Shown: positions 1-35,114 of the stretch, piece after piece
How positions within the stretch are numbered: position 1 is the first letter of the stretch
Layout: each line of letters opens with the position of its first letter
Origin: Nitrosopumilaceae archaeon
GTDB taxonomy: Archaea; Thermoproteota; Nitrososphaeria; Nitrososphaerales; Nitrosopumilaceae
DNA length: 35,114 nt
Reading direction: 5' to 3'
Assembly (NCBI GenBank): GCA_035288445.1
Contig: DATEAJ010000065.1
Span: 1 to 35,114 of the forward strand
Made by a program: the position numbers and the translations under genes
Notes under the pieces: generated by a model
The model's input: the letters and a program-made list of their open reading frames with translations, nothing else
What the model was told of the DNA's origin: nothing
Database searches by the model: none

Positions 1-189
1 GAGCACTGTAAAACATTCATCAAAATCTGATCGCTAAAACTTTTTTACAACAATTGCATTCATTTTATCAAAAAACTTAAATCTCTAATAGAATTCACTT
101 GCTGAGGGTTCAAAATTCCGATAAAAAAAGCCAAACATGTACACAAGTTTGGTAAGCTCATCCTTGAAGATGGAACAGTTTTTGATGGG

Positions 190-1272
190 ATGGGTTTTGG
201 TTATTCAACTACTGTCTTTGGTGAAGCTGTATTCAATACTGGAATGGTAGGCTATACAGAAGCTTTGACAGATCCTTCTTACAGCGGACAAATTCTGACA
301 CTTACGTATCCTCTTATAGGAAATTACGGTGTGCCTGATCCATCAAAAAAGGACAAGGATGGAATTTCTGAATACTTTGAATCTGATAGAATTCAGGCAC
401 GTGGTCTTGTTGTACATAATCTTTCAATTACTGCAAATCACTGGAATCTTTCTCTTACACTTGACGAATGGCTGTACAATGAAAAAATTCCTGGAATATC
501 AGGAATAGATACAAGGGAACTAACTAAAAAACTCAGAATAAATGGCGTAATGATGGCAGCACTTGCAGTTTCTGAAAAAGAAATTGATGAAAATGATTTG
601 AAAAAGAAACTCGCTTCTGCACAAAAATACGTAAACGAAGAATTTATGAATGTTGTATCAACCAAAGAGCCGAGAGTTTACGGGACAGAATCCGAAGTAG
701 TCGTAGTTATTGATACTGGAGTAAAAAATGCAATTTTACGAAACATACGAAAAATTGGATACAAAGTAATTCAACTTCCTTGGAATGCTTCAATTGATAA
801 AATACTTTCATACAAACCAAAAGGTGTTGTATTAAGCAATGGACCTGGTGATCCTCAAAAATGTGCTGATACCATGAAGACGGCAAAAGAACTTTTAAAC
901 AAAAACATACCAACGCTTGGAATCTGTCTTGGGGCACAAATAATGGGGCTTGCATGTGGAGCAGATACATTTAAACTAAAATACGGACATCGAGGACAAA
1001 ATAAATCATGTATCAATTTAGATAACAATCAAGTTTATGTGACAAGTCAGAACCACGGATATGGAATAGATCCTGATTCATTGAAAAAATCAGACCTTAA
1101 ATTATGGTTTACTAATGTTGACGATCAAACTGTAGAAGGAATAAAACACAAAGAAAAAAAATTTATCGCGGTTCAATTTCATCCTGAAGCAACGCCTGGA
1201 CCTTTTGATTGCAAGTTTGTTTTTGAAGAGCTAAAGCGCCTTATGGAGGAGGAAAAAACTGCCAAAAGATGA
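190..1272 (+). CDS. carA: carbamoyl-phosphate synthase small (glutamine amidotransferase) subunit
   Basis: The 360-aa ORF has the CPSase small-chain N-domain (YTEALTDPSYSGQILTLTYPLIGNYGVP) and class-I GATase motifs (GICLGAQIMGL, NHGYG, QFHPEA). CarA-like sequence (KLILEDGTVFDG) continues upstream of the first ATG to at least nt 154. There is no in-frame ATG/GTG/TTG back to the TGA at 103-105, so the 5' end is uncertain. Confidence 0.93.
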   Translation: MGFGYSTTVFGEAVFNTGMVGYTEALTDPSYSGQILTLTYPLIGNYGVPDPSKKDKDGISEYFESDRIQARGLVVHNLSITANHWNLSLTLDEWLYNEKIPGISGIDTRELTKKLRINGVMMAALAVSEKEIDENDLKKKLASAQKYVNEEFMNVVSTKEPRVYGTESEVVVVIDTGVKNAILRNIRKIGYKVIQLPWNASIDKILSYKPKGVVLSNGPGDPQKCADTMKTAKELLNKNIPTLGICLGAQIMGLACGADTFKLKYGHRGQNKSCINLDNNQVYVTSQNHGYGIDPDSLKKSDLKLWFTNVDDQTVEGIKHKEKKFIAVQFHPEATPGPFDCKFVFEELKRLMEEEKTAKR

Positions 1273-4200
1273 ATCGCTAAAAAAGATTCTTGTTCTTGGA
1301 AGTGGGGCAATAAAAATCGGAGAAGCAGGCGAAAGTCGCTAAAACGACCGCAAATTCGACTACTCCGGTAGCCAATGCCTCAAAGCCATTCGAGAAGATG
1401 GGATCAAAAGTGTACTTATCAATCCGAATATCGCAACCATACAGACAGACACGAGGTTTGCAGATAAAGTATACTCTATCCCAGTGAATCCAGAATATGT
1501 TGAATCAATAATAGAATCAGAGCGTCCTGACGGTCTGATGCTTGGATTTGGTGGACAGACTGCACTTAACTGTGGAGTAAAACTCGAAGAATTTGGAATT
1601 CTAAAAAAATATGGTGTCAAAGTTCTTGGCACCCAAGTTGGAGGGATACACGCTGCAGAAGACAGACAACTTTTCAAGGATTCTATGATGGCATGTGGTG
1701 TTCCAGTACTGAAAAGTAAAACTGTTTACAACTTTGAAGAAGCAAAACAAATTGCAAAAGAACTTGGATATCCAGTAATTGTTCGAGTCGCATATACTTT
1801 AGGAGGAAAAGGAGGAGGTGTAGCACACAATGAAATCGAATTGTATGAAATAGTATCGCGTGGTCTAAATGCTAGTCTTGTTGGTCAAGTTTTAATTGAG
1901 GAATACATTGGTCACTGGAAACAAATAGAATATGAAGTGATGCGTGACTACCTTGGAAACAGTGTCATAGTATGCAACATGGAAAACGTACTTTCAATGA
2001 GGGTACATACAGGTGACAACATAGTTGTAGCTCCATCGCAAACACTTGATAATAACGAATATCATATGTTAAGATCAGCCGCGTTACGTGCAACACAACA
2101 TGTTGGAATTGTTGGAGAATGCAATATCCAGTTTGCACTTGATCCAGAATCTGAAAAATATGTAGCAATTGAGATGAATCCAAGGCTTTCACGTTCATCA
2201 GCGCTTGCAAGCAAAGCCACCGGATATCCAATTGCATACATGGCAGCAAAAATTGTAATGGGTCACTCTCTTCCAGAACTAGTTAATCGTATAACAAAGA
2301 CAACTACCGCATGCTTTGAACCTTCACTTGATTATATTGTATGCAAACATCCGCGATGGGATTTTACAAAGTTTGAACTTGCAAACCGCAGTCTTGGACC
2401 TACCATGAAATCTGTTGGAGAAGTGATGGCAGTAGGCAGATGCTTTGAGGAGTCTCTACAAAAATCAATTAGGATGTTAGAGATTGGAAACGATGGTCTT
2501 GTAGCAAACCGAGATAATGGCAAAGTCTATGATATTGAAGAAATTGAAAATAAACTTCAGAACACAGATGACCGAATTTTGTACTATGTTGCAGCTGCAT
2601 TGCGACAAGGCATGTCAGTTGAACAAATTTACAAACTTTCTGTAATAGATCCATGGTTTATTGAAAAAATCCGAAACATAGTAGAGATGGAAAAGAGTCT
2701 CAAAGACTCAAAGTTCACAACAAAATTGTTACGCGATTCAAAAAAGTTAGGATTTTCAGACAAGCAGATTGGAAGAATAATAAGTAAAGATGATCTTGAG
2801 ATAAGAAAAATTCGTAAAGATGCAGGGATCGTTCCAGCTGTAAAACAAATAGATACTCTTGCTGCCGAGTGGCCAGCAAAAACAAACTATCTGTATCTGA
2901 CATATGGCGGTGACACAAATGACTTTGAAGTACAATCAGATCAAGAAAAGATCATAGTTTTGGGTGCAGGTCCTTACAGGATAGGAAGTAGTGTAGAGTT
3001 TGATTGGGGAACTGTAAACATGGTTTGGGGGTTGCAAGAAAATGGTGTTAAAGAAGTTTCTGTAATTAACTGTAACCCAGAGACCGTATCAACTGATTAT
3101 GATATTTGTAACAGACTATACTTTGAAGAGCTAACACTTGAGAGAATACTTGACATTGCTGATTTTGAAAAACCAACTGGAATAGTTACTGCAGTAGGAG
3201 GACAAACAGCAAATAATCTCACCCCAAAACTTGCCAAAAATGGAGTCAAGATAATCGGTACATCGTTTGAAAACATCGACAGGGCAGAAAACCGTTCAAA
3301 ATTCAGTCAGGTTCTAGACGAGTTGCATATAATGCAGCCACTCTGGCAGGCATTCATAAAACTAGCTGATGCTAAAAAGTTTGCAAACAATGTAGGCTTT
3401 CCTGTATTGGTTAGGCCATCGTATGTACTAAGCGGCGCTGCAATGAAAGTTGTGTGGTCACAAACGCAACTAAAAAAATACTTGGAAGAAGCAACAAACG
3501 TATCACCAGATTATCCTGTTGTTATTACAAAATTCATGCTTAACTCACTTGAAGTTGAAGTAGATGGTGTCTGCGATGGAAAAAATGTAGTAATTGGAGC
3601 AGTAATTGAACACATAGAAAGTGCCGGAGTACACTCTGGTGACTCGATGATGTGCATTCCTCCATGGAGATTAAGCAACAAAGTAATTGAAACCATAACT
3701 GATTATACAACAAAAATTGCTACGGCATTTTCAATAAAAGGTCCATTTAATTTGCAATTCCTAATTAATTCTGATCAAGTCTATGTAATAGAATTAAACA
3801 TACGAGCATCTCGTTCCATGCCTTTCGTTTCAAAATTTGTAAAGCTGAATCTGATCGATTTAGCTGCACGCGCAGTTCTTGGAAAAACATTACCAAAGAT
3901 ACCAAAAGACAGATGGCGCAAAATTCATTCCTATGGAATTAAAGTGCCACAGTTCTCATTTATGCAACTAGAAGGCGCTGACATAATCTTAGGAGTTGAA
4001 ATGCAGTCTACAGGAGAGGCTGCATGTTTTGGTGACAGCTTCTATGATGCACTCTCAAAAGGTCTGATATCTGTAGGATATTCATTGCCAAAAGAAGGCA
4101 ATGCTCTCATAACTGCTGGGGGTGCAGAAAACAAGGAAAAACTACTTCAAACCGCAGTATTACTAAAAAATCTTGGATACAAGATACTTGCAACCGAACA

Positions 4201-4525
4201 CACTGCAGAGTTTTTGTCTGATAAAAGAATAGGAAATGTTGAAGTCGTCTACAAAATCAGCGAACCACAAAGAAAACCAAACATTGCCGATTTACTTTAC
4301 GAACACAAGATAAACTTCATTGTAAACGTTCCAAGTACTGCAACTTTAGAAAAGTACGTTGGAATGCTTTATGATGAATACCAAATACGAAGAAAGGCAG
4401 TGGAACTTGGTATCCCAGTGCTTACCACTACCGAATTGGCAGATTCATTTGCAAAAACACTTGAATGGTTGCTACACAATGAAACTACAAAAAAACCTCT
4501 TGAACCATACGAATCAATCAATTAG
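1259..4525 (+). CDS. carB: carbamoyl-phosphate synthase large subunit, interrupted near the N-terminus (the uninterrupted ORF is 1484..4525)
   Basis: The 1013-aa ORF has two ATP-grasp halves and an MGS-like C-terminal domain typical of CarB. The same frame read upstream gives (L)PKDESLKKILVLGSGAIKIGEAGE then SR*NDRK then FDYSGSQCLKAIREDGIKSVLINPNIATIQTD, which is the canonical CarB N-terminus with a 7-codon insert containing TAA (1340-1342). CTG at 1259 sits where homologues have the Met of MPK. Confidence 0.9.
1334..1354 (+). other. 21-nt in-frame intervening sequence inside carB (agtcgctaaaacgaccgcaaa), candidate mini-intron or bypass element
   Basis: The insert lies between the E and F codons of the conserved EFDYSG motif. 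It contains TAA at 1340-1342. It forms a hairpin (1335-1338 pairs with 1345-1348) stacked on 1329-1331:1349-1351, with a 3-nt AAA bulge at 1332-1334. Because of the flanking A residues, the registers 1332-1352 and 1333-1353 are equivalent. Confidence 0.6.
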
Positions 4526-5265
4526 ATTACACTTTCAAGTAAAGACTCGTTTCCGATTATAGAACCGTCAAGAGTTACAATTTTTGCTGAATAGGATTCT
4601 TTTATTCGCTCAATTATTGGCGAAATCGATTTTTTGTATCTTTTGTGACTCGCATAAAAATATTTGTTAAAAGTAGGTACAATTATAATTTCAATCTCTC
4701 CTTGTAAAGATGGAAAAATCTTTCTTTTTTCTGTCTTCATTGAAACCCAAACCCTTTGACCGTCTAATACTGAACCTTCACTAAAAAAAACAGGATGTAC
4801 GTGTCCCATAATTATCTTATTTACATGCGAAAGATTTTCAGAGGGCATAGTATGACCATGGGTTAAAAGTACATCTTCTATGACAATTCCTGATGAACTT
4901 GTTAGTCTGACATTATCAGGCAAGAGTTTTTGTATACTTCCATCATGGTTTCCAGGAATTAGAATAGTATCAATTTCTTTTGCAATCTCAAAAAATAATG
5001 GAACTGCTTGCCATTCTATTTTTGATATTGAATCTATGCCTGATTTTATGTCGCCTAAGAGTATCAGCGAATCAGGTCTTTCAGATTTTATTATTGTTCT
5101 AAGTTCGTCTAATGACTCGTAAATAATTGTGGTTGGTTCAACGAATATGTCATTTGCAGCAAGGGTGTTTTCAAATCCAATATGTAAATCAGTAACAACA
5201 AGATAACGGTGTGTATCTTCTAACATTAGAGCAGGATGAGATTGAATGATTCTGGTTTTAAGCAT
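4522..5265 (-). CDS. calcineurin-like metallophosphoesterase (archaeal MJ0037-like family)
   Basis: The 247-aa ORF carries the metallophosphoesterase motifs DLHIG, GDIKSG, GNHD, THGH and MGHVHP. It converges on carB with a 4-nt overlap. Confidence 0.75.
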   Translation of the reverse strand: MLKTRIIQSHPALMLEDTHRYLVVTDLHIGFENTLAANDIFVEPTTIIYESLDELRTIIKSERPDSLILLGDIKSGIDSISKIEWQAVPLFFEIAKEIDTILIPGNHDGSIQKLLPDNVRLTSSSGIVIEDVLLTHGHTMPSENLSHVNKIIMGHVHPVFFSEGSVLDGQRVWVSMKTEKRKIFPSLQGEIEIIIVPTFNKYFYASHKRYKKSISPIIERIKESYSAKIVTLDGSIIGNESLLESVI

Positions 5266-5427
5266 TGATAAACGTGTAGTCTTGAGCTATTCCTTAATTT
5301 TAGGCAATTGAATAAGAAACGTTGTACTTTTGTCACCCGTATCTTTATACATATGTAATTCCATAGTTGCGCTTTAATGTTATGACATCTTAGCAATCCA
5401 AAACCCGTTCCAATCTGCCTGTGCAAT

Positions 5428-5436
5428 TTTTTATAT
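5428..5436 (+). promoter_or_regulatory. TATA-box-like element for the SWIM gene (leaderless geometry)
   Basis: The element tttttatat is centred about 25 nt upstream of the ATG at 5457. Confidence 0.4.
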
Positions 5437-5456
5437 GATGAAGTGCTCGTGTTCAC

Positions 5457-5759
5457 ATGAAAAAAAATATTGACAATTTGGATGCAGTGATATCTGGGAA
5501 AGGTGTAAAACTACATTATTTTGAACCCAGTCAACGTAAAATATGGACAGTTGTAGGAAAAGAAAACGAACACTGGCTTGATCCGGAACTAGGCTTTTGT
5601 TCTTGTGAAGATTATTTTTTTAATACACTAAATGGAGGCAACGAATGTTATCATCTCAAATCTGTAAGAATTGCTAAAGAACAAAACAAAGCTGAAGTTA
5701 TACGATTCTCAGACGATGAATTTGCAAATTTTGTATCAGCATTGATCTCCGATCTTTAA
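5457..5759 (+). CDS. SWIM-type zinc-finger protein (function unknown)
   Basis: The 100-aa ORF has a CxC...CxH pattern (GFCSCEDYFF ... NECYHL). A TATA-like box lies about 25 nt upstream of the ATG. Confidence 0.6.
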   Translation: MKKNIDNLDAVISGKGVKLHYFEPSQRKIWTVVGKENEHWLDPELGFCSCEDYFFNTLNGGNECYHLKSVRIAKEQNKAEVIRFSDDEFANFVSALISDL

Positions 5760-5761
5760 AT

Positions 5762-6061
5762 TTATTTCAGTTTTATTTGTAATATGTCTTCTTTGGAGAC
5801 TCCCTTCCATAACCCTGTCACTCCTTCAGGGATTACTTGTTCTACTTTTGTTATCTTCTGAATCTTGATATGATCCGGATTTGGTGGCATCCAAAGCATA
5901 GCCATGTAATCTCCTACGTCTCCAACTTTATCTGGTCGTGCAGATGTGATCTTATCTTTTGAAAAACCATTTGATACTAGTGCGTTTATTGCAACAGGTT
6001 CAAGATCCATTCTGCCATGAACAAAAAGATAGACTTGTTTTTGTTTATCTATTTGGCTCAT
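5762..6061 (-). CDS. hypothetical protein
   Basis: This 99-aa ORF fills the gap between flanking genes. I recognise no motif. Confidence 0.5.
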   Translation of the reverse strand: MSQIDKQKQVYLFVHGRMDLEPVAINALVSNGFSKDKITSARPDKVGDVGDYMAMLWMPPNPDHIKIQKITKVEQVIPEGVTGLWKGVSKEDILQIKLK

Positions 6062-6112
6062 CTGTCATGATTATAATGTAGTGTTAATCAACATTTCTAA
6101 AACCAATCTTGG

Positions 6113-6120
6113 ATTATATA
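6113..6120 (+). promoter_or_regulatory. TATA-box-like element for purD
   Basis: The element attatata is centred about 27 nt upstream of the TTG at 6143. Confidence 0.4.
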
Positions 6121-6142
6121 CTAGATGAGAAAAGATTGATTA

Positions 6143-7405
6143 TTGACTGATGTTTTAGTTGTTGGTTCTGGCGGAAGAGAACACGCTCTTGGTTGGAAGC
6201 TCTCACAAAGCAAAAAAATTGGCAAAGTATATTTTGCGCCTGGTAACGGAGGCACCATCAATAATGTGGAAATAGCAGTTGATGACATTGATGGTCTTGC
6301 AAAATTTGCCTCTGAAAAAAATTGTTTGACTGTAGTAGGCCCAGAAGTCCCTCTGTCTTTAGGAATAGTTGATACGTTTACACAAAAAGGGCTGAGAATA
6401 TTTGGACCAACCAAAGCAGCCGCACAGCTTGAATCAAGTAAAGTTTGGGCAAAAAACTTTATGAAAAGAAATGGCATTCTCACAGCACAATTTGAAATCT
6501 TTGATGATGCAAAAGAAGCTAAAGAATATGCAAAATCAATTGATTATTCACTTGTAGTAAAAGCGGATGGTCTTGCAGCGGGAAAAGGTGTCATCGTCTG
6601 TAACAATACTTCAGAAGTAATTGATGCAATAGATGAAATGTTAATTAAAAATAGCTTTGGTGAAGCAGGTTCTAAAATAATTTTAGAAGAACGAATCGAT
6701 GGAATAGAGGCATCATACATTGCACTTTCAGATGGAAACATAGCAATTCCTATGGCTACAAGTCAAGATCATAAGAGAATCTATGATGATGATAAAGGAC
6801 CAAATACTGGTGGAATGGGTGCATATTCACCTACTCCTGTAATTAGCTCCTATCTAGAGGAAATAATTCAGAAAGATGTGATTGATAAAACAGTTGATTC
6901 GATGAAAAAAGAAGGTAACCAATTCAAGGGATTTTTGTATGCCGGAATAATGTTAAAAGATGGAAAACCATATGTTTTAGAATTTAATGCAAGAATGGGT
7001 GATCCAGAATGCCAACCAATTATGATGCGTATGGAATCTGATCTGTATGATTACATTGATGCAAGTATAGGTGGCACTCTCTCAAAATTACCTTCAATAT
7101 CATGGAAGAAACAAAGTGCCGTCTGTGTTGTTCTTGCATCAAAAGGATATCCTGGATTATATCCAAAAAATGAAGAAATTTCCGGTCTTGATTTACAAGA
7201 TAAAAACTCGTTTGTTTTTCATGCAGGAACAAAACGCGAGAATGACAAAATACTCACGAATGGGGGAAGGGTTCTTGGGGTTACAGCGTTGGGTGATACA
7301 CTGGATTCCGCAATTTCTAACGCCTATTCCAGAATTGAAAAAATTTCTTGGCAAAACAAATACTTTAGAAAAGACATTGGTAAAAAGGGCTTACTTGCCT
7401 TTTGA
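6143..7405 (+). CDS. purD: phosphoribosylamine-glycine ligase
   Basis: The 420-aa ORF has GSGGREHALGWKL at the N-terminus and an ATP-grasp core (DDKGPNTGGMGAYSP, LEFNARMGDPE). The TTG at 6143 is the only possible start, because a TGA lies in frame at 6137-6139. Confidence 0.93.
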   Translation: MTDVLVVGSGGREHALGWKLSQSKKIGKVYFAPGNGGTINNVEIAVDDIDGLAKFASEKNCLTVVGPEVPLSLGIVDTFTQKGLRIFGPTKAAAQLESSKVWAKNFMKRNGILTAQFEIFDDAKEAKEYAKSIDYSLVVKADGLAAGKGVIVCNNTSEVIDAIDEMLIKNSFGEAGSKIILEERIDGIEASYIALSDGNIAIPMATSQDHKRIYDDDKGPNTGGMGAYSPTPVISSYLEEIIQKDVIDKTVDSMKKEGNQFKGFLYAGIMLKDGKPYVLEFNARMGDPECQPIMMRMESDLYDYIDASIGGTLSKLPSISWKKQSAVCVVLASKGYPGLYPKNEEISGLDLQDKNSFVFHAGTKRENDKILTNGGRVLGVTALGDTLDSAISNAYSRIEKISWQNKYFRKDIGKKGLLAF

Positions 7406-7954
7406 CATAATAACTCCGTCTTCTGTAACCATGCAATCAATTCTAACATCATGGTCTGAGTATGGAAATGATTTGATAATCTGTTTTGAATAACTCAAAG
7501 CAATCGTCTTTGGTTTTTTAGCTGAAAGATATCTATCATAATATCCAAAACCATAGCCAAGTCTGTGACCCACTCTTGTAAGTGCTATTGCAGGAACTAT
7601 GATGACCTCGATTTTTTTTACATCTTCGCAATAATCTTTTGGTTCCATAACAGAAAAGTTTCCCTGTTCAAGATCAGAAAGACTATTTATTTTTTTGAAT
7701 ACAATATCTTTTTTAACAACTTTTGGCAGTGATACTTCTTTTCCAGATTTTAATACTTCTTGTAATATGTCCTGTGTCCTTACTTCACTTCCTATCGAAT
7801 AATATGCCCCTATACTTTTTGCATTTCTAAAAAATTCTATTTTTCTTAGATTATCCTGTATCTGTTTGCTTGTTATGTTGATAAAGTCTAATGATAAAGA
7901 ATCTCTTGCATCCAAAAGTTGCTTTCGCAACCTTGCTTTTTCAACCTGAGACAA
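7391..7954 (-). CDS. 5-formyltetrahydrofolate cyclo-ligase
   Basis: The 187-aa ORF has the family signature VPAIALTRVGHRLGYGFGYYDRYL. It lies immediately downstream of folD with a 14-nt overlap. Confidence 0.85.
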   Translation of the reverse strand: MSQVEKARLRKQLLDARDSLSLDFINITSKQIQDNLRKIEFFRNAKSIGAYYSIGSEVRTQDILQEVLKSGKEVSLPKVVKKDIVFKKINSLSDLEQGNFSVMEPKDYCEDVKKIEVIIVPAIALTRVGHRLGYGFGYYDRYLSAKKPKTIALSYSKQIIKSFPYSDHDVRIDCMVTEDGVIMSKGK

Positions 7955-8807
7955 AGCCTTTACTTATTGAAGCTGCAGCGACTGTATTTTTTAAAAGCAT
8001 TGCAACTGTCATAGGACCAACTCCACCTGGTACCGGTGTAGCAAACGATGCTTTTTTTACTATTTCTTCATAATCAGTATCTCCAACAATCTTTCCATTT
8101 TGTCTACTTATGCCAACATCGATAACAACTGCCTCCTCTTTTATCATGTCTGCAGTAAGAACGAACTTGGTTCTATCCCCTATGGCCGTAATCAAAATAT
8201 CTGCATTCTTGCAGTGTTCTTTGAGATTTTTTGTCTTAGAATGACATGTAGTAACGGTAGCATTTTTTTCAAGTAAAAGGTGGTATAACGGCTTACCAAC
8301 TAGATTGCTTCGGTTAATTATTACTACATGTTTTCCTGTCAAATCTATCTTGTAATAATCAAACATTTCCATTATTCCTGATGGTGTGCATGGTTTTAGG
8401 ATGGCCTTTCCCGACGACAAGAGACCGACGCTATATGGAGTTAAACCATCGACATCTTTTATTGGAGAAATTCTTGATGTCGTTGAAAACTCGTCTAGTT
8501 GTTTTGGTAATGGTAGTTGAATTAGAATCCCATGAACTGAATCATCTTTATTTAATAAATCAACAAGTGAATTCATTTCTTGTTGTGAAAATGACTCTGG
8601 AAGTTTGTGATCCTTTGTTATAATACCGACATCAGCACATGCCTTTTGCTTGTTTTTGACATATGTAGCAGATGCTAGATTCTCACCAACAAGAATGGTG
8701 GCAAGGCATGGTGTAATATCTTCTGATTTCAGTTCTTGTACCGCTTTTCTCACTCTTTCTTTTACGGCATTGGCAACTGTAATGCCGTCTATTTTTTGTC
8801 CTGTCAC
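7941..8807 (-). CDS. folD: bifunctional methylenetetrahydrofolate dehydrogenase / methenyl-THF cyclohydrolase
   Basis: The 288-aa ORF has the motifs YVKNKQKAC, HGILIQLPLP and TPVPGGVGPMTVAMLL. It uses a GTG start. Confidence 0.92.
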   Translation of the reverse strand: MTGQKIDGITVANAVKERVRKAVQELKSEDITPCLATILVGENLASATYVKNKQKACADVGIITKDHKLPESFSQQEMNSLVDLLNKDDSVHGILIQLPLPKQLDEFSTTSRISPIKDVDGLTPYSVGLLSSGKAILKPCTPSGIMEMFDYYKIDLTGKHVVIINRSNLVGKPLYHLLLEKNATVTTCHSKTKNLKEHCKNADILITAIGDRTKFVLTADMIKEEAVVIDVGISRQNGKIVGDTDYEEIVKKASFATPVPGGVGPMTVAMLLKNTVAAASISKGFVSG

Positions 8808-8876
8808 AAGCTTGGATACTGTGTAGGATATTTAATCTTTGGAGTATTCTTAATTATGTATAAGGAGATATGATCT

Positions 8877-8978
8877 ATGATGGAACATGACAAATCCGCT
8901 AATTTCATTAGAAATGAATTAGATAATATCAAAGATCATAAAGTTGAGCTTCATGGGGCTGTGTTGCATGTCATTTGA
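8877..8978 (+). CDS. possible 33-aa micro-ORF, or the 5' part of the next gene
   Basis: The ORF reads ATG ATG GAA ... ATT TGA (MMEHDKSANFIRNELDNIKDHKVELHGAVLHVI). Its stop overlaps the TTG start of ORF 8975 (TTGA). GGAG lies 9-12 nt upstream. It is below the ORF-track length cut-off. Confidence 0.25.
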   Translation: MMEHDKSANFIRNELDNIKDHKVELHGAVLHVI

Positions 8979-9424
8979 TTTTCAGATTGAAAGAAAAACT
9001 TGAAAGTTCAGAACAAAATGCTGCTGATTTACTCTCTGAAGTTCTCACCAGTGACTTGATTCTTAACAGGGAATTTATTGATGTAGTAGAAAAAATCCAC
9101 ATGAGTGATAGGCATCTTGGTGAATCATTTGCATTAAGAGAAAGAAAATCAAAGGATAACTATCTTGAAGCTTATTTTTCAAACGTCTTAGATGAATTAA
9201 CTTCAGATCTTATCGCATCGTCACATCAAATAATACTTAGAAAATTACTTTTAAGCTATCTGGCACTATATCTTGCTCAAACCATCGGTGTAGATTACCA
9301 TGCGGCAACTGAGGAACTATACTACCTTCTAAGAAAAGATGACAGTAAAAACTCCAAGATAAGTCAACTTGTTGCAAAATTTGAATCAAAAATCAAAACA
9401 TATGCAGGGTCCGAAAGTCGTTAA
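8975..9424 (+). CDS. hypothetical protein (helical)
   Basis: This is a 149-aa ORF with a TTG start. The first in-frame ATG comes only about 40 codons in. I recognise no motif. Confidence 0.5.
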   Translation: MIFRLKEKLESSEQNAADLLSEVLTSDLILNREFIDVVEKIHMSDRHLGESFALRERKSKDNYLEAYFSNVLDELTSDLIASSHQIILRKLLLSYLALYLAQTIGVDYHAATEELYYLLRKDDSKNSKISQLVAKFESKIKTYAGSESR

Positions 9425-9449
9425 TAGTGTCCTAGGATTTGAAAAAACA

Positions 9450-9770
9450 ATGAAAATTGAATTTGATACAAATGAATACATCAAAAATATTGCAAAAAGC
9501 GGTTCATATTATCATACTTTTATCAACAGGGAAAATCTCGCAGCTGGAGTTTTAAGATTAGAGCAAGGTGAGAAAGACACCCAAACTCCTCATGAGAGCG
9601 ATGAAATTTATTATGTTATACGTGGAGATGGTTTTCTCAATATATCGGGAAAGGATTATCCAATTTCAGAAGCAAAAGCGTATTTTGTTGGTAAAAACAT
9701 AGAACACAAATTTCATGGTAATAAAAAGGAACTTGTAGTCTTGTATTTTTTTGGTGGTCCTGACTCTTAA
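9450..9770 (+). CDS. cupin-domain protein
   Basis: The sequence has a cupin beta-barrel pattern (HESDEIYYVIRGDG ... VGKNIEHKF). I chose the ATG at 9450 because it clears the end of the upstream gene; the ORF track starts at the TTG at 9369. Confidence 0.65.
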   Translation: MKIEFDTNEYIKNIAKSGSYYHTFINRENLAAGVLRLEQGEKDTQTPHESDEIYYVIRGDGFLNISGKDYPISEAKAYFVGKNIEHKFHGNKKELVVLYFFGGPDS

Positions 9771-10384
9771 GAAATTCTTGTCTTTCTACCTACTATTTTG
9801 ATTCTTCCTTGCGCGAACAGTTTTACAGCTTCGGCATAAATCATGTGTTCTTTTGCAAGAATTCTTTTTGATAATGCTTCTTCTGTATCATCATCTTTTA
9901 CTTTGACTACTGCTTGTAGAATAATTGGACCGGTGTCAACTCCTTCATCAACAAAATGAACTGTACATCCAGAATATCTCACACCATGATCAAGTGCCTG
10001 TTTTTGTGAATGCAGTCCAGTAAATGAAGGTAAAATTGCAGGATGGATGTTCATGATTTTGCCTTTGAAATGTCTGATAAACTCAGGACTCATTATTCGC
10101 ATGAATCCTGCAAGACAGATCAGTCCATTTTTTGGTGTCACGTTGTATTTTTCTAGTGTTGATATAATCTTTTTATCATAATCCCAACTGCCACCCTTGA
10201 TTCCCTGTGATTCTATTACTTGGGTTTTAACACCAAGTTTTTTTGCGATATTGAGTCCTTTTGCATTAACATTATTTGAAATAACTATTTCCGGTGAAAT
10301 TGGGATCTTGTTCTTTTTGATTGATTTTAAAATATATTCCATATTACTTCCTCGTCCTGAAATTAGTATGGCAAGATTGATCAA
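9767..10384 (-). CDS. purN: phosphoribosylglycinamide formyltransferase
   Basis: The 205-aa ORF has the motifs LISGRGSNM, NIHPAILPSFTGLH and GCTVHFVDEGVDTGPII. Confidence 0.92.
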   Translation of the reverse strand: MINLAILISGRGSNMEYILKSIKKNKIPISPEIVISNNVNAKGLNIAKKLGVKTQVIESQGIKGGSWDYDKKIISTLEKYNVTPKNGLICLAGFMRIMSPEFIRHFKGKIMNIHPAILPSFTGLHSQKQALDHGVRYSGCTVHFVDEGVDTGPIILQAVVKVKDDDTEEALSKRILAKEHMIYAEAVKLFAQGRIKIVGRKTRIS

Positions 10385-10543
10385 CTATAAAAAATTAATT
10401 TTGCATTCAAATAAAGTGTGTGGTGTTGATAATTTTTCAAAACTAGCGACTAGAAAGTACCAATGATCAAATATTTGGGATAAAACACATTATGGATGAA
10501 AAAATTGCAGATTTTTACTTTATGAGACATAAATTATGATAAG

Positions 10544-10554
10544 TTTTTTAATAA
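10544..10554 (+). promoter_or_regulatory. TATA-box-like element for the 10573 operon
   Basis: The element ttttttaataa is centred about 24 nt upstream of the ATG at 10573. Confidence 0.4.
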
Positions 10555-10572
10555 CAAATGATGTTTTAATGT

Positions 10573-10860
10573 ATGGATGCTATAGATGAGCAAATTAAGA
10601 AGGCACTAATTGCAATAACCATTGAAAGAGTTCTTCTCGAAATGGGAAAACCAGTTCTTGATGCATTTACTAAAAAACTATACAAGAATTACAATTGTTA
10701 CATTCCTGACTGTAGTGATCACCCTGAATATCTCATTCAAGTACTAAAAGAAATGTATGGGAATTCTTACAAGACCATTGTTTCTGCTATAATGGGTGAT
10801 CTAGCAGAATTTTCTCATCAAAAATTTATTGCAAATTTTATTAAAATCATTAGTAACTGA
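10573..10860 (+). CDS. small helical protein, lineage-specific (unknown function)
   Basis: This is a 95-aa ORF with a TATA-like box about 24 nt upstream. Its stop lies 1 nt before the start of the next gene. It resembles the N-terminal region of the regulator at 15471. Confidence 0.6.
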   Translation: MDAIDEQIKKALIAITIERVLLEMGKPVLDAFTKKLYKNYNCYIPDCSDHPEYLIQVLKEMYGNSYKTIVSAIMGDLAEFSHQKFIANFIKIISN

Positions 10861-10861
10861 T

Positions 10862-11668
10862 ATGCAAACACTTTTAGAAAAAATTAACACATACAAATTT
10901 CTATTATTATCTATACTAGCAACAGGTTTCATAATGTTTCTTGCAAATTTGCTTGCTGATGAAACTAGAACACTCATTACAGATTTGTTGTTTATACCTG
11001 TACCAGGAGCATTGTTAATTTTGTCAATAATCATAGCTTTAAGATTCCGTGGTTCTGGTAAACATGGAAAAGCTTGGATCATATTTACGATATTTGTGAT
11101 TTCATGGTTTACCGCAGAACAGATCTGGTTGGTCTATGAATTAATATATGAAATAGATCCATGGCCCTCTGTTGCTGATCTTTTCTACCTTTCCGGCTAT
11201 CCATTTTTATTTGCATTTTCTATACTTTATTTACTGCCGGTAAGAAAGGCAATTTCAAAAAATCTTGTAATTGCTTCATTATTGATAACTAGTGCCTTAT
11301 TGATACCAACTTTTACTCTGGTGTATCAAACTAATTCATCAGAAAATGATTTTGAGGTTGCATTGGCAGCAAGCTATCCTGTATTGGACGCAATAGTCTT
11401 ATGCCCTGCATTGATAGGAGTTTCATTATTTTTCAAAGGGAAAGTGAATTTTTTGTGGTCACTTGTCTGTATCGCCATGGTGCTAAATGTAATTGCTGAT
11501 GCTGGTTTTCTAATGTTAAGTATGAATGATTCGTATTACACGGGGCATCCAATAGATTTACTTTATCTGTGGGCATACATTCTCTTTGCATTTGGTGTGT
11601 ACAGTCACATTAGAATATTTCATAGTCGTATCGACGAACCTTACGAAGATGTAAATGCACTCAGATAA
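10862..11668 (+). CDS. multi-pass membrane protein (paralogue of 14011..14784)
   Basis: The protein has about 7 hydrophobic segments and the conserved block EIDPWPSVADLFYLSGYP. I chose the ATG at 10862, 1 nt after the upstream stop; the ORF track starts at 10829. Confidence 0.65.
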   Translation: MQTLLEKINTYKFLLLSILATGFIMFLANLLADETRTLITDLLFIPVPGALLILSIIIALRFRGSGKHGKAWIIFTIFVISWFTAEQIWLVYELIYEIDPWPSVADLFYLSGYPFLFAFSILYLLPVRKAISKNLVIASLLITSALLIPTFTLVYQTNSSENDFEVALAASYPVLDAIVLCPALIGVSLFFKGKVNFLWSLVCIAMVLNVIADAGFLMLSMNDSYYTGHPIDLLYLWAYILFAFGVYSHIRIFHSRIDEPYEDVNALR

Positions 11669-12224
11669 TATTTTTAATTTGAGAATTTTTGTATCTAACT
11701 TCTCTTAATATAGAATACGAAGTTTTCTGAGACTCTAGCGGCAAAATCATTTTTGTGTGACCTGCAAATATCTCAATTTTTTCCATAACCTCATTAAACT
11801 GTTTATCGTTTTCTAAGAATTGCAAATATTCTTCAGTCCAAGTCCAATCACTTTCAACATTACAGGAATATACTATCCAATGATATTCTCCATCTACGAA
11901 AAGAATATCAAATGGATATGCCCTGCAATCAAAGGGTCTTTTTTCATATATTGAACACAATCTCTTACTCTCATCCCAAAATACACAATTGTTTGAGTCA
12001 TTTTTTTTCTTGATTGCTTTGATCTTCTTTCCATTTACTGTGACTTCTTTTAAGAATTCATTACTTGCCTTTCCAACAGACTCCAAATCTTTAAAATCAT
12101 ATGAAAAAACTAACGGAACAGCAGAATTGGTACAACACCCTGAATGTTTACAACTGTTGCACAGTGTGTTAAAACTGATCACGCTTAAATTTATCTCCCA
12201 AGTCACATATAGCCGTTTTATCAT
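11661..12224 (-). CDS. YkgJ/UPF0153-type cysteine-cluster (CxxCxxCC) protein
   Basis: The 187-aa ORF has CNSCKHSGCC near the N-terminus and a later CSIYEKRPFDCRAYP block, both typical of the family. The start is uncertain because it overlaps the 3' end of the EamA gene. Confidence 0.6.
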   Translation of the reverse strand: MIKRLYVTWEINLSVISFNTLCNSCKHSGCCTNSAVPLVFSYDFKDLESVGKASNEFLKEVTVNGKKIKAIKKKNDSNNCVFWDESKRLCSIYEKRPFDCRAYPFDILFVDGEYHWIVYSCNVESDWTWTEEYLQFLENDKQFNEVMEKIEIFAGHTKMILPLESQKTSYSILREVRYKNSQIKNII

Positions 12225-13161
12225 TGCCTAACCTATTCCTAAGAAAATACATTCCTCCTAAAACAAGAGCTATTGAAAGAACACTCTGCAACGTAATTAC
12301 CTCATGTAAAAGTATTGCCGCAAAAACCATTCCAAAAACAGATGTGGACGAATATAGTAAGATAGTTCTAACTGCGCCGATTGATCTTAACGCCATGATG
12401 AAAAAATATGTTGATAATCCTGTACCGAAAATTCCTACTACTGCAATATTTGGAATATGTGACGCACTAATATTAAAAGGAATTTGAAAAGCTAAAATTA
12501 ATAATAATGCAAATCCACCTCCTGCAAATGATGTTATCTGTGTAATTTTTTTGGCATTAATCATGCCGCTCATATGTTTACACATGTTGATATCAATAGC
12601 ATAAAGCAATCCAGCTAACAGAATTAGTAAATCCCCAAAAACTAAATTTGTTAGGTTCATTTCATGTTGATACAGATCATATCCTATAGGTAAAAGACTT
12701 GCACCAATTATGATCATTAAAAAATAAGGAAGTTCTTTTTTACCCAGTTTTTCTTTAAAAATTATAAGTGCAATTAAAATAGAAAAAATTATTTCACCAT
12801 TAGTAAGAATTGACGCATTAACAGCGGTGGATTCTTTCAACCCAAAAAAGTATGTACTGATCGCCAAAACTTCAATAACTCCAATTATTCCTAAAAGAAA
12901 ATAATTCTTTTTTCCTATTTTTTTTACTGACTCACCATTTTTTCGAATTGGCGTAAAAAACATGCCATTAATAATGAAAATAATGGCTGCAAAGGTTAAG
13001 GGATTTATTTCAACAGTATTTACATTTGAATATTCAAGTATTGGCTTAGATACTGAATGAATAAGACCAGCTAATGCTGCTGAGACAATTACAAATGCAT
13101 ATCCCAAACGTGTGGATGGATGTGAGACTTTCTGGAAAATAGAAAATTTGAATGGTATCAA
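12169..13161 (-). CDS. EamA/DMT-family transporter
   Basis: The 330-aa ORF has about 10 hydrophobic helices in two similar halves, which is the drug/metabolite transporter architecture. Confidence 0.75.
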   Translation of the reverse strand: MIPFKFSIFQKVSHPSTRLGYAFVIVSAALAGLIHSVSKPILEYSNVNTVEINPLTFAAIIFIINGMFFTPIRKNGESVKKIGKKNYFLLGIIGVIEVLAISTYFFGLKESTAVNASILTNGEIIFSILIALIIFKEKLGKKELPYFLMIIIGASLLPIGYDLYQHEMNLTNLVFGDLLILLAGLLYAIDINMCKHMSGMINAKKITQITSFAGGGFALLLILAFQIPFNISASHIPNIAVVGIFGTGLSTYFFIMALRSIGAVRTILLYSSTSVFGMVFAAILLHEVITLQSVLSIALVLGGMYFLRNRLGNDKTAICDLGDKFKRDQF

Positions 13162-13411
13162 TATTTGTCATAATAAAAGTGATGGAAAGATGTTAATAAT
13201 CCAAGATTGAATCCAATTTGACCATTGATTAAAACTTTACTACCGCTATGATCAAATCAAAATGTCTCTTACAGTCGTTTCTAAATGCTTCAAGAACAGT
13301 TTCTGTGGTATTTGAATCCGGTAATGGCCTACAATCTTATTCTGAGATAAAGAGTATGGCAAAACTCAATTTTATTTAACTAGGTCTTTTAATTCCATTT
13401 TTGTTTTAGAT

Positions 13412-13918
13412 TTGGTGATGAGTAGGCACGTGCTGGATGAACAGGATATACGAAAACTCCCTCCAAGAGAACGCCTAGATAAGTGTAGTTCTATGTTGAA
13501 AAATTCAAACGATGAATCATTACGTTGGGATGCAGTATGGCTTGCAGGTGAGATAGCAGAGACTTCAGATCCGAACGATCCTATATTTAATGAAGTTGCA
13601 GATCTTATGGTTTGGGTATTGGAAAATGATGACAATGGTGTGGTAAAACATGAAGCCGCGTTTCAGATTGCGGCAAGGAACATGAGGAAAAAGATACCTG
13701 ATTTGGTCAATTCAGTTTTGAATGACCAGAGTGGACTTGTACAGCATGAAGCGCTTGAAGCACTAGGATTAATGCGTGCATTTGAGGCAGAAGAAATGAT
13801 AGCCAAAGCTGTATCAGATCTAAACACTGATGTAAGTCAAACAGCCACTTTTGTACTAAAAAGATTTTCCAGGCTTAAGGGCGTGAAAACGGAATACACA
13901 TCCTATAACATATTGTAA
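13412..13918 (+). CDS. HEAT-repeat protein
   Basis: The 168-aa ORF has repeated helical units (LRWDAVWLAGEI, VKHEAAFQIA, VQHEALEALGLM) like PBS-lyase HEAT repeats. TTG (13412), GTG (13415) and ATG (13418) are all possible starts. Confidence 0.6.
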   Translation: MVMSRHVLDEQDIRKLPPRERLDKCSSMLKNSNDESLRWDAVWLAGEIAETSDPNDPIFNEVADLMVWVLENDDNGVVKHEAAFQIAARNMRKKIPDLVNSVLNDQSGLVQHEALEALGLMRAFEAEEMIAKAVSDLNTDVSQTATFVLKRFSRLKGVKTEYTSYNIL

Positions 13919-14010
13919 GATAAGACGGAATTGATTGAAAATATATTAGATCTGTATGTCAGATTTAATAGTTACAAGTATTTTCATATGATGACATTAA
14001 TTTTATAACA

Positions 14011-14784
14011 ATGGAGCCACAGAAGGTACCAGAGCGGTTAACTACATCGATAAACTACAAAGTCCTTTTACTAGTTCTTGGACTTGTTGTAGGTCTTCAA
14101 ATATATCTTTCATTTGCTACGGAAGAAAATGCTGATCAGGTAATTACAGTAGTTTCAGTGATCAACCCATTAATTGCTTCTGCGGCTGGATTTTATGTAG
14201 CAAAAAAATATCGAAATTCCGAAGTTTTTGGCAAATCATACTTTGTTTTAGCCTTAGGATTGTTAAGCTTCGCTCTTGGGGAGCTGACTTATGTATATTA
14301 TGAGTTTGTCCTTAATGAAGATCCATATCCTTCAATTGCAGATGTCTTCTTTTTTGGATTTTATCCATTGGCATTTTATCATATTACTAAAAATGTTAAG
14401 TTTTTCAAAGCAAAGATTGACATCAAAACAAAAATTCTAGTCGTGATACTGCCAATTTCAATAATTGGGCTGTATTCTTATCTTTCTTTTCAGCAGATTG
14501 GTGAAGCAAACTTTGATTACTATTACGGCTTAATCTTTATCTCAGCTTCATCAATAGTACTTGCAGCTGCGATTCTAGGCGCACGAGTTTTTCGTCAAGG
14601 GCTTCTTGGGGTTGCCTGGCTTGTACTAGTCATTGGAATTTTGCTTACAACGGTCGGGGATATATGGTATTATTATTTGGAAACTTTTGAACAATATACG
14701 CTGATTCATCCAGTTAACTTGTTTTGGTATGCAAGTTATTGGGTTATCACATATGCATTGTACAAACATCAAAACATAATTTGA
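14011..14784 (+). CDS. multi-pass membrane protein (paralogue of 10862..11668)
   Basis: The 257-aa ORF shares the blocks NEDPYPSIADVFFFGFYP and HPVNLFWYASY with the 10862 protein. Confidence 0.65.
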   Translation: MEPQKVPERLTTSINYKVLLLVLGLVVGLQIYLSFATEENADQVITVVSVINPLIASAAGFYVAKKYRNSEVFGKSYFVLALGLLSFALGELTYVYYEFVLNEDPYPSIADVFFFGFYPLAFYHITKNVKFFKAKIDIKTKILVVILPISIIGLYSYLSFQQIGEANFDYYYGLIFISASSIVLAAAILGARVFRQGLLGVAWLVLVIGILLTTVGDIWYYYLETFEQYTLIHPVNLFWYASYWVITYALYKHQNII

Positions 14785-14790
14785 TTACTG

Positions 14791-14830
14791 TTTTTATCTT
14801 ATAGATTTCAGTCACTGTCTGTTCTTTTTT
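14791..14830 (+). terminator. oligo-T terminator candidates after the membrane-protein gene
   Basis: A T5 run at 14791-14795 and a T6 run at 14825-14830 follow the TGA at 14782-14784. Confidence 0.3.
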
Positions 14831-14850
14831 AATACTGACTGGCTTTTATA

Positions 14851-15255
14851 GTGTACAAAACGGTGAGCCATAATGGCTTGAAAAAAACTTTACTTGTAGA
14901 TGTATCACCCGTAATAATTATAGCTATATCCTTTTGTGTTACTGGCATAGGAATGGTTGGGTATCTATATTATTCAGATTATGTAGAACAGCACACTACA
15001 AAAGATGGAAACATATCAACAAAATTTGCCACTCCAAAAGATGTAACGGTGTATGAGGTAACAAACAAAGACATCTCACCTAATACTATGATTCTCCCAT
15101 CCCAAATACCAATAATGGATGATTATAGTGATAAGAAAAACAATATTCTCTCATTAGATGATGTTTTCAGTATATTGTGGATACCATTGCTCATAATTGG
15201 CAGTTACATTTTGGTTCACAGTGATAAGGGTATTGTATCAAGGGTGAGAGTTTAG
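14851..15255 (+). CDS. hypothetical membrane protein
   Basis: This is a 134-aa ORF with a GTG start and two hydrophobic segments. The start is uncertain because a TATA-like cttttata directly abuts the GTG. Confidence 0.45.
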   Translation: MYKTVSHNGLKKTLLVDVSPVIIIAISFCVTGIGMVGYLYYSDYVEQHTTKDGNISTKFATPKDVTVYEVTNKDISPNTMILPSQIPIMDDYSDKKNNILSLDDVFSILWIPLLIIGSYILVHSDKGIVSRVRV

Positions 15256-15369
15256 ATGTTTATTGCGATGGAATGTAAAGAACGTGAACATAGTGGATGT
15301 ATGACAATACCATGTGATTGTCCATGTCACAAAATGAAACCATTTTACGAAGAAAAAATTTTAAACTAA
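15256..15369 (+). CDS. Cys-rich 37-aa micro-protein (putative metal-binding)
   Basis: The ATG immediately follows the TAG of the upstream gene. The translation is MFIAMECKEREHSGCMTIPCDCPCHKMKPFYEEKILN, with 5 Cys and 2 His in 19 residues. It is below the ORF-track cut-off. Confidence 0.35.
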   Translation: MFIAMECKEREHSGCMTIPCDCPCHKMKPFYEEKILN

Positions 15370-15470
15370 TTCTAACTTCTATTTGATTTTGTTAATATGC
15401 AGTATATCGGAATGTATTTTTAATTTGTGACATACTGGTGCATATTATCCGGGCTATGAGATAACATGTC

Positions 15471-16085
15471 ATGATGTTAGGAGTAGATAGCCTGATTGCC
15501 AGATCACTGCATAGTGTTATACAAGTTAACCTTAGTGCGCAAACCATAAAAAAACTAGATAATAGATTAGTTGAAAAATATGGTATAACACTAAGCCAGG
15601 CTGTTGGAGACTTTCAAAAACTAGATGATGTTTTAAGAGAGTTTTTTGGGGAAGGTGCAGTTGGCATAGAACGAAAGATCTTTGAAAGCATTTGCACTGT
15701 ATCAAAGGCAAAGAACACTGATGAAGAATGGATGACCATACGGGATTCAAACATAGCAAAGACTGTTCTTGAAGCATTTGGAGACGAAGATAAAAAGAAG
15801 ATCATGAGTGTATTGATGAACGAGCCACACATCGTTTCTGAGGTTTTAAGTATGTGTAATTTGCCACAAACTTCTGGTTATAGGAAAATCAACAGTATGA
15901 TATCTGATGGATTATTGACAGTGGAAGGTTATATTACAACAAGTGATGGAAAAAAAGTAAACAAATACATCTCAATTTTTGAGAATATAAAAATCGATAT
16001 AGTCAAGAACAATGTTACTGTGAAAGTTAAGCTGAAAAATGATTCTGTAAAAAACAGCTTATTGATCCCGTTGATAAGAAACTAA
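15471..16085 (+). CDS. winged-helix (ArsR/TrmB-like) transcriptional regulator with an N-terminal helical domain
   Basis: The 204-aa ORF has a C-terminal HTH-like segment (KKKIMSVLMNEPHIVSEVLSMCNLPQTSGYRKINSMISDGLL) followed by a beta wing. The N-terminal 80 aa resemble the protein at 10573. Confidence 0.6.
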   Translation: MMLGVDSLIARSLHSVIQVNLSAQTIKKLDNRLVEKYGITLSQAVGDFQKLDDVLREFFGEGAVGIERKIFESICTVSKAKNTDEEWMTIRDSNIAKTVLEAFGDEDKKKIMSVLMNEPHIVSEVLSMCNLPQTSGYRKINSMISDGLLTVEGYITTSDGKKVNKYISIFENIKIDIVKNNVTVKVKLKNDSVKNSLLIPLIRN

Positions 16086-16191
16086 GACTTTTTGATACTA
16101 CTGACATACAACAAATAGAACCAAATGAGAAATTATTTTTCTATTAGCTAAGAATCGTTCAATCTAGAAACTTATATTCTATCTGTCTGTT

Positions 16192-17187
16192 GTGATTTCT
16201 GATTTGACAACAAGTGTTAGGATGACAACTAGAGGAATTGTCGTAAAACAAAATGAAACGCAAGTTCATCTTGATCCAATGCGTGCCGTAAGTAAAGGCA
16301 TCTCATTTGTTTCTCATGCTCATATGGATCACTTGCATAACCAAAATGGAGGTCTTCTTTTGACTACCAAACTGACAAGTGAGATAGCTAAAATTCGTGG
16401 ATATTCTATAGATAATTTTGTCGAAGAATTTGAGAATTTTTCAATGATCGACGCAGGCCACATCTTAGGTGCACGCGGTCTATTGTTCGGTGATGATATA
16501 TTTTATACAGGAGACATTTGCACACGCGAAAGAGGGTTTCTAAAAGGAGCAAAAGTACCAAAATGCAAGACTCTCATCACAGAATGTACATTTGGCAGAC
16601 CAGAGTTCATTTTTCCAAGAATAGACGAGACTGTAAAAAAAGTAAATGGTATCATATCTGAGATGTACTCAAAGGGAATCCCAGTAATTTTGCACGGATA
16701 TGAACTTGGAAAGGCGCAAACACTTTCTTACCTGTTTGGTCAATGGGATCCGCTCTACTATCATGATTCTGTTAAAAAAATAAACGATTTACATAGAATT
16801 TTTGGCATTGATCTAAAAGACGTAATAGGGCACACAGAAGCAGAAAAAAATGGATTACTTGACAAAAAACCATGGGTGATGATTGCTCCAAGTATGGGTG
16901 GTAAAAGTCACTTTGTAAATTATATGAAATCAAAATATGGTGCAATAACAATAGGATTTAGTGGTTGGGCTCAATCTACTCGGTACTCATTTGCAAGACA
17001 ACATGATTATTCCATTGTTCTCAGTGATCATTGTGATTATAATGAACTTATTGATCTTGTGAAAAAAGCGAAACCAGAAAAAGTTTACACGGTGCATGGA
17101 TTTGTAGACGAGTTTGCAAACGATCTAGCTAAAATAGGATTTGATGCGCAGCCATTACGTGAAGCGTCACTTGACGATTATTTCTAA
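16192..17187 (+). CDS. MBL-fold beta-CASP-type nuclease (ligase-associated exonuclease-like)
   Basis: The 331-aa ORF has an HxHxDH motif (SHAHMDHL) and a C-terminal SDHCDYNELIDLV...VYTVHG block like beta-CASP motifs B/C. An alternative ATG start is at 16222. Confidence 0.7.
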   Translation: MISDLTTSVRMTTRGIVVKQNETQVHLDPMRAVSKGISFVSHAHMDHLHNQNGGLLLTTKLTSEIAKIRGYSIDNFVEEFENFSMIDAGHILGARGLLFGDDIFYTGDICTRERGFLKGAKVPKCKTLITECTFGRPEFIFPRIDETVKKVNGIISEMYSKGIPVILHGYELGKAQTLSYLFGQWDPLYYHDSVKKINDLHRIFGIDLKDVIGHTEAEKNGLLDKKPWVMIAPSMGGKSHFVNYMKSKYGAITIGFSGWAQSTRYSFARQHDYSIVLSDHCDYNELIDLVKKAKPEKVYTVHGFVDEFANDLAKIGFDAQPLREASLDDYF

Positions 17188-17199
17188 TTTGTATAAATT

Positions 17200-18807
17200 T
17201 TAGATCTTACGCAATGTTCTGTTATATGATACGCCAAATCTATGTGCTTCATCTCTGGCATACTGTAAAATTTTTAATGCACTATTGTCTTTTGGAATTA
17301 TGACTGGTTCTTTTATTTTTGGTAAATAAATCTCTTCATTTTCCTTAGCTAGTGAAATACATGGAACATTAACTCCTATACTTTTTAATGCATCTAAAGT
17401 CACTTTCAGATGTCCTTTCCCACCATCTATGAGTATGAGGTTTGGCATCTCTGCTTTTTCTATTCTTAACCTTAGATAGTGTCGTTTAATCACTTCATGA
17501 ATCATCGCATAATCATTTCTTCCATCAACAGTTTTAATCCTAAATTTCCTATATCCTGATTTAGACGGCCTCCCATCAACAAATCGTGACATTGCACCAA
17601 CCGCATAAGATTCACCATGATTTGAAATGTCAAAACATTCTATGATCTGTGGAATCTCAGGAAGATCAAGCTTCTCTTGCAGTTCAACAAGTGCCGGTTC
17701 AGCACCTTTTGAATGGTACATTGCAATATTTCGCATAATGAGATCTATCATCTCACTCCTTTTGCCGCTTGCAGGAACAATGATGCTGACTTTGAACCCG
17801 GCTGTTCTAGAAAATATGTCTTCTAGGATGTCCTTTTTGTCAGGAATTTTATTTGTTACAATGAATCTTGGAATGGGATTTGTACTATAATATTGCGATA
17901 GAAAATTTGAAAACGAATTATCGCCAACAAGGTCAAACGAAAATCTATTTCTGTCTTTAATTACTCCATTTACCTGTCTTAAACTCATTACAATAGCTAT
18001 TTGTCCTTTTATTTTTATTCCAAAATATTCTTCATCGTAATTTCTTGCTACTTCCATTTTCTGTTTTACTTGTAGATTTTGTAATCTTTGTAGCGTCTCA
18101 TGAATCTCTTTTGCTTTTTCATATTGTAGTGCACCTGATGCATCTTTCATTTCATTTTCAAGTTTTTTTTGGAAATCTGTTAGTTTCTTCTTGTCTTTAA
18201 GAACTGACTCAAGTTCTTCGACATGTTGTCCGTACCTTTGTCGCGCATCAACAAATTGACATGGAGCTTCACAATTTCCTAAATGATATTCTAAACATGC
18301 CTCTTTTGGAAGTTTTTTACAAATTCTTATTTTGAATGTTTTACGTAATAACCCTATGGAAAGCATCTTTGAGCTCCCGTGAGTAAATGGACCATAGATT
18401 CTGCCTCCGCCGATAAATTCGCCTGTTCTGGTTCGTCTTGCTACAGCAAGACGTGGGTATTCATCATTTGTTATTCTTAGGTAAGTGTATCGTTGTTGGT
18501 CCTTGAGTTCGATATTAAAAACTGGTCTATATCTCTTGATCATGTTTGCTTCTAGTAAAAACGCCTCGCTTTCATTATCTGTCAAAATGAATTCTATATC
18601 GTGAATTTTTTGAACAAGCTTTTGTGTTTTATAGTTCTGGTTTTTAGTAAAATATGTTCTTACTCGGTCTCTAAGATTTTTTGCTTTGCCAATGTAGATA
18701 ATTTTATCGTCTCTATCTTTCATCATATAGATCCCAGAACGTGTTGGAATTGTTATCTTTGAAAGATCAATCGCATTTGATGTGTTTAGAGATGATTTTG
18801 TAATCAT
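17200..18807 (-). CDS. uvrC: excinuclease ABC subunit C (short form, no C-terminal HhH domain)
   Basis: The 535-aa ORF has a GIY-YIG domain (GIYMMKDRDDKIIYIGKAKNLRDRV), a Cys cluster (CLEYHLGNCEAPC), a UVR-like helix and an RNase-H-like endonuclease domain (DGGKGHL, RDEAHRF). Confidence 0.92.
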   Translation of the reverse strand: MITKSSLNTSNAIDLSKITIPTRSGIYMMKDRDDKIIYIGKAKNLRDRVRTYFTKNQNYKTQKLVQKIHDIEFILTDNESEAFLLEANMIKRYRPVFNIELKDQQRYTYLRITNDEYPRLAVARRTRTGEFIGGGRIYGPFTHGSSKMLSIGLLRKTFKIRICKKLPKEACLEYHLGNCEAPCQFVDARQRYGQHVEELESVLKDKKKLTDFQKKLENEMKDASGALQYEKAKEIHETLQRLQNLQVKQKMEVARNYDEEYFGIKIKGQIAIVMSLRQVNGVIKDRNRFSFDLVGDNSFSNFLSQYYSTNPIPRFIVTNKIPDKKDILEDIFSRTAGFKVSIIVPASGKRSEMIDLIMRNIAMYHSKGAEPALVELQEKLDLPEIPQIIECFDISNHGESYAVGAMSRFVDGRPSKSGYRKFRIKTVDGRNDYAMIHEVIKRHYLRLRIEKAEMPNLILIDGGKGHLKVTLDALKSIGVNVPCISLAKENEEIYLPKIKEPVIIPKDNSALKILQYARDEAHRFGVSYNRTLRKI

Positions 18808-18924
18808 GATTTCTTATAACCATGATGTCAAAATAAGTGTTATAAAAAAATCTATTCAATTAAAGAAGTTTTTGCTTAGTGTTTTTAGCAATTTCTAAAT
18901 CACATGTTTTTTAAGATTAGAAGG

Positions 18925-21771
18925 TTAGTTACTAAAAATTACTGAACGTGGTATGACAGAAAGACTTAGGATCCTTTTGAGATACTGCCCAGTGTAACTT
19001 TTTAGATTTTGAGCTACTTGTTCTGGTGTGCCATACGCAATGATCTGTCCTCCCTTATCTCCGCCTTCAGGTCCCAAATCTATTATCCAATCAGAATTTT
19101 TTATTACATCCATATTGTGCTCTATTATGATTACGGTATTTCCAAGATTGACTAGTCTGTTCAAAACATCCAGTAATTTTTGAACATCTGCAAAGTGCAA
19201 TCCCGTCGTAGGTTCATCTAAAGTGTAGACTGTTTTTCCGGTATCTCTTTTTGAAAGCTCAGCTGCAAGTTTTACCCTTTGAGCTTCACCTCCTGACAAA
19301 GTAGTTGCAGCTTGTCCCAGTTTGATATATCCTAAACCTACATCTGCAATTGTTTGTAGTTTTCTTTGAATTGCAGGTATTTTTGCAAAGAACTCAAGTG
19401 CTTCATCTACTGTCAAAGAAAGAACATCAGAGATGTTTTTTCCTTTGTAAAGAACTGAAAGTGTTTCTGAATTGTAACGCTTACCTTTACATTCGTCACA
19501 CATCACGTATACATCGGACAAAAACTGCATCTCTATCTTCTTTACGCCGTCTCCTTCACATGCAAAACACCTTCCATCTGCTACATTAAAGGAGAATTGA
19601 CCAGGTGGGTATCCTCGTTCTTTAGATGCTTCAGTATTTGCATAAAGTTCACGAATTGGAGTAAATGCACCAATGTATGTAGCAGGATTTGATCTAGGTG
19701 TTCTACCAATTGGTGATTGATCTATGCCAATTATTTTATCAATGTGTTCTTTTCCAAGTATTACTTTATGTTTTCCTGGTCTTTCTGTTGAAGCATAAAA
19801 ATGTGCAGCAAGTGCATTGTATAAAATGTCATTTACAAGTGTAGATTTTCCAGACCCTGATACTCCTGTAACTGTAATCATCAATCCTAAGGGAAACTCG
19901 ACATCAATGTGTTTTAGATTATTCTCAGATGCTTCCTTTACGACCAATTTTCCTTTTTGTTGATGTGATTTTTTTACAAGTCTTATCGCATCATGATTTT
20001 TTAGATATTTTCCAGTAATTGATTTATGATCATTTAAAATATCATTTACCTTTCCTTCGAAAACTACACTTCCTCCATGAATCCCCGCCCCTGGTCCAAG
20101 ATCTACTATCCAATCAGAATTTCGTATGACTTCTTCATCATGCTCTACTACAAGTATGGTGTTTCCAAGATCACGGAGTTTGGTTAGTGTTTTTATGAGC
20201 TTGGCATTGTCTCTTTGATGTAAACCAATTGTGGGCTCATCAAGAACATATAGCACGCCAGTAAGGTTGGAACCTATCTGTGTGGCAAGTCTAATTCTTT
20301 GTGATTCTCCTCCTGACAGTGTGGCACTGACTCTGTTTAGTGTAAGATAATTCAGACCGACGTTTTTCAAAAATTCTAATCTAGAGATGATTTCTTTTAG
20401 AATTGATTTTGCAATATATTTTTCAGTTTCTGTTAATTTCAGATTTTGGAAAAAGTCATAACATATATCAATTGAAAGATTACATGTGTCCATTATTGAC
20501 ATAGAATCAATTTTGACAGCTAATGCTTCGTCTTTAAGCTTTTTTCCTTTACATGAACCACATGGTGTTTCACGCATGAATTTACTAATTTCCTCTCTTT
20601 TAGATTCAGAATCAGTTTCAACAAAATTTCGGTGTAGATTAGGTATGACTCCACTGAAAGTATTGGCATATTGCCACTTTGAATCAGTTGTTTGCGATTC
20701 GTAAGAAAACTGTACTACTTCATCAGTACCATACAAAATGACTTGCATTTGTCTTGGAGTCATCTTGCTCATTGGTGTCATAAGATTAAAGCCAAATTTC
20801 TTACCAACATCCCTAAGTGTTTGTCTTCTAAATGAGGAAAATCTACCTGACCATGGAACAATCGCACCATCAAGTATTGATTTTGATTTGTCTGGGATTA
20901 GTAAATCTGGATCAAACTCCATCTTGACACCAAGACCATGACACGTCTTACATGCACCAAAAGGTGAGTTGAATGAAAACGTCCTAGGCTCTAGTTCTCC
21001 TATTGAAATTCCACAATGTGGACAGGCATTATTTTGTGAAAATATCTGTTCTTCATTTCCTGAAATCAACACAGTTCCTTTTGTTGCCTTTAGCGCATTT
21101 TGGACAGATTCAAATAATCTGCTTTTTTCTTCCTTTGACGCCTTTATTCTGTCTACAACTATCTCTATGTTGTGCCATTTCTGTTTGTCAAGAATTGGAA
21201 TCTCACCATTTAATTCGACAATCTCATTATCTACTCTAATTCTAGAATATCCTGATTTTTTTACTTGCTCGAAGAGCTTCTCATATGTTCCTTTTTTTCT
21301 CCTTACTAGAGGTGCAAGTACCATTATGTTTTTGCCATCTGATTCCTTTAAGATTGACTCACAAATTGATTCTGCTGACTGATTGGATATGCGTCTGCCA
21401 CATTTTGTACAGTGAGGAATTCCTATTCTGGCATAAAGCAGCCTTAGATAATCATAGATTTCTGTTATCGTTCCTACAGTAGAGCGTGGATTTTTACTTG
21501 TAGTTTTTTGTTGTATTGAAATTGCTGGCGATAGACCATCAATTGAATCAAGATCTGGTTTATTCATCATTTCCAAAAATTGGCGTGCATATGCGGACAA
21601 TGATTCTACATATCTTCTTTGACCTTCAGCATAGATTGTATCAAACGCAAGTGTGGACTTGCCAGACCCAGAAAGTCCAGTAATTACAACTAGTCTATTC
21701 TTTGGGATATCCAAGTTGATATTTTTTAAGTTGTGTTCTCTTGCTCCTCGAATTATCAGTCTGTCATTCAT
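18925..21771 (-). CDS. uvrA: excinuclease ABC subunit A
   Basis: The 948-aa ORF has two Walker A motifs (GLSGSGKST, GVSGSGKST), two ABC signatures (LSGGESQR, LSGGEAQR) and zinc modules (CPHCG...CKTCHG). Confidence 0.97.
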   Translation of the reverse strand: MNDRLIIRGAREHNLKNINLDIPKNRLVVITGLSGSGKSTLAFDTIYAEGQRRYVESLSAYARQFLEMMNKPDLDSIDGLSPAISIQQKTTSKNPRSTVGTITEIYDYLRLLYARIGIPHCTKCGRRISNQSAESICESILKESDGKNIMVLAPLVRRKKGTYEKLFEQVKKSGYSRIRVDNEIVELNGEIPILDKQKWHNIEIVVDRIKASKEEKSRLFESVQNALKATKGTVLISGNEEQIFSQNNACPHCGISIGELEPRTFSFNSPFGACKTCHGLGVKMEFDPDLLIPDKSKSILDGAIVPWSGRFSSFRRQTLRDVGKKFGFNLMTPMSKMTPRQMQVILYGTDEVVQFSYESQTTDSKWQYANTFSGVIPNLHRNFVETDSESKREEISKFMRETPCGSCKGKKLKDEALAVKIDSMSIMDTCNLSIDICYDFFQNLKLTETEKYIAKSILKEIISRLEFLKNVGLNYLTLNRVSATLSGGESQRIRLATQIGSNLTGVLYVLDEPTIGLHQRDNAKLIKTLTKLRDLGNTILVVEHDEEVIRNSDWIVDLGPGAGIHGGSVVFEGKVNDILNDHKSITGKYLKNHDAIRLVKKSHQQKGKLVVKEASENNLKHIDVEFPLGLMITVTGVSGSGKSTLVNDILYNALAAHFYASTERPGKHKVILGKEHIDKIIGIDQSPIGRTPRSNPATYIGAFTPIRELYANTEASKERGYPPGQFSFNVADGRCFACEGDGVKKIEMQFLSDVYVMCDECKGKRYNSETLSVLYKGKNISDVLSLTVDEALEFFAKIPAIQRKLQTIADVGLGYIKLGQAATTLSGGEAQRVKLAAELSKRDTGKTVYTLDEPTTGLHFADVQKLLDVLNRLVNLGNTVIIIEHNMDVIKNSDWIIDLGPEGGDKGGQIIAYGTPEQVAQNLKSYTGQYLKRILSLSVIPRSVIFSN

Positions 21772-23705
21772 TTCTTTATCACCTTTTGAATTTGAGCGAG
21801 TTTCTCGCGATATTCTATGGCACGTTCAAAATCAAGATCTTCTGCAAATCTTTTCATCATTGCTTCTGTTTCAATTGCATATTTGATTAAATCATGTCTT
21901 GACATGTGTCTTATCTCCTCTAGTTTTACAGTCATTTGTGGTATTGCTTTTACAATTGTGCTTGGCGTGATTCCCATCTTTTTGTTATAAGAAACTTGTT
22001 TTTTTCTTCTCCTTTCAGTTTCTGCTATTGCAAGCTTCATTGATTTTGTTGGTGAATCTGCATACATTATTACCGTTCCATCTATGTTTCTTGCAGCTCT
22101 TCCAAAACTCTGAATAAGGCTAGTTGTGTTTCTAAGAAAACCCTCCTTGTCTGCGTCTAGTATGGCAACAAGGGAGACTTCAGGTATGTCCAGTCCCTCT
22201 CTTAGCAGATTTATGCCTACAAGGACATCAAACTCACCAAGGCGTAACTGTCGAATTAGTTCAGTCCTTTGTAGATTTTCAATTTCAGAATGCAAGTATC
22301 TTACTTTTACCTGTTTTTTGGATAGATATTCTGCAAGGTCTTCTGCCATGCGTTTTGTAAGGGTGGTAACAAGAACCCGTTGATCTTTTTCTTCTCTTTT
22401 TTTAATTTCTGATACCAAGTCGTCCATCTGGTTTTTGGTACTTCTTGTCTCGACTTGTGGATCAACAAGTCCTGTAGGACGAATTAATTGCTCGACTATT
22501 TGAAAACTTTTTTTACCCTCATAATCGCCTGGAGTCGCCGATACAAAGATCGCATTTTTTATGTATCTTTCAAACTCTTCAAACTTTAATGGTCTGTTAT
22601 CAAAAGCACTTGGCAGCCTAAACCCGTAATCTATCAATGCCTTTTTGCGTGAATAATCTCCTTTGTACATTCCATGAAGCTGTGGTAATGTAACATGTGA
22701 TTCGTCTATTATAAGTAAGAAATCATCTCCAAAAAAGTCAAGTAGGCAAAATGCTGGTTCCCCTGGGTTTCTCCCATCAAAATGTCTTGAGTAATTTTCA
22801 ATACCAGAACAATATCCTAATTCTTCTATCATTTCTAGATCAAAGTTTGTTCGCATTTCAAGGCGCTGTCTTTCTAATTCTTTTAGCTCAGGCAGTCTCT
22901 GTCCAAGTTCATCTTTAATTGAATTTACTGCAATCTGTCTTGCATCATCTGCAACAAGATAATGTTTTGCAGGAAATATTTTAATCTTTGATATTGATTT
23001 TTTTTCTTTTAATGAAACGGGGTCGTGAATTGAAATTTTTTCTATTCCATCACCAAACATGGATATTCGTACAACGTCATCTGAATACGCAGGAATGATA
23101 TCTATGGTGTCTCCTTTTATTCTGAATCTTCCTGATACAAGGTCGGTATCGTTTCTCTCATATCTGGCATTGACAAGTTTTTTAATTAGACCAGAACGGT
23201 TTGAAACCAAACCCTTTTCAATATTAATTGACATTGATTCCCAATCACGTGGAGAACCAAGTGAATAGATGCACGAGACGGTTGCAACAATGACAGTTGG
23301 TTCACCGGAAAGGAGCATCGCAGTTGCCTCAAGACGCATTTTTTCTATTTTTTCATTGATTTGTGTATTTTTTTCTATGTAGGTATCTGTTTGCGGAATG
23401 TAACTTTCTGGTTGGTAATAATCATAATAACTAACAAAATATCCTACATTGTTTTTTGGGAAAAATTGTTTTAATTCAGAATAAAGTTGTGCAGCCAGAG
23501 TCTTATTGTGAGATATGACTAGGGTATTTTTTCCAGTTCTTTGTATGACATTTGCAACAGTGAATGTCTTTCCACTTCCTGTTACGCCAAGCAATGTCTG
23601 AATTTTTTTCTTTCTGACTCCTTCAACTAGTAGATCTATTGCCTGAGGCTGGTCCCCTGTAGGCTGAAAATCTGACGATATTTCAAAACTTTGACTTTGT
23701 AGCAC
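21768..23705 (-). CDS. uvrB: excinuclease ABC subunit B
   Basis: The 645-aa ORF has Walker A (GVTGSGKT), a DESH box (IIDESHVT), helicase C motifs and a C-terminal UVR domain. It uses a GTG start and overlaps uvrA by 4 nt. Confidence 0.97.
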   Translation of the reverse strand: MLQSQSFEISSDFQPTGDQPQAIDLLVEGVRKKKIQTLLGVTGSGKTFTVANVIQRTGKNTLVISHNKTLAAQLYSELKQFFPKNNVGYFVSYYDYYQPESYIPQTDTYIEKNTQINEKIEKMRLEATAMLLSGEPTVIVATVSCIYSLGSPRDWESMSINIEKGLVSNRSGLIKKLVNARYERNDTDLVSGRFRIKGDTIDIIPAYSDDVVRISMFGDGIEKISIHDPVSLKEKKSISKIKIFPAKHYLVADDARQIAVNSIKDELGQRLPELKELERQRLEMRTNFDLEMIEELGYCSGIENYSRHFDGRNPGEPAFCLLDFFGDDFLLIIDESHVTLPQLHGMYKGDYSRKKALIDYGFRLPSAFDNRPLKFEEFERYIKNAIFVSATPGDYEGKKSFQIVEQLIRPTGLVDPQVETRSTKNQMDDLVSEIKKREEKDQRVLVTTLTKRMAEDLAEYLSKKQVKVRYLHSEIENLQRTELIRQLRLGEFDVLVGINLLREGLDIPEVSLVAILDADKEGFLRNTTSLIQSFGRAARNIDGTVIMYADSPTKSMKLAIAETERRRKKQVSYNKKMGITPSTIVKAIPQMTVKLEEIRHMSRHDLIKYAIETEAMMKRFAEDLDFERAIEYREKLAQIQKVIKK

Positions 23706-23754
23706 ATCAAAAATTATTAAAAACGAAATTTAAAGCAATGGTAATTTTACTATT

Positions 23755-24387
23755 CTACCAAAGGGGATCTTCTGACACTTCCAGTCCATTTTTTGTTTGT
23801 TTTATTCCCATAATCTCAAGTGTGCTTTTAGCAGTGGGCGTGTTTCGTTCTAAAATTTTTTGAGCAAGTTCAAGACGGGTCCTTCTGTCCAAATGCTGGC
23901 CTATTTTGTATTTTCCACGCATCGTGGTAGGAATGACTTTAATTATTGCAACTTCGTCTACTACCTTCATATCGGGTCTTATGTTCTCATATCTTCCCTC
24001 TGGCTGGTATTTTTTCATGAGTGCGTTGAGGGCAAGTGATTTTTCATTTCTATCTGAAACTAAACCAGCAACTCCCTTTATCACGATGCTAATGTATAGA
24101 GTATCTGCTTGTGAAGCATCAAGAGGATCAGTAAAATATGAGGGAAGAAATTCTAAGCTTTTATCGACTTCAAAACCAACCTTGTTATTTCTTTTTATGT
24201 TTTCAATTTTTTCACCTTTAGTGTGAGAATGCATGTAAATTACATCATTTCCATAGACAAAATTCATAGGAATTATCTGCGGGTAACCATCTTTGTCAAT
24301 GCTGCAAATTCTACCAGTTTCTTGCTCATTTAGGAATTTGATGATTTTCTCTTTTGATTTGATCTCAAGTCTGCCAAGAAGCTGCAT
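23755..24387 (-). CDS. pyridoxamine 5'-phosphate oxidase-family FMN-binding protein
   Basis: The 210-aa ORF has a split-barrel pattern (DKDGYPQIIPMNFVY ... VGFEVD ... IVIKGVAG) typical of the PNPOx-like/NimA-like family. Confidence 0.65.
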   Translation of the reverse strand: MQLLGRLEIKSKEKIIKFLNEQETGRICSIDKDGYPQIIPMNFVYGNDVIYMHSHTKGEKIENIKRNNKVGFEVDKSLEFLPSYFTDPLDASQADTLYISIVIKGVAGLVSDRNEKSLALNALMKKYQPEGRYENIRPDMKVVDEVAIIKVIPTTMRGKYKIGQHLDRRTRLELAQKILERNTPTAKSTLEIMGIKQTKNGLEVSEDPLW

Positions 24388-24464
24388 ATTATTTGATTAA
24401 CTATGTTTTGATATTTCTGTATATGGTTTTAATAGATAAATTAGGGTGACTTCTACAATATAGT

Positions 24465-24875
24465 ATGAAAATCATGGATCAACTTATTGATTTTAAGGGG
24501 TTTTTACTTGCAGGCAGTGCCGTTATATCGTTTTCACATTTTGTCTATACTTTGTTTGGTTATACCATTCCTGAAATCGTTATACAGTTCTTCAAGGAAT
24601 TTGGGGCAGTAATAGTAATGATGGCTGTATTTGCTTTTGCAGTGACATGGCTTCTAAGGGCAAAACCGCACAAAAGGCCACAAAACTATTCAATAATTGT
24701 ATATGATGTATATGGAAATGAATCTAAAATAGATGGATTAAGAGCTAATTTTAAAACACATGATGTAGCATGGAGTTTTATGAAACAATACAAAAAATTC
24801 TATCCGCTATACAATTTTGCCATGGTATCAGATCTTCCAAATTCCGAAAAAATGACCATATTCAAATATCTCTAA
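24465..24875 (+). CDS. hypothetical membrane protein
   Basis: The 136-aa ORF has two N-terminal hydrophobic helices. A T6 run follows the stop. Confidence 0.5.
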   Translation: MKIMDQLIDFKGFLLAGSAVISFSHFVYTLFGYTIPEIVIQFFKEFGAVIVMMAVFAFAVTWLLRAKPHKRPQNYSIIVYDVYGNESKIDGLRANFKTHDVAWSFMKQYKKFYPLYNFAMVSDLPNSEKMTIFKYL

Positions 24876-24880
24876 ACTAG

Positions 24881-24886
24881 TTTTTT
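24881..24886 (+). terminator. oligo-T archaeal terminator candidate
   Basis: A T6 run lies 6 nt after the TAA at 24873-24875, in a convergent intergenic spacer. Confidence 0.35.
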
Positions 24887-24976
24887 AACTACAACCTGCT
24901 TTTACTAGTGTTCATAGGACAGAGTATATCGATAAAACAATGATTTGAATAATTTCTGATTTTCTAAAACGTGGAT

Positions 24977-25876
24977 TTATCTTCTTTTTTGTTTTTTCTT
25001 GTTTTTTAAGTGCCAGGCAAATATCAAAAATCCGATAACAGAAGATACAATTGTTCCTACTCCTACCACTGGAGCTATGAAAAAGTTTCCTACCCAAATC
25101 CCTTCTGAGCCTCCTATCTCTAAGATTCCTCTCTGTCTTGTAAACACTTTCAGCGAGTCTTCTATGGTGTATTCTTTGCCGCTCTCATCAAAAAATGAAG
25201 TTGATACATTTATTGTAACATCAGTTGGGATTGTAAGATCCTTTGGTGTCTGTAAAATAAATTCAAAATTTTCTGTCTTGCCAGCATCTAGATTCGTCAG
25301 TGAATAGATCTTTTTACCATCTAATGCTACCTGATCTGAATCTGTAATTATCTTGATGTTTTGTGCATTATATCCTTGATTCCTGACAGTTCCTTTGACA
25401 GAGAACATTTCTCCGGCAAATACAGAATCTGGTGCGTTAAGATCAAGTAAAAGTATGGGCTTTGATTGGACATTAAGCTCGATTGCTTTTGTGAGGATAT
25501 TTTTTACTGGCTTTTCATCAAAAAAACCCTTGATAAAATACTCTACTGAAACATTTGTAAGAAATTTTCCGTCTGGTGATTCTGGTTTTATTTTCATGTT
25601 AAAATTGTTACCTAGTGTAGAATCTCTTGGAAGACTTTGTATATTGAATTGATTTTGTGAAATTTCTATTTCTGGCGATGATATGCTAATAGTAATGTTA
25701 GACATCTGATCTGCTTTTGTTTTGACTACTGATGAAAGGACAAATTCGTTTCCCTGTGTAACTACATCGGGGTAATTTATGGTGACATCTATGTTAGCAT
25801 CAGATATGACGCTCTCCATACCATAAACAGGAAAAATGAAAATTGATGCAATAAAAACTAGAATTATTTTATTCAC
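24977..25876 (-). CDS. secreted/surface protein with CARDB-like repeats and a C-terminal membrane anchor
   Basis: The 299-aa ORF has an N-terminal signal-like helix and two Ig-like repeats (PDVVTQGNEFVLSSVV; PDSVFAGEMFSVKGTVRNQG). It ends in a C-terminal TM helix followed by KNKKKQKRR. Confidence 0.55.
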   Translation of the reverse strand: MNKIILVFIASIFIFPVYGMESVISDANIDVTINYPDVVTQGNEFVLSSVVKTKADQMSNITISISSPEIEISQNQFNIQSLPRDSTLGNNFNMKIKPESPDGKFLTNVSVEYFIKGFFDEKPVKNILTKAIELNVQSKPILLLDLNAPDSVFAGEMFSVKGTVRNQGYNAQNIKIITDSDQVALDGKKIYSLTNLDAGKTENFEFILQTPKDLTIPTDVTINVSTSFFDESGKEYTIEDSLKVFTRQRGILEIGGSEGIWVGNFFIAPVVGVGTIVSSVIGFLIFAWHLKNKKKQKRR

Positions 25877-25915
25877 AATCTTAGGTTCAAATCCTAACTT
25901 ATAATATTGTTTGAA

Positions 25916-27001
25916 CTATTTTTTTGGATTGTATTTGTCTTTAAAGTATGGCAAGACAGTTGAGCCAAACTTGTCTATTGCGCCAAAGTAACCAGACCCC
26001 CAGAATCTGATAATAAAGTGGTTTACGCCAGCTTTTAGGAATTTCTCAAACACTGGTATGATATCATCTGGTGTTCCAAGTGCAATCGATGAGCGTGCTA
26101 CTTTGTCAGGTATTGTTTGAGCTGCTTCTCGCATCTTGACTATCCATTCCTGATTTGACATCGAATACTCTGTGAAATATTTCTTAAAATCAAAACCAGC
26201 TACGTCTTGTATGCCGTGCACTTTGAGAATCTCTGGTTTGAAAAGACTGACCTTCACTGCGTTTTTCATTTTTGCCCATGCTTCTTCAGCATCATCTGCA
26301 AAATAGACATCGATATCAACTGCATACTGAAAATCTTTTCCATCTCTACCGTTTTCTTTCATTGAATCTTTTATCACATTGGCATGAACTTCATAAAGCT
26401 CAGGAGTATATCCGATTGGAATCCAACCGTCGCCAAACTTTCCACAAAGCCCTAATGTTCTTGGTGCGCCAGCTGCCATGTAAATTGGTGGGTGTGGTTT
26501 TCTAACACTTTTTGCTTGAAGACAAGCTTCTTCTAATTGATAAAACTCTCCTTTGAAATTAACTCTATGTTCAGGTGATGATTCGAAAAGTAATTTTATG
26601 ACTTGAAGTTGTTCTTCAAATCTCCCAACAGGTTTGTCCCATTGTATCTTAAACTCCTTGATGTTTTGTGCTTCGCCTGCACCTATTCCAAGCGCGCCTC
26701 TTCCATGTGAGACTCTGTCTAATGTAACTGCAGACAAGGCAATATTTGATGGGTGTCGTCGGACCGCATCAGTTACACAAGTTCCAAGTTCTACATTATT
26801 TGTAATGGATGCAATAGCAGAAAGCATTACCCATGGGTCATTTACAATTGCATGATTCCATTGTGGAACGTTTGTGTGGTCCATATACCAAATTGAGTTA
26901 TATCCCATTCTGTCAGCCAACACACAGGCTGTAAGAATCTGATCCTCAGTTAATCCCAGTCTTGCAACATTCAACCCTTGTTGAATTCCAAACTTGATCA
27001 T
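25916..27001 (-). CDS. LLM-class (luciferase-like) flavin/F420-dependent oxidoreductase
   Basis: The 361-aa ORF has a TIM-barrel LLM pattern (WYMDH, GALGIGAGEAQN, PPIYMAAGAPRT), similar to Mer-like enzymes. Confidence 0.75.
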   Translation of the reverse strand: MIKFGIQQGLNVARLGLTEDQILTACVLADRMGYNSIWYMDHTNVPQWNHAIVNDPWVMLSAIASITNNVELGTCVTDAVRRHPSNIALSAVTLDRVSHGRGALGIGAGEAQNIKEFKIQWDKPVGRFEEQLQVIKLLFESSPEHRVNFKGEFYQLEEACLQAKSVRKPHPPIYMAAGAPRTLGLCGKFGDGWIPIGYTPELYEVHANVIKDSMKENGRDGKDFQYAVDIDVYFADDAEEAWAKMKNAVKVSLFKPEILKVHGIQDVAGFDFKKYFTEYSMSNQEWIVKMREAAQTIPDKVARSSIALGTPDDIIPVFEKFLKAGVNHFIIRFWGSGYFGAIDKFGSTVLPYFKDKYNPKK

Positions 27002-27115
27002 TTTTCCATAACCCTATAATATCATGATGATTTGTTTGCGGTATTTAAGTTTAGTAAATTACACAAAAATCAGAATTTATTATTTAATAAAAATCAATGA
27101 AATTTGGATGTGTGA

Positions 27116-28060
27116 CTACAGGTTGCCTTCTTGAATGTCCTTTAGTAACTGTATGATATCGTCTTTAGTGACTGGAATTGGATTAGGATCAAGATGTCCA
27201 TTGTCTGTCATCACAACATCCGCAGCTATATCAAATGGTGCCTTTAGAGCAAGTCTGTCAAACTTTAGTTTTTCAATTACTTCCTTGAATTTCTCATAAA
27301 ATATTGATTTGTTGAATCTGTGAGCAACTGTAGTACAGGAAGAAAGTGAATATCCGTGAGGTACTCCTTCATTAGAATACACATAGGAAAGAGCATGACC
27401 CAATGTGGTTGACGCATTTCCAAATCCAATTCCAGAAAGCATTGAACCATATGGATAGTTCTCTGGTTTGTTATTCATTATTGCATCATACAATACATCA
27501 AAGGCAGCTTTACACATCGTCTTTGTAAATTCGTTTCCTCTTTTACTATCATATCCTTCTGTTGCTTGTGCACATGCATCACATACTGAATTTTTGATAA
27601 TTGCTTCAGGTGTGCCATCTAAAAAATATGAATCTACGACAGCCATGTCTGCAAGGAATTTCTCATCTTGCAACAGCTTCTTTTTTCCATCAAATTTGAG
27701 TACACAGTAAGTAGTCATTTCACTACCAGTTCCAAATGTTGTAGGTATGAGGATCTTTGGAATCTTTAGTTCTGTTGCAGCATATTTTGCTACATCTTGT
27801 GAGCTACCACCGCCAAGACCGATTATGGCGGATAAATTCTTTGATTTATAATCTGAAATCACTTTTTGTACTGTTTCTATGGAAGGTTCTGGCTCAACCT
27901 TATCAAAGAGAATGTAATCTTTGATGCCCATTTTTGCAAGCCATTTTGATGATACTTCTGGTGGCGCAGTTGTTATAACGAGGGCATTTTTTGGATATTC
28001 AGTTTCAGAAAGTGCATTTTTTCCAAATTTGATTATCTTTGGTATTCTTATTGTATTCAT
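27116..28060 (-). CDS. iron-containing (group III) alcohol dehydrogenase family protein
   Basis: The 314-aa ORF has GLGGGSSQDVAKYAA and His-rich metal-site segments (TLGHALSY, VPHGY). It could be a semialdehyde reductase of the thaumarchaeal 3HP/4HB cycle, but that is a guess. Confidence 0.75.
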   Translation of the reverse strand: MNTIRIPKIIKFGKNALSETEYPKNALVITTAPPEVSSKWLAKMGIKDYILFDKVEPEPSIETVQKVISDYKSKNLSAIIGLGGGSSQDVAKYAATELKIPKILIPTTFGTGSEMTTYCVLKFDGKKKLLQDEKFLADMAVVDSYFLDGTPEAIIKNSVCDACAQATEGYDSKRGNEFTKTMCKAAFDVLYDAIMNNKPENYPYGSMLSGIGFGNASTTLGHALSYVYSNEGVPHGYSLSSCTTVAHRFNKSIFYEKFKEVIEKLKFDRLALKAPFDIAADVVMTDNGHLDPNPIPVTKDDIIQLLKDIQEGNL

Positions 28061-28130
28061 GCTAGCAAGTAGATTTGTGATTATTATTATACCTTACAGA
28101 ATATCAGAAACTACTTGCAGTGTTTGATAG

Positions 28131-29417
28131 ATGATAATTAAGAATTTTAGTGATCTTGCTACTGATAAGGACAAACATGTAACACTTAAAATATTGGAAT
28201 CTGGTCTGGTGGCTGGACTGCCTAACAATGTAATGCAAAAATTTGTGCGTAAAAACCAGATTTCTGTAGATAAATACACGAAATCTCTATCAAAATATGA
28301 CCGAATTTTTGTTATTGCATTCGGAAAGGCTGCAGATTCTATGACTAATGAAGCAAAATCACTAACTCACATTAGTGGCGGAATTGTTGTAATGCCAGAA
28401 GGATATAATTCCATATTGAAAACAAAAAAATTCGAAATCATCTATGCGGGTCATCCTATTCCAAATAAAAAAAGTGTCAAGGCAGCAAATAAAATTATAA
28501 AATTTCTAAAAGAAAGAAAAGAAAACGAACTTGTAATCTTTCTAGTTTCTGGTGGCGGTTCATCTCTTGTATCATTACCTAATGGAATAACGCTTGATGA
28601 AAAACGAGTCGTCACAGATCTGCTTATCAAGTGTGGTGCTAGTATTGAGGAAATCAATTGTGTAAGAAAACATCTTTCTAAAATAAAAGGGGGTAGAATC
28701 CTGGAGTATCTTAGATGTGACGCTATTTCACTTGTAATGTCTGATGTAATAGGTGATGATATCACATCTATTGCATCAGGAACAACATATTATGATAAAA
28801 CTACATTTTCTGACGCAGAAAAAATACTAAAAAAATACAATTTATTAAAATCTATGCCTGGCAATGTTTTGAAAAGAATACATCTTGGTATTGAAAAGAA
28901 AATCCCAGAAACGCCAAAACAACAGAAAATAAAAAATCAAATTATTGCTACAAACAAAAATTGTTTAAATGCAATGGAAAAAACATCAAAAAGTTTTGAA
29001 TTGACTTACAAAACGATTTATCCCGTTTCTGGTGATGTTAAACAAATTGCAAAAACCCTGGCAAAGCTTATTGTGAAAGCAAAACACAATTCATGTATTA
29101 TTTTTGGGGGGGAATCTACAGTCAAGGTGAAAGGTAAAGGAAAAGGAGGCAGAAATCAAGAATTAGTATTATACATATTAGAAGAAATTCAAAATGTAGA
29201 ACAAAATGTTACAGTTGCTTCAATAGGAACCGATGGTAAAGATGGAAATACTGACGCATGTGGAGCGATATTAAATAACAAAGTGAATCTTACTGATGTA
29301 AAAAAATTCTTGGCAAGAAACGATTCTTATAACTTTATAAAAAAATACAAAGGTATAGTATTTACAGGCCCCACTCATACAAATCTGATGGATATTGGCG
29401 TATTGCTAAAGCGATAA
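28131..29417 (+). CDS. glycerate 2-kinase / hydroxypyruvate reductase-like (DUF4147-MOFRL)
   Basis: The 428-aa ORF has the motifs LVSGGGSSL, KHLSKIKGG, GGESTVKVKGKGKGGRNQEL and GTDGKDG. Confidence 0.8.
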   Translation: MIIKNFSDLATDKDKHVTLKILESGLVAGLPNNVMQKFVRKNQISVDKYTKSLSKYDRIFVIAFGKAADSMTNEAKSLTHISGGIVVMPEGYNSILKTKKFEIIYAGHPIPNKKSVKAANKIIKFLKERKENELVIFLVSGGGSSLVSLPNGITLDEKRVVTDLLIKCGASIEEINCVRKHLSKIKGGRILEYLRCDAISLVMSDVIGDDITSIASGTTYYDKTTFSDAEKILKKYNLLKSMPGNVLKRIHLGIEKKIPETPKQQKIKNQIIATNKNCLNAMEKTSKSFELTYKTIYPVSGDVKQIAKTLAKLIVKAKHNSCIIFGGESTVKVKGKGKGGRNQELVLYILEEIQNVEQNVTVASIGTDGKDGNTDACGAILNNKVNLTDVKKFLARNDSYNFIKKYKGIVFTGPTHTNLMDIGVLLKR

Positions 29418-29792
29418 TGCTTTTGTGGCAATATTTTGTTCAGGTTTAATTAATTCATATTTTATAACTAACTTTCTTTGTTCCATTAGTTGTCTTATGA
29501 AACTAGTTCTTGTTTCTATGAAAGAATCCGCACTTATCGTATTGTTAGATAGATGATCGTATATTGATTTTGAATCAAGCATGATTTTTACGATGTCGCC
29601 ATTTTTTATTATGAATCTTCCAATGCACCAAAATATTCCTACATGAAGTGCAATATACTTTGATTGTTCAACTGATACTCTATCTAAATAGTTCTCTGCA
29701 TGATCTCTATGTTGTTCAACAGCGGTTTTCTCATTTTGAATAACCCATGAGATCCGTTTTTGATCTCCATCAGAAAAATAGACATGCTCCAT
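29406..29792 (-). CDS. hypothetical protein, possibly RNase H-like fold
   Basis: In the 128-aa ORF, FSDGD, EQSKYIALHVGI and IMLDSKSIY are spaced like the D-E-D core of RNase H/RVT_3 domains. This is a by-eye judgement only. Confidence 0.45.
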   Translation of the reverse strand: MEHVYFSDGDQKRISWVIQNEKTAVEQHRDHAENYLDRVSVEQSKYIALHVGIFWCIGRFIIKNGDIVKIMLDSKSIYDHLSNNTISADSFIETRTSFIRQLMEQRKLVIKYELIKPEQNIATKALSL

Positions 29793-29869
29793 ATGTCAAC
29801 CAAAAACGTGTTGATAGTCTATATATTTTGAATACAGAGCTGAATAACCAAAATAGAAATCTGGTACTG

Positions 29870-30076
29870 ATGCTAGAACCTCACTCTTTCTTCACAAACA
29901 TGGTGGATGAATTGGTTGAGTTTTCTGAATATGACTCAGAGCTTGCAGACGGTTTAAGATGGATTGACAGTGAAGCACAAAAGCGTGGAATTACATTCTA
30001 CGAGATGGTATTTTTCGTACTTCACAAATATGATGTAAATGTCAAAGCCAGAGAATGGCTAGAGACAAGAAACTAG
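29870..30076 (+). CDS. small conserved protein (paralogue of 31380..31616)
   Basis: The ATG at 29870 clears the divergent upstream gene and gives 68 aa. The protein shares the VDE-V ... D-EA---GI-FY-M block with the 31380 protein. The ORF track starts at 29747. Confidence 0.5.
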   Translation: MLEPHSFFTNMVDELVEFSEYDSELADGLRWIDSEAQKRGITFYEMVFFVLHKYDVNVKAREWLETRN

Positions 30077-31239
30077 TGTAATCTTTTTTCAAGTGGAATG
30101 TATTCACAACCTGATGGGCCGCAATATTTTCCAACATAGACTGCTTTTGGTCTGTAAAGCATAGGCTTTGGTGCAGCTTCTGCAAATTTTTCTTCAATGA
30201 TGTGCGATGTCCATCCTGCGACTCTGGATATTGCAAAAATTGGTGTATTCAGATCTGGTGGAATATTTAGCATATAGTATGTAGAGGCACTATACAGATC
30301 AACGTTTGGAAAGATATCTGAACCCTTTATCTTCTTCATCTCTTCTGCAGTGATGTCTTCAATTTTTTTTGTGATCTTAAACCATGGCTCACCTGTTTTT
30401 TCAGATAATCGCCTCGATAACTCTCTTAAGACTTCGGCACGAGGATCAAATGTTTTGTATACTGCATGACCCATTCCCATTATTTTTTTCCCTTGGGCAA
30501 GTTTTTCCTTAATCCGTGATTCGACTCTGTCTTCTGTTTTTATATCTAGAAGCATCTGCATTACTTGGTAATTTGCCCCGCCGTGTAATTCGCCACTTAG
30601 AGCTCCAATGGCAGCACTTACTGCTGCATACATATGTGCCCTTGTAGAAACAACTTCTCTTGCAGCAAAAGTTGAAGCATTAAAGCTATGCTCTGCATGT
30701 AAAATTAAACAAATATCAAAAATCCTTGCCAATTCATCATCTGGCTCATTTCCAGTTAGCATATACAGGAAATTTCCTGCATGTTTAAGTTTTTTTGAAG
30801 GTCTCACTAACTCTTTTCCATTTCGAATTCTATCCCAATATGCGACAATTATGGGAATTTTTGCGATGAGTTGAATTGCTCTGTTATAATTAGTATCGCG
30901 ATCATCTGTTTTTTTAGTATCATATGATGCAAGTGCTGAAACTGTGGACTGGAGAACATCCATGGGGTTTGAGTTTTTAGGTAGATTTTTGAGGATTTTT
31001 TCAATTCCCTCAGGAATCTCACGTGATGCTATAAGATTATTGAAAAAGTCATTTAGCATATCCTGTGTTGGTAGATCATCATTGAGTAACATGCATGCAG
31101 TTTCTTCAAAGGTGGATTTTTTGACCAAATCTAAAATGTCGTATCCTCGATAGATCAGTTTGCCATTTATCCCGTCAATTGCAGAAATCTTAGTATCAGC
31201 TACTTCTATGTTACGAAGACCTATGTTTTTTGTCTCCAC
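30073..31239 (-). CDS. gltA: citrate synthase
   Basis: The 388-aa ORF has the motifs LILHAEH, GELHGGAN and MGHAVYKTFDPRA. It uses a GTG start. Confidence 0.93.
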   Translation of the reverse strand: METKNIGLRNIEVADTKISAIDGINGKLIYRGYDILDLVKKSTFEETACMLLNDDLPTQDMLNDFFNNLIASREIPEGIEKILKNLPKNSNPMDVLQSTVSALASYDTKKTDDRDTNYNRAIQLIAKIPIIVAYWDRIRNGKELVRPSKKLKHAGNFLYMLTGNEPDDELARIFDICLILHAEHSFNASTFAAREVVSTRAHMYAAVSAAIGALSGELHGGANYQVMQMLLDIKTEDRVESRIKEKLAQGKKIMGMGHAVYKTFDPRAEVLRELSRRLSEKTGEPWFKITKKIEDITAEEMKKIKGSDIFPNVDLYSASTYYMLNIPPDLNTPIFAISRVAGWTSHIIEEKFAEAAPKPMLYRPKAVYVGKYCGPSGCEYIPLEKRLH

Positions 31240-31379
31240 TAGATTAACTTCAAAAACTGCATATTAAAGTCATACGAAAAAATTGTCTAGACTCAAGTCA
31301 ACAATTAATTTAAAAATTAAGCAATTTGTCTAATCTAACAACTCTGATCCATATAGGAGAATTTTTAGATTACCTAAAA

Positions 31380-31616
31380 ATGACAGAATTAGAACGAGAT
31401 TTTATCAAACTCGTTGATGAGTTTGTAATTAATTCTACTGATGCAGAAATTCTAGAAGAAATTGGGAAACTTGACATGGAAGCACGATTGTTGGGAATTT
31501 CATTTTATGATATGTATTGTGTAATATTGCAAGATGTAGCTGGTCACCAAAATCTTGTTTCTCAATTCAAAATTTACATGCAGTCAAGAAAAATCACTAA
31601 ATCGTTTTTAGTTTAA
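31380..31616 (+). CDS. small conserved protein (paralogue of 29870..30076)
   Basis: The protein is 78 aa from the ATG at 31380; the ORF track starts at the TTG at 31326. It carries the shared block FIKLVDEFV ... LDMEARLLGISFYDM. Confidence 0.5.
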   Translation: MTELERDFIKLVDEFVINSTDAEILEEIGKLDMEARLLGISFYDMYCVILQDVAGHQNLVSQFKIYMQSRKITKSFLV

Positions 31617-31645
31617 ATGAGGGTGGTTATGCCATTGATTATTCC

Positions 31646-32626
31646 ATGGCACGAACAAAAATCATATGTGTATCACATAAAGAAGATGCAGACGGTATAG
31701 GGGCTGCATCATTAATCAGGCAAGCCTTTGGTGGAGAAACAAGACTTGTAGATTATCCTGGGTTAATGAATGAGCTTGAACTGTTAAAAAATAATGAGTC
31801 ATTAAAGACTCTCTATATTTGCGATCTAGGTCTTAGTAAGACAAATCAGGATCAATTTATTGAACTTCTTACATCTCTTAGGAAAAAACGAGTCTCAGTA
31901 ACATACATTGATCATCATGACTTGGATGAAAAAATAAAAAAGAAAATTCAAGCACTAAAAGTTAAACTAATTCATAATGTCAATGAATGCACTACTGTTC
32001 AGGTGTATGACGCATTCAAATCTAAACTAACCGATCATAGTGCATTCCTAGCTGCATGCTCAGCCGTTACAGATTACATGGAAGACAGACCTCTGGGTTC
32101 TAAACTTTTACAGAAATTTGATAGACAGTTTGTCTTACTTGAAGCAACAGTTCTTACTTTTACAATAGTTAGTCATCAAAAAGACAATGAATATCTGTTA
32201 TATCTTGTTGATGAGCTAAGTGAATCAAAATATCCTCATAACATTCCAAATTCTTTTGAATACGCTAGAATACAAGCAGAAAAAATTTCTGGTGTGATTC
32301 AGAAAGTAAAGGACAACATGAAGATGATGAAAAACCTATCATACATGGAAGTGACTGATTCTGGAGCAAGCATGGTAGTAAATTTTGTTTTGGGTATGTC
32401 AGGTAAAAATGTTGGGGTATCATACAAATTGAGAGAAGATCATGGCATATACGCTGTTTCAATTCGCGGTTCTAGAAATTGCAAAATACATCTTGGGAAA
32501 ATTGTTAATGCTCTTGCTACTGAACTTGGAGGTTCAGGGGGAGGACACGACAAAGCATGTGGGGCAGTAATTCCAAAAGACGAAATTTCAGTATTTCTTA
32601 AAAAATTTAATTCAAAACTAAATTAA
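31646..32626 (+). CDS. DHH/DHHA1-family phosphoesterase (NrnA-like)
   Basis: The 326-aa ORF has the motifs HKEDADGIGAA, CDLG, IDHHD and C-terminal GGSGGGHDKACG. Confidence 0.8.
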   Translation: MARTKIICVSHKEDADGIGAASLIRQAFGGETRLVDYPGLMNELELLKNNESLKTLYICDLGLSKTNQDQFIELLTSLRKKRVSVTYIDHHDLDEKIKKKIQALKVKLIHNVNECTTVQVYDAFKSKLTDHSAFLAACSAVTDYMEDRPLGSKLLQKFDRQFVLLEATVLTFTIVSHQKDNEYLLYLVDELSESKYPHNIPNSFEYARIQAEKISGVIQKVKDNMKMMKNLSYMEVTDSGASMVVNFVLGMSGKNVGVSYKLREDHGIYAVSIRGSRNCKIHLGKIVNALATELGGSGGGHDKACGAVIPKDEISVFLKKFNSKLN

Positions 32627-32846
32627 CAATTTGTATTACCTAGCCAAGAGAATTAAACCAAATTAATCCTTCATAATTTGAAAACAACCTTGGGTTTCAA
32701 TAATGTTTCCCAAGGACCAAAATACAAATGATTCGCAGAACAGACCTGACTGTCTTTTTAGAGAAAAAAGTAACTGAATTCCTCAATTATCTGATCTTTC
32801 AGGAAAACAATAGAAATTTAAACCATGTATAAACAAATTATCGTCT

Positions 32847-33701
32847 ATGCAAGTTGGCATGCACGTTTCTATTGCAAATGGTCTTGATAGCTCGATCAAC
32901 AATGCTGTTGCTATGGGGTGTACTGCATTTCAGATTTTCACAAGAAATCCGCGTGGTTGGACCTCAAAACCGCTTTCAAAAAAAGATATCACAAATTTCA
33001 AAAAAAGGCTAGTTACAAGCAAGATTGATAGATTTGCAACTGCTGCACACATGCCATATTTGCCAAACTTTTCTTCGCCTGAGGCAGTACCTTTTATGAG
33101 ATCATTGAATTCATTAATTGACGAGGCAAAAAGATGTAGTAAGCTTGGAATCCCATATCTTGTAGCTCATCTTGGTAGCCACAAAGGAATAGGTGAAGAG
33201 AAAGGAATAGAAACAGTTGTCAAGGCATTCACAAAAGCTGCTAAAGAAACACCAAGTGATGTTACTTTCCTTCTTGAAAATAATGTAGGATTTAAAAACA
33301 GTGTTGGCTCTGACTTTGAGCAGATTGCCTCTATCTTCTTTCGCCTAAGGCCCTTAGATAGATTTGGAATATGTTTTGATTCTTGTCATGCGTTTGCTGC
33401 AGGATATGACATGCGAACAGAAAAGGCTGCTTCTTTAACACTAAAGAAATTTGATGAAATAGTAGGTTTCAAACACATCAAATTATTCCATCTAAACGAT
33501 TCAAAGGGAGAACTAGGATGCAACATCGACAGGCATGAGCATCTAGGACTAGGCCATATTGGTACAGGTGGTCTTGGTAAAGTTATAAAACTTGCCAACG
33601 CAAAAAAAATTCCTATCATTTTGGAAACGCCAATAGATGATAGACGTGATGACACTGGAAACATGAAAAAAGTAAAAGAATTGGCTCGCAAAGTATCTTA
33701 A
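32847..33701 (+). CDS. nfo: deoxyribonuclease IV (endonuclease IV, AP endonuclease)
   Basis: The 284-aa ORF has the motifs AHMPYLPNFSSP, VAHLGSH, LLEN, CFDSCHAFAAGYD, HLNDSK and DRHEHLG. Confidence 0.92.
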   Translation: MQVGMHVSIANGLDSSINNAVAMGCTAFQIFTRNPRGWTSKPLSKKDITNFKKRLVTSKIDRFATAAHMPYLPNFSSPEAVPFMRSLNSLIDEAKRCSKLGIPYLVAHLGSHKGIGEEKGIETVVKAFTKAAKETPSDVTFLLENNVGFKNSVGSDFEQIASIFFRLRPLDRFGICFDSCHAFAAGYDMRTEKAASLTLKKFDEIVGFKHIKLFHLNDSKGELGCNIDRHEHLGLGHIGTGGLGKVIKLANAKKIPIILETPIDDRRDDTGNMKKVKELARKVS

Positions 33702-33724
33702 GAGCGATAATATTGACTTAAAAT

Positions 33725-34180
33725 TTAAGTGAGTTCAACTATCAAATCTATTTCTACAGCAGAGTTTAGTGGAAGACTAGAAACTCCTACTGCAATTCTA
33801 GCATGCTGACCTTTCTTTTCAAAAATTTCAAAAAGTAAATCTGATGCACCATTAATTACTTTTGGCTGTTCGGTAAACTCTGGAGGAGAATTTACAAAAC
33901 CAGATATGCGAACAATTTTTGAAATTTTATCCAAATTTCCAAATTCGGATTTTAGTTGAGCAAGTGCATTTATTATGCATAATCGAGCTGCTTTTTGTGC
34001 ATCTTCTATTGACAAATCTTTTGTGACTTTGCCTGAATAGAGTACCTTGCCATCACTTATTGGAATCTGACCAGACACAAAAACAAGATTCCCTGTTCTC
34101 ACTACTGGTATGTACGAACCAGCTGGCTTTGGGGGATTAGGAAGTGTAATTCCAAGTGTACATAGTTTTTCTTCAATCAC
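33725..34180 (-). CDS. RidA/YjgF-family protein
   Basis: The 151-aa ORF has the motifs VFVSGQIP, ARIAVGVSSLPLNSAVEIDLIVE. Confidence 0.85.
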   Translation of the reverse strand: MIEEKLCTLGITLPNPPKPAGSYIPVVRTGNLVFVSGQIPISDGKVLYSGKVTKDLSIEDAQKAARLCIINALAQLKSEFGNLDKISKIVRISGFVNSPPEFTEQPKVINGASDLLFEIFEKKGQHARIAVGVSSLPLNSAVEIDLIVELT

Positions 34181-34251
34181 AAAAGTTGTTTTTACTATAT
34201 GTCCTTTAACTCTATCTTAGAACTAGAATCGATTTTCATTTTTGGCAGACC

Positions 34252-34262
34252 ATATTTTAATA
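34252..34262 (+). promoter_or_regulatory. TATA-box-like element for the 34286 gene
   Basis: The element atattttaata is centred about 29 nt upstream of the ATG at 34286. Confidence 0.35.
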
Positions 34263-34285
34263 GTTATGTTTAGAAGATAATTCAG

Positions 34286-34570
34286 ATGCAACTAGAAGAA
34301 CCAAATGATTTGTTGAATGCACTAGTAAACTTAAATGACAAAGATCCATTACAATTTGAACCATCTGAAAGAACAGAACGTGTAGACCCTCTTAGGTACA
34401 AATCACAAGAATTGCTTGAATATCTATCTATCATAAAAATGGGGTTGGAAATTATTAAAGAAAGTTCAAAAGGGCGGGTAGACAAAAAAATTAAAGAACA
34501 GTTTACAAGAATTGATAGAGCCATCTCAACTATGACTCATAAACTACTAGAATCAGGATCTCCTGATTAA
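34286..34570 (+). CDS. hypothetical small helical protein
   Basis: This is a 94-aa ORF with a TATA-like box about 29 nt upstream of the ATG. Confidence 0.45.
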   Translation: MQLEEPNDLLNALVNLNDKDPLQFEPSERTERVDPLRYKSQELLEYLSIIKMGLEIIKESSKGRVDKKIKEQFTRIDRAISTMTHKLLESGSPD

Positions 34571-34623
34571 ATTCTTAAAACACATTAGATTATCTTCATA
34601 TATTCCCGCGGAAAATTATCTAT

Positions 34624-34866
34624 ATGTCAAAATCCGAATCAAAAGGGCAGAAAGTACAAAAAGAATTAGATATTATATTGTCCCGACTCAATGCTCTTGA
34701 AGCATCTACAACAGATAATGCTCAAAAATCAATTATTGGTGTCTTACGTGTACTTGCTGAAACTCAGATTCATTCTTTAAATGAACTTGAACACATCAAA
34801 AAAGGATTGGATCTACTCATGATGCAGATCTTTAAAGTAGAAAACAAAGTAGATTCGTCACTTTAA
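34624..34866 (+). CDS. hypothetical small coiled-coil-like protein
   Basis: This is an 80-aa ORF with heptad-like hydrophobic spacing. Confidence 0.45.
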   Translation: MSKSESKGQKVQKELDIILSRLNALEASTTDNAQKSIIGVLRVLAETQIHSLNELEHIKKGLDLLMMQIFKVENKVDSSL

Positions 34867-35026
34867 AACAGTATGCTAAGACCGCATGTGTGAATTTCAT
34901 CAGGTAGTATTTTTCATGTTCATGCGAATTTTCATATCTTTACCCCACAACATGGACATTGCATGATGATGTAGTGATATAACATGAATAAAAGATTAAA
35001 TTCAGGATCCCGTTGCTTTGAAACAA

Positions 35027-35114
35027 ATGAAAGATCCTCATAATTACAGAGCTGTAGGTTGGTCTATGGTCGCAGTAGCTGGATCCCTTGCTGCTATTGG
35101 TCTACTTCTTTTAG
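35027..35114 (+). CDS. 5' end of a membrane protein (runs off the window)
   Basis: An ATG at 35027 opens MKDPHNYRAVGWSMVAVAGSLAAIGLLLL, which is still open at the window edge. Confidence 0.3.
   Translation, partial: MKDPHNYRAVGWSMVAVAGSLAAIGLLLL

Follow-up and report, generated by a model that had tools for sequence, protein, structure and literature searches.

A candidate tRNA-type intron interrupts the carB coding sequence of ammonia-oxidizing archaea

Ammonia-oxidizing archaea (AOA) are autotrophs and need carbamoyl-phosphate synthase (CPSase) for the synthesis of arginine and pyrimidines. How can a member of this group make the large subunit of the enzyme if its gene, carB, is interrupted by a stop codon within an invariant motif? 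This question is raised by the window analysed here, a stretch of 35,114 nucleotides from a Nitrosopumilaceae archaeon (contig DATEAJ010000065.1), in which all features with coordinates given below lie on the forward strand. The carA gene, taken from the list of open reading frames (190-1272; Pfam CPSase_sm_chain and GATase), encodes the small subunit of the synthase, and its TGA stop codon at 1270-1272 overlaps the start of carB. In correction of an earlier reading, alignment with relatives places the carB start at the CTG codon 1259-1261, and no ATG, GTG or TTG is present; it is preceded, with 6 nt in between, by the Shine-Dalgarno-like GGAGGAGG at 1245-1252, a putative ribosome signal. From this CTG, the 25 codons of exon 1 (1259-1333) lead to the Glu codon GAA at 1331-1333, and the Phe codon TTC at 1355-1357 opens exon 2 (1355-4525), which stays open for 1056 codons up to the stop at 4523-4525 and matches Pfam CPSase_L_D1/D2/D3, ATP-grasp and MGS. 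Between these two codons of the invariant CarB motif sits the candidate intron agtcgctaaaacgaccgcaaa (1334-1354; 21 nt) with an in-frame TAA at 1340-1342. An insert splitting the E and F codons in this way had been claimed in the preliminary description of the window, and reading the frame upstream of the ORF at 1484-4525 confirmed it. Both flanks of the insert match the same Pfam domain, CPSase_L_D1, and gene callers yield only CarB products of 1013 or 1041 amino acids, which are 40-68 residues short.

Aligning carB with its relatives, a check proposed together with that claim, showed that 23 species-level AOA genomes carry inserts precisely between the E and F codons, with compensatory changes in the stems. 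The insert-bearing taxa belong to both the Nitrosopumilales and the Nitrososphaerales, range from soil to sea and comprise Nitrosotenuis, Nitrosarchaeum, Nitrosotalea, Cenarchaeum, some Nitrosopumilus and Nitrososphaeraceae; none of the bacteria and non-AOA archaea retrieved has it. As for cultured strains, the genomes retrieved suggest that Nitrosopumilus salarius BD31 and members of Nitrososphaera, Nitrosarchaeum, Nitrosotenuis and Nitrosotalea bear the intron. The inserts are 20, 21, 22, 29, 38 or 52 nt long, their length is not a multiple of 3 in nine genomes, and those of 21 nt all have a stop in frame. Thus, none of the insert-bearing genomes can make CarB without removal of the insert. 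The exact E-F junction of the motif is uninterrupted in intronless lineages, and the intron appears, judging from this distribution, to be ancestral to AOA with several precise losses since.

Two rival readings call into question the insert or the gene itself. One of them holds that the insert arose by an error of sequencing or assembly, or that a single strain gained it very recently, for instance by templated duplication of the upstream TCGCTAAAA, a 9-mer that is indeed present twice in the window (1274-1282 and 1336-1344). This match is missing in most relatives, including the 98%-identical locus L005, which removes the ground for the local duplication considered in the preliminary description. 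In addition, six independent assemblies of the lineage carry the insert: the JGI metagenome contigs L001, L002 and L003, which come from different samples, the Logan assembly L094 and the metagenome-assembled genome L004 have the identical 21 nt, and the Logan assembly L093 differs by a single substitution in the loop. Since the contigs L093 and L094 continue into the adjacent gene, which lies on the other strand, they are genomic DNA, and we discarded the idea that they could be transcripts. With these assemblies and with homologous inserts in 23 species, the artefact and the recent inactivating insertion are refuted. According to the other reading, no full-length CarB is made, and the locus is a pseudogene, gives an N-truncated protein from an internal start (e.g. 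GTG 1484) or encodes a split protein. The short products of the gene callers and the non-canonical CTG start would fit this reading; however, the CTG is common to at least nine species where others have ATG or TTG. Across the intron-bearing genomes, exon 1 is under strong purifying selection, with pS of 0.53 and pN of 0.035 (pN/pS ~0.07), and with so little nonsynonymous and such plentiful synonymous change it is therefore translated in frame. Exon 2 is intact over ~1055 codons in nearly all of the 23 intron-bearing species, at identities of 62-98%. The short exon-2 ORFs of L004 and L024 turned out by tblastn to be plain single frameshifts, most likely sequencing errors, and not the sign of a second intron. 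A split protein is contradicted by the end of exon 1 in the middle of the motif, so that neither part would hold the whole universally conserved motif. Intron-bearing carB shows neither relaxed selection nor accumulating lesions nor a restricted lineage, as would be expected of a pseudogene: the interruption has been kept across the whole AOA radiation without further disabling mutations, in organisms whose autotrophy calls for a CPSase. We thus regard the lack of a full-length CarB as very improbable.

If the insert is removed from the RNA, the sequence around it may hold the signals for doing so. In the minimum free energy (MFE) fold of the window, the two exons pair with each other in an outer helix h, whose 5' strand (1316-1325) and 3' strand (1360-1369, within the codons GAC TAC TCC GGT) form the pairs 1316-1322:1363-1369 and 1324-1325:1360-1361. 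Inside this helix, the exon strand GGCG (1328-1331) of a central helix H pairs with the intron strand CGCA (1349-1352), the fourth pair being G.A in the window. The 5' bulge AAA (1332-1334) separates H from an intronic hairpin h' (1335-1348; stem 1335-1338:1345-1348, loop CUAAAA 1339-1344), and the 3' bulge AAU (1353-1355) follows H on the other strand. RNAfold thereby recovers what had been claimed for the window, namely the pairs 1335-1338:1345-1348 and 1329-1331:1349-1351 with the AAA bulge, and it extends the claimed 5-bp distal helix (1318-1322:1363-1367) to 1316-1322:1363-1369. By itself, this single fold is only slightly more stable than expected by chance (z = -2.1; 9 of 200 shuffled sequences fold as well). 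When a generic pattern of the bulge-helix-bulge (BHB) type was used to look for other introns that interrupt an ORF in the window, 268 loose chance matches came up. Of the proposed check by folding and BHB scanning, the folding recovered the helices, and the loose scan was uninformative. We found no Rfam match anywhere in the window and no obviously split gene in Pfam scans of the other ORFs of the window. ARAGORN detected no tRNA gene in the window or in 27 AOA loci, so that there was no native tRNA intron for comparison.

The comparison among species was more telling than the single fold. All structure counts refer to 22 distinct insert sequences. The hairpin h' is paired in 100% of the cells of this alignment, i.e. 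in 22/22 sequences, with compensatory changes on both sides at three of its four pairs, and its stem occurs as GUCG/CGAC, GUCA/UGAC, GUAG/CUAC, GCCG/CGGC, GCCAG/CUGGC and GUUAGAAU/AUUCUAAC. The central helix H is 94% paired, three of its pairs always form, and the fourth is G-C in 12 sequences, G-U in 5 and unpaired in 5. The G1328.A1352 mismatch that the preliminary description had flagged as a weakness is thus present in the window, while 17 of the 22 sequences pair G-C or G-U at this position. For the outer helix, 95% of the cells are paired, and all changes are compatible with G-U pairing. The covariation score was matched by 0 of 500 shuffles, and pairing reached only 23-50% in slid controls. 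RNAalifold independently finds the same overall architecture, favouring however a pair between G1328 and 1357 that leads to a 5-nt 3' bulge. In single-sequence MFE folds, h', at least three of the four H pairs and the outer helix come together in 18/22 sequences; for the four variants with CGUC, the MFE puts H in another register.

The bulges are equally regular. At the 5' side, a 3-nt A-R-A bulge lies between H and h' in 22/22 sequences, which is the arrangement of an HBh' unit. At the 3' side, the bulge reads A-(A/G/U)-U, and its distance from the start of the 3' strand of H is always 4 nt; the last six nucleotides of the intron are CGYN plus two further nucleotides in all 22. BHB cleavage falls between bulge residues 2 and 3 (PMC2738675). 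Applied to the window, this rule predicts cuts at 1333|1334 and 1354|1355, as had been proposed. In all 22 distinct sequences, cuts placed in this way restore GAR|TTY, the exact junction of the motif, at intron lengths of 20-52 nt. The pair A1327:U1356 beside the 3' bulge had rightly been called a weak flank; it forms in only 12/22 sequences, and the solid outer helix starts 3-7 nt further out. The 3' splice site, as modelled here, is a relaxed one and not a canonical BHB.

The exon strands of these helices are codons, and their third positions were compared between 16 intron-bearing AOA and 7 unbiased intronless AOA. At paired sites, the intron-bearing genes use GGA in 15/16, GGC in 16/16, TAC in 16/16 and TCY in 16/16 cases. 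The same Gly codon is GGC in only 2/7 of the unbiased intronless AOA, the TAC and TCY sites are variable in intronless AOA, and unpaired third positions vary in intron-bearing genes. To judge from these codon counts, pairing, including that of the outer exon-exon helix, freezes synonymous sites only in the genes that bear the intron.

The best explanation for these results, to which we assign a probability of roughly 85%, is that 1334-1354 is a BHB intron in the coding sequence of carB, spliced by the tRNA-intron endonuclease EndA and the ligase RtcB and inherited from the AOA ancestor with precise losses. A relaxed BHB intron had also been the lead reading of the preliminary description; conservation at one site, lengths that are not multiples of three, covariation and the agreement of cuts and junction support it, and from these we infer cleavage, ligation and the enzymes responsible. 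In this model, carA and carB would be co-transcribed, and the pre-mRNA would fold between about 1316 and 1369 such that the exons pair as the outer helix, the intron forms the 4-bp hairpin h' and the GGCG of exon 1 pairs with the CGCA at the 3' end of the intron as the central helix, leaving the two 3-nt bulges AAA (1332-1334) and AAU (1353-1355). A heterotetrameric (alpha-beta)2 EndA would then cleave both bulges behind their second nucleotide (1333|1334 and 1354|1355), and an RtcB-type ligase would join GAA to UUC, releasing the 21-nt intron agucgcuaaaacgaccgcaaa. Only the spliced mRNA would encode a CarB of 1081 amino acids with the motif intact. Thaumarchaeota are reported to have an (alpha-beta)2 EndA, a type tolerant of relaxed BHB motifs (PMC5829648, PMC4090602), and archaeal tRNA introns are 11-129 nt long (PMC4090602). 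In pre-tRNA, anticodon nucleotides 34-35 lie in the helix preceding the bulge (PMC4090602); likewise, in carB a 3-nt bulge comes after the exon strand of H. No member of the tRNA-intron endonuclease or RtcB families was among the Pfam matches of the window's main ORFs.

The same hairpin could be read in other ways, by the ribosome or by other enzymes. The preliminary description had considered, as a second reading, translational bypass as in phage T4 gene 60, with CGC at 1337-1339 as take-off codon and an identical CGC at 1349-1351, past the hairpin, as landing codon. The window does have the required series of take-off codon, stop, hairpin and landing codon, and an exact in-frame CGY/CGY match exists in 8 of 20 distinct intron-bearing sequences. 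Yet 9/20, including all Nitrososphaerales, lack a matching codon pair even if CGU is equated with CGC, the codons before the stop in unmatched sequences being CAC, AGC, CAA or AGT, and no stop is present within the inserts of L008 and L026. Where codons do match, the CG-rich helices account for it. Bypass would moreover leave three extra residues inside a universally invariant motif, of which intronless lineages keep the exact junction; with the codon match not conserved, we consider this mechanism most unlikely. Removal from the RNA by another nuclease and ligase, or by an unknown pathway that reads the hairpin and its flanks, is improbable, if less so than bypass. It could appeal to the 3' site, which is not a canonical closed 3-nt bulge, and to a conserved AG at the intron start and a CCG after the hairpin, which might be recognised as sequence and not only as structure. 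The conserved bases are accounted for by their pairing with the coding GGCG, however, and what is conserved corresponds exactly to a BHB: a helix of 4 bp, a bulge of 3 nt, a hairpin beside it, and cut sites that lie 2 nt beyond the helix on either strand. In the articles consulted (PMC7714728, PMC4090602), EndA with an RNA ligase is the sole protein-catalysed route described for archaeal intron excision. Self-splicing as a group I or II intron was rejected, as inserts of 20-52 nt stand against a ribozyme core of hundreds of nucleotides and no Rfam match was obtained.

We also looked for spliced products of the EndA/RtcB pathway. A scan of JGI metagenome contigs for the spliced junction gave eight matches, all from intronless or distant lineages, and thus no cDNA evidence: four of them (L084-L086 and L089) represent one intronless Nitrosopumilaceae-like lineage on genomic contigs, L087 is a Nitrososphaera-like contig with only 73% identity to any intron-bearing locus, and L088, L090 and L091, which diverge in their N-terminal sequence, are not closely related to AOA. 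Protein searches with the spliced N-termini returned nothing with at least 92% identity to any intron-bearing locus, a weak negative given that the matches listed favour short fragments, and the exact spliced 1081-aa CarB is absent from the protein collection in which it was looked up.

The searchable literature yielded no prior report of an intron in carB. In the articles searched, including EndA articles of 2020 and 2025, cbf5 is cited as the sole archaeal mRNA intron that interrupts an ORF, in line with the preliminary description, and the only other archaeal mRNA case is a 5'-UTR intron of Haloferax (PMC7714728). A second ORF case, if true, would make protein-dependent mRNA splicing in archaea more than a curiosity of one gene, and would extend it to a second phylum, to a gene of core metabolism and to archaea that are among the most abundant in soils and oceans. 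An ancestral intron with several precise losses would be a natural system for studying the persistence and loss of introns and, at the same time, an example of RNA structure fixing synonymous codons. On the practical side, the truncation of AOA CarB by gene callers may lead metabolic reconstructions to label carB as broken. Why the intron would have been kept since the AOA ancestor is a matter for more tentative suggestions. Splicing might act as a post-transcriptional gate on CarB: since the stop or frameshift lies 25 codons into carB and the carB start overlaps the end of carA, only transcripts processed before the first ribosome arrives would yield the synthetase. Alternatively, the excised RNA of ~21 nt, possibly circular, might itself be functional. 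We consider such a role doubtful; were the gate real, it would tie arginine and pyrimidine synthesis to the RNA-processing capacity provided by EndA and RtcB.

The closest known system is the intron in the cbf5 pre-mRNA of Crenarchaeota (Desulfurococcales and Sulfolobales; Watanabe 2002, Yoshinari 2006, Yokobori 2009 = PMC2738675). Both introns are short, lie within an ORF at a highly conserved motif and form a relaxed, unconventional BHB to which exon sequence contributes, the cuts being predicted between the second and third bulge residues. They occur in hosts with a hetero-oligomeric (alpha-beta)2 EndA (for the carB host, according to the literature on Thaumarchaeota), have been lost patchily among relatives and lead to annotation as frameshift or pseudogene. 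They differ in that cbf5 encodes an RNA pseudouridine synthase of Crenarchaeota, whereas carB encodes a metabolic enzyme of Nitrososphaerota/Thaumarchaeota, and in that the carB intron has phase 0, whereas in cbf5 the intron splits a codon after its first position. Another difference is the apparent presence of the carB intron in the ancestor of all AOA. Splicing of the cbf5 intron was proven by cDNA and in vitro cleavage, whereas that of the carB intron is predicted. Since the host gene is carB, and the cbf5 intron lies at the catalytic Asp codon of cbf5, the two are distinct introns of one kind; for C. symbiosum and N. maritimus, no cbf5 intron is recorded (PMC2738675).

With the BHB introns of archaeal pre-tRNA and pre-rRNA, including the relaxed hBH and HBh' forms (Marck & Grosjean 2003; PMC4090602), the carB intron shares the 4-bp helix, the 3-nt bulges, an exon strand of H located 5' of the first bulge, an intronic h' and a length (20-52 nt) within the range of 11-129 nt, and the enzymes are presumed to be the same. 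In contrast to those introns, the exon strands of carB are coding mRNA, so that structure and codon choice constrain each other, and the 3' site lacks a solid adjacent helix. The resemblance to T4 gene 60 consists in a stop that follows a candidate take-off codon in a hairpin and in a matching codon downstream; in carB, however, the codon match is not conserved, lengths and sequences of the insert vary, and the hairpin is explained by intron-like covariation. In Haloferax volcanii, the mRNA of HVO_1309 is processed by the tRNA splicing endonuclease (PMC7714728), as we propose for carB, but that intron lies in the 5' UTR and not in the ORF, is known from one euryarchaeon and was confirmed in vivo and in vitro, whereas we infer the splicing of carB. 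A parallel in eukaryotes is HAC1/XBP1, where a very short intron in the coding region is likewise removed without the spliceosome, with a change of coding and a tRNA-type ligase; its nuclease is IRE1 instead of EndA, and it serves as a regulated stress switch. IRE1 recognises paired stem-loops and not a BHB. A carB intron of the kind proposed here would also bear on eukaryotic splicing of the HAC1/XBP1 type.

The carB gene directly follows carA (190-1272, forward strand), and its reading frame is interrupted by the in-frame insert agtcgctaaaacgaccgcaaa (21 nt, 1334-1354), located between the GAA (1331-1333) and TTC (1355-1357) codons for Glu and Phe of the invariant CarB motif. The insert carries a TAA at 1340-1342 and is read as SR*NDRK between two coding stretches, exactly as stated in the preliminary description. 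Both flanks match the pre-ATP-grasp domain of the CPSase large chain in Pfam scans, and 1056 open codons with the full set of CarB domains follow downstream. The identical 21 nt were recovered from three JGI metagenome contigs of different samples, the Logan assembly L094 and the metagenome-assembled genome L004, and a second Logan assembly (L093) contains the same insert with one loop substitution. An assembly artefact or a very recent insertion, both considered earlier, are excluded by these independent assemblies and by homologous inserts in other species. The 9-mer TCGCTAAAA, present in exon 1 (1274-1282) and again in the insert (1336-1344), had been mentioned as a conceivable source of a templated duplication. 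Since only a few relatives share at least 7 nt between exon 1 and intron, and the 98%-identical locus L005 has no match, the repeat is coincidental.

carB lacks an ATG, GTG or TTG start. The start codons of its relatives align with a CTG (1259-1261), 6 nt past GGAGGAGG (1245-1252) and with an overlap with the carA stop codon (1270-1272). At this position, other ammonia-oxidizing archaea (AOA) have ATG, TTG, CTG (at least nine species) or ATT, and non-canonical initiation of carB thus looks conserved rather than defective. The called carB ORF spans 1484-4525, and all 17 members of its 90% public cluster lack N-terminal sequence, with lengths of 1013 aa, 1041 aa or less, the 1081-aa spliced CarB not being among them; exon 1 of AOA carB is systematically missed by automatic gene calling.

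When one genome per species was scanned with the spliced CarB N-terminus, the matches were often 20-21 nt longer than expected. The extracted junctions revealed an insert at the exact E|F position in 23 species-level AOA genomes. The carriers comprise Nitrosotenuis, Nitrosarchaeum, Nitrosotalea, Cenarchaeum, N. salarius BD31 and other Nitrosopumilus as well as several Nitrososphaeraceae, one of them a Nitrososphaera; in the same scan, no insert was found in seven marine Nitrosopumilus/Nitrosopelagicus-type genomes or in any of the retrieved non-AOA archaea or bacteria. Insert lengths are 20, 21, 22, 29, 38 and 52 nt. Because the length is not a multiple of three in nine genomes and every 21-nt insert holds at least one in-frame stop, production of CarB from the unprocessed sequence is possible in no intron-bearing genome. 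In some Nitrososphaeraceae (junctions of L034 and L036; L030), the longer introns of 29, 38 and 52 nt have an intronic hairpin (h') with a stem of up to 8 bp (GUUAGAAU/AUUCUAAC) and A/U-rich loops; the loop can expand with the core of the fold retained. The long-read-like JGI contig L092 (1524-1574) has a 22-nt variant, agtcacttcaagtggccgtcaa, whose h' (GUCAC/GUGGC) is consistent with a bulge-helix-bulge (BHB) model; carA and carB of this contig are fragmented into numerous small ORFs, for which indel errors are the probable cause.

In a neighbour-joining tree of CarB, the insert is found in both major AOA branches and was therefore presumably already present in their common ancestor. The tree would then imply at least three precise losses, one in a marine Nitrosopumilus/Nitrosopelagicus group, one in L013 and one in the metagenomic clade L084-86; a fourth would be that in the Nitrososphaera-like intronless contig L087, which the tree does not include. 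Five intronless AOA contigs, L084 (4936-4976, reverse strand), L085 (607-647), L086 (4770-4810, reverse strand), L089 (7-47) and L087 (3426-3466, reverse strand), still use the exon codons characteristic of intron-bearing genes (GGAGAAGCNGGCGAA|TTYGAYTACTCCGG) and look like recent, precise losses. In L087, the reading frame of exon 2 additionally shifts after about 230 codons.

Both carB exons are under purifying selection. Among intron-bearing genomes, pS = 0.53 and pN = 0.035 were obtained for the final 18 exon 1 codons, and nearly every one of these genomes has an undamaged exon 2 ORF of about 1055 codons, with 62-98% identity to the window. In the two exceptions that were checked, the cause is a single frameshift: L004 (Nitrosotenuis MAG nzgw11; around 1387, about codon 386 of exon 2) and L024 (N. 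salarius BD31; around 4407-4411, about codon 438), both low-quality assemblies. Since neither site shows inserted sequence, sequencing errors rather than second introns are the most likely cause.

The helices proposed in the preliminary description were recovered by RNAfold, but the fold of the window sequence is barely above chance (z = -2.1; 9 of 200 shuffles fold equally well) and a loose BHB pattern scan of the window gave 268 chance matches, so the single-sequence structure is suggestive and no more. An alignment of 22 distinct junction regions revealed a covarying BHB-like fold. All 22 introns start with AG and end in C-CGYN-NN, and the 5' bulge is always A-R-A. The hairpin h' (1335-1338:1345-1348) is paired in 100% of the sequences, and at three of its four pairs both partners have changed (GUCG/CGAC, GUCA/UGAC, GUAG/CUAC, GCCG/CGGC, GUCAC/GUGAC, GCCAG/CUGGC, GUUAGAG/CUUUAAC and GUUAGAAU/AUUCUAAC). 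Pairing amounts to 94% for the central helix H (1328-1331:1349-1352), whose fourth pair, flagged earlier as a mismatch, is indeed G.A in the window but G-C in 12 of the 22 sequences and G-U in another 5, and to 95% for the outer exon-exon helix (1316-1322:1363-1369, 1324-1325:1360-1361), where changes are G-U compatible only. None of 500 shuffles reached the observed covariation score, pairing fell to 23-50% with slid 3' partners as control, and RNAalifold arrived independently at the same architecture; h', at least three of the four H pairs and the outer helix were present in 18 of 22 single-sequence MFE folds. The exon codons follow suit: paired third positions are fixed in intron-bearing genes (ATC 15/16, GGA 15/16, GGC 16/16, TAC 16/16, TCY 16/16), unpaired ones (GCN, TTY, GGN) vary, and all of them vary in seven unbiased intronless AOA. 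This is the pattern that an RNA-structure constraint linked to the intron would predict.

The first two anticodon nucleotides of a pre-tRNA are part of the 4-bp helix, and the splice sites are in the adjacent bulges (PMC4090602); the exon strand of H therefore precedes the 5' bulge, as in carB. Cleavage separates the second bulge residue from the third (PMC2738675). For the window, this rule gives the cuts 1333|1334 and 1354|1355 that had been predicted and removes exactly 1334-1354; in 22 of 22 sequences it restores GAR|TTY, and with it the invariant motif, at every intron length. The 5' site (H-bulge-h') has canonical geometry. The 3' site is relaxed, as had been noted, with the pair 1327:1356 by the bulge formed in no more than 12 of the 22 sequences and the solid outer helix beginning some nucleotides away. 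Cleavage of relaxed motifs is restricted to (alpha-beta)2 and epsilon2 endonucleases, and an (alpha-beta)2 enzyme is reported for Thaumarchaeota (PMC5829648; PMC4090602). With 20-52 nt, the carB introns are inside the usual range of archaeal tRNA introns of 11-129 nt (PMC4090602).

We infer that the carB pre-mRNA contains a tRNA-type intron, which the tRNA splicing endonuclease (EndA) would excise before an RtcB-type ligase joins the exons to an mRNA for the 1081-aa CarB. We assign EndA-type splicing a probability of roughly 0.85, and removal of the insert at the RNA level by any means a slightly higher one. In a translational bypass, ribosomes would take off at a CGY codon and land at a matching CGY past the hairpin, and the window and seven other sequences do contain such an exact pair. 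However, 9 of 20 sequences, all Nitrososphaerales among them, lack it even if CGU is equated with CGC, two inserts are free of stop codons, the existing matches follow from the CG-rich helices, and bypass would leave extra residues inside the invariant motif. That carB is a pseudogene, or encodes a truncated or split protein, is contradicted by the selection on exon 1 and the persistence of the insert across the AOA radiation. A self-splicing intron is ruled out by the small size and the lack of Rfam matches.

For the splicing product itself, a spliced-junction scan of metagenomes returned matches from intronless lineages only and no spliced RNA, and protein searches gave no junction-spanning product from any intron-bearing lineage. 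The predicted junction GAA|TTC (1331-1333 plus 1355-1357) forms an EcoRI site (GAATTC) that unspliced DNA lacks at this place, so that spliced cDNA could be recognised cheaply by restriction digestion.

According to Pfam scans, the remaining window is an ordinary, densely coding AOA chromosome with purD, 5-formyl-THF cyclo-ligase, folD, purN, uvrC/uvrA/uvrB, citrate synthase and others, and no second obviously split gene was seen among its ORFs; the window has no tRNA genes (ARAGORN) and no Rfam matches. The ORF 16192-17187 (forward strand, 331 aa) matches Pfam at its C-terminus only, with RMMBL, the RNA-specificity domain of metallo-beta-lactamase nucleases, and its N-terminal 250 residues match no family; the protein may be a divergent beta-CASP/MBL RNase.

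Full-text searches of the openly accessible literature gave no earlier report of a carB intron. A 2009 survey of cbf5 reported no confirmed mRNA intron except that of cbf5, and no cbf5 intron in C. symbiosum and N. maritimus (PMC2738675); according to a 2020 paper, the cbf5 intron was the sole BHB intron known from archaeal mRNA apart from the 5'-UTR case described there (PMC7714728), and an EndA paper of 2025 refers to no such intron beyond the cbf5 trio (PMC12397907). The cbf5 pre-mRNA intron of Crenarchaeota is the closest known case. It is experimentally proven, whereas the carB intron is predicted from sequence comparison and resides in another gene and another phylum. Both are the same kind of element: short, with a relaxed BHB, within an ORF at a conserved motif, in hosts with a hetero-oligomeric EndA, and with patchy loss.
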